Source of the DNA: Paraspadella gotoi
Taxonomy: Eukaryota; Animalia; Chaetognatha
Reading direction: 5' to 3'
Length of the DNA: 64,000 nt
Assembly (NCBI GenBank): GCA_051294375.1
Contig: CM119267.1
Span: 10,601,045-10,665,044 of the forward strand
The translations under genes and the position numbers were made by a program. This document shows positions 1 through 64,000 of this stretch, piece after piece. Numbering within the stretch: position 1 is the stretch's first letter; each line of letters starts with the position of its first letter. Below the pieces are notes generated by a model. The model searched no databases and had not been told where the DNA came from. It saw nothing but the letters and a program-made list of their open reading frames with translations.

Positions 1-303
1 CGAAGTTTGATGTATTAAGAGAAGTTTTTTAATTTTAGAACGTTTTTTTAAAGCCGGATAAATTAGGTTCACACATAAAAAAAAAATATTCAAAATTGTT
101 TATTGTTTTTTTTTATTTATTTATTTTTGTTAAGAAAAAATCCGATTTAAACTTTGAGTCTTCAGATGGAGTTTGATAAAGTTGAAAGCGGCCAACGAAG
201 ATGTTGACGACGACGACGATAACGACGACGACGAAGACGACGACGCAAGACCCCCAAAGGACTTCGAGAAAACTAAAGGGCGGAGACGTAAGATCTAAAA
301 CCC

Positions 304-421
<118 letters not shown>

Positions 422-868
422 TCATTAGTTGGGTAGAATGAACTAAAATTTTACAGTATTCCTTTTATTACGAGAAACTGAATTTAAAAAAATAGTAAAT
501 AATTATTTTAAATAGATCGGTACGGTTAAATGATGTGTCTCGAAGTTCAATCATTACTCTTTAAAATTAATCCTATCAATCAGTCTATGTGAAATTCTGT
601 CGGGAATCTCGGTTGAATCTCACTTAAAATCGACTCTTATTAACATTATTAAGATAATTATTGTTATTTGTTCATAAAAAAAAAAAATTAAACTAAGGCC
701 TTCGAGTAGGCGCCGCTCGCGTCGGTCGCGCCCACGATTTAGTCGACGAGCCACTGCGACTCGAAGTCAAGAGGTCACGTGACTCTGAAACTGGTCGCGG
801 ATGTCTAAGGCGAAGATCGAAACTGACGACATCTTTCCTTCTCCTCCTCTTCCTCTTCCTCCTCCCCC

Positions 869-4588
<3,720 letters not shown>

Positions 4589-5718
4589 TCTGGCGAAGGA
4601 GTCGCAAAATAGGTTGTCGTTGTTGTTGTTGTTGTAGTTATTGTTTTTGTTTTTTTGTTTTTGAATTCGTTGTTGTAGTTGTTGATGATGATGATGATGA
4701 TGATAGAAAATATAAATATAAGTTGTTTGCAGCAGTTGTCATTGTTCTTCTTTCGTTGCGACTGTTTCTGCTGTTGTTGTTTCTGTTGTTGTCGTTTTTT
4801 TTGTTGCTGTGGTTGTTAATGATGGTGATGGTGTTGTTAATGATGATGTTCTTGCTGTTTTCTTATGGAATATTGAGAGTCGATGCCGTCTTTGTGTTGT
4901 TGAACACGTAAAACTTTAATTTACACTATTGGGCATCAGACAAACATCGTCCTTTTGCTGTAGAAGAAACAGCAGCAACAACAACAACAACAGCAACCTG
5001 AGGAGCGAGGGCCACATCTTCCCTCGGATCCAGTCCAGATTTTTTAGCGACGTGTGCGTCATGATTGGATTTCCACGTCAACGACGCGCGTATAAGAAAT
5101 AACGACAAATATGACGACAATGACGACGACAACGACGTAATCATAGACTTCAATATTTAAAAGAAGGCGACGATGACGACTGAGACGACAGACAATGACG
5201 TCGTCAGAAACGACGTCCAATCGAATGATTTGGCGGGAAATTATCAACGAATCAACGACGACGCATCTTCGTTCTATATGATGGGATTTGGTTGACGACT
5301 CTAAATTCTAAACCGACGAAGACTCGGTACGATCCTTTGGTTCCGCGAAAGAGTTTGACTCGAGACTTTTAAAAGTCGGAGCGACCTTTTTTCTTGGAGG
5401 TCGCTGACCTCTGTCGGGGATCATGGATGAAGAAATAAGTAAACAACTGTTGCCTCAATTTCCTTGTACAAGAGGGCGGGTATTTCCGCTGACCTGTTAA
5501 CTATTTATTGAAGAATGATAATTTTAAAATGAGGGTTGTCAAAGTAAATACGATTATTTCTTTTTTGTTTCCCCTTCGAGGAAGAATCGATTCAACTCAG
5601 AGGAAGGAACTCGAAGTTTCGAGTCTAAGATTAAGAATTAGTTGGCGGTGAGAAAATTAGACGCAATTTACGATGCATCCGATTGTGAGACCAAAAAAAA
5701 AATATTTAAAAAAATTTT

Positions 5719-5779
<61 letters not shown>

Positions 5780-7252
5780 TTCAAGCACAGGAAAAAACAC
5801 GTCACACACTTGCTCTTTCTCATTAGTTAAAACTTAAAAGTTTTAAAAATAAAATAAATCTAATTAACCCCCCCAAAAAAAAGAATCTTTTCTCTGTTTC
5901 ACATTTAGTTTTACCAAGAAAGACTTCCGGACACTCAAAGGGAGTTGAGAAAGCAAAGGCAAAGACTGGGAGAGCTTTGAGTTTCTGACAGAACATTTTC
6001 TGCTCGTAAAAATCATTTTTACAGCTGGGGATTTTTATAAGAGAATTTTTTATTAAAATCACAATCATTTAAACACGAGAATTTGATTTATTTCAGTTTA
6101 AATTAAACATTTCGATAATTACAAATTTACAAATATAATTACTATTAATACGCCGCGAAATATTTCGTTGAAAGAAGATGTAAGTTTAAAGTTACAATCT
6201 GTCATGTGATAACTCAATAACTCCATTTTCCATTCTCTTTCAACGAAAATTATAATGTATATTTTTTTAATATAATCAACTCTTTCATTAAAGACTTATT
6301 GCACTCGTATTGTCACCGTCGCTTAAATGATAAAAAGCAAATATGTCGCCCGATCTCTGGAAATATTGCTGAGGGCACCCGACGGTTTCCCGTTATTTTT
6401 CTTTTTCGAAAAGAGAGAAAAAAAAAGATTTAAGTTGAAGTTTAATCTTTTTTTTTTCTCTTCTTCGTCCCACGCGTCGAATAAAATATTACTGAGGCGA
6501 GATATAAATGAATTTAAAAGGAGAAAAAAAATAACGAAAAAGCTTTTTCTTTTGAATATTGAGATTATGGCACTATGGTACAGCAAATCTTTGGTAGGCG
6601 GGGTTTTTTTGGTGGGGGGCGGGGGAATAACTTTGGAAGGTAAGGTGCTTTTCTTTGGAGAGGAATTTTGATGGGGTGAGGAAATCGGGAAAGGGATATG
6701 GAAAGAAGTCGGGGAAGGAGAAAGTACGAAAGGAGAGTATAAGGTAAAAAGATTAAAAGAAAGAAAGGAAGTGGCAGAGTAAGGAAGGAAGAAAAAGGAA
6801 AGGAAAATAATCTTTAAAAAATGGGGAGGAAGTGAAGGGAAAAGATAGGAGTAAGTTAAAGAATTTAAAGGTAAGAATTAATTTTAAAAGACCAGAAAAC
6901 GTTCGTGGAAAGTCGCTCGCTCGCAAATAATCAGTTTCGATGGAGAAATCGAGTTTTTCAAACTGAAAATCGAAACTTGGAAGGCGACGAGTTTTTCGTT
7001 TGGGGGGGAGTGGGGGGGGACCCAGAATCGTGCAGCGACGAAGTTCGAAGTTCGATGGGGAATTCGACTCCAGTTGGAAGAAGGTAGGAGAGTTGGTGGA
7101 GCGGGAGATGAGGAGTGGAGAACGGGAAGATGAGCGAGCGCGGGCCTAACTTCGCTCCATCGACCCAATTATGCGAGAACACGAGGAACGAACGAAAGAG
7201 GACAACAACAATGACAGGGGCTTTCTCTGTCTGTCTCCGTTCGTGTCTCTCT

Positions 7253-7339
<87 letters not shown>

Positions 7340-7380
7340 CCCCCGCTCCAATCTCTCGTCGTTTTTTTTCCCGCGACGCG

Positions 7381-11850
<4,470 letters not shown>

Positions 11851-12806
11851 GGCGGGAGGAGGAAGAGGAAGAGGAGACGAAGACGAGGCTTCGCGCAAAA
11901 TCTTCATTCAACTTCCGGTTTTTCTTTTTCTTTTTTTTTTCTTCTTCTTTTTATTAGAATTCGTTGATTTTTTTATCGGTTTTTGGTGTTTGACTCGCGG
12001 TTCACCGTCGTTTCACAGATGAACTTCCCGTGACCCCGAAGCAACATTCACTGCAGGACAAAAAAATAAAAAAGTTACGGATTTTTTTACATTTTTTTTT
12101 CTCCTAACTAGGAATATGAAAAATGGTAACGAAACAAAATCTTAAGACGTTTTTTCTCCTCTGGCGATTACTCTAAATTTAATAAAGTTTCCGTTTTCTT
12201 CGTTAGAATTTATGATTTTACAAGTGAAGGATTGATTTACATTTATCATTAAATTTTGAATTTTTTTTCTTGTAAAAAACCGCGAAATCTTAAAAATAAA
12301 AACCTAGAATCAGCTCACGAGGGATACAGTCACGCGTTTTAGCCCTTCCCTAATTGTGGTCCGAGGCAAAAATCCTTCCTCGTTATTCAAATGCGTTTCT
12401 TATCATCAAAAAAAAAGAAGTTTGAATTCAAAGCCGAAGATAACGAATCTTCTGAACCTCGCGAATGTAGGAAATCCATTAAAACATTTCCAACTTTTGC
12501 CTCATTTTAATTACGACGAATTTTTTTTCTTAGTAGGTTTAGATTAACTTCGGTTTAATCAAGAGTCAAGGTTAGATTGATTAGATTATCAATCGGGCAT
12601 TTTTGTTTGTCAAACCGATGTCTTTTGAACAGTAGTTTTTTTGAGAGTTGTAGTAGTAAGACTTTTTTGAACGCGAGTGCAATGAAAAAAAAAACGAAAG
12701 AAAACGCAGTAAACGATTCAAACTCCGCGTTTTATATCGCAATAACCGTGTCTAACAAGTATGAATTTTATCATCATCATCACCATCAAAAACGAGCTTT
12801 CAGAGA

Positions 12807-12906
<100 letters not shown>

Positions 12907-14157
12907 AAAAAAAATAGAAAGCAGTCGGTTTTTTCCTGACAGAATGAATTTTTTTTTTAAACTGAAATCGAAGGGGGTGAATATCTATAGGTCGTAGTTT
13001 TTGATGCAATATATTAGTCTTGAAGTTTCGCACATTATTTATGACTTGGCGTGTATCGCCTTTGCCCCCGACGTTGGAACGCGAGACCGAGAATCCAAAT
13101 TGAATAAGTGAGACTCGTATCGCTTGTCACTTATCACCCGACGCCAGCGAGTGACTTTACACGATGCGGCCATTCATTTTATATTTCGTTAAGAAGTCTT
13201 TTTTTTTTACAGAAACATTGTATTCGTCATTTTTGATGAATTAATAATTAATTCAAAATAGAATTAAAAAAAACGATTAATTTTGTTAGGCTCCTTTGAT
13301 GTAACATATGAGGAAAACCTTTTCGTCAAATAACGAGACGAGAATACTCTCTGTTTACAATTACAATGGATGTCACTGTATCAGCGGTTTCAGAAATCTC
13401 CAATTCTGGATTTTGAAATTATATTTTAAAAATTCAAAAAATTTACTCAGCGTTTTTTGGCTATCTCTGTATTTTACAATTAATAATATGTAGTTCTTAG
13501 TAAATACGAGTCAGGGAACAAAGTCAGTAGCAGCGGCTTTCCGTTTTACCCAATTCAAGTTAAAACAAATAACTCGATAAAAAAACATAGATTTTTCTAC
13601 TGCCGCATCGGCGACCTCTCGCGGTTGAATAAATAACTTAAGTTAAAATAAATACACTTTTTATTTCCATAGCAAAATTCCGCTCGGAGGTTCGATGCTG
13701 CACAAGATATTTACACTGTCGGTTGACAGCGCTATCAGTCGCCCAGTGTTTGCTTTGGCGAGAGTCGTTCAGTATCCTTTATTTATTCGGGTTGTTTATG
13801 TCATTGTTTAGGAACTCTCTCGATGTTCTTTTCTTTTTAGATGATAATATATCCGTGAATCAACCTCTTTTTATGAATTTATTTTCTTGGCTTTTTTCAG
13901 ACACTTTTGTTTATATTCGCAGTTGTTCATTTTTTTTTCTCAGCGAGAAAGCAGAGGATATAACCTTTTCGACTTAAATGTGCGAAAAAAAAGTTGAAAT
14001 CTCGTTAATATTTTTTAAATTTTGTTTAAACGTTCTATTCAGATATATTTTTTTTAATTTTAGCTTAAAACCATGATAAAAAAAACTGTTTTTTCGGTCA
14101 AACAGCGTGTTGTTGAAATTCCGTATCCCGGAGCAAAAAGCCAAGGTAAAAATTTTC

Positions 14158-14245
<88 letters not shown>

Positions 14246-14295
14246 CAGAAATTTTCAGAAAAAAGAGAGTAAAAAGAGAGAGAGAGAGAGAGGAG

Positions 14296-14337
<42 letters not shown>

Positions 14338-16202
14338 AGCCCAACTCGCTTCCCTCGAGTTCAAAACTCAAACATCCGAAGTAGGCGACGACGACGACGA
14401 CGACGACGACGACCAAACTATTAGTTGTGGTGGTAGACAGAGATCCCGTCAAAGTGAAATGTTCTCAAATATTTTTAAAAATTGTTTTAAAAAATGGACA
14501 AAAATAATAATCAAATGATGATAGAAGTTCATAGACAGAATGGTATAGTATTTATCAATAATCTGGTGCCATTATAGAAAATTCGTCAAGGGTTTAAAAA
14601 AATTTATAAAAATAAAAATAATTTGAAATATGAAAAAAATTAAAGCAGGAAAAAGGTTTGATAGATAGAGTGTTTGATATGAAAACATTATAAATATATA
14701 TAAATATGAACATTAAATATATATGAATTTGACATATATATATTTGAAAATAAAAATGATTTTTAAAAAAATGAAAGCATGAAAAAGGTAAAAAAAGCCA
14801 TAATATTTTTCCGCGATGAACACAACGATTTTATGTGGCGAATCCGATGGGGAGAGCGAGCGAGCGAGAGAGATAGAGAGAGAGAGAGAAAAACGAGAAA
14901 ACAGGAAGGGATTTCAACCGGAAGTAGCATTAAGCGAGTCTCTTTCGTCCACATTAGCGGAGTCCTTTTACGCAACGCGAGTCTAGCCAAGTTTAGTTGC
15001 AAAAAATCGCCAGGGAAAGAAATTCAGATGACGAGGACGACGACCAACGTAGCGATGAGGAAGACGATGACGATGACGACGATGATCGCAAAGGAAAAAA
15101 GAAATCTCGAGCTCGTCCGCCTCTCCGGCATTCACTCAGTGGGATCCCTGTTTTCCTCTTCCTCTTCCTCCTCTTCATTTCTCTCTCTCTCTTTCTCTTT
15201 TTATTTTTCTCTCTCTATCTCACATAATCTTGAGAATGCCTCACTTTTTCGCCCCTTTTTGTAGCGGAAATTAGTCACGGTCTTCAATAGGATTTTCTAT
15301 ATTTCTCAAAAAAAATATTTAAGGATTATCATTTTTTTTTCTCTCGGATAAATATAACTGTATTCTCTCGTGTTATTTTTCAGGCCTCCCTTCACCCACT
15401 CTTCTTCGCCTCCTCTTCCTCCTCCTCCTCCGCTTCTCCCCTTGCTCTTCCTCCTTCTCCCCCTCCTCCTCATTTGTAACCGCACAAGTGTTCCCCCGCG
15501 GCGCCGAATAGAAATTCCTCGAATTTTGGATGTGATTCAGTTGTGTCATTCTGCTTCATCCCATTGTGAGATGCGATTATGTCAGTCTGGTCGACTACAG
15601 TTCCCTTTGTCTATTTCCATTTATGATTTATTACATCGCTCGTTCGGTTGACTAATTTATCTTCATTTATCATCCTCACATATTCCTTTGAAATCTTTTT
15701 TTTTATTCAATTATTTGTTTGCGTGGATGTATCGAATAAAGCTTTTTTTTTCTTAATTTCGTGATCACATATACTCGAAGAAAAGTTTGATCGGGAGAAA
15801 ATTGTTCCTTTCATCAAAAACCTTTTTTTTAGAATATTTTAAGATAAAGATTCTGGATTATAAGCATTTACATTCGTGATGTTTGTTTATTTTGACACAT
15901 TTTTTTGTTTTGTTCTGTTTTCACAAATCTTTCGCATTCGCGTCATTTTTTTTTTCGTTTTCTGCAAAGTTTTTTTTCCTTCAATTGCAGGTTCACGAAA
16001 TTGTGAAAATGGTTTCTATCCTCGGAAATGTAGCCTCGGCTCCTCAACTTGTAAATATTAATTTGCAATCACACGCTAGACTCCTCCCCCCCCCCAAACT
16101 CTTTCGGCCAATTTTCTCGCTTGAGAATCAGAGTCGAAGATTCGACGATAAACGAGGCCACAATTCGTTGCCGACCAGATTTTTCAGATTTCGCTTTTCA
16201 AC

Positions 16203-16263
<61 letters not shown>

Positions 16264-16982
16264 AGAAAGATGCAATCTTAGCCAAGATTATAAATAGATA
16301 AACTGAACAATAGAAGGCCATTCACTCCGGCAAAGGCTTTTTTTAAACTTTTTTCACAAACGCTGATTGTGAATCGAAAAAAAACGACGTCGTCGTCATC
16401 GTCGTCGTTTTCTCCGATGATGATTTCGAGAGTTGAGTCACGGACGACAACAACAACAACACCGACGGGCCTTAATAATTTTCTTTTTTGAGTCACGTTA
16501 CGAGCTCTTTTTTTTTCGAACGACTGTTGGGCGAGGCCTCTTTTTTCATTTTTTTATATACATAAATTACTTCGCCTTCTCAAAAAAAAAAAAAAAGAAC
16601 GTGGGATGCTCCGATTGTCTTTTCTCGAATAAATCATATAGATTTTCGGGCGCCGTCGTCGTCGGTCGGGAAGGGGCCTCCGGTTGTTATTGTCGCTCGT
16701 GATTATGTTTGGTTCTTGTCGGCGACCAAGTGGTCTTAAGGGATGGCGCCAGATTAGCGCCACCTTGCTTAGTTAACGCTGGTTTGCGATGAGCATCGTC
16801 GTGGTCGGAATCGCGATTGAGGCGTGGTCACCCCGCTTCGTCATCATCAGATTGTCGTCGTCGTCGTCGTCGTTTGTAGATATGAAATCGTCGTCGCGTC
16901 GGTTAATTTGGTGGTCGTCATTTCGTCGTCGTCCTCTTATCCGTTTTCATCATCGTCGCCATTGCCGGTTATATATTTTTTT

Positions 16983-17071
<89 letters not shown>

Positions 17072-20000
17072 GAGAGAGAAAGAGCTTAAATAAAAACTGC
17101 AGAAGTAATGAAGCTGACGTTTAAAGGTTTGTGAAGTTTATCAATCAAAATTCACAAAATTACGTCTGTAAATATTGAACGTTTGGGTTTTAAAATTTCA
17201 AAACACGTCAGTGAGTCGGCGAACCGGGATGAACTTCGACCAGCGTCGACCAATGCCGGCCAGTGTCGGCAAGCATCGGCAAGCATCGACGTCGATAAGC
17301 TTCAAAACTCGAGGAAAAACTTAAAACTTATTCCGCGTCAGAGATCATTTGCACGATTTTTTTTCCGATTCCAGGACCCGAATCTACACTCAAACTTCTC
17401 TTTTATCTCACAGGGTCAAAGGTTTCCAAAATACTGCGCCAAAATTAGGTGTTTCATGGGAGCTTTGAGAATTCGCGAAACCCTTTGTTTGTTAAAGCGA
17501 AAAAATAAATACTACTTGATTTTGTAATTAAAAATTTAGTCGCTAAAACCATCATCGAGGTTTTTTTAGTTTTTACTTGATGAACTCATGAAATTAAATA
17601 CTTGAGATGATGAAGTTTATCTTCGGGAGGACGAATCCAACAGTATGAATAATAATATGTTGTATGTATGTATTTGTAAGTATTTGTATGTATTTGTATA
17701 AAAAATGCTTTAAAACTACACACACAATTTTTTTTTCAATCCCCAACTGACGCCGATGCCAAATTCACTTTTCCCAATTTTTTTTCTCTTCACTAAAAAA
17801 AAATGTTTTAATTGACGGAATGTTTACAAAAAAATAAATCTGAGAAGATGTAGGAAAAAAACTTGTGTTTTCAGAAATGCTCAAATATTCGGGGTGGTTC
17901 TAATTTCAGGGAAAAAGGAGGGGGGGGAATTGAGAAAAAAAAATAATTCAATTTTTTTTCAACTATTCAATAACGATTCTCAAAGGTTTACTAAATTACT
18001 TATCTTCAGTTAGTCTTCTTTTTTCATAAAATAAAATTTTTAAAGCAATGCGGGGGGAAAAAAGTTTTCTAAATTATTATCAAGGGTTTGACTCCCTGAT
18101 TCATGGATTGAGAAGGGACTTGACTCAAGACTCAGGGATTTAAACTTTCTCCTCCATTCTGCAGGAAGGGAGATGTGAGGAAATTGAATAGGGAGGGAGT
18201 AAAGCAACTCACCCACTTGGCAGCTACAATAACAAAGCGATGATAATCCATAAAGAATAAAGCCAAAGATCGAAGAAGACGATTTACAACGATAAACAAC
18301 TAAAGCAGCGGAAGGCAGCATTGGCAGTTTCTGCAGCGTCTGCAGCGGAAGCGAAAATACTATTACTCGGTCGCAACTGGCAAACTTCGCATCTGGACGA
18401 AGATTCGGAAGGCCCTACCGAGAGGCCGACACAACGTAATGCGAATTTCCGGCGTTTGATTTAATTTTGTGAGTGAGGAGCGGCTTTGAAGAGGCCACCG
18501 GACTGGCCAATGGCCATCAGGGAAAGGCCAAAGAACAGGCCCCTTCGTTTTGCGCCATTCGTTTCGGAATCGAGCAAAAATTTTCGGAAAATTAAGTTCG
18601 ATATTTATCTTTGTTATTTTCTCTTCTTTTTTCTTTGTAATTTTTTTTTTTTCATTTTCAAATTCAGTTTTTGCCAAATCGTTTTTTGAATTGTGTTTTT
18701 TTATGCGAAGCGAATTTTGGATTAAAGAAATCCTTTATCCGGTCGAGATTTCGAGAGAGATTGCGAACCCCTTTGGAGATTACAACCTCGGTGTGAAGAA
18801 GACTCGCTTAAACGTGAAATGTAGACAAAAAACTGAAATAAATATATACATTTGAATTTCGATGGAGAAAAAAGGTCAATCCTCCAATCAAGCAGCCAAC
18901 CAAGCTTTTGGATTTGCCAAGCGGCCACCTGCGACCTCGGATCTCGTTCATTTTTTTTTACGAGAATTTTTGTCCTACTTTTTTTTTCAAACTTTTTGTC
19001 TTTTGTTGAATCCATTTTCCATCATAATTTATTCACGATTCCATCTCTCATCGCAGATGGTCGTTGTTGTCACTGTCAAAAGTCCCGATCTCGATTCGTT
19101 CCATCTTTGTCGAGTGAACAACGTTGTGCTAAGCCAATGTCGCACGGCGCCTTATAGGTTATAGGTTTCTTAATCCCAAGAAAGGTCGTTCTTGTCGCCG
19201 GTCAGTCCAAGATGTCATTCTTGACTTGAGATAGACATCGTCGTCGTCGTCATCGTCGTCGTAGGTCCCGCGAACCTCTTCCGACTTTTCGACACCGAAA
19301 GATCAGCGTGAGATTGTCGGTCACGAAAAAAAAAGCGTGTCGACAGATTGTCGGGCTGAGGAGACTTTAATCAGACAAACGCCTTGGTTCAGGCAGAGGT
19401 GAATCTGTCGGGCGACGTTCATATTTCCGTAAAAATATTTGATTTCGGCACTTGCAATTTCTAACTAAACATTTATAACTTTTCGTAATTCTCAACATAT
19501 ACGCATCGTTTAACAAGGGAATTTTTTTACGACATAACTGATGGGCTTATTATCTGATAAGCTGAAATATTAATCATGATTGAGCAAGGGTTTCGTAGTT
19601 TATATAGAGTACCAGAAAAATTAGGTTTTAGTTTTTTCCTTCGGAGAATAAAAACACACACAAAAATAAGTATTTAAAAAAGAAAAAGAGAAGAGGATTA
19701 GCGATGAGGCGCTCAAAATGTTTTTTTGTCTGTTTGATCTCGGATTTAATTTTTTTTTCCTCTTTTAGACAAAAACAAACACTGGAGTTATAAAAAAAAG
19801 AGAGGAGAAAAAGAAAAAGAAAAGAAAGAAGGAAATGTAGAAAGTTTAGAATCTCTTAGGTGAACCCGAGCTTAAGTTTTTTTTTTTAGTTCTCTCCCTT
19901 AATTTCCTTCTCGGATTCCGTCTGCCTTTTTTTCTCCCCCTTTATTTTTTGCTGTAGGCGATTTAATTCATTAAAGCAGCTTTTTTTTGGACGAAGAAGT

Positions 20001-20615
20001 GGGAAGCCACGTAAGAAGCGCCAGAAGGGAGGGAGGGAGGGAGGGAGGGAGGGAGAGAGAGAGAGAGAGAGAGATGGAAATGTAGTGAGGTAGTCCTTAT
20101 GAGAAAACCGATTTTTTTTTCTTCCATCGATTTTTTCTTTCATTTGGAATCAAGGAATTTGAGATTTCACTGCGAAACGAATCCAAAAAATCTCGCGAAA
20201 ATTTGAGAAATCGATGTCAGTCTCGCACGTCGATCGAGAAAGGAGATTCAGAATAAACTTAAATAACATTTATAGATTGTTAGAAGAGGGGAAATAACGT
20301 TCGGGCATACGAATGGCTTTGTTAGCCAATCGCAGTTCAGTTCATAGTTAACGGATTTGTTAAAATTAAATTTCCCTCAGCAGCGTCGCACATAAATAAC
20401 AAAAATCTTGTCGATCAAAGAACGATTTATTCCAGACGTAACATAAAATTATAATAATAATAAAACCAACCAATAATAATAATAACACCAACGGACCAAC
20501 AGACAAAATTTGATTAATTGACAATGCAAAAAAAAAAACCTTTAAAAATCCAAAAGGTTAACACTTAAACTTGTTAAAAGCATGAGATGACGCCATCTTT
20601 CCATTAACGACGAAA

Positions 20616-23600
20616 TCAAACGTCGACGGAAGCGTTGCATTTGTCTGGACTCATGTAGTAGTAAGCGACGCCATCGTCCGAGACGATGCCATCGTTTCTC
20701 TCTTCGATGGTCGACTTCATGGACTCGAAATCTGCCATCAGTTCCTCGTGGGCGTCCGGAAGTTGATCCTAAACGAATGCGTAAAGTCAGGGGAGGCAAC
20801 GGAGAAAAGAGTGAAACGAAACAATGTTTTTTTTTTCAAAATGGTAATTGCAATTAAGACATTAAGACATTAAGACATTTAAGACCTTAAGACAAATACG
20901 CATTCGAGAAATTTGGCAATTTTTTTCATACATATTTATTTATGAATATTATCCTAGCAGTTGCCATTTTTTCCAACCTGTAGCGAAGTGACGTTCATAA
21001 GAGGTAAGTCCGCCTCGGGGGCAAGAGTGTGCATGACCAAGCATTGGACAACCCTGTTGATGAAGTTGGGCAAGGATCCTTCCACGTCCTCCATCTCCAG
21101 CTCCTCATCCTCGGCCGGCATTGGCAACTGCGGCATGAAAAATAGTTAATTAATTAATTTAATTTTAATTTTAACCTAAGTCTGTAATTAAAGCTTTTTT
21201 ACAAACCTTGAGCGAGAAAGGCTTATTGGGAACATAGCCGTAGCAGTCCAACTGCCCGTCGTTTTGCGCCGAGTGAAAGGCGGACGCTTGGAAGATGATC
21301 GCGGTCAACATCTCCGTCAGCGCCTCTTTGGAATCGATCTTCACCGCTTCCCAATTCTTGCCCGTTTTATCCGGATTTTTCGTTCTGAGCAACGAGTTGG
21401 GGATGAATTTTTTTTTTTTTTTTTTTTAAATTTTGTAATTGGTATTTTGAAATCTAGACACCTGAAGGTGCTCAAGTTTCCTTTGAGCGGATCGGCAATG
21501 TCCGAGACGAACTGTTGGAGGCGCTCGTCTTCAGCGACCCCCTCGTCCTCGTCGTAGGTGGCGTCGACGGCGGCGGCGGCGTACCTGAAGCGTACGATTG
21601 CCAATCGAGTTCAGTCGAATCTTCTCTCGGGGGCAAAGAGAAATAAAAAAGATTTGCCTTTAAACTGCGTTCTTACTTGTTGAGAGATTCCCACAGCAAG
21701 AAGCCATCGTCCCTGTAGTAAAATCCCCGGAATCCGTCGTCGTCCGCGGACGTCGCGAAGCCGCGTTTGGCGATGCTGCGCGGGAAGCAGAAGTCGTCGA
21801 AGTCGACGCGGGAAAATGAGACGTTGGCCAATGAGATGCCGCCCTCGCGGCCTTGAATGTGGCGAGGGGGTTAGGGACGAGAACAAAAGAACGTGACACA
21901 AAAAGAATCCTTTAAATATGATTATGATCCAAATAAACTAAAGATCATTGTTCAAAGTCTCGTTCACCCATTCATCCCGGAGTCAAGATCAAAAGATATC
22001 CATGAAGCGGGCCGACGAATAACGAAATCTCACCGGCGGAAAGATTATCCACGAGAGAGATGGCCTCCCCGATAAGCAGCTGCCTGGCGGCCCAATTCAC
22101 CCCCACCACGTTGTCGAGGTGTGGTTCGAGCATCTTGAGGATTGTTGCGTTCTCGAAGATGTCCTCGTCCAGTTCGAACTTCCAGTTGTGGAAAGCGATG
22201 GCCACGGGTTCCAGCCCCAAGTGAGACATTCCCAAGTGGTTAACGAACTGCATCACCTGATTAACGGCCGTGAAAAAAGGTTGTCAATCTAAGGGGTGAA
22301 GTGACTTAAGTAATGATTTACCATTCACTATGAAGAAAATTAATTTCAAGTTTCTTTAACCTGAGCGTCAGCGCTCTGCACCAACATCTTGGCGTAGAGC
22401 CACTTGACCGACGGGGATTCCGGAGTGAAGATTTGGTTGGGCTTGTCTTTGAACCTTGTCAACTGAATCCCTAAGACGCGGAGGTTGTGTCCGCTTGGGA
22501 AGTCTTCGTCGCAACTTTTTCGATTAGAGAGACATTCATTAAAATTATGAACAAAAAAATGAATTGATGATTTTCTCACCTGTGTAACAAAACTATGGGC
22601 GCATAAAAAATCAACTGTGGATGAGAAGCGCTGCGGTAAAAACCTTCTTTTTCTGGTTTTTTGCCCGGAATCTTCGAGAGAATTTCATAATCTGCGATAA
22701 GCAGACGTTTTTCTTCGATGATATCCGCCACAGAAGTTTCATTTTCGTCCAACGATTTCAGAGCTCTCATTTCCTTCAAGGAAAATGTAATTTTTCTTCA
22801 TAAACTGTTCAAAATATGTATCATTGATATCATTGTTAGCACTCATCACGCGCAGAGGCTGTACCTCCATGCTCCAACTGAAGAACTTACCTTTGGAACC
22901 TCATTCAATTCCTGAACGACTTTCACTTGAAATGGATTGACGCCCTGAAAAAACTGTCGGCAAAACTCTGCGTCGTCTTGCCAAGAAGAGGAGAGCTTCT
23001 CCACGGAGGGGGGCATCGGGACATAGTCGGGGTTGAATACGGCCGTCCACTCGTCCTCCAAGCGGTCGTTATGACCGGAGAGGCCGTAGATGAAGTTCAA
23101 CTGGCGCGAGACCATACGCGCCCAATATTTGGGCTTGAGCATGCGGTCGATGGGCATGATTTTGGCCGAGCCTTGGATCAATTTCATTTTTATGTACTTC
23201 AATTAATTGAGCTCTTTAACTTTCTCATCGAAACGTCAGCAAATCACCTTTTATGACTTACCCGGTATTCCCGTCAAATCCACTCCGTTAAACTTGGTCA
23301 GAGTGTACTCGACCTTGCGGTAAGGCTCTTCCACGAAGTTCATCATAGCCGACTGCAGCTGCTGCTTCAGCGACTCCATGTTGCTGACGTACCTCAGTGC
23401 CTGTTGCTGTTTCTCCATCAAGGCCACCGTGGTGATACTAGTCACGGCAACGCCGTCGTTCAAAGTGAAGTCTGGAACAAACGGAAAAATTCAATTCGTA
23501 TACGGAACTTAACTACAGTAAACGAAAACAGTTAAATTGTAACCCAGATTGAATTCGAGCACAGCTCCTTCCACGTTGCCCTCTTTGGCCAAAACGCGGA

Positions 23601-25292
23601 AATGTCTCTCGATGTTGTCTTCTTTGCATTTTTTCTTGAAGGCGAGTTTGCTCTTCTTCTTGGCGGCCTTCGCATCAACGGGTTCAGGTTCCAGATCTTT
23701 CTTTGCGGGCTTTTCCTGGGTTCCGAAAAAAAGTAAGTACACGTTTAAAATCGACAACTTTTGACAAGTTTTGAGGCGGGTAAGTTAGTGCATCAATCAG
23801 CCCCCGAGATGGAAACCATTTTTCACAAAACCTTTTTCTTCTTCTCCATTTTGGCTTTGATCTCGCCGACGCCGACTTCGCCGCCGAAGACGAAGTCGTC
23901 GTTGTTGAGGCAGTCGCTGTCGAAGAGTTCGATCCTCAGTCGATCGAAGGACTTGGCGACGGAGAATTCCATCTCTTCGGGCCACACCGGATTTGCGTTG
24001 TTGTTAATCACCTTCGTCTCTTTCGATTGGCAGAGGTGACCTGGTTTGTGAAATCGTCGAGAGCCTTTATCCTACTTCCGACTGATGATAGTAGAAATCT
24101 ACTATGAAATTAAATTCAATGTGGGTGGGGGTTCAAAACTTTAGTCTTGAAGTCAACGTTCAGGTAAGAAAAATAATTTTTTATTGTTACTATCAAAATT
24201 ACAATATTACTATATAATGATATAAAAATTTTTTCATCAAAAAAAGTTAAATAAAACATATAACAACTTTCAAAAATTTTTATGTTTTCTTGGTGAAAAT
24301 TAGGAAAAAGTAATAAAATTATCGAAATATGATGATGATTATTAGTAGTTTTTCATATTTTTCACCCACTTATGATCAAAATATTGAAAAAAGAATTATA
24401 CTTTGTGCAGACAACTTTTTGCAAGCTACCTGAATCTGATCTAAAAATAAAAAAATCTTAAAACAATTTTTAGCCATTCCTATTTATAAATAAATATTAA
24501 AAAATTAATATATAGGGTATGGAGTAATATCAAAATGTTTTGCCTATTCAAATTTTTTTTAAAATGTCTAAATTTTCGTTTGAGCAGTTGCTTAATTCAA
24601 ATTTCTTAACCACTTTACTGAGTTAGGCTAACCCTAATGATAGTATGACAGAGACATGAAATGTAACCTTTAGAGTTGACCACGGAAAACTTGACGTATG
24701 GATCGATGGCAGAAAACCTGCTGAGCTTCGGCAGCCTCAAGCCCCTGAGGTCCTTGAGACAGAGAATCGCTACGGTGGGATTGTGTAGCAATTCCAATCC
24801 CTGGACGATTGCCGGGAATGACACCGTCTCCAGACGCTTGCGAAATCCGTTGGCGACCATGCCGCTGCTGCATTCGGCGTGACACTCGATCAGCACGCAG
24901 ACGATGCCTGGCGAAGCCTCCGTCAACGACGCTGTCGTCACGTAGCTCTTGACGCCTGGGTTCGGCTCAATGCTCACCTGACCAGGCCAATCAAGACAAG
25001 TTTACCCTTTTTTGTACAACTTTCTAAATTCTTCTCGTGCTAAACCGACCAATGAATACTTCATGACGTGAGCCTCGTCGTCGCGGGACTCCAACTTCTC
25101 TTTGATGACGTTGCGTTCGAAGGTCAAAACCCTGACGGCGCCAACTTCGTCCTCGGCGTCGTCGACCAGTGAAGCCTCCTTGACGAGCGACCAGTAGGCG
25201 CGAGTGGAGGCGCCGAATCCGCGAAAGGACGACCAGACATCCTCCAACTCGGCGTGGACGAAACCTTGGAAGACGGCGTCGATGGCGGGCAT
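20616..25292 (-). CDS. SRPBCC (polyketide cyclase/START-like) - C2 - lipoxygenase fusion protein, 14 exons
   Basis: Approximate exons: 25292-25050, 24977-24668, 24040-23832, 23715-23544, 23471-23262, 23171-22891, 22773-22580, 22515-22361, 22256-22034, 21851-21679, 21584-21462, 21384-21207, 21127-20978, 20768-20616; all phase-compatible. LOX motifs: WQDDAEFCRQFFQGVNP, WLYAKMLVQSAD, NHLGMSHL, LEPH, FYYRDDG, SAFHSAQN, YGYVPN, YYYMSPDKCNASVDV*. C2: IDPYVKF...TKVINNNANPVWPEEMEF...LRIELFDSD...DDF. SRPBCC: EDVWSSFRGF...EVGAVRVLTF...IKEKLESRDDEAHVMKYSLV. Confidence 0.9.
20852..20894. repeat. (ATTAAGAC)n short tandem repeat in the last LOX intron
   Basis: About 5 imperfect 8-nt units seen directly. 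Confidence 0.85.
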
Positions 25293-25502
25293 CTTCGTCT
25301 ATTTTGTCGAGGATTTTTTTTTTAATCAAAAAAGAATTTAATGTAGGAGAGGATTTGGAAAACGATGGTGGACGAAACTTTAAGACAAAACCGACAAAAC
25401 CGACTGCCGACAATAACCGGTTAAAAATGAAAAAAAAAAACATTGAGACAATTTAGGAGGGGCTGGAAAAGCCGGTTTCGAAAATCTGACAAGACCAAGA
25501 AC

Positions 25503-25656
25503 GTTACGCAAGGACGGTCTCGCTTTGCCAACGCAGAGGGAAGTCGTTAAGACTGGATGGAACCGCAACGCTTGGGATGTTGCGTTTCCCCTCTAAGCCA
25601 ATGGAATTGGCTGAACGAAGGAGGATGTGAGGCAACCTAACTTAACTTAACTTAAC
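25503..25656 (+). repeat. Structured repeat element, copy A (about 130 nt), with (AACTT)n tail
   Basis: Homologous to the reverse complement of 56432-56563, including a 39-nt identity AGGACGGTCTCGCTTTGCCAACGCAGAGGGAAGTCGTTA; followed by AACCTAACTTAACTTAACTTAAC. Confidence 0.85.
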
Positions 25657-27144
25657 ATCACAACAAGAAATGACTAAAAACTCTAACCTGGCACGTATCG
25701 TCTATTAAGGTGTTTTTCTTTAAAATTAATATTTAAAAACTGACATTCGAAATATAAGGGTGCCCTTATCACTATAAGAGCATACGATTCTACTTAGTAG
25801 TCTTATCCTGAAAGAAAAAAAATCAGACATAACATTGGTCCCCCAAAAAATTACCCATTCCATCCCACTCTGTTCAGCCTTTTAGATATTGTGAGGTTCT
25901 CATTAATGATTTTTTTACAGAAATGATGTGTCATATTTATTTAGAAAACTAGGGCAGGAAGTAATATAACCTTGTGTTGTATAGATGCTCCCTCTATCTC
26001 CAGAAGACAACTTTTACAACCCTCTTCCATTAATAATATATTTTCAGATTTAGATTATCAAAAACCTAAATTAATAAAAATAATAATAAATATTAAAAAT
26101 ATATAAATTGTAATAAATACTTTTAACGAATATTATAAAATCTAAGACTTAAAACAGTGAAACGAGTAATTTTTGCAATTTTCATAGCCAAAGTAAAGGG
26201 TAACGTAAGTCAGTCAAATTAATCAATTTGGCGATTTTGCGGTCAATGAAACTGGGCAACAAGCGGATTCTCGATCGTTGGGATAAAGTCGTCATTTTCA
26301 GCACTCTCCCACCTTCGAGAATCAGCAAATAATTTTAGGAAAAAAAACCCATAAATTTTCTTTCTTTGTTATCGTTTATGAGTAAAACCCGAGCAAATGT
26401 TTCAATTTTACGAGCAACGCCCCAAACCGAGTGACTTTAGTCACGACTAAGAAATTTTCGGAGACCGAAACCGGTTAAATAATTCGAGCGACAACGGGGG
26501 TCATCCTGAACGAAGAACTTTGCATTTCGAGAATATGAGAAGATCACGTCCATTTCCTCGCCCTGTCCTCAACCATTTCCTCCGCTTTGCATCCCACTAT
26601 TCAAAAAAAAAAAAGTTTGAACCGGACGAGCGACTTACCTTTTTCCGTTCGAGGATGTTTGCCGACTTTTTCGTCTGGCTGCGACTTACCCGTGGCCTCG
26701 TCGGCATTCGTCCGACCCGAATCTCCATCGTATTGACCTTTCCATTTTTGTTGATCCTAAGAAGACAGAAAAGACGACGGCGCATCCACTGTCGCGACGC
26801 AAAGTCCGATTATCATTTTCACGAAATAAAGCAGACTGAATTATCATAAAATAAAAAACAATATCGCCAAATAGAAAAATAAAATTCTGGGGGCTAAATG
26901 TCAAAACCGATGTTTATGTAAACAATCTAGAAAGAGAAGTAAAGGTCATAACTTAACGAACAATTTATTTTTTATAATCCCAAGAGTGAGTGAGAGATGG
27001 AGATAGAAAATGTGGGTCGAATTCTAAACATCTTTACAGAAGCACCCAGAAAAGATTACCTTTAGTTTAACCAAATTTTGTTGTTTTCGATCTCGCGTTT
27101 CGTTATCTTCGTTTTTTCGTCTAGAGAAACGTTTGCCTGCCTGC

Positions 27145-27182
<38 letters not shown>

Positions 27183-28967
27183 CTTTCTTGCTCGTTTGGT
27201 TTCCAACCCCTGACACCCAATAGAGAAAAGAGATAAGACGGCGCGGTGACCTCATAGCACACGGGAGAGAAATCTCGTCAGCGAGATGCCTGGGAGGTGG
27301 ACTGGTGAAGGATATTTCGGGGTGAGGCTCTTTGTAGGGGAGACTACCGCTGTGAACTTGTGAAGGCAGGCAGTGATATCTGAGGCTTAAGGGTGGCGAC
27401 GTTTACTTGGAATTTGTCGGAAAGGAATTTGTTGAAAGCGAAGCAAGAAACGCCCGAAGAAGTTAAAATACTGACGTGGAATAAAAAAAATACACATAGC
27501 TATGAATAGACAATAGTCCAGTTAAGGTGGCTCGAAAAAAAACTGACAACTTCTTCTGTTACCCACGAAGTACTCTTTTTAATTTTACTGAAAACTTACC
27601 ATTTTACATTTTTAAAAATGGGCCCACCGTATGGATTTTTGACTTTTAAGCTAGAAGAGCCAAGGATAATTTTTTTGTGATGTTAACTAAAATTTCTGAA
27701 AATTAATATATAAGATAATTTTAAGTCCGGTGTCTCATGGGTCAACGAGATTTTCACTTTTTTCATGACATGTTCACTCCTTTGTACAACCCCAAATTAC
27801 CATTAAAGCCAAGAATAAACTACCTTCATTGTGTTCGTCATGAAATAAACGAGGTTTCCGTTTTGAAGGCAATTAGATTTTCAAAAAGTTTATTTAATTA
27901 CGATTTTTTTTCTACGAATGAAATCTGGGGCGCGACTCACATTTTTCTTATTTTTTTCCCTCAGCAATTCGTTTTTCTTTTCAGCTGTAGACCACCTTCC
28001 CAAAAATTCCTTTTCAACATCTCAAAACCTTGAAATTTTTTTTTTTACCTTGAATTTTTTTTTATTTTTTCATTGCAAGAGAGCAAAAAACTTTTCAAAG
28101 CGTATATCATCGTTTTACAAACGGTTTAAAGAATAAATATAATTACTATTTATCAAAACAGTAGTTTTGTCCGTTTAGCTTAGTTAATTAAATAAGTTGG
28201 TTTACGTGTATAATGACATTTTTCCGTAAAAATTCGGATCATTTATTTTGATGGCAATTTAAGTATGAACTACAAAAATCGGGAAATTTCTACGGAAAAA
28301 CACATGAATCTGAAAGACTTAAGTCGTTAAACGAAACAATTTTTTTTTGTCATCTTAAATAAGACTGAACACGAGAATCGGTCGTAAAAATCAATGTCAA
28401 AAAAGATTTTTTTTATTTAAAAAAAAAAAATATTATCACTTATCTCGAGGTTTGATCCTCAAGCGAATAATGATTTCATTCTTTGTCGTTGCGCAATCTC
28501 ATGACCAACTTCGCTCTGCAATCTCACAAAGATAAATCTCTTGATAGTCTCCGGGCGAAGCAACCGCTTCCGTTCAGGCAAGCCAATTTAGATATTTTGC
28601 ACAACCTCGATTCCCGTCGATACGAAGACGGAAGAACTGGGAACAAATTTGGGGTTGACATTCGGCTAAGAATTTAACAACTCTACTGGAATTCGTTATC
28701 ACTAATCAGTTATTTTAAACTGTTCTGTTGAAAACAAGTGAATTTCTTCAGTTCAGGTTTTCTCCATAATTGGGTGATATTGAAAAATCGGAATATTACA
28801 CAGCTTTAAAAAATCTGCCCTTTTGCTTCCAGGCTTAAATACGAGATATAAATATAACAAAAATAAGACAGTTAAAATTGGGCTAAAAATAAGCCGGTTT
28901 CATTTCGGATCTAGTTGGTAATCAAAAAGAATATTATGCTGGACTAAAATCCGCCAACCGTTCTTCA

Positions 28968-29150
28968 GCGGCCATTGATGCCGGAGTCAAGTCATTCCCC
29001 TCCCAACCCAAAGGTCCGGGGTTCTAGCCCGGTGGTCGCCTAGCAGTTAAGAGGGACGGGGCGCTTAACCCGCCTGTAACACGGTGTTACAACCTGATCC
29101 GAAGCTCAGTGACAGAACCGTTCAATATAAGCAGTCCCTATCACATAACA
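28968..29150 (+). mobile_element. Putative tRNA-derived SINE (tRNA-like head plus GC-rich body)
   Basis: GGCCATTG...GGTCCGGGGTTCTAGCCCGGTGGTCG: acceptor-like ends, T-arm with B-box-like GGTTCTAGCCC, degenerate D-arm/A-box, A-rich end. Confidence 0.45.
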
Positions 29151-31630
29151 ATAATTACTGTCTCTTCAATATTTTATTTTTTTATTTTTACGCAGAGGCC
29201 AATTCTCGAACACACTCGAGCATACCTTTCGGTTTTGACTTTTCTCCGATAATCGATCTCTCTTTACCCCGAGGAAAAAGAAAGGAATCGGGAAGGAAAA
29301 TCTTAATCAGATTTGGAAGGAAAGATCAGATTCATAAGAATGGGTAAATCCAATATTGTTTAGGGTTAGGGTCGAGCTTATGGGCTCGCATCAGTTAATC
29401 AATCATTCAATCGACAGAAGCAATGGTAAAAAAAAAATGATATCGTACAGGAGAGAGAATGATCCCACGCCGAGTCGTGCGTTTGAAGCATGCGTTGTCT
29501 GAAATCTTGCTTCGATCTTGCTTTTTTTTAAAAAAGCGGGGGTAACGGGCGTCTCTTCGAATAACGGGAATAGTAAAACTGTAGTGAACGGGCTGACGCG
29601 TGAAATATCACGCATCAGAACGTGAGGGATGCGAGTCTCGGTGTGGGGTGGAGGGATGGGGTGGAAGGTTGAACAATAGAATGGAGCTCTCGAGCGCAAA
29701 ATTTTCATTTTAAATATGTTTCAATATTAATTATACGTGGAATGTATAAACTTAAAGTACAAGAAATGTTTTGTTTATATTCTGAAGGCATCAAAACAGA
29801 AATTACAATACATTAGTAGTAATATCCTTATTGAAAGATTTTGTGACTACTTATAAAATAGGAAATTTTAAAACAATTTTTTAAAAATTTTTATTAAAGA
29901 TTCAGATTGCTCATAAAAAGTTAAACTAAAAATATAAAACATGTTATGTTTTAAAATTTCGATATCTTCACTGTCAGAAAAAGTCAGAAAAAGTCAAAAT
30001 TCTCTACTTTTTTACTCTCTGTAGTAGAAACTATTATATGACAAAATTTTTTTTTCATTTTACGCAGTTTTAACATTAAAATATCAAATAACATATTTTA
30101 TAAAAGTCTTTTTTTTTCTGACTAATCCGTTTATAAAGGGCTTAACTTTTAACAGTTTCATATACAAACGAAGCAAAAAAATACTGTAACATGTCTTAAA
30201 TATTTTCGTCGCTCCACCCTGTTGAACAAGGGGAAAAATGGGGAGAAGGAAGGATTATGAACGGGGTGAGAAAAAGCTCGAGACCCTCCACCAGCACAGA
30301 GCTAAAAGGGAATAATATTCTCAATCGACGTTCAGAGAATGGGGATTCTGACTTTTCACCCAATGTGAGAATTGTTGTCAGCGGCCAGGTTGTAGTCGTT
30401 GAGAGAAAGATTAAGAGCGGGATGATTTGCATAACCGGAAGAAGGAAGAAAAACTGAAAAAAATAAATGGAGGGCAGCTCCACAGAATACTAGCTCATTG
30501 AGTATGTATAAAGATTTAATACTAATTGTAATTCCCAGAATATCAATTTTCAGCGGAAATTTGAGGGTTTTGCAGGATGGGCTTGGTGTGTGGAAAAGTT
30601 GGGATATAGGCTTATAGCCTATCTGGTAGGTACGATGAAGTTAAGAGAAAAAATTAAATAAGAGCGCGGGATGAATGGATGCTTTGAAGGTTGAAAACTC
30701 ATGGGAAGAGTCGTCGGAAAAGATGATGAGAACGAGGCTAGCGGGGAAAAAAATCGGTTTATGAGGTGCTGAATATCACGTTTCTCGCTCTCTCGCTATC
30801 CTTCTCGTCAGAAAATTGTTTTTCTCTTTAACAAGTGGTTCTAATAGTTAACTTCCGAAATTAGCAATCTATAAATAATAATTCTGAAGAGAAATCACGA
30901 ATGTATCGCGAAAAGATAAATATTTATAAAGATAAATATTTCATCCGTCATTCAGTCAAAGACCGAAATAGTAAGTCAACAGGAAGAAAATTAAAATGTT
31001 TTTACAGCATCTTGAATTTAAAAAGTTATTGCACTCTCAAAAGAAACTGACGAGTTTTGGCTTCCAGCAGCGTTAAATGGCAAAATGGTCTTTGTCTTGA
31101 AAGCTTAGGCCCTAAGTTAGGGACTAATAAAAATGTAAGTAAAACCAGGAAGTTGAACATTCCCGATAAATGAAAAACAACGATGATGAATAATTGGGAG
31201 CGAAAACCTACGGGATATTTGTTGCGTCCACCGGAGTGCACTTTTTTTCTTGCGCCTCTCTTCCTTTTCCGAAAGAGCGTGAAGTCAGTTCGTATGATCC
31301 AAAAGAACAAAAGATTCAATGAAATTTCCGTTTTGGATTCCGCATTAGAAATACAAAAACGGGACAGCCATGAATAGATCTGTTTCACTTTAATACTCGG
31401 TATAATGGTAAAAATGAACACGGCTAAATTTATTTTTATTTTTATATTCGCCGACCGGGATTTTGCAGTCAGTTAGTTTTTCGCTTTTTATGAACGTTTT
31501 ATAGAAATCTCATTACTCAAAAAAAAAAAATTTACCCTTACCAATATTATTTTTTTAATTTTTATTACAAACTAACCTTAAAACTAACCTTAAAACCTAA
31601 CTACTCTTAACCCAAGTTTAAACTAAAATA

Positions 31631-31800
31631 ATTAGAGAATTGACAAAGTTTTTTTTTGCAACGAATTTTATTTAAATTGAACAGACATGTTTCGACTTGC
31701 TTTACAAGCCTTCATCAGCGTTTGTAAAGCAAGTCGAAACATGTCTGTTCAATTTAAATAAAAAATTCGTTGCAAACAAAAACTTTGTCAATTCTCTAAT
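31631..31800. repeat. Long inverted repeat (arms about 77 nt, 14-nt spacer), Penelope-like pLTR remnant
   Basis: Arm 31631-31707 is nearly the exact reverse complement of 31722-31800. Confidence 0.9.
31679..31723 (-). ncRNA. Minimal type I hammerhead ribozyme (Penelope-like element type)
   Basis: Minus strand reads AAACG-CUGAUGA-A-GGCUUG-UAAAG-CAAGUC-GAAA-CAUG-UC/UGUUC: intact core boxes, 6-bp stem II, palindromic ACAUGU stem III, GUC cleavage triplet, stem I AACG/UGUU. Confidence 0.72.
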
Positions 31801-34331
31801 CACTACTAACAACGAAAAAGAAAGGATTTCTTCGAATAATTATTTTAAATTTATTTTAATTATTTTAGTTGAACAAATAATACCAAATATTCAAAAATAT
31901 CTTTTTTTATCTAACGAAAAATGAAGAAATAAAAAAATTGTATTACTGCGAAAACTGAGATTGGACAAAGGGAAAACAAAATTCAATGGATTAACAAACC
32001 ACCGACCGGTCGTAGCTAAGGTTGGTTGAGGACGTCGAATAGTAAACTTACCCGCAAAATATTTTATGTACTCCTTAATCATACTATCTCACGTCTAAAT
32101 ATCCTTGTTTGTTCACTCAAATAAAATTTATGTTCCCCAGTGCTCCACTCTACTGTGTAGTGCTGCATAACGCTGTTCCGTCCATCAGCAGTTCAGTGTT
32201 CTGATCGAAACGGTACTATACGGCCAGTTAAAGGTAAAGATCCGGTGGAAAGCCTCCCGCACATCCTACGTTCCGGAGAGAAAACTTACAGACACACAGA
32301 GCACATTAGGTTTGGGGGCTATCACATTATTGGTTTGAGAACTTCTTTCTGACTTAAATATAATTCTTTCAAATGAAAAAATGAAATAAAAATCATTAAC
32401 GGATATTTATTTAAATGATTTAAGGTATAGAATATATTCCACGTACAGGATTTAATAGCAAAGAAGCAATAGCCACAATCAGAAATAGTTTTTAACACTG
32501 TCATTTTAGAAGCTTTTAAATAAAAAAAAAAGTTAATCAAATAAAAACGGGCTTATCGCAACGTTTCGACATGAGTCGAAAAAACTCTGTGGTCTCATAT
32601 TAAAATCATTCATAGGTTGTCATTAAAAAAAAGAAGAAAAAAAAGAATGAATCATATGATAGGGCAAGATGATTCGTTAACTATTCGTAAATACCACGAC
32701 AATGAGTTTTAAACGTTCCGATAATCGAAAACTTCACGTATTCGTCCTAGACCGCAAAAATGTAGACTAGATTCTGAGAATATTCTCTGTTAAAAGAAAA
32801 GTGGCGCAGTTGTGCGCAGGATTCCAGCTCATCCGTGTCACGGAAAGTGTTTTTTCTGTCAACGCGTAAGTTGTCGCGGTTGTTTATCTCCATGAAGGAC
32901 ATTTGTTTTACTTTCGGAAAAGACGAGCGTTATCAATCGAGCGACTGATTAGCGATTACCCGTTATAAGATCTCGTTCTAAGTTCTACTTCTCATCGACT
33001 TCCTGTCATTCTTTACACTCAGTTAAAAAACAATTGTTGGATCGCTTTGGAGATTTACCACTCAAGATAACTTCGAATTTCATCTTATAATTAAAATAAA
33101 GACAGAGCGCGTGAAAAAACTCTGAACTGCATCACGTGCGAAGAGAAAAAAAATAAAGAAAGGCGCGGATGCTTGTGTGTGCGTGCTATAAACGAAAATC
33201 AAACGAATTTCCTTTGCTTGACATCATTCGATGCGTCAGCATCTTTCTCAAAATGAGTAAAATAACGAAGGTATAAAATATTGTGTAAATAATCTGGGTA
33301 AAATGAGAGTAGAAAAGGGATAAAAAGGACAGTAAATAAAGATTGTTGTTCGATGGGACGATAGTTATTAGTTAATGTTATAGATTTTGCCAAATCTCAT
33401 TTCAAGACCAATACTTTTATAACCAACTTTTATAAATTTGAGTTTTTTCAAAATTTCTTAAATTGATGCTCATTAGGGCGATCAAATAAAACACGCCAAT
33501 CCAAGAAAATGACAAGGTAAGGGATTCTGGCATGGGTAAATAACTTAACAGAACGATTAATATGACTGTAAAAGAATTGCGAATGTCAATGTGAGGACAA
33601 AACATATTGGTGATAAGGGTTCGGGATTACATAATACGTGAGTACTGAGTAAAAGCACAGGTAATTAGAAAAATAAAAGAATATAAAACGTGACTTAAGC
33701 GTAAAACGAAAAAAAAACAAAAAAACAAAAACAAAAGAGACTAGGAAAGGCTGAAGTACCGTAAATTAGGAGGTTCATGGATATTGAATAAGAGACACCA
33801 ATTTTGAATGCATGGAATTTTTTTTCCATTAGTTTTAGCTAAAGGAAAACTAAAAATAGCCGATATACAGCGCGAAAGGGTAAAATAAGTAGGGAGTATA
33901 AAAACGGAATGTACATATTTCCATAAATTTTTCCATCAACTTCCATCGCGGAAAAACAAAAAACAAAAATTAAAAAATATAGAAATTGCGATTGTTCAGA
34001 TCTTAAAAAAATTGCACTGATATTCATGTTCTTGGAAAAATTAATCGTAGGCCTATTAATTTAATAACTAGAAAAGCGCCAATAGATTTGCTTTTCACAA
34101 GGCACAACCTGAGTTTGGACAGAAGGCATATTTTCGCAAGTAGTACTTGAATGTGAGTCGACTTACCAAGTCGATTATTTTTTATGTGCCTCTCGTTAGC
34201 TACCACATCGCGTTTTCACAAGTTACAGGAATTTTTTTTATATACTTGCTTATTTTTGTCTCGAGTCAAAATTGCCAAAGGAAGCTATGAAGGTAATAAG
34301 GAAACTTCCATCTTTTAGATTGAAAACATTG

Positions 34332-37300
34332 TTAGGCTTGGGATTCGACGGCGTCGCCCCTGGGATTCTTGACCACGTTTTCGGGGGTCGACGCGATGAC
34401 GACGTCGTTTTCCTCCAGGTCGGATGAGGAGGATTCGAAATCCTCTCGAGCCTCCCCGTTGATTTTGACGGGGCGAGGCGGCGCGGATCTCGACGTTTCG
34501 GGAAGAGGCGTCGCCGGGGCGGAAGGTATTTTCGATGCCCCGTCAGTCAAAGGTTCCGGCGGAAAAACTGACGGCGGGCTGGGCGGCGAGACGGGCGGCG
34601 GGTCGGGCGTCGGATCGGGCGCCGGAGAAATCGATTTGACATCTTCGTTGAAACCGGGATCTCTATCTTCGAAGGAAGGATTGGGCGAAGCGTCGCCTCT
34701 CTCCCATCCGTTTTCCTTGATGTCGAGAGGTTCGTAGGGGCCGTTTTGGCGGATGGAACCGTCGTCTTGAGCGTTTTCATCTTCATCGTCCGCGACGCCT
34801 CTTTTTCCATCCTCAAAATTCTCTTTCCCGTCTTTCTCATCCGCTTCAGTCTCCTCTTCATCTTCCTCCTCCTCCTCCTCCTCTCCTTTGGCCAACGGGG
34901 CGGCCGCGTCCACTTCGTCGGAGGCGACCGGTTTGATCTCGGCCTCCGGCGACTCTTCGGCGAGGGTGCCGTCGGTGGATTCTATGGAGCGCCATCGACG
35001 ACCGGCTTCTCTGAGGCTGCTGGGTTGGTAGTCGGAGCCACTGGCGCCGGATCCGGGGAGACTGGCGGCGCCGAGCGTCGAATTAAGGCGCGAATATTGC
35101 GACGCCGAGGAAGCGCCAATCTCCCCCCGAAGGAACCGGACTATCTTCTCCACGCAGGCGTCTTGATAATCGTGAATCCAGCGAACACCGTTATAGTAGC
35201 AAACCTGAGGTGTTAATTCAAACTCGTAAATTCAAACTCGTAAATTCCAACTCCACCAACCCACAAACTGAAAAAAAAACAAGGACGCCACTCATTCACC
35301 TTTCGTATATCCTCTGGCAGGCTTTCCGGCTGTGGCCATTCGAAGTCGTCGGTGATGGGAATGATGTTGCAGTCGCTTTGCAGCGCGGTGGCGATCTCCT
35401 TGTGCACCCAGTCGTTCTGTTCGTCGTCGCCGATGCACCGATCGAGAGCCTTGGGCGTCAGAACGAGCAGAAAGTGCTTGGCGGCTCGAACAGAGTTGAG
35501 GAGATTCTCGTCGAATTTTCCTGCCTCGAGCTTTTCGATGTCGATGAAGACGGTAAATCCGCGGAGTTGGAGGTGAACCTTGAGCAGACTCGCCAGTTGG
35601 GAGCCGTTGGATCGTCTGTAACTTATGAAAACGTCGATGTTTTTCACGAAGCGTTGGCCGGATTCGGAATCGCCGGCCTCGTCCGCGAGCATGCTGGACT
35701 CGCGCTCCTGGATGGCGCGGAGGATTAGCTTGCGGTGGAAGCCGTTCGAGATACCAATGTCCCGGTGGAGGTGGACGTCCTCCAGCAGGTTCAACTCGGA
35801 TTGATGAACGCCGTTGCGACAAAAGTCGTAGGTGTACTGGAAGCAAAAATATGCCATAAAACCATCACAATGACGACAAATAAAACATTTTCACCAACCT
35901 GGGTCATCATGGCGCCGACTTTCATGAGCCAATTGTCTATCTTGGTGTGGTCGCAAGAAGAATAGTCGCACTCCTGCTTTAGCTTGTTGAGGCATCTGAC
36001 GAAGCGCTTCCGGTGAATTCCGTTGATCATCCCGACATCGTCGCGCAGCTGGTCCTCGGTGATCTGGAGCAACAAATCGCCGTCAATGCGGCAGGCGAGG
36101 AAGGCCTGCGCGTACTCGGGAAACTCCAGCACACGGTCCACCCATGTGAAGACGTCGTTGACGGTCCACAGAGGCACCTGTTGCGACAAGTGGTGGGGAA
36201 TATCCTCGCCCAGAGTGCTGAGGGCTTTGGCCGCAAGCTTGGATGCCGTGTCGTTGGGGCAGGAGGCGACCTTCTGCAAGGCGGCAATCGCGCCGATGTT
36301 CTTGAGGACTTCGTGCTTACTCGACTTGCTCTTGATGGTGGCCTCCATGGCGAAATGAAAGGAAGCCAGGGACTGGGCCTCTTTGTTGGTCGAATCTAGC
36401 AGAGGTAAAAGACGGCGGAGCCACCCTTCTGACTGGCCGTGCTGGTGAACTCCGTCCGAGGCGGCGAACTCTCCGGGGTCGTGCTGAGTGATGAAGGGCT
36501 CGACGAGAGCGAGCGTTCCTGATTGCTCCACGGTGGCGGCGAACTCTTTGTTTGAAGCCAAGGTGCATATCGCGAGGCAGGCATAGTACTTCGTAATGTC
36601 GTCAGTAGAGAAGGCCAAGGGAAACAACCTGGGGAGCGAAAAAACAGATAGAAATATTAAAACAAAACAAGGAATACCTTTAATCGCTAATTGAGAGACT
36701 CACCAGGCGGGAACTTGTTTCTTGATCATCCTTTGTTGGTTTTCCACTCCTCCGTACATGGCCAAGTTAGCGAAGGCGATGGCGCATTGTCGGTTCGTCT
36801 CTTTATCGGAAGTAATACACCGATCCACGATCGAGTCCAGCCCCCCCAGCTTGATGACCCGATGGCAAGCGTCTTCGCTGTGCTTGAAGAGATTTCCTAG
36901 AATGCCGGTACCGATTCGAGAAACCTGGACGTCTCCGCGAGTTATGCTGAAGTTTACGACGGGATTAAGGCCTTCTTTGACGACGAAGTCGCGGTTGTTG
37001 GCCGTGAGCGACTGTTCGATGACGCGAGCGGAATCGAGTCGCATGTCCTTCCGCTTGTCGTCAACTTTGGAGATAAGGATGTCGAGGCCGCCGGAGTCGC
37101 GCAGCAACTCGCACAGAACCATGGCGACGTCGCGGCCGTGAAGGGGAGTTGCCCAGGCGCTGCGCATGGCTTTGTGCATATCGGAAAGGGCACGACGCTG
37201 CAAAAAGAAGCGACATTTATACATTAATTGTCTTCAGATTACTTGAACCTCCTGATCGAAGACTCGCCTGCTCCTTATAACTTCCATCCCGCAAAACAGT

Positions 37301-40148
37301 CACACCGATCTTTATGGTGGTCGAATATTTCTCAACTAAGGCGTCAAAGGAATCGTCTCCTTCGCCGTCTTCGCTGATGCAACGGCTGTTGAGCGTTATC
37401 TTTAACGGGCTTCCGCGATTAGTTCCCATCAGATTAAGCTGAGCTCCTGCGCACGAAAGAAATAACCAAAAAAAAATCACAATCTCAAAAACAACGAAGA
37501 AGAGAGAGATGATGTGCGTAAAAATCGGTTGCTTCACTTTTAAAAGCCGACAATAAATCAATTGTTATAATAATTGAAATGCTTCAAATAAAGATGTTAC
37601 AACCGGTTTTTAAATCACATTTTATCTTTCGTTTCGGGATGTAGCGTTTCGGGGGGAATTCACAATCTGTGACTAAATTTCAAGCATAAAAAGTTCTTTA
37701 TCCTTTTCAGACTAATGCCAAATAAATTGCGGGTGTCGTGGGGGAAAGAAATAATGTGGAAGAACTAGAAACGAAACCTCCGCAAAGCAACGCGAAACTA
37801 CAAATCTTTTTTTCCCCCCGAGAAAAAAAGGTCGAACGCAGAAGGAATAAAATCGAAATCTTGGTGGAGACGATGGCCGATGGCAAAAAACCGGATTCGT
37901 CTTCCGAATTTCGAGATTTCGTTCCGAAATAAAATCGCTACGATATAAGCTTGTAAGAGATTGACGGCTTTCGTCTTTCGTCTGTTTTTCTTCGAATATG
38001 ATAATCATAATGATATGTGTTTCGATTCGTTTTAATCCTTTCTTAGTTAAAAAGTGAAACCGACACATAATTTTATTGGTTCTAGAGAGTGGAGAGCCCG
38101 ACTACCTTGAAGGGGGGTAAGGTCGTATGGTCGTACAAAGAGACAGATAAAACTAACTCATTAAAAGGGCCTACGTTCGCTCTTATTTTTATTCTCTCTT
38201 ATTTTATCTTGTGTTCTTTTTTGCTGCCAGTAATGCTCGGGAGAGGAAAAAGCGAAAATTTCAGGCAACCGTGAGAGGAATATGATGCGAAAAACTAAGA
38301 CGAGTACCTGGGACGAGAAGGGTATCGATCCCTATTCAAGGGAACGTCGGAAAAACGAAACAATATCTTTAAAGTTTTTCATGTTCAAATTAAATTGAAA
38401 TTACGATGCTACGCTAAACGTACCGGTGGAAGCCTGACGCAAAGTTCCGGACGCTTTGATGACGCGCGACGTTGACGACGAGGAGGACGAAGAAGTCGAG
38501 GACGAAGTCACCGCGCTCTGGAGATACCGAGGCAAAAACCACATTGTATATTATATAATGTATAATGATGGTAAACAAACAAATATTGCGAAGACCACCT
38601 GCTGAAAACTCTTGGCGGTGGAAGTAGTTTGCGAAACGGCCTCCAAAGAGGTCGACGTCTTCGTGGCTTCCGCGGTCTTCGTCGCCCTCGATTCCGCGGA
38701 TGACGTCATGAAAGTCGACGAGGATGACGACGACGACGACTGCTTCTCAATCTTCGCCGACTTGCACTTGAGATAAAGAGGCGGGAGGGAGGAAGAGAGG
38801 GATAATAAGAGGAAAGATGAAGAGCGATAATTGCGTCGTAACGAAAGAAAAACTAATCTCTCGCGTACGGTATTTATTACTATATGATATTATATATTAA
38901 GGTGGCAAAGCGAATCATCGAGATAATTGGAGCAATGAGTTTCTCATTTTTTTTTTGATTGCACGCAGGATAATACAATCTTACCATTGAACAAGAGCAT
39001 CCCTGCAAAGTGAGGTGGGACATGGAAAGGGAAGGGGTAATTTGAAAGGAAGCGAAATATATTGAACGAATCAACGGAAGAAATCTCGCAATTCCCTTTA
39101 AAAAGTTATCAAAAAAAAAAAAATCGAGGAGAGATTGGGCCTGAGGAGACCAACACCAACGCCTCACCTCTTTGATGGAAGATTCCACTTTGGACGAGGA
39201 GATGGATTCCCTGGTGGTGGCGACGGCGCTCGACTCTTCGGCAGAGGCCGTTGATTTAAAGGCGCTGGAAGACGAGGTGGAGGAGGTCGTCGCCGTCTGC
39301 TGAGACGTCGTCGTCTTTTCGAAACTCCCGGAAACGGCCTAAGGCGGTGATAGGTGAATGTGGAAACAACCAAAGGATAATTTTCAATGAAATTTTTCAT
39401 TTAATTTTGGAAATTCTTATTTATGATGCATAACGCAGTCTCTGACCTCGACCACTTTTGTGGTTGCATCGGAAGACGACATAGCGACCGTTTCATCCGA
39501 CTTGGTCTTGAGACTGAGGCTTTGGGAGGCGTCGACGTTAAGAGCACGAAGGCTGGCCTGAACGAGCAAGTCATCTTCTGCAGAGGACGGAGCCACAATA
39601 TTCTTCGGTGGAGGGGGCGTGGTCGGCGGGATGGTGTTGTTGTTGTCGGAGGTGGTAATTGGGTCGGGGGACGGCGAAGCCGTCGGCGCGACGATCGGTT
39701 GTTCGGAAGATCGATTCGTTGTCTTGGAAAGTTTGGAGCCGGAGGCGGTGGACTCCGATTTGGCCGAGATGGCGGAGGTCGAGTTGCTTTGACGCTTGGA
39801 AATTTGGCCGAAGCAGCCGATGGCAGAATCCACGTCATCCTCGCCGTCGTTGACGGCGCCGCGGTCGAAAGGTGAGCAGCCGACGCCGCTAGGAGCTTGC
39901 GGGGAAGTTAGATCTGGGGGTGGGGGCGGGGCGCCGGCGTTGGAACGGCCCGGAACGGAATCTCCCTCGACGTCGCTGAAGGCGTGCGGGTCGAGTTCGT
40001 CTTCACTGTCCCCATAACCGGGGCTGTAGGGATCGGAGGTCCCCCCGGTCTTGGAACAGACGCCGCCCGAGCGCGTCACTTTCATCTTGAAGGAGAGGGG
40101 CGAGGAGGGAGAGTCATTGGGGCGCGGAGGATCCTTCGAAGACGCCAT
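34332..40148 (-). CDS. SARM1: SARM1/TIR-1 (ARM-SAM-SAM-TIR NAD+ hydrolase) with long low-complexity N- and C-terminal extensions
   Basis: ARM ([15 protein letters not shown]; [11 protein letters not shown]; ANLAMYGG; WLFPLAF), tandem SAM ([14 protein letters not shown]; [12 protein letters not shown]), TIR ([27 protein letters not shown]; DWVHKEI with catalytic Glu; [21 protein letters not shown]). Introns about 39339-39446, 38767-39167, 38518-38598, 37447-38423, 37198-37267 (GC-AG), 36629-36703, 35837-35898 and 35205-35299. Start codon uncertain. Confidence 0.93.
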
Positions 40149-40567
40149 CCTGGCGACGCGGAGAAGCGACGGCGGCTTCGGCGGGCTCGTTTCTAAGCGA
40201 AGAGGGGGCTGCAGCGGTCGGTGCGGAAGAAGAACGGGGTTCGTCGAGGTTCTTCTCGATCTTGGAAGGGACGCTGGCAGCGCGAAGACCTTCGGCGGCG
40301 GCGACGACGGCACGATTCAAGGCGGCACCTCCGAGTCGGCAGCAACCGGGAGCGGCGCGAGCGGCCGGAGCGTCGCCGCCGACTGAGAGAGAAGAGAGGC
40401 GAGCGGCGGGACGAGAGCAACGATTATGTTCCAACAGAAAAGGCATAATCGTGGTCGGGGATAAAATAAGAAGCGATCGAATCGGGCGGAAAAGAGGAGA
40501 AATCGTGGGAGAGGAAACAGGTAGGAGATTCAAGCGATTCCAGAGACATCGATTTTTTTTCTTCCTC

Positions 40568-40609
<42 letters not shown>

Positions 40610-41941
40610 TCTTAATCTCGTTATTTCGCTTCTCGTAAGGAGATCGCGTCAATCATTCGTGCAAAATCGCCAAAAAGGTGCGGAGCTAGGTCTTTGGTTT
40701 TTGTTCCTTTTTTTGGTGGGTAACACGTGTGTGTGTAAAATATATAATGGTATGCGGCTTTAATCTCAACGCACTAAAACGTATTTAAACACTTCAAAAT
40801 TAAGAAAGAAAGAGGTGCTCCAGGAAAATAAGTGCGGTTTTATATCCAAAATTTAGTTTCAAAGTAAATTTTTTGGCTACTACGTGGGACTTCAAAAAGA
40901 AAAAAATATAAAAAAGCGTCTCGAGGAAAAAAAAAATATATCCGAAACAAAACAAGTTACCTTCCAGTTGGTTACAAAGTCGAGCGATTATTAGTCATTG
41001 ATTTCGAGGGCAAACAGCTTTGGAGTTGAACACAAGAGTCAAATCGGAGTCGTAACCCGATTTTACGAGCAAAGAGAGAGGGAAAAAGCTTTGTTATATA
41101 TCCCTCGTTCGAAAAATCCATTTTATATTTTTACCCTTTTGGAACACACACAAAAAAAAACAATTTGGAAAGAAATTTACGGAACAGTACCAGTTACGAA
41201 TGGAGCGACGTCTGGTAAACTGGATGTGATCGCAAGGTAAATTCTTTGGGGTCCTATTGTTGGAGAAGAAAATTACAGGCACAGAGTTCATTCTCTCCAA
41301 AGAATGCGTGGTTTCCGCTCCGATTTTTAATTCGCGATCGAAAGGCGCTGAAAAAGTTGTTTACCGAGATTTCATGTCACCCACTTAACGGAGTTCAACT
41401 CTGCCAAAGGAAGAACGAGACTATCACCACTATATTAGTACACAAAAAAAATAACAGCTGCATTGCATTATACGATATTCGACTTAGTTATGGCGAAAGA
41501 CTTTACCGATTAAGACTATGTAAGAAGATAATTAGGAAAAATATCCATTTAATTACGTATATTCAAATTATTTTTTTAGAGACTAGAAAAATAGTAAAGT
41601 TGAAGAATGCGTGAAGGATAGTTTAAAATAATTTCAACTTAACAAAAAATGGAAAAACAAATATCGTCGCGTGTTCAATAAAAAAGATAGAAAAAAAGGC
41701 AATAACTTTTGTGAGGTTAAGGAATGAACCAAAGGCGAATCGAGCTTGACGGCGATGAACACAAAATCCGGATGTTGGCGCATAATATATAATTAAAAGA
41801 ATTTAGAAAGAACATCGAATGAGGAAAGAACAAAGGGAAAACAAAAGAGGGAATAAAAAAAGCATGAAAAACTCAACAGTCATCGCTGAAAAAGGGGGCC
41901 GGGAATTAGGTACGATCCCAGTTTACTTTTTTTTTGTTGCT

Positions 41942-41943
<2 letters not shown>

Positions 41944-42032
<89 letters not shown>
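41944..42032. repeat. (TC)n microsatellite immediately after the AP2S1 stop codon
   Basis: Pure dinucleotide run. Confidence 0.97.
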
Positions 42033-42039
<7 letters not shown>

Positions 42040-42042
42040 CTT

Positions 42043-42471
42043 CTATTCGAGCGAAGAGAGCATGAGTAACTGTTTGAGAACTTTGGTTTGACTCGTTTCC
42101 CTGATCTCGCCGGCGAGGAACATCTCGTCGACGACCGAGTAGACCTTGTAAAAATTGAAGACAAGGTCGAGTTCGCAGACGTTATGGAAGTATTCGTTGA
42201 GGACCTCGACGAAGTTGTGAATTGCCTCGAGGTACATGAGGTTGTTGTCGCCCACGTCGACGCAAATGCAAAAGTAGAGTCCGGCGTATCGTCGGTAAAC
42301 GATCTTAAAATTGCGGAACTCCACAAAGTTGGTGTGCTTGGCGTCGCGGACGGTGACGCAGGCGTGGACCTCCTCGATCAACTTCTGTTTTTCGTCGTCG
42401 TCGAAGTTCATGTACCACTTGGCGAGGCGCGTTTTTCCCGCGCGATTTTGGATCAGGATGAAGCGAATCAT
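42043..42471 (-). CDS. AP2S1: AP-2 complex subunit sigma (142 aa, intronless CDS)
   Basis: [37 protein letters not shown]...[12 protein letters not shown]...[13 protein letters not shown]...[18 protein letters not shown] is near-identical to animal sigma2 adaptin. Confidence 0.98.
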
Positions 42472-43266
42472 CGTCGTCGTCGTCCAAGGGGGAGAGAGAG
42501 AGAGAGAGGATATTTTTCCCTCAGTCGACAATTTATAGGCGTTGGGGGCAAAGTTGGTGATTTTGAGAGGAAAAGAAAACTAGAGATTCTTCGAAGACGT
42601 TTATGAATGAGATCTGAAAGGAGGCGATGAAAGCAAACGTTAAAAAAATTACTAGCGTCAGCAAACAAAAAGTAAAAAAAATGATCGAAAACTCGAAAGC
42701 CAGATTAGGGCCGATTTAATCAAAAATATTTACCATAACATTGAGGAAAATATTCTATTATATTTAGAACAGTAGTGAACTCAAAATACCATCTGATTTT
42801 CGAAAATTTAGCAGTGCAAAGGCATGCGAAAACACTATTCGCAATCAACTTTAATATTAGAAGAGAAAATAAACACTTCAATGTGAATTGTTCAACAACT
42901 CACGTATTTATTTTCACAATAAAAAATATAAAATTTTTAAAAAAATTTATTAAGTTAAAAATGAACAATGATAGAACTACATATGTGTAGTTATCAAAAT
43001 AAAAACGAAAATGTTACGTTTAGTATATTAATTAACAGTGATAACCAGGAGTATGAACGCCCTGATACCACAATGACTACTCGAAGCCTTATTCCAAAAA
43101 AAAAAAAACAATTCTTAGAATTTTACCACAGATTTGTTTTCTTCAAGTCAACTTACAAAAAAATAGAAATCGTCCTTATAGGTGGGATTAGTGCTAATAA
43201 CAAACAGTGAGCTTTTTTGTTTTTAAACAAAGAAAAAACTGAAAAATTTAATGACTTTAAAACACT

Positions 43267-46200
43267 TCAGACCCGTTTTCTCTGAGATTCCTTTTTCTTT
43301 TTGAATCGTTCCTGCCTTTTTTCGGCTTTTTCCTTCCTCCGCTCCCCCGTTTTAGTGTTCTTCATCGTGAATTGAATGCCCATGTCGTCGAGCCAATTAA
43401 TAGTGACCCCCTTGTTGCACCTTATCCCGGAACCCCTGACTTTAGAGTGAAAATCTTCAAAGTCCACGGGTTCATAGCTCAGAACGCGCTGGTAGAGGTT
43501 TTTGTCTTTCGTCACGAATTCGAATATGGATTTTTTGACGATTTCCTCCTTGGTCAATTGCGTGGTGGTAGTCGCGTCTTCGTCTTCCCTGTCCTGCAAG
43601 TACGACTCCTCCAAAAACTCCGGAACTGGAACGAGGTAGTCATCCTCATCGCTGGAAAAATCTTCCCTCGCGACTGAAATCGCCGAAGTCGCCGATGACG
43701 TGGGCGCTTGAGACGTCGACGCCGACGACTGCAACCGGGAGGTCCGCGGAGATTCGACGAAAGTCTTCTCGTACTCACTATCAGTTTCGTATTGGTGCAT
43801 TTTGTCGAAGAGATCTTCAGCAACCTTGACCAATTGGTTTTTGCGCAGATTTTGACGAACGCCGTACTTGGAGAGGTGGACCTTCAATTCCGGAGTCGCC
43901 ATGTTGTCGTAGCGGGGTTTTGGCGTGAAGGGCGACGGGGGAGGCTTTTTCTTCTTTCCCCCGTTCAAAATTCTGCGCGCAATGGATTCGTGACTGGCGG
44001 GCACGTCCGAAGGAGATCGGGAAGAGCATCGTCCCGCAAGATTCGAATCGGCGGAGGTTTGGTCGGTCGGAGTCGTACGGGCAGAGCGAGGTTTGAATGT
44101 AGGCGATCGAGTCGATCCACGCTCGGCCGTTGGCGAATCGCGATCAAGAAGCGATAAACGGTTGGATCTACGGGTGGCCGGCGTCGAGGCAGACGGAAAA
44201 TCGGCCAGATCGTCGAAGGAGTCTTCCCAGTACGTAGGATCGAAACAATTCGTCTTAAGCGAACTGGAATACGAGATCGTTGGCGTTTCAGTCTCAACTT
44301 TTTTAGGATTTTCTTCGGAAATTCGAGTCTCCGCCGAAGCCGACGAAGTTCGTCCGAGTAATTTCGATCGCCGAAACTTGAACGCATTTTTGGCCTCGTT
44401 GATGCGACGCAAGTCTAAGCCGTCGTCGTCGTCTTCCTTGATTCTTTTCGACACCGAATCAAGGACGCTACTAGAAGAGCGCTTACGCTTTTTCGCGTCT
44501 CCCTTCACACGGGCTGGTTGAGACGGCATGAACTTTTCCTTTCTGTTCGCGGCGTCACTCCCGACGCCACCTCTTTCGTCGTCGGGTCGTCCGTTGTCGA
44601 CGTCATCCCAAAAGTCTTCCCCGTAACGAAAAGCGTCTTCCTCGTGGTGAATAAGATCGTCGGAGGTCAAGTCGATGTCTTCCGTTTGGACGAAACTTCG
44701 TCCGCCTCCATCGCGTAGGTGAGAAAGGTCGAAGCTGATCGTGGGTCCAGATTGAGACCCGCTAACGGTCGCATTGGTCGCACTGAAGGAATATCTGGGA
44801 ACGGAGTGTTGAGGCTTGGAGGGACATTGACCGCCATAGGGGGATAGGGGCTGAGAAAGAGGAACCTCGGGAAGATCGTCTGATTCAAGATCTTCTAATG
44901 AACTTTTCGTTGAGTTTATTTTACGCTCGTCATGATCTTCTTCCATAAAATCAAGAGTTTTCTTCGCAGTTTTTGTCAATGCACTGGACGCGTTATTATC
45001 TTTGGATGGTGGAGAAACCAAGACTATTATGTTATTTTCCTTTTCATATCGAGATATTGGCGTTCTAGATATTTTCCGCCGGGCAGTTGTAGGGGTATCC
45101 GTGGATCGAGACGAACGACGACCGCTGCTCGGTCGTGAACAGGAAATTTCATCGCCGCGCCACGTGGATTCCGGCTGAATGCGGAGCAACAATCGATTAG
45201 AGCTCGAGGGCGAGGAAGAAAAACCTTTCGAAGAAGTTGGGGTCTCTGTCGGTGGGCTTTCGTTTCGGCTCACATTATATTCCTCAAGATTCAATTTCGT
45301 CAAAGAAATAAAAGGATTTAAACAAAGGTCGATCGGTGCCTCCGACGAAAGTAGTTTGTTGTCGGAATTGGTCGAGAGTCTAGTCGATTTTTTCTCCATC
45401 GTCTCGACGACTTGAGTTTTGGAAAATCTCTCGCATCGCGATTCCGAACGAGAAAACTTAACATCGACGACTAATTTTGGTTCGGTCGTCGCATTTTCGC
45501 GATAATCTCTAAATTCTCCTTTTGGAGTTTCCGGCGTTTGGGTTAAATCGACGAAGTCCTGATGTTTCGCGTCAGCCGATGGTGAAGAAACATCTCGAGA
45601 CTTAGACCGTCGACTGCGGCGAGGAAGAAATCTGGCATCGTCGTCCACGGGGCGAACAGACGAAGAGTGACAGAGTTCCCGCGAAGACACGCAGCGATTT
45701 TCGCGAGTGTCGCGGCGACGCTGAGACCTGAGAATAAGTTAAGGCTAAGGAACATCGAACCTCAATCGCGGTGTAAAACTAAGTCTGCGGTTATTTTTCC
45801 TGCAACGGACCTTTTGGTTGGAGTAGTTATGTCTGGCGATAACCTCTCGACCATAACAATAGGACAGGGCGGGCCCGAGATAGATTTCACTTCTTCGTCT
45901 CCGAACAAGTCAGGACTGGAGGAAACGTTGCTCACTCGTTCACTTTGAGATTTCGAGGAAATATTGTGACTCAAGCTAAATGGACTATTTTGATTTTCGT
46001 CCTTTACGGGCGACTCTACGATCGAAACGTCTTGAGAATTCTTACCCGAGTAAATCACACTTAAAACAGCCTCACGATTATCCGGATGCCGAGCTTCATC
46101 GGGGGATTTTCGATTACTAAACCCTTTGGTGATCAACGAAATTTTTTCAGCTTCTTCGACATAATCCCCGATTTCGGCTTTTGAGAAGTTGGCCGGTTTT

Positions 46201-48125
46201 TGCGAGCACAAGTATCGGAATACTTCCTCGTCCTCCGCGTCGAGAACATCCTCCGATTCGAGTGATTCTTGTGATTCAGAATCGTCGATGGAGCCGTGAT
46301 CAGAACCGTAGGTTTTGTTCAAAATCCGTTGCATGATCTCTTCATCGTTTTGAGAGTTGACTATCTCTTCAAAGTCAAAAGAGAAAATTGAGGAAAGCAT
46401 TTCGCGAACATCTTTCTTCAAGTCCAACTTTTCTGCCACTTCTTGCCACGAACTTTTTGAGTCAGACTCATGAATGACATCAGTTTCAAAGTCGTATAAA
46501 AGTTTCAACACATTTATCACAATGCGCTTTTCAATCTTGTCCATTTCAATTATCTCCTTATTGACCCGCTCATGATTGTTCCGATATAAATTAATAACAA
46601 AATTGTGAGCATATACGGACTCCTTATCCTTGCACATAATCTTTAAATCCGCCATGTCGGGATTATCCACGAGAGCCCCGAGCGATTTCAATAAATAAGA
46701 CATTAATTTCGGCCCAGGAGGCTCTTTTACGATCGGAGGTTCTTCGAAAAAAAACCCATCGGTTTGGGTACAAGGATCATTCTGAGAGGCGAGTAACTCA
46801 AGAACATTTTGAGTGGTGGTGTTGATATTAAGTTGTAATTGACTTTGGTCGCTCGTCTTCCCAGTTTCTTCTATCATCGTCGTGTTTCTCCCTGGAATAG
46901 AACTAACCGATTTGAGTTTGGACCCGGCTTCCACTTCGCATTGCGTCATGTCCAGAGTCTCCACGTAGAAGCGACCACCAGCCAGGGACGAACAATCGCT
47001 CATGGTCCACAATCTTCGTTCCGGGGCTCGAGTTTGAATTTCCGTCGCATTTCGCTCCACGTCGATCGTGTGTAATTTCATGTTCAGAAATCTGGTTCGA
47101 CGAATTCCCTCCTTGGTTTTGGGTTGCGTGACGACGAGAGGAGGAGGAGGAGGGCCCAAGAGCCGATCGCCGAAACCCTGTCTCTTTTCGAAGAGTTTTT
47201 GATTGTTATGCAATCGCTGGAAGACGTCGTCGGAGGCGGAATATTCCGGGGATTTAGAGAGGGAGAGCGCGACGGCTAATTGAACGTTTTCGTCCTCTTT
47301 CGAATTTGGCACAGAAAGACGGGCGATCCGCGTCAAACCTTTGGCCTTTTTCTCTAGTTTCTGCGCGGACGCTTTCGACTTGGACAAGGTTTGCTTGAGT
47401 CGGTCATAATATGGGCTGATCACAACGCCTTTCGCCAAATTTTCCTCGAAGTGCTGCTTCTGCGAATCAAGCTGGGCGAAAAGTAATGTGGCGTCTATGC
47501 CTCGTTTCTTGGCACACTTTTTGGCGTGAGACTGGCGTGACTGGTTCGTTTTGAAAGACTGGCAGCAAAGAGGACAATCCAAGACCAAGCTCGACGTCAT
47601 CTCGAGAATCTTAGCATCCATCGATGGGGCATCGTCCGAGTTATCATCCTCTCGACCCAAAACCGGCGAGTCTCCATATTGATGGTTTTCCGTCTCATTT
47701 TTTTCCGGGGCTGATTCCGAAGGATGCAAAGACTCGACGTCGTTCTTAGAAAAAGAAAATTTACTGCGAAGGCACTGTTTGACGTGATCGGCATATTCGT
47801 CACTTGGAGTTTTTTTTTCACAAGTTGGGCACGATTTAAAATCTTCCGTGATTTTCAACGGTTTCTCGAAAAGTTTAAACACGTTTATGTTGTCGCCGCC
47901 GGAGAAATCGGTCCAAGAGTTCGAGGGACAGGACTGTTCGTTCTCCGTCGAGATTGTTTCAGTTTTTCTCAACAGGGACGGAGGAGCATGCTTTTCAGAA
48001 GGGAGAAACTGGTCATGGCCCAACTTAGAGTCGCTCTTTGACGTCTCTTTCTTAACTTTCTTCAGTTTTCTCAACGCCTTTCTCTGAGGCTGAAATTCGT
48101 CATCACTGTTTTCTCCATTCTTCAT
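43267..48125 (-). CDS. SLX4: Structure-specific endonuclease scaffold SLX4
   Basis: Two UBZ-type zinc fingers (CPTC...HVKQC; CPLC...HAKKC), MLR-like LAVALSLS, BTB (LVDNPDMADLKI...VYAH), SAP (PRYDNMATPELKVHLSKYGVR) and SLX1-binding C-terminus (LYQRVLSYEPV). One 83-nt intron, 45728-45810, joins the two ORFs in frame. Confidence 0.9.
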
Positions 48126-48160
48126 GATTTTTAAATAATAAGACTGAAAAAAAGTAAAAT
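48126..48160 (-). promoter_or_regulatory. Candidate trans-splice acceptor upstream of SLX4
   Basis: TTTTTTTCAG lies 18 nt before the ATG and about 164 nt after the upstream gene's stop. Confidence 0.55.
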
Positions 48161-48307
48161 CAAATGTATATAAAATCAAAAACGATCACAGAGCTTTGAT
48201 GGCAATAAAAAAATATAAAAGGGGCAATTAAACGCCAACATTATTCCCTGAAAATTTGAGGTAAAATTAATCATAATCATAGAGTTGTTACGTACATAAC
48301 AGTTTCC

Positions 48308-48882
48308 TTATTTATCCTTTTTTTCATCCACTTTTTCGTCATCATATTGGTGAAAGGTTCCGGCCATAAGGGTCATGAGAACTACTGAAGCCAAATGAAT
48401 ATAAATAGAATGACGGAGGTGATATGTCCAGTCATTGACGTTAACGGTCGTCTCAGGAGCTTGGGTAAATAGTTCGCAATGGATTACAATGCTGAGGTAC
48501 ATGGCTGAGAATTTGCTAAGAACCGTGGCCCGCTTGAGAAATGTACGAAGAGGGTAAATGAATCCAAATGCCACCGAAAGTTGAACAATGGCGCGAAATA
48601 AAAGAGCTTCCTCTGAATCATCAGCCCATTTTACCTACAAAATTAATAAAATTAAAAAATCTCAAAAGCTGATCTAAAAAAAAAAAAAATGGGGAAAAAA
48701 TTTACCCCGATGGTTCCGTGGTTAACGTAGACGAAGAGATGATCCACAAGTCCACCCATAAAGCCGAAAGAGGCGATAGTTCCAGGAATGAGTCCCATCT
48801 GTATCGCTTGGAAACACCCAAAAATATTCGACGAGATATACCACGCCGTAAAGAAATGAACGTACCAACATAAGACGGCCAT
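48308..48882 (-). CDS. Small (about 167 aa) multi-pass membrane protein ending in dilysine KKDK
   Basis: Exons 48882-48706 and 48634-48308 join in frame over a 71-nt GT-AG intron; about 4 hydrophobic segments; family not recognised. Confidence 0.7.
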
Positions 48883-48910
48883 TGTACTCTATGAAATTAT
48901 GAAAATAATA
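48883..48910 (-). promoter_or_regulatory. Candidate trans-splice acceptor upstream of the small TM gene
   Basis: AATTTCATAG lies 6 nt before the ATG and about 140 nt after the MLH3 stop. Confidence 0.55.
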
Positions 48911-49029
48911 TTTTCAATTCTGTTTAAAAAAAATAATAAATTAGCGCGCTCAATTGAAATAACAGATCACATTTTTTAAATTAACAAATATAGACGACCG
49001 CAGGAAAATAATAAAAAGAATCGACGCAT

Positions 49030-52000
49030 TCAAATTTCTAACAAATTCATTTGTCCCTTGATGAGTTTGCTCAGAGTTTTCAATCGCGATGAATCAGGAA
49101 AATCTTGTTCTAACCGACCCATATCCACGAGAGGGTGAATTGTGGGTCTTCCATGCGCGCATTCGAAAGGATTCCTACATGCGCCCAACTCTGACAAAAT
49201 CTCCGAGCAGCGCGCAGCGTCCAACGCGTCACCGAATTTCACGGCGCCTTTACAAGCGCGTGAATTGAGCACGTTTCTTACGGTGACGGGAAGAGCGGCG
49301 CAACTGGCGCCAGCGCCAGACGCCCAAAGATTCAGCTGTGATTTGACCAATGCCTGGACCAGCTCGTCAAGAACGGAGCTCCGGCGTTGCTTGAGTTCGG
49401 TGATTTCGCGGGAGACGAAACACTGAGGGACCGCGTGGACGAAGAGGGTTCTCATCTCTTTTGATCGACCGTCAACTTGGGAAAAGCCGTCCTCGGACAC
49501 CAACAGGCCCACATTCTCGAATAGCGAATGGAACTTGTAGACGAGTTGATGTTCCTCCGCAGAGATGGCGATTTGTCGCGGGGGTTGGACCGTCGTGCTC
49601 TTGAGACGACGCTGTCTCGGCTCGTCGCTTAGCCCCAGGGTCTCATCGCGGTAAGCTTCTCGTACGAGCCTCTCGAGCCGAATCCGTTCATGGGCCGCGT
49701 GTTGGTCGATTATCATAAGTAGGTCATCGTCTTCCCGATCGTCCGTCTTTGCCGGAAGAAGAGCCAAGATAAACTTCCGGTCCCACTGACCCACGACGAC
49801 GAGATCGCGGACGCGCTCTTTACGCAGCAGCGTTTCTTGTGAACAACCGTAGCGCCTGACTCCTTTCAAATCGGGCGTTCCCGAGTTTTTCCGCGGCGAA
49901 GGAGGCTTATTCCATTTGGGATCTTTCGCCGATTCGATCACTTGAGTCGACGTCGCGACGAGTAAATCCAAGTCTTCTCCGATTTCGATGTCCCCGTCAT
50001 CAATACCCGTATCGCTTTCTTTTTCGCCCTCGATAAAATCGTCTTTTCGATTTTGAGAAGGAGATTTGAGCTCTTCCTCGCGTAGGTTTAAGGGCGTAGC
50101 CATATCGGAGCTGGAAACGTTGAAAGCTTTGTGGATGTCCTGGAATAAATAAGTGTTGGAGCTTACTAGTTTTAATCACCTTAGCATTAATCGCTTCGTG
50201 TAGCGGTTGTTCCCAGTCAGAATAAGAAACACGAAAAACACGAACCAGAGTCGGTTTGCTTTTGTCTTCATTTTCTTCTCCCATTTTGTCTTCTTTTTTC
50301 TCGTCGACGAAATCCCGAAGTCGATTTGCATCGCGTCCATTCTCCACCCTCTTCTCATGCAAATCAGAGTGAAAGTTCAAACCGAAGGATTGAGGCTTGA
50401 CAGAGTCCAGAGTTTCCAGGTCAAAATGAGGCGGGATCGGATCCACAGTGGTTTGTTTGACTTGCTCTGTGTCTTGACCCGAAAAATCTTTTAAATTTAA
50501 TTGGTTCTCTTTTAATCTATTGAAATTACCGAATCCCGTTGTATTTTCGGCGCAAAAGTCTTTGAGATTAATTTCGTCAGCAAAACGAGAGATCGATTGT
50601 TCATTTGTTGAATGGCCCGTCCTTCCGAAGCCTCTTTTGTCGGCGGCCTCTTGCGAGAGCCTTTGGAGTTTTTTCGAGAGACTCTTTTCCGACGTTTTTG
50701 TATCTCGGCCTTTTCCTTCGTCGTGAGATCTTTTGCTTCCAGCGGTGTTCAATTGTTTCGCCACCAGGGACAAAGCGTCGCTGTGGTTTGAATCACTGTC
50801 GATGCTAATAACTGGATTAACAGAAACACGATCTTCTTTTGTCTTTCTATTTTTTTCGCGTGAAGAGAATGAACTTTTCGGAAGGTTTTTAATCGTCGTC
50901 AATGAAGGTTCCGCCGATCGTCGAAAACGGGACAGCTTTGCCATCGTTTCTTTCGACGGAGGGCGAGGGGGCTTGGCAAGATCAGGCAATCTTTTGTTTT
51001 CAAAACCTCTCACGATATCGTCGAGCATCGTCTTGGCCCTCCGAGAGGCGTCGCGACCGAGCGCGACCGTCCCCTCCGTTGGCAATCCAGCTTCTTCCCC
51101 GGCGCCCGATCGATTTGACGCGAGGGAAGTCGACGAGGAGGATGAAACGTGGCTTCGATCGCGCAAAAGCGACGACAGTTCGACTTCTTTCTCCTCGACC
51201 TTTTCTTCCAGGCCGTTTTCTCTGAGAAAACTCTCCACGCTGCTGGTGATCACGAGGTCGACGAGATCCCACGACTTGAACTCGACCAGAGTCTTCCCGG
51301 GATCCAGGCAGACATCGTAGTCTTCCACTGGGCAAGAGATGTTCAGCGCGAAGATACCGTAGACCCGGGCGCCGCAGCGGAGCGGGCTGGCTTTGCCTCC
51401 GCGGCCCGGTTTGCAAAGGGACGACTTCGCCAGGAGAGAGTTGATTGTCTTATGGATCCGAGTCTTGCGCAGGGGCCTCTTATTAAGAAAAAGGAATTGG
51501 AGAGATTTGCCATAATGCGTTTCCAGACTGATGAAGCCACAAATTTTGACGTCGCCCCTTTTGAAGAGAACCTTTTTTAAAAACTTGACGCGGTGGGAGC
51601 CGAAGAGGGCGCCGAATGTTGAAGCGACTGAGGTCGACTTTCGAGTCTCAACGAGAACGACGCCGTCGGATCGAATAAACGTCACTGAGATTTCCGGGTG
51701 GATGAGCGCCAAAGCTTCGAGCGCGCGACGCGTCTTTTCCACTTCCGTCGAGGATTTCATCGCCTTTCGACGAACGGGAAAGTCGTAGAAAAGATCGAGA
51801 ACGACTACGGAGGTGCCCGACGAAAATTTGGAAGTTGCGACGATCCTTTTGGGTTCTTTCGCCATTTTCCCGCGTTCGAACTTAACTTCGAAAACCCCGG
51901 TTCGCGATCGAGCGCGAGAAGTGACGGTCACAAACTGAGCTAGACGCGTCACGCTGGCGAAAGCCTCGCCTCGGAATCCCAGAGTCCGCACGCGCGTTAG

Positions 52001-52327
52001 ATCCTCCAGAGAACGACACTTGCTCGTAAAGTGTCGTTGCCCCAAGAGCGCCAGGTCTTCAGGGAGCATGCCAACGCCATTATCCTCTACGATGACTTTA
52101 AAGGAATTGGGATCGAAAGTAACGACGACGCAAGAGGCCGACGCGTCGATGCTGTTGCAGACCAACTCCTCTACGCATTGTGCCACCGATATGACGGAGA
52201 CCTCGGATCGAAGACGTTCGCGCAAATTAGATTCGAGCCGACGGATAACGGCGCCGGATTTGGTGCCGCGGGATTCGTTGAAGAATGCGTTGGCGCCATC
52301 CACCTCGTCGCAGACGTCAAAGTTCAT
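49030..52327 (-). CDS. MLH3: DNA mismatch repair / meiotic crossover endonuclease MLH3
   Basis: GHKL ATPase (VEELVCNSIDA, EDNGVGM, TSK, LGFRGEA); endonuclease motifs DQHAAHERIRLE, ACKGAVKFG, CAHGRP. A 40-nt intron, 50140-50179, restores the frame. Confidence 0.95.
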
Positions 52328-53170
52328 TCCCGACACATTCGGGGGTCGCCCCTTCCGAAAGAGGCGGAACGAATTTGACTAAGAATAAAGTAGATGGCAT
52401 AAATAGAGATTATTTCCAAAACTACCCTCTAACCAATAATAGTCGTAGCCAAGACATCGACAACTAATGTTTTCATTACGAATGACAACAATCAGGCGAG
52501 ACAACGATCAACAGACAATGGACTAGGTTGAGAGGAATTCGTGAGATCGCTTTGAAGTTTTTGAGAGTGGCGGAATGGAAACGAGTGAAATATACACAAG
52601 TTTAACGCAGTAGAAAATGCTACGTGTGAAAAGTGCGATAATCATGAGCGAAATATCATAGTCACCTTGACTTAAGCTACGAAATTGTATGAAATGAACT
52701 TCCCAAATTAATTTTCCATCGGTATATTTTATAACGCATTCATATCACACTTAAGAGCGAAACACTAATAATTCAATAACGACTCATCATGCGTTTTCAT
52801 GTTTCTACCCTCGAAATCGCTTTGATTATTAATTTATTAATCAGAACAAGTTGTAGATTCGATATTTTAATAGTGGTAGTGATAATAAAAATGGTAAAAA
52901 GTGGGAGGATTTAGAACATAGACTCGATTATTATTAAATTAATAATGATAAAAAATGTGTAAACAAATTAAAAACCCATAATTTGAGTAAGGTTTGTAAT
53001 GCTAAAGATATTTTTCTAATCGAGCGCATTGCGTCAAATTTTACAAAAATTAATTTAAATTACTAAAAAATAGTAAGTCGTAATAAAATTACCCAAGTAA
53101 ATACATTTTTTAAAAAAGTTGCGGGAAGAAAAAAAAATCCTGCTGAATAAAAAAAGATGTTCTAGCTTAT

Positions 53171-56100
53171 CTACATGAACGGTGAGGGCAAAACGAGCGC
53201 CGGCAGGATTGGATTAACGCAGTTAACCCACAGGTTGGCGCAAGACGCGTGATACTGTCGGCCACCGTACGAAAGTTTGAAGGTATCCCCCGAGAGCGGG
53301 TTGTTCGCGCGACTTTTTCCGTCCACATAAAGAAGACAAACTCCACAGAGCTTGTCCAGCGGAGCGCCTGCCAGCATTCCGCTCTTGCGGACCACGCAGT
53401 CGCTAAAGTCTAAGGCGCCCGGCTCAGGCATGATAGAAGGCGACTTGGCCAGAAACGATGTTAGGTTCTGCCAAACTATCTCGATGTCGCGAGAAATTTC
53501 GACGAGTTCCTTGTTGGCAACGCCCAGCGCCTTCATCGAAGCCAAAATGCGACAGGAGACGCGGTAAATCTCCACGATCCCCGTCAAGTATTCTAAACCC
53601 TTTCTTGCAGTTATAAACTCCAAGCAGGCGGCCGCGCTGGTTAAGTTGCTCAGATTTGAATTCGCTTTCTCGATCATTCTGAATCAACAAAAACAATCAA
53701 AAAATTGATCGAAAGTGATAAAACAGAATCCAAATTATTTTTAAAATTTTACCTGAGGCAGGACTTTAAGCATTTAGTCCATTCCATAGCGTGTTTCTCC
53801 GAAGCGCTGAGGTCATCGATGACGGCGCTATATCTGTCGCCAATGAGCGGGAGCCTGTTGGTCATCGCCGCAGCACTCAGTTTTCGAGCCATCAAATTGG
53901 CTTCGTCAAAGGTCGAGTTGTTTGCGGATGAAGCGGCGACGTTAGCAATCGAATTAACGCCATTCACGCCACTGCCGGGGTCTTCACTGGTGACGCTGTT
54001 GTTCTCTGTGGAATGACCATTAAGACTGTCGGAATCGGACTGCGAAGCCGCCGATGTCGCCGCGGGAAGTTCCAGGCTGCTGACGGACTGTGTCTCGGCG
54101 GCGATGCTGCTGCCACGACTCACACCGTTTGCTTCGATTAAATGGGATACGGGATTCTTTGCTGAAAGGTGAACCTCCCCAATGGGTGTGGCTTCCTTAG
54201 AAGAAAATCCGGAGACGAAGCCAGAAAAATCGTTGGCTTCGCCCTCGTCAGGAGAAAAGAACGGATCGGAAAAGTGATAACCATCGTTGGAAAGCCGAGG
54301 CGCCGCAGGTCGGCCGTTCGGCGCCGTCACTGTAGATTGTAATGCCGAAGTTTGCGGCACCGGTCGAGACACGAAATCGCCAAAGTCACTCGAATCGTTG
54401 GCGGCAGACGCCACAGGGATCTGCCGCTTTGTCCCCTGCGAAACAATTCCCGGCGCGTGATTCGTTTGCGCAGCAGGAGTCATGTCAGAGGACGAGAATG
54501 CGGCGAAACCATGAGAAAAGTCTGCCCAACCTTCTTCGCTCGATTTCGTTACGGCGAAGGCGTCGAATTCTTCACTACTGCTTTTTCTTGACTTTGAGCT
54601 GATGGAAAAGCTGTTCAGATTCTCTATGATCTTCTCAGTTGCGCTTTGCCCAGCGGTCGAGGAGGTCGTCGCTGAAGCTGCCGTAGCGGCAGTAGCGCCG
54701 GCAGGATCAGGCCCTGCAACCAAAACTGACGGCGCGGTTGGCGCCCCGGTGGTGGGTTCGGCAGTCACCTCCGTCGCCACCACGAAATCCGCAAAGTCAT
54801 CGTCGACTTCCGTCATGGGGCGAAGATCTTTGAAGGCGGCATATTTGTCGGTCGAGAATGAGGCCGGAGTGGCGGTCAATGTTTCCGATGACAGTGGAGG
54901 CCGAGGGAGAGCGCCGGCCGAGGCACTTGAGCGAAGGGCCGGGGGATCGCCGGACGGGCCGAACGACGCCGTCGAAAGGCCGGATGTGACGCCGTGACTC
55001 TCGGCGTTCGGAGGAAAAGCGGGAGGAAATTGAAAAGCGACGCTAGTGGTCGACGAGGAAGCCGGGGTTTGAGGAGAAACGCTGGTATCTTGGCTGAAGG
55101 AGGTGGCAGACGTCTCAAGCGAAACCACGTGGACGGATGTCACAGGGAGATCCCAATTCGCCGATGAAACGAGAAAACCTTGAGGATTCCCAGGATTCAA
55201 AGAAGAAACGTGGGCCGGATTGAAGAGGTTTTGGGAAAGAGGAGGAGGGCATTGGGAGAGAGCCAGACTAGGTTGAGAAAGTTGAGTGACGAGCGACTGA
55301 GCGCTTGACCTTGAACCGAGCTCTAACTGGGGATCGGGAAAAGCAGCGACGTTCAGATCGTGCTGAGAGTTCGCCGCAAGTCCGCTAAGCGACGACGACG
55401 ACGACAAGGGGTAATGGGCAAAGTCCGATAAAGTCGTGAGGGAGGCGGACGAAAGCGGCGGCGCCGGTGGGAGAGCCGAGAGAGAGACTGACGGAATGGG
55501 AGGGACGGGTGGCGCCGGAGACGGCAAAGACAACACCACAGAAAACGGTCGCGGCGATTGGCAAAAGAGGGGGAGATCCGAGGGATTGTTTCCACTTTGA
55601 ATGAAACCGATCATGGCCATGGCGTAAAATAACTCGGATTTAGTCAATTGGCCCGGGATCGACTTGTTAGAGAGCGACCAGACGTGGCCCAGCAGCTCGC
55701 GAGGGAGACCGGAAGTAAGAAGAATCGGATAGAGAAGGTTCGTATCAATAAGACCCCCAGCGTTGAGAGTCGCGTGGTATGTTTGCAGATAGATTTCTGG
55801 GACGTCCCGATCCTGCCAACCTCCCAGCGTAGGATCCACCGGCCGGGAGGAAGAATACTGGTTAGGTTGAGACGTCAAGCCGGCCGAAGAAAACGCCGTC
55901 GATGTCTGAGCCGCGCCGTTAGTGGCCACGTCAGAGGCGATTCCGGAGCTAGGTTGCCAAGCGACCGTCGTCGGTTTCATCGCGGACGGCTTTAGATAAC
56001 TGTCCATCAAGGCTTCTACGCTTAGTTGTTTGCCTTTTGTAGCGCCTAAATGTAAACATTTTGGTGATATATATCATAAAAACACAGCTAACCTAATGAA

Positions 56101-56894
56101 TGAATTTTTTATAAATTTATTTTCCCCCTTTTCCGCGAACATCACCTGTCATGTTTTGTAATCTCTGTTTTTGCTCCTGAAAAAGCTTTTCCTTCCTGAT
56201 TTTTTCTTGTTGTTGCTGGTGATGCAATTCCTTCTGCTTCATTTGCTTTTGTATCGCGGTCAAATTTACGGGGGTGGCGAACATCTGAGTCGGGTACCCT
56301 CCTGGGATTTGAGACCGGACGACCATTCCCTGTAATTTTTTTCCCATCATTATCACCCAAAAATAATTCAATGTTTAACAAGCATTTGAAATAATCCACA
56401 AATTATTATGCTGTGGCGGTATATTCACACCGCCTCACGTCCACCATCCGTCAGCCAAATCCATTGGCTCAGAGGGGGAACACACCATCCCAGGCGTAGT
56501 GTTCCTTCCACAGTCCTAACGACTTCCCTCTGCGTTGGCAAAGCGAGACCGTCCTAGGGTAACCGCGCCAGTGACTGGAGGCGTCACTGAGGGTCGGAAG
56601 CCCCCAAAGCCAACAGTGAGATGCCCCATCCCAATGGGCATCACAGGCAACCCGGCTGTTGCCATAATGCTACATTTTTTTCTTTTTCAATCAAGATTGT
56701 TTCAACAAGTGTACCTGCTGTCCCGGTTGAACACCGTAAACAGACGTATTGGTCACTCCTCCAGGAGCTAATATCGGCGACGGCATGACGTTGGTGATAG
56801 TGGACGCCGTGGGCATCAGATGAGGTGGATGCTGATACTGAGCGCCATAAACCCCGGGAGTCTTAGCTCCAGGAATTCGAGTGTTTGAAGCCAT
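53171..56894 (-). CDS. SYNRG: Synergin gamma (AP-1 gamma-ear binding EH protein)
   Basis: Pro/Met/Gln-rich N-terminus and coiled coil, EH domain (IDTNLLYPILLTSGLPRELLGHVW), DDDFADF/DFGDF/GWADF motifs, conserved C-terminus CGVCLL...YHASCANLWVNCV. Introns 56331-56714, 56046-56145 and 53679-53751. Confidence 0.9.
56405..56668 (-). ncRNA. Intronic highly structured element (about 264 nt), copy B
   Basis: GC-rich island in SYNRG intron 1. Ends pair (ATTATG..CTGTG with CACAG-CATAAT). Internal helices GGCAAC/GTTGCC, GATGCCC/GGGCATC, CAGTGAC/GTCACTG, CAGAGGG/CCCTCTG, AGTC/GACT, GGAACAC/GTGTTCC, AGCCAA/TTGGCT, GGCGGT/ACCGCC. The 3' half is repeated at 25503-25633. Confidence 0.55.
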
Positions 56895-57126
56895 CGTTTA
56901 ACTTAACGAAGTTGCTCTGCATTTAAATTTAACTTTCATTTTCGAACCCAAACTTTTAACCTAATGGTTTCATCTGCAAAATCGAATACATATGAATTAA
57001 ACTAATTAGGCTATATCTTATGGAGATAAAAAAATAAATAAACAAAAAACTCAAGGGAGTCCGGATCTCCGAATTGACTAACATTGGAGAAGCAGTAAAT
57101 TCCACGCACGCGCACGAAGGAGCGAT

Positions 57127-58107
57127 TCAAGCAACGACTTCGAGCCATTGGACGACCTGCGCCAAGTCCGCTTCTTCGCCCGAATTCAAGCGGCAACTGC
57201 ACTCGGCGAATTCGACGCGATTTGCGCCCAAGTGGGAAAACTCAAAGTCGCGATCCTCGCGCCCGAGAAAAATTTTAGAGTCGGAGTCGTCGCCCGTAGA
57301 CGCCAACGCCGCCGAGCGGGTTTTGCGTAAAGTGTTCAGTTCCGTTTCTGAAGAAAGGGGATGGGAGATCTTGTATGTGAATGGAACAATGCAAAGTTCG
57401 TAAATAAAATTGGATGAACCACAAAAACAAAGAACCAATTTTGAAGTATCGAAGATACAGTAAGCGAATGGGCACAAGAGAGAGGGAGGAGGAGAGGGAT
57501 AGGGGGGGGAGAAGGAGGGAAAGAGATCCTTACCAAGCATGGACTTGACGGCAGTTTTACGCTTGGCGAGCTCACGATCTTGCTTGTTGCAAGCGATTAA
57601 AACTCTGGGACGATTCTTGTAAACAACGGGATCCGTTAGGACCGCGTAAAGAAATTCCGCAACATCTGCAACCGTCTTTTTGGAAATGGTGGCGCTGTCG
57701 ACGACGAAAATGACAGCGAGGGTCAGCGAGGCGTACTCGTCGAGGTACTGAGATCGCAGTCGGTCGTGACCCGGAATGTCAACTATGGTTAGGATCTTGT
57801 CCTTGATCCTGGCGATAAAGTGACCCTTGTTTTCCTTCAATGACGTGTATGTCATCGCGAACCGTTTGTGGACGAGTTGAAGAAAGAGGAGAGATTTTCC
57901 CGCGTCGCAGGGACCAAGAAGCAGCACAGTGCTGCGGCGCTTGGAGGATCCGCGAAGGATGAACCAAAGTAAAGTGATGACGACGACCACGACGCTGACG
58001 AAGACGCTCAACGTCAATGGATTCCCAGCGGCCATCTCGTCCAATACGTTCTGCAGGTAAGATCCAGCATATTCCTCCGTCACTACAACGTTCTCTTTGG
58101 AACTCAT
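57127..58107 (-). CDS. SRPRB: Signal recognition particle receptor subunit beta
   Basis: N-terminal TM anchor, P-loop GPCDAGKS, DIPGHDRLR, FVVDS, LIACNKQD, ELNTLRKTRSAAL; 186-nt intron at 57348-57533. Confidence 0.96.
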   Translation of the reverse strand: MSSKENVVVTEEYAGSYLQNVLDEMAAGNPLTLSVFVSVVVVVITLLWFILRGSSKRRSTVLLLGPCDAGKSLLFLQLVHKRFAMTYTSLKENKGHFIARIKDKILTIVDIPGHDRLRSQYLDEYASLTLAVIFVVDSATISKKTVADVAEFLYAVLTDPVVYKNRPRVLIACNKQDRELAKRKTAVKSMLGKDLFPSFSPPYPSPPPSLLCPFAYCIFDTSKLVLCFCGSSNFIYELCIVPFTYKISHPLSSETELNTLRKTRSAALASTGDDSDSKIFLGREDRDFEFSHLGANRVEFAECSCRLNSGEEADLAQVVQWLEVVA

Positions 58108-58140
58108 TTTCGAATGCGAATAACTAAAAATTAAAAAACA
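58108..58140 (-). promoter_or_regulatory. Candidate trans-splice acceptor upstream of SRPRB
   Basis: TTTTTTAATTTTTAG lies 16 nt before the ATG and about 87 nt after the GANP stop. Confidence 0.6.
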
Positions 58141-58210
58141 TCAGTACATCGAAGGTAAAAAGGATGAAAATAACATTGTTTTTAACAACAATAAACGAAA
58201 ATCAATCTGG

Positions 58211-61200
58211 CTAAGGAAGTTCGTCGCTAGCGATTATGTTAAACAAATCTAACTCATATAATTTATCTTTAAATTTGACCGTTTCTACTTTTCTCTTGAG
58301 AGAGTCCATTTTGAGTTCGATCGATCGAGCAGAATTCGAATTTAATTCATCCAACGGAGATTCGATCTTCGGCCCAGCCAAGGCCTCTTTCGACTCTTTC
58401 GGTCCCAGCGGCTCGTCAACGACAGACACGAGCCAATTCTCGAAATCGGTGGACTCCGTTTTTTCAAGCGAAACCCTTTTGGCCAAGGAGGACAACGAAG
58501 CGTCAAAAGGCCGTATTGACGGAGAGTTTTTGTCAAGGCGAAGATCCATGATTTTTGCGGGTTTAGACGCCTCTGTCTTGAGCAGCTCGATGCGCTTTCG
58601 TTTCGTCGACTTTTCCAGCGTTTCGTCAAATGTTCTCGACAATGAATGATTCTGAATCTTGGGAATTGATTTGTATTTGGGTTCGTTGACGGCAGCCTCG
58701 AGCCGATCTTTGGCCGCTCCGGTCAAAAACATCTCCAGCTCCTCACCGGATCCATTTCGGACCCAGGAATTCGTTGCCAATTTATAGTTAATAGCGGCGA
58801 TAACAATGTCGATCCAGGGCAAGTTCTCCCACAGAGGGGTTCCCAAGTTATTTTTAGCTTCTCGCAACGGAAGAAACCTTTCTTCCAAGCGCCGACGAAA
58901 GCCCCGCTCAGTTTTGTTCATAAGCCACTGAATCCTTGTGAAAAGACCCATGGAATGGACGCGGTCCTCGGCCTCCAAGAGCGAGGTCACGAATCGCCAC
59001 ACTAAGCGCTTGGACGAATCCCAATCCAGCGAATCGTAGTCGAATTTATGATCCTCTTCACAAAGCCCAATTTCGAATTCTCCATAGTCGTCAGCGCTAT
59101 TCGACATTTTCACGTTGCCGTTGGGTGAAAATTTGGGAAGCTTGAGTTTAGTTACGGCATTCGTCAAGTCGATGGTCCTAAAAGATGAGTTCCAGTCGAA
59201 GGGAATCATCTCGGGGTGACGTTCGGCTTCGACGATCGGCCAGCAAAAGGCGGAATTCTCTGAAATTTCGATCTCCCTCGAGAGGGCGTCGACCACGGCG
59301 TTGTGCACGTTGATGAGGTCGTTGGGTCCGGGGTGTAAACCCTCGGCACTGAGAAGGCTCGTCGAGTCCTGTATAAACGGTTCTAAAACGCCCTTAACGA
59401 TGCTGGAATCGACGACGTCTTGCAGCGGTCGTCGTTCAATAAGCGGCGGGGAAGGTAGCCGCGCTGACATCCAGTTGAGACCTTTTTTCAAGGCATCGTT
59501 GTTGTCTATCTTCTCGACGGAATCTTTACTCATAGCGATAATTTCGAAAGCAGTGAGGTAATTAGTCGCGACAAGCTCGTTCAGAATCATCGACAGCTTG
59601 GTGAGGTCAGCCTCGTCATAACTAATAGACTCTGACGGAAACAAAAGAATCACGAGCGGAACCGAAGGAGTGGCCACTTTAGCGCCGAGAATGTTCTTCA
59701 ACAAACGGGCCGAGTTTCGAAGATGAGAACCGTCGAAAAAAGGAAAAATAAGGCCTTGCGTTCCGGACAGCAATCTTTGAGCACATGCGAAAGACTGATG
59801 GGGAATTTCTTCCAAAACCGTCTTCACGCAAATTGTAAACGGTGTCTCAATATAATTTTCTGAGCGACAAGAGTAGAATGCTAAAGTTTCGATCGAACCT
59901 TTAAGATCATATTTTCGCTGAATTTCGGGTGCCACCTGGGCTCGTCTAAACTTGGTTAATAACCATCTGCAGTCAGCGTTTTTATTCTGGTCATGTCCCT
60001 CTGATAAAATGATCGCCAACTTCAAAAAGGCGCGACGTTTACCCTGCAATTGCATTAACTGTTTGCCGAAAAATTCGGTAAGGTCGAACGGCTTCATCGT
60101 CTCCTCTCTGATTCTTTGTTTAGAATAAATTTCTATGGCGATTTGGTCAGAGAGACGTTCGCCAACTTTTGTCAGGTCGGGAACGGACATCAATTTGGGC
60201 ATGTTCTTCTCAAGAATGCCTCCTTCGACAGAGGGTCTCCTGGGAATCATTTCCAACGCCTCTCTTCGTTTTCTTCTCTTAAGATGTTCCGCTCGCCACC
60301 GAGAAAAAAATAAACCGGCAATTCGTTTCTCATGCCGAACCTTGATGCCACTGAGAGAATGGAGAATGTCGCTGACGAACTCGCGGTGACACTCGCGAGC
60401 CACTGACGTCGTCATTTCGTCAACGATACTGGAGACAGTATTATCGTGTATTAGAAGGCAAAGAGAGTCGAGGAAACTTTGATGCAGCGCTTCCTCCACC
60501 TCGGCCATTTCTTCTTCAGCGATTTGCCGAATCATTGCTCCGTAGACAGAATCCATTATTTCGCCAGCGATGCTGGAGACGGCTCGCTTCTCCAATTCAT
60601 CTCGCAAGGCGGCTTCCTTTCTCTTAGCCTCCTCAGCACGTCGCATCTCTTGAAGGAGCCGTTCTCGAGTTTCTCTCTCTTCGATCTCTTCCAATTCTAA
60701 GATTTGTTCCTTGACGAGTTGGCCAATCATTTCGTCCACAGTTTCAAAAACTGTTTCATCCACAACCCGATTGATCATCCCATCCATCATGCACATGTCG
60801 TGGAAAATATCACGCGACATTTCTTGAGATACTTGGAGAACGATATCATCGACGATGGATTCCATAACTGTCTCCTTAATAATATCATTTTCCATCTCAA
60901 AAGAACCGATGTCTTGCGTCGCTATAGCCGCTGGTACGTTTGTAGTTTCGGGGCTCATATCGGCCTCCTTCAGTTGTTGCACAAAGAGCCCATTATCGTC
61001 GAAGCAAGAAGAAGGCTCCAATAGTACTACCGGGGACAAAGGTAAGTTTCCATTAACAATTTCGCCAACGGAGAAACCTTCCATCTTGGCTTCAATGAGA
61101 TCTTTCGCTCTGGAAGCGGTGTGTCCCTCGGGTTCAACCATGCTTCGCCGTTCCAATGATATCACGTCGCCCTCGACTTTGAGCCCGTGGAGCCGACAAA

Positions 61201-63813
61201 ACGAACTGGCATCCACTTCGCCCTCAAAGCCGAGCACTTTGACGAGTCTCTGAAGCGGAAAGGAGGTCGACAAAGTCTTTCCGTGGGTGTATACGTGACA
61301 CATCCGCTTGAGGCCCTCGCTGCGTATTTCAAAAAAATATCGATGGCAGATGCAAGCTTGAAGGAAAGTCGCTTTGAGTTTCATTAGACGAAAGAACCGA
61401 ACGTAGTTGTTTTGGTTGAGAGCTGCGTACATGTCGACGGCTAATTTGATGGCGGACGAGCTCCTGACTTCCGGTCGGAGGTTTTGGACGATCCTTAATG
61501 TGTCGCCTTCCTTGAGATTCAGAAGTACAACGTAAGAACGGAACTCTGCCTCATTTGGGCAGACGACATTTTTGACGGCAAGATCGTCATAAAATTGTTT
61601 TAAACTCTCCAGACACTTGGTCAAGTTTTCCGTATTGACTTTCGGATCGAAAACATTGTGGTCTTCCTCGCACAACCTCTCCGAGCAGTAAGCATGCCAC
61701 CTTGCGCACTTTTCTACAAGATCGACGGCTTCAAGTCCTCTAAAATGTTGGAGCGTGATGTCCTTTCTAATTGCTCGGGTACGATTCCAAATGAATTCAT
61801 AATACATCTCCCACTGTCCCTCGCCGCCAGTGTCCATGATGCGTGACATAAGATAGTTCATGGTAAGTTTGAGCGTCGGTATGGGGCGCAGGTCGTGCGA
61901 GAGCGGCTCGTCCTGGTCCGCCGCGCTTCTTGAGTATTCTTTAATGGCGAGTGAATGGTTTACCCTGGGACCTTCGAGATTCCGCTCCGTTCCTTCGATC
62001 CATTCGTAGCAACTCAATCGGCGTTGTTCCTGTCGCATGTAACGCTCGGTTTCGGGACACATATCCAAGCATGTCCCTTCAACAACTTTAGCGCTTTTAA
62101 TATCGGTGTTCTTGGTGTGGCGGGCCCGTATAATCTTGTCACGTTCCTTCAACACTTCCCATTTTTCCGCGTTGGTCTTTGCGTAGACCGGAATACCGCC
62201 TAACATTTGAGCCCTAAGTCGAGAAGGGACGATGGGTGGCGTGGATTCTCGGTATGGTTCCGGGGAAGGTTTTCGTATCTCGGCCGTCCTCAACCCTGCG
62301 GGGAGAGGGAGGGGCTCTCGATAATCGCCGCCGCCCATGGCGATCAATTCGGAATTCACGTCAGCTTCCAACGCGGATTTTTGACGTGGGGGTTGAGGCT
62401 TCTTAAAAAAAATAACCAGGTTGCGAGCGCGAGTGGTGTTCGGGTTCATGGTGCGTCCCAATTGCTTGGCGCGCGCGGCTTGCTCGTGATTCTCGAAGGT
62501 GATCGTGGCTTGGAAAAGGCGCGTGTTGAGTCGAACATCCTTTACAACGCCGAATTTATCAAAGTGGCGCTTTAATGATACTTTAGTATCTGTTGGCTGC
62601 AAGCCCTTAACGATGAGCGCGATGCTCTCCTCGAAAGTGCCTGAAGATCGGCGTCGTACGGAGGCGCCGCCGCCACGACCTCTTACGGGCGAGGTGTCGC
62701 GCTCGATCTCCTCCTCGGGTGTTGGTTCTGTGGGCCGGGCGGGCAAATCGACGGGGGATGCGGATGTCGCGGCGGCGGCTCTCGTTGAGAAGGAACTGCC
62801 CGCGGTAACTACAAAGGCCGGTTGTTCCATAAGAGATGGAACGGTAGAGATGGGTTTAAATGGATTTCCCGATTCCTCGCCATGTGTTTTGGCCATGACG
62901 CCGAAAACGTTGGTGGAAGAAGAATTCTTGGAAGGAGCGAACACAGAACTTTTCCTTCCAAACACAGACGAAGACGTTGACATCGGGACTCCGAACAATG
63001 AAGGAATTGGCTGCGCCGTTGTCGTCGTCGTCGTCGTTTGCAACGGAGTCATTTCTACGGAAACCGTCGTTTGCGTGCTGTATATTGGCTGTTGAGGCGA
63101 TGATGATGATGGTTTAGTCGCGAACAGGAGTGATTGCCCTCCTTAAAAAAGGAAGAAATTATTAAGAAGAGACGAATTAAACTGATTAACAAGATTTTAA
63201 TACCAGGAAGCGATGTTTTCGAAAATTCGTCGGAAACTTGACCAGAAACAAAAGCGGAAGCGGAAGAGGCCCCGGAAAAACTTTGATTTCCTTCGCCGAA
63301 TCGAACCTTCGTTGAGGATTGACTAACGGCAAAGGGCGAAGAAACGGCAGAGGTTGTGGTACCGAATGCCGAGGACGATCCGTAGACTGGTTTGGAACTG
63401 TTCCCAGCTCCAAACACGGACGTCGTCAATGAGCTGACGCCGCCAAATACGGGCGCGCTCGGTGTAGTAGTTCCAAAGAGTGACGGCACGCCGGAGGTAG
63501 AGGCGGAGCCGAAGGACGGAGTGGATATGCCGAAGATAGACGCCGACGTGGTGGTGGTTGAAGCGCCGAAAACCTTTGACGTCGGCGATTTGGTGCCGAA
63601 GGGATTGACGGAACCGGAAGAGCTCTGAGCAAAAGTCGACGTTGACGACATAAAACCGGCGGTTGTACTAGAAACTGGAGCGGAACCAAAGACGGGATTT
63701 TCCAAAGCGGCGCCGAAAATGTTTTGACCCGAAAGGGATTTAGAAGATGCGCCGAAGACATTCTGACTGGTAGAAGTGTTTTGACCGAACACGTTGCTTG
63801 GAAACCGTGACAT
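58211..63813 (-). CDS. MCM3AP: GANP / Sac3 (TREX-2 mRNA export scaffold)
   Basis: N-terminal S/T-rich xFG repeats, RRM (LKRHFDKFGVV), SAC3/GANP domain (GTCLDMCPETERY; KEYSRSAADQDEPL; FIWNRTRAIRKDIT; NEAEFRSY; NNYVRFF), acidic helical CID-like region. A 62-nt intron, 63142-63203, joins the two ORFs. Confidence 0.95.
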
Positions 63814-63840
63814 TCTTGATTCTGAGAAAGAAAATTTTAA
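63814..63840 (-). promoter_or_regulatory. Splice acceptor (cis or trans) upstream of GANP
   Basis: TTTTCTTTCTCAG lies 8 nt before the ATG. Confidence 0.45.
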
Positions 63841-64000
63841 AAATGAGCATATATAGAAGGAAATGCAGTCTTCTCATGTCAAGAATCCAAAGCAATCGGA
63901 ATTATTTATGAATAGAATTTCATTAGCTGAATAGCCAAATGAAAAACTGTACTAGTATGTGCATTGTACATGTACAATGTACAATATCGCAACTTTGTTT

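Follow-up and report, generated by a model that had tools for sequence, protein, structure and literature searches.

A spliced gene joining SRPBCC, C2 and lipoxygenase domains: a divergent member of an enzyme family of bacteria and lancelets

The canonical lipoxygenases (LOX) of animals, such as 5-, 12- and 15-LOX and the coral 8R- and 11R-LOX, carry a PLAT domain as their N-terminal membrane beta-sandwich, and the coral fusion of a catalase-like allene oxide synthase (AOS) with LOX adds a haem catalase-like domain (PDB 3dy5). A different arrangement is found in the red-algal enzymes PhLOX (AFQ59981) and PhLOX2 of Pyropia haitanensis and in SvLOX (BAJ02412) of Shewanella violacea, proteins of about 900 residues in which an N-terminal SRPBCC region takes the place of PLAT and is followed by connecting helices and the LOX domain (PMC11507377, PMC4319731). 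The Pyropia and Shewanella enzymes have been assayed, deletions included, and PhLOX is described as multifunctional, combining double oxygenation with HPL and AOS side activities that are assigned to its single LOX pocket (PMC11507377). Residues 1-284 of PhLOX are modelled there as two barrels, which, judged by their length, would correspond to SRPBCC plus C2. Peroxidation is reported to be partly kept after removal of either the first barrel or the whole N-terminal part; the former deletion raises the volatile products and the latter abolishes HPL activity, which means that the N-terminus does influence the products; removal of the connecting helices abolishes activity (PMC11507377). According to the same source, N575L reduces AOS activity, F826L abolishes the dihydroperoxide, and the F642V-F826L double mutant makes mainly 13-HpOTE and no volatiles. 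Isoforms consisting of LOX only have also been reported for PhLOX. Among animals, LOXs that combine a C2-like domain with SRPBCC domains of the PYR/PYL/RCAR type have been described in amphioxus, with one to five SRPBCC-like domains each; that preprint calls them an amphioxus novelty and places their homologues in other metazoans only in lamprey and hagfish (bioRxiv 10.1101/2022.05.18.492404). Our literature searches retrieved no paper on the SRPBCC-C2-LOX family in animals outside the chordates, nor any in which an animal protein of this kind was assayed.

The gene analysed here lies on the minus strand of a window (the whole stretch of DNA under analysis) of 64,000 nucleotides. It runs from an ATG at 25292 to a stop codon at 20616-20618, exactly as placed in a preliminary description made from the sequence alone, and comprises the following features.

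20616..25292, minus strand: whole coding span, 14 exons and 924 residues, open reading frame interrupted by GT-AG introns 65-627 nt long
25292-25050, 24977-24668, 24040-23832, 23715-23544, 23471-23262, minus strand: exons 1-5
23171-22891, 22773-22580, 22514-22361, 22256-22034, 21851-21677, minus strand: exons 6-10
21584-21462, 21384-21207, 21127-20978, 20768-20616, minus strand: exons 11-14
25293..25322, minus strand: 5' untranslated bases, 30 nt, covered by the transcript contig; the true start may differ
24777..25292, minus strand: SRPBCC domain (PYL / Polyketide_cyc2-like), residues 1-148, exons 1-2, from Pfam, structure model and family profile
23458..24776, minus strand: C2 domain, residues about 149-316, exons 2-5, from Pfam and PDB matches, strand order from the model of a relative
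23617..23852, minus strand: Lys-rich insertion in C2, residues 248-287, 17 of 40 Lys, split by intron 3 with a spliced junction
22996..23457, minus strand: helical connector, residues about 317-440, with the family signature, the true link from C2 to LOX
20619..22995, minus strand: LOX catalytic domain, residues about 441-924, from profile alignment, 32-36% identity to the family
22221..22238, minus strand: iron ligands H598 and H603, both columns being His throughout the 29 relatives
22086..22088, minus strand: A648 at the Ala/Gly stereo-determinant position, which is Ala in every one of the 29 relatives
21261..21275, minus strand: iron ligands H802 and N806, conserved as His and Asn in all 29 relatives
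20619-20621, minus strand: fifth iron ligand, the C-terminal V924, Ile in 25 of 29 relatives and Val in one

SRPBCC, C2 and LOX are encoded on one transcript, and the single spliced frame proposed at the outset has thus been upheld. In sequencing run X1, whose label 'RNA?' is a guess so that the RNA origin of the contig is presumed, one short-read contig of 2,977 nt (depth 66.8, first base at 25322) spans exons 1 to 11 and skips all ten introns modelled within 21450-25380. The joints linking SRPBCC, C2, the Lys-rich part and LOX are all among them; separate mRNAs are not what the contig shows. Introns 11-13 lie outside that interval and rest on the open frame, the family-profile match and the length of the contig (30 + 2775 + 172 = 2977). 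The gene is present in one of three runs, being absent from X2 and X3.

The N-terminus adopts the helix-grip SRPBCC fold that had been postulated for it. Exon 1, which is half a domain, scores 20 bits against Polyketide_cyc2 in Pfam (E 8.5e-4), below the cut-off of 27.4, but its structure model, covering 81 of the 148 SRPBCC residues with a pLDDT of 90, matches helix-grip proteins at Z 8.1-8.8. The best match is onion lachrymatory factor synthase, or LFS (Z 8.8, rmsd 1.5, 78 residues aligned), tied with a protein of unknown function and with PYL9; further matches include fern hydroxynitrile lyase, norcoclaurine synthase and polyketide cyclases. The full SRPBCC domain, as modelled in a Shewanella relative, has seven strands and three helices. 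PYR/PYL/RCAR receptors and onion LFS (PDB 3oqu, 5gte) share with our protein the helix-grip fold and an Arg-Glu pair on strands 3-4, although they are stand-alone proteins and not fused domains, and the gate loop of PYL is four residues shorter here. R54, E65 and Y79 are retained and invariant in 29 of 29 relatives, whereas the family residues W113, Q131 and Y135 are replaced, and Y93 is present in none of the 29. Together with Y93, the three retained residues resemble the catalytic polar zone of onion LFS, an observation that counts against a non-catalytic SRPBCC domain.

No exon frame among the 14 matches PLAT in Pfam at E<=0.1, and the sandwich in its place scores as a true C2 domain, both as first described. 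Exon 3 matches Pfam C2 (PF00168) with 43 bits (E 5.6e-11, cut-off 22), and the C2 region has 38 PDB matches at E<=0.01, all of them C2-domain proteins among the matches listed. The domain starts at residue ~149, inside exon 2, and thus shares this exon with the end of SRPBCC, again in agreement with the initial reading. Calcium-dependent membrane binding by C2 domains follows a rule of five loop Asp; Asp occupies four of the five usual positions here (173, 225, 227 and 232), the fifth being S167. What had been taken for a Lys-rich linker is actually an insertion of 40 residues within C2; it separates strands 6 and 7 by a segment of 58 residues, compared with 14-19 in 29 of 29 relatives; a role of this stretch in joining domains is therefore ruled out. 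The connector aligns with the family and retains six of its nine near-invariant positions.

The LOX catalytic domain, matched by Pfam Lipoxygenase in three of the 14 exon frames, is complete as anticipated, with all five iron ligands present. Ala at the Ala/Gly stereo-determinant position, here A648, is the mark of an S-type LOX. Across the domain, 75 of 104 near-invariant positions in the family profile are kept and 29 are changed. Four pocket residues of the family are replaced (N by A590, F by L663, R by K819 and F by V855), and the columns of A590, L663 and V855 hold N in 26, F in 29 and F in 28 of the 29 relatives, respectively. When mapped by spacing from the iron ligands, the PhLOX sequence being absent from the alignment, these three positions correspond to PhLOX N575, F642 and F826, and Q777 corresponds to Q809, the only one of the four that is kept. 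The family-conserved H593, H628 and R819 and several Phe are also replaced, and six of nine short fragments from other eukaryotes carry the same His-to-Met change. No catalase match appears in the exon frames; SRPBCC, C2, connector and LOX account for all 924 residues, and no hydrophobic segment is present along them (best 19-residue window 1.37).

How unusual is this protein? The preliminary description considered its architecture uncharacterised, a view that does not survive comparison with the databases: the SRPBCC, C2 and LOX families of Pfam occur together in 24 of 29 relatives from bacteria and amphioxus, the amphioxus form is published, and assays exist for the SRPBCC-LOX enzymes of Pyropia and Shewanella. 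As a type, the enzyme was known before from bacteria and lancelets and is not new. By sequence comparison, the protein belongs to this family. The 22 best rows of end-to-end BLAST show 26-30% identity over about 930 columns, with E down to 7e-118, and a profile built from 26 relatives matches the full-length protein with 560 bits over profile positions 11-845. From exon 9, 27 of 35 matches were scanned with Pfam and seven of these were dropped as repeat proteins lacking LOX; of the remaining 20, nine carry SRPBCC and none carries PLAT. Its LOX domain falls inside a clade of 31 rows against three other bacterial LOXs (SH-aLRT 99), in a tree built without animal PLAT-LOX or plant LOX; the canonical PLAT-LOXs have the same catalytic fold and iron site and 17-24% identity to the family model, with a TM of about 0.68 of the target. 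The bacterial members, exemplified by Shewanella sp. HL-SH2 P0049, Pendulispora P0042/P0043, Myxococcota and cyanobacteria such as Coleofasciculus and Tolypothrix, are collinear with our protein in the three domains plus connector, at 26-30% identity, and share its iron ligands and Ala determinant. They differ in being single ORFs of about 836-944 residues without the Lys-rich loop, in conserving the pocket Asn, Phe, Arg and Phe, and in having fewer C2 Asp, which at 227 is not among the four commonest residues. The model of the Shewanella relative (pLDDT 88.5, pTM 0.67) is consistent with loosely coupled domains, and no solved SRPBCC-C2-LOX structure is among the matches listed. A separate horizontal transfer of the SRPBCC part, raised earlier, is unsupported because kinship with the bacterial proteins extends over all three domains; an animal PLAT-LOX that received SRPBCC separately is ruled out, since each part matches the same family. 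Single exons used as queries in word-index searches gave no match (none of 118 candidates for exon 2, none of 10 for exon 6), which is weak evidence given that the family was picked up by profile searches. Metagenomes were scanned twice for close relatives with introns, and none of 91 and none of 113 pattern matches were confirmed, and in the ESM Atlas exon 2 gave only C2-type leads below 0.9 and the amphioxus protein no usable match.

The function that we consider probable for this protein is that of a soluble non-haem iron dioxygenase producing an S-hydroperoxide, targeted by C2, with SRPBCC as a non-catalytic modulator and with the side activities of PhLOX lost. The LOX pocket alone would turn a polyunsaturated fatty acid into the S-hydroperoxide. 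C2 would substitute for PLAT in membrane docking, a step that probably involves Ca2+ given the four Asp of this domain, and the Lys-rich loop may act as a nuclear import signal or add binding to anionic lipids. The helices of the connector would keep the LOX pocket in shape, and the SRPBCC cavity may hold a lipid or other small ligand, tuning rate or product without forming a second active site. Loss of double oxygenation and allene-oxide side activities, and hence a simpler product than that of PhLOX, along with a different positional specificity, is predicted because A590, L663, K819 and V855 replace the pocket residues of the family.

Four other readings compete with this one. The protein could be a multifunctional LOX like PhLOX and SvLOX, forming dihydroperoxides, cleavage aldehydes or ketols in one pocket under the control of the N-terminal domains. 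Family and layout are the same and Q809 is kept; moreover, HPL activity is reported for SvLOX, in which Leu stands at the F826 position, and single replacements raised that activity in PhLOX (PMC11507377). Yet both Phe positions as well as the Asn are replaced here, a combination whose double Phe counterpart in PhLOX makes no volatiles, and two enzymes of its clade, PhLOX2 and CcLOX, are reported to lack HPL activity, so that we regard this reading as rather unlikely. We hold as unlikely, too, that SRPBCC is a second active site in which Arg54-Glu65, Tyr79 and Tyr93 isomerise, dehydrate or cyclise the LOX hydroperoxide or its short-lived product in the manner of LFS. The invariance of R54, E65 and Y79 would fit such a role, as would the structural matches to hydroxynitrile lyase, norcoclaurine synthase, polyketide cyclases and LFS, an enzyme that acts on a sulfenic acid and in which R71-E88 with Y114 are reported to be catalytic. 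However, the Arg-Glu pair and the other residues are also kept in PYL receptors, which are not enzymes (bioRxiv 142687), and Y93 is peculiar to this copy among the relatives compared. Many relatives either lack SRPBCC or have one to five copies, which fits a modular binder. The analogy with the coral fusion and its second active site is weakened by the PhLOX side activities, which were assigned to the LOX pocket and increase without the first barrel (PMC11507377).

A degenerate or weakly active LOX, retained for lipid binding or scaffolding, is suggested by the longest branch in every tree, by the replacement of H593, H628, R819 and several Phe and by a C-terminal Val for Ile. The 29 changed near-invariant positions, taken with that branch, do imply that activity may be reduced or altered. 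Nevertheless, the five iron ligands, A648, Q809 and most near-invariant positions are kept, the spliced transcript is intact, and the His-to-Met change in fragments from other eukaryotes suggests a maintained subfamily; outright degeneration seems very unlikely. An artefactual fusion, arising from two adjacent genes, mis-assembly or bacterial contamination, is hardly credible. The transcript evidence does come from one contig in one run of one study with a guessed RNA status, but this contig holds ten canonical splice joints, exon 2 is common to SRPBCC and C2, and the bacterial relatives are collinear single ORFs. Furthermore, the GC3 of the gene (0.73) and its CpG ratio (1.2) fall inside the range of animal neighbours (0.53-0.77 and 1.03-1.67).

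The dioxygenase that we favour thus has a known build, and no new oxylipin system is defined by this gene. Its relevance lies in distribution and in natural variation: the copy likely extends the SRPBCC-C2-LOX family to another animal group, to which it would offer an oxylipin route independent of PLAT-LOX, and it naturally combines changes at positions mutated in PhLOX with a fuller set of C2 Asp, hence a ready test of the roles of SRPBCC and C2. An expressed, intron-rich copy in a further invertebrate group would push back the origin proposed for the amphioxus enzymes or reveal repeated uptake. The host looks like a bilaterian other than a lancelet; a nematode, at first suggested by AP2 sigma, is ruled out, since the nematodes listed differ in that protein at 5-7 sites, compared with two for Priapulus and three for Branchiostoma. 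It is possible, though we advance it tentatively, that animals possess a second, hidden LOX lineage with no relation to PLAT-LOX, which entered them in a single event predating the split of protostomes and deuterostomes and survives in lancelets, in jawless fish and in the present group. That, in addition, the SRPBCC domain of this copy, with its Arg-Glu-Tyr-Tyr set like that of LFS, is a haem-free second active site making a new oxylipin from the LOX hydroperoxide appears highly doubtful.

Evidence of moderate strength from sequence groups the protein with amphioxus LOX in full-length trees, where it is sister to amphioxus P0062 (97/98, and SH-aLRT 95 with a mixture model); this grouping involves one amphioxus sequence and a long branch, as does that in the tree of connector plus LOX (73/95). 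The N-terminal half gives an AU p of 0.46 for the same grouping, and two trees of the LOX domain by itself, with 77 and 34 rows, do not recover it, although it is not rejected either (AU p 0.50). Tree subsets of 34, 21 and 17 rows were selected so that each subclade was represented by one or two rows. P0062 (XP_078585172.1) has the same domain order and 28% identity over the whole length, and shares five rare replacements with our protein; it differs in having extra N-terminal SRPBCC-like repeats, in lacking the Lys-rich insertion and in keeping N, F and R at three of the pocket positions replaced here.

The lipoxygenase (LOX) gene of Paraspadella is real, and the preliminary description of it as a fusion of SRPBCC, C2 and LOX domains is correct except for its linker. 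The gene lies on the minus strand, with 14 exons and 2,775 nt of coding sequence running from the ATG at 25292 to the stop codon at 20616 (924 aa) and with AT-rich introns of 65-627 nt; its exons are delimited by GT donors and AG acceptors picked to preserve the reading frame. One of the three sequencing runs listed, X1, contains 0.52 of the words sampled from the LOX region, a share close to the coding share of that region. Compared over 21450-25380, a 2,977-nt contig of this run (depth 66.8) follows the gene in ordered pieces from 25322 to 21462, and all 10 modelled introns of this interval, with CT..AC ends on the plus strand, are absent from it. The contig crosses every modelled joint there, among them exon 1-2 in SRPBCC, exons 2-3, 3-4 and 4-5 in C2, and exon 5 to the LOX exons, so that the parts proposed to share one spliced frame are indeed joined; this evidence covers introns 1-10 and comes from a single run of a single study, as contigs rather than long reads, with guessed RNA status. 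The other 653 nt of the contig agree in length with 481 bases of coding sequence and 172 of untranslated sequence, and 13 nt past its inferred end on the 3' side of the gene there is an AATAAA. Numerous other X1 contigs stack on intron 2 (24090-24640) with 90-95% likeness, their summed depth reaching about 2,400; this pile-up suggests a dispersed short repeat, and a check for inverted repeats turned up only weak ones.

The Polyketide_cyc2 match of exon 1 in Pfam is weak. Among its 19 PDB matches at E<=1, 18 are PYR/PYL receptors by name or family, the other being a Bet v 1-like chain that is unrelated by title only. The helix-grip fold expected of the N-terminus is borne out by the predicted model of this exon (81 residues, pLDDT 90), which aligns with helix-grip chains; its best structural matches, which are tied, are onion lachrymatory factor synthase (Z 8.8), a protein of unknown function (8.6) and PYL9 (8.1), and Foldseek gives a probability of 1.0, yet E > 0.001. 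Exon 3 encodes a true C2 domain (Pfam, 43 bits; PDB matches to dysferlin, NEDD4 and PKC) and PLAT has no match in the Pfam scan of the exon frames, in agreement with the proposal that C2 stands in place of PLAT. Comparison with relatives indicates that C2 extends beyond the Lys-rich stretch; the latter, 58 residues where relatives have a segment of 14-19, is not a linker but an insertion inside C2, ahead of strands 7 and 8. Calcium binding by C2 domains involves five usual Asp positions, and alignment with relatives places Asp at four of them. A helical connector (residues 317-440) precedes the LOX domain, which is complete as described, retaining H598, H603, H802, N806, the C-terminal Val and Ala648; no hydrophobic segment was found in the 924 residues scanned.

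The claim of a new type of enzyme does not hold, for the three-domain build has been described in amphioxus, the LOXs of which combine a C2-like domain with one to five SRPBCC domains of PYR/PYL/RCAR type, are related to cyanobacterial and proteobacterial proteins, and have homologues in lamprey and hagfish, with none in other metazoa according to the preprint (bioRxiv 10.1101/2022.05.18.492404). The Paraspadella protein is a new, divergent animal member of this family. Searching the full library with exon 9 retrieved 35 matches; 27 were scanned with Pfam and 20 had LOX, nine of these with SRPBCC, two with SRPBCC plus C2, and none with PLAT. A profile built from 16 of the LOX matches returned 29 proteins, including those of Shewanella, Pendulispora, Myxococcota and Branchiostoma among the 24 carrying all three Pfam families, a proportion that is no measure of how common the build is among LOXs, since the query is biased toward it. 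The Paraspadella protein aligns end to end with its relatives at 26-30% identity, its score against their profile is 560 bits, and SRPBCC, C2, connector and LOX all match one and the same family. The predicted model of the Shewanella member (pLDDT 88.5, pTM 0.67) shows a helix-grip, an eight-stranded sandwich, helices and LOX, its listed PDB matches being ordinary LOXs of 17-24% identity. Scanning genomes for the family yielded 36 loci, mostly in cyanobacteria and myxobacteria; many bacterial members have SRPBCC and lack C2. Five exon-9 matches (P0014, P0018, P0031, P0021, P0034) add to the family a fungal (Endogone) and a red-algal (Hildenbrandia) LOX, along with a subgroup having a C2 too diverged for Pfam. 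In nine short gene fragments from metagenome contigs the similarity ends near the same exon-9 borders, one is interrupted where intron 8 sits, and six of the nine have Met at the M593 position, although gene callers favour Met starts; the pattern suggests an intron-bearing subfamily in other eukaryotes.

In the LOXs of Pyropia and Shewanella violacea, SRPBCC is reported to replace PLAT (PMC4319731, PMC11507377). In PhLOX, the enzyme of Pyropia haitanensis, two N-terminal barrels (residues 1-284) are followed by connecting helices and then by LOX (424-898); deleting the first barrel reportedly increases volatile products and deleting both abolishes them, peroxidation being partly retained in either case, while loss of the connecting helices abolishes activity (PMC11507377). 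Most likely, the Paraspadella protein would be a soluble S-type LOX that C2 brings to membranes, with SRPBCC as a predicted ligand-binding modulator. Should SRPBCC instead provide a second active site, the invariant R54, E65 and Y79, similar to the zone around the R71-E88 dyad in lachrymatory factor synthase, would be its candidate residues; we consider this quite improbable, given that the same residues occur in PYL receptors, reported to have no catalysis there (bioRxiv 142687), and that the PhLOX deletions favour modulation by the N-terminal barrels (PMC11507377). As to the LOX of such a modulated enzyme, the determinants of PhLOX side activity (N575, F642, Q777, F826) map by spacing to A590, L663, Q809 and V855, and the carboxylate-binding R787 to K819. 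Only the Gln is retained among these pocket positions, which are near-invariant in 29 relatives, and by analogy with PhLOX mutants the replacements predict a simpler product and a different position of attack.

Full-length trees join the Paraspadella and amphioxus proteins, both with 21 rows (97/98) and, using a mixture model, with 17 rows (SH-aLRT 95), although these trees are unrooted, with one amphioxus sequence, no PLAT-LOX outgroup and a very long Paraspadella branch. Identical replacements at conserved columns are shared most often with amphioxus (five; four for the next row), and joint deviations number 18 where 10 would be expected (nominal p 0.0009, with 29 rows tested). The N-terminal half analysed separately gives no firm grouping with amphioxus, and LOX-only trees with more rows place the two apart, though their joining is not rejected. 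A single early animal origin of the lineage is plausible, if somewhat short of probable.

The neighbours of the LOX gene in the window are animal genes (first three lines below), and its GC3 and CpG ratio are in line with theirs.

34335-63142, minus strand: SARM1, AP2 sigma, SLX4, MLH3, an EH-domain gene (synergin-like), SRPRB and GANP, with little distance between genes and very long exons
42046-42471, minus strand: AP2 sigma, 140/142 identical to Priapulus caudatus
7384-11907: DOMON-domain gene (DOMON E 8.8e-13), followed by exons with membrane-spanning character
3401-3619, in the region 2617-4738: axonemal dynein light chain, weak Pfam match below the curated cut-off
4349-4738, in the same region: CCDC32, weak Pfam match below the curated cut-off

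The DOMON gene possibly encodes a DOMON-cytochrome b561 type protein. The GANP frame spans 1,643 aa and AP2 sigma is intronless, as compared with 13 introns in the LOX gene; the same-strand, long-exon cluster could have arisen through extensive loss of introns or be transcribed in an operon-like manner. Observed/expected CpG is 1.33 for the whole window and reaches 1.67 in coding DNA, with no sign of methylation-driven CpG loss in the window. Lancelet genomes are intron-rich and methylated, whereas the window has exons of great length, an AP2 sigma devoid of introns and CpG ratios above 1; these traits, like the mere 28% identity between its LOX and that of Branchiostoma, speak against a lancelet. 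Over its 142 sites AP2 sigma differs at two from Priapulus, at three from Branchiostoma and at five to seven from the 10 listed nematodes, one divergent model being set aside, counts that mark the host as a bilaterian without pointing to a phylum; the exact protein occurs on 13 contigs of the collection searched.
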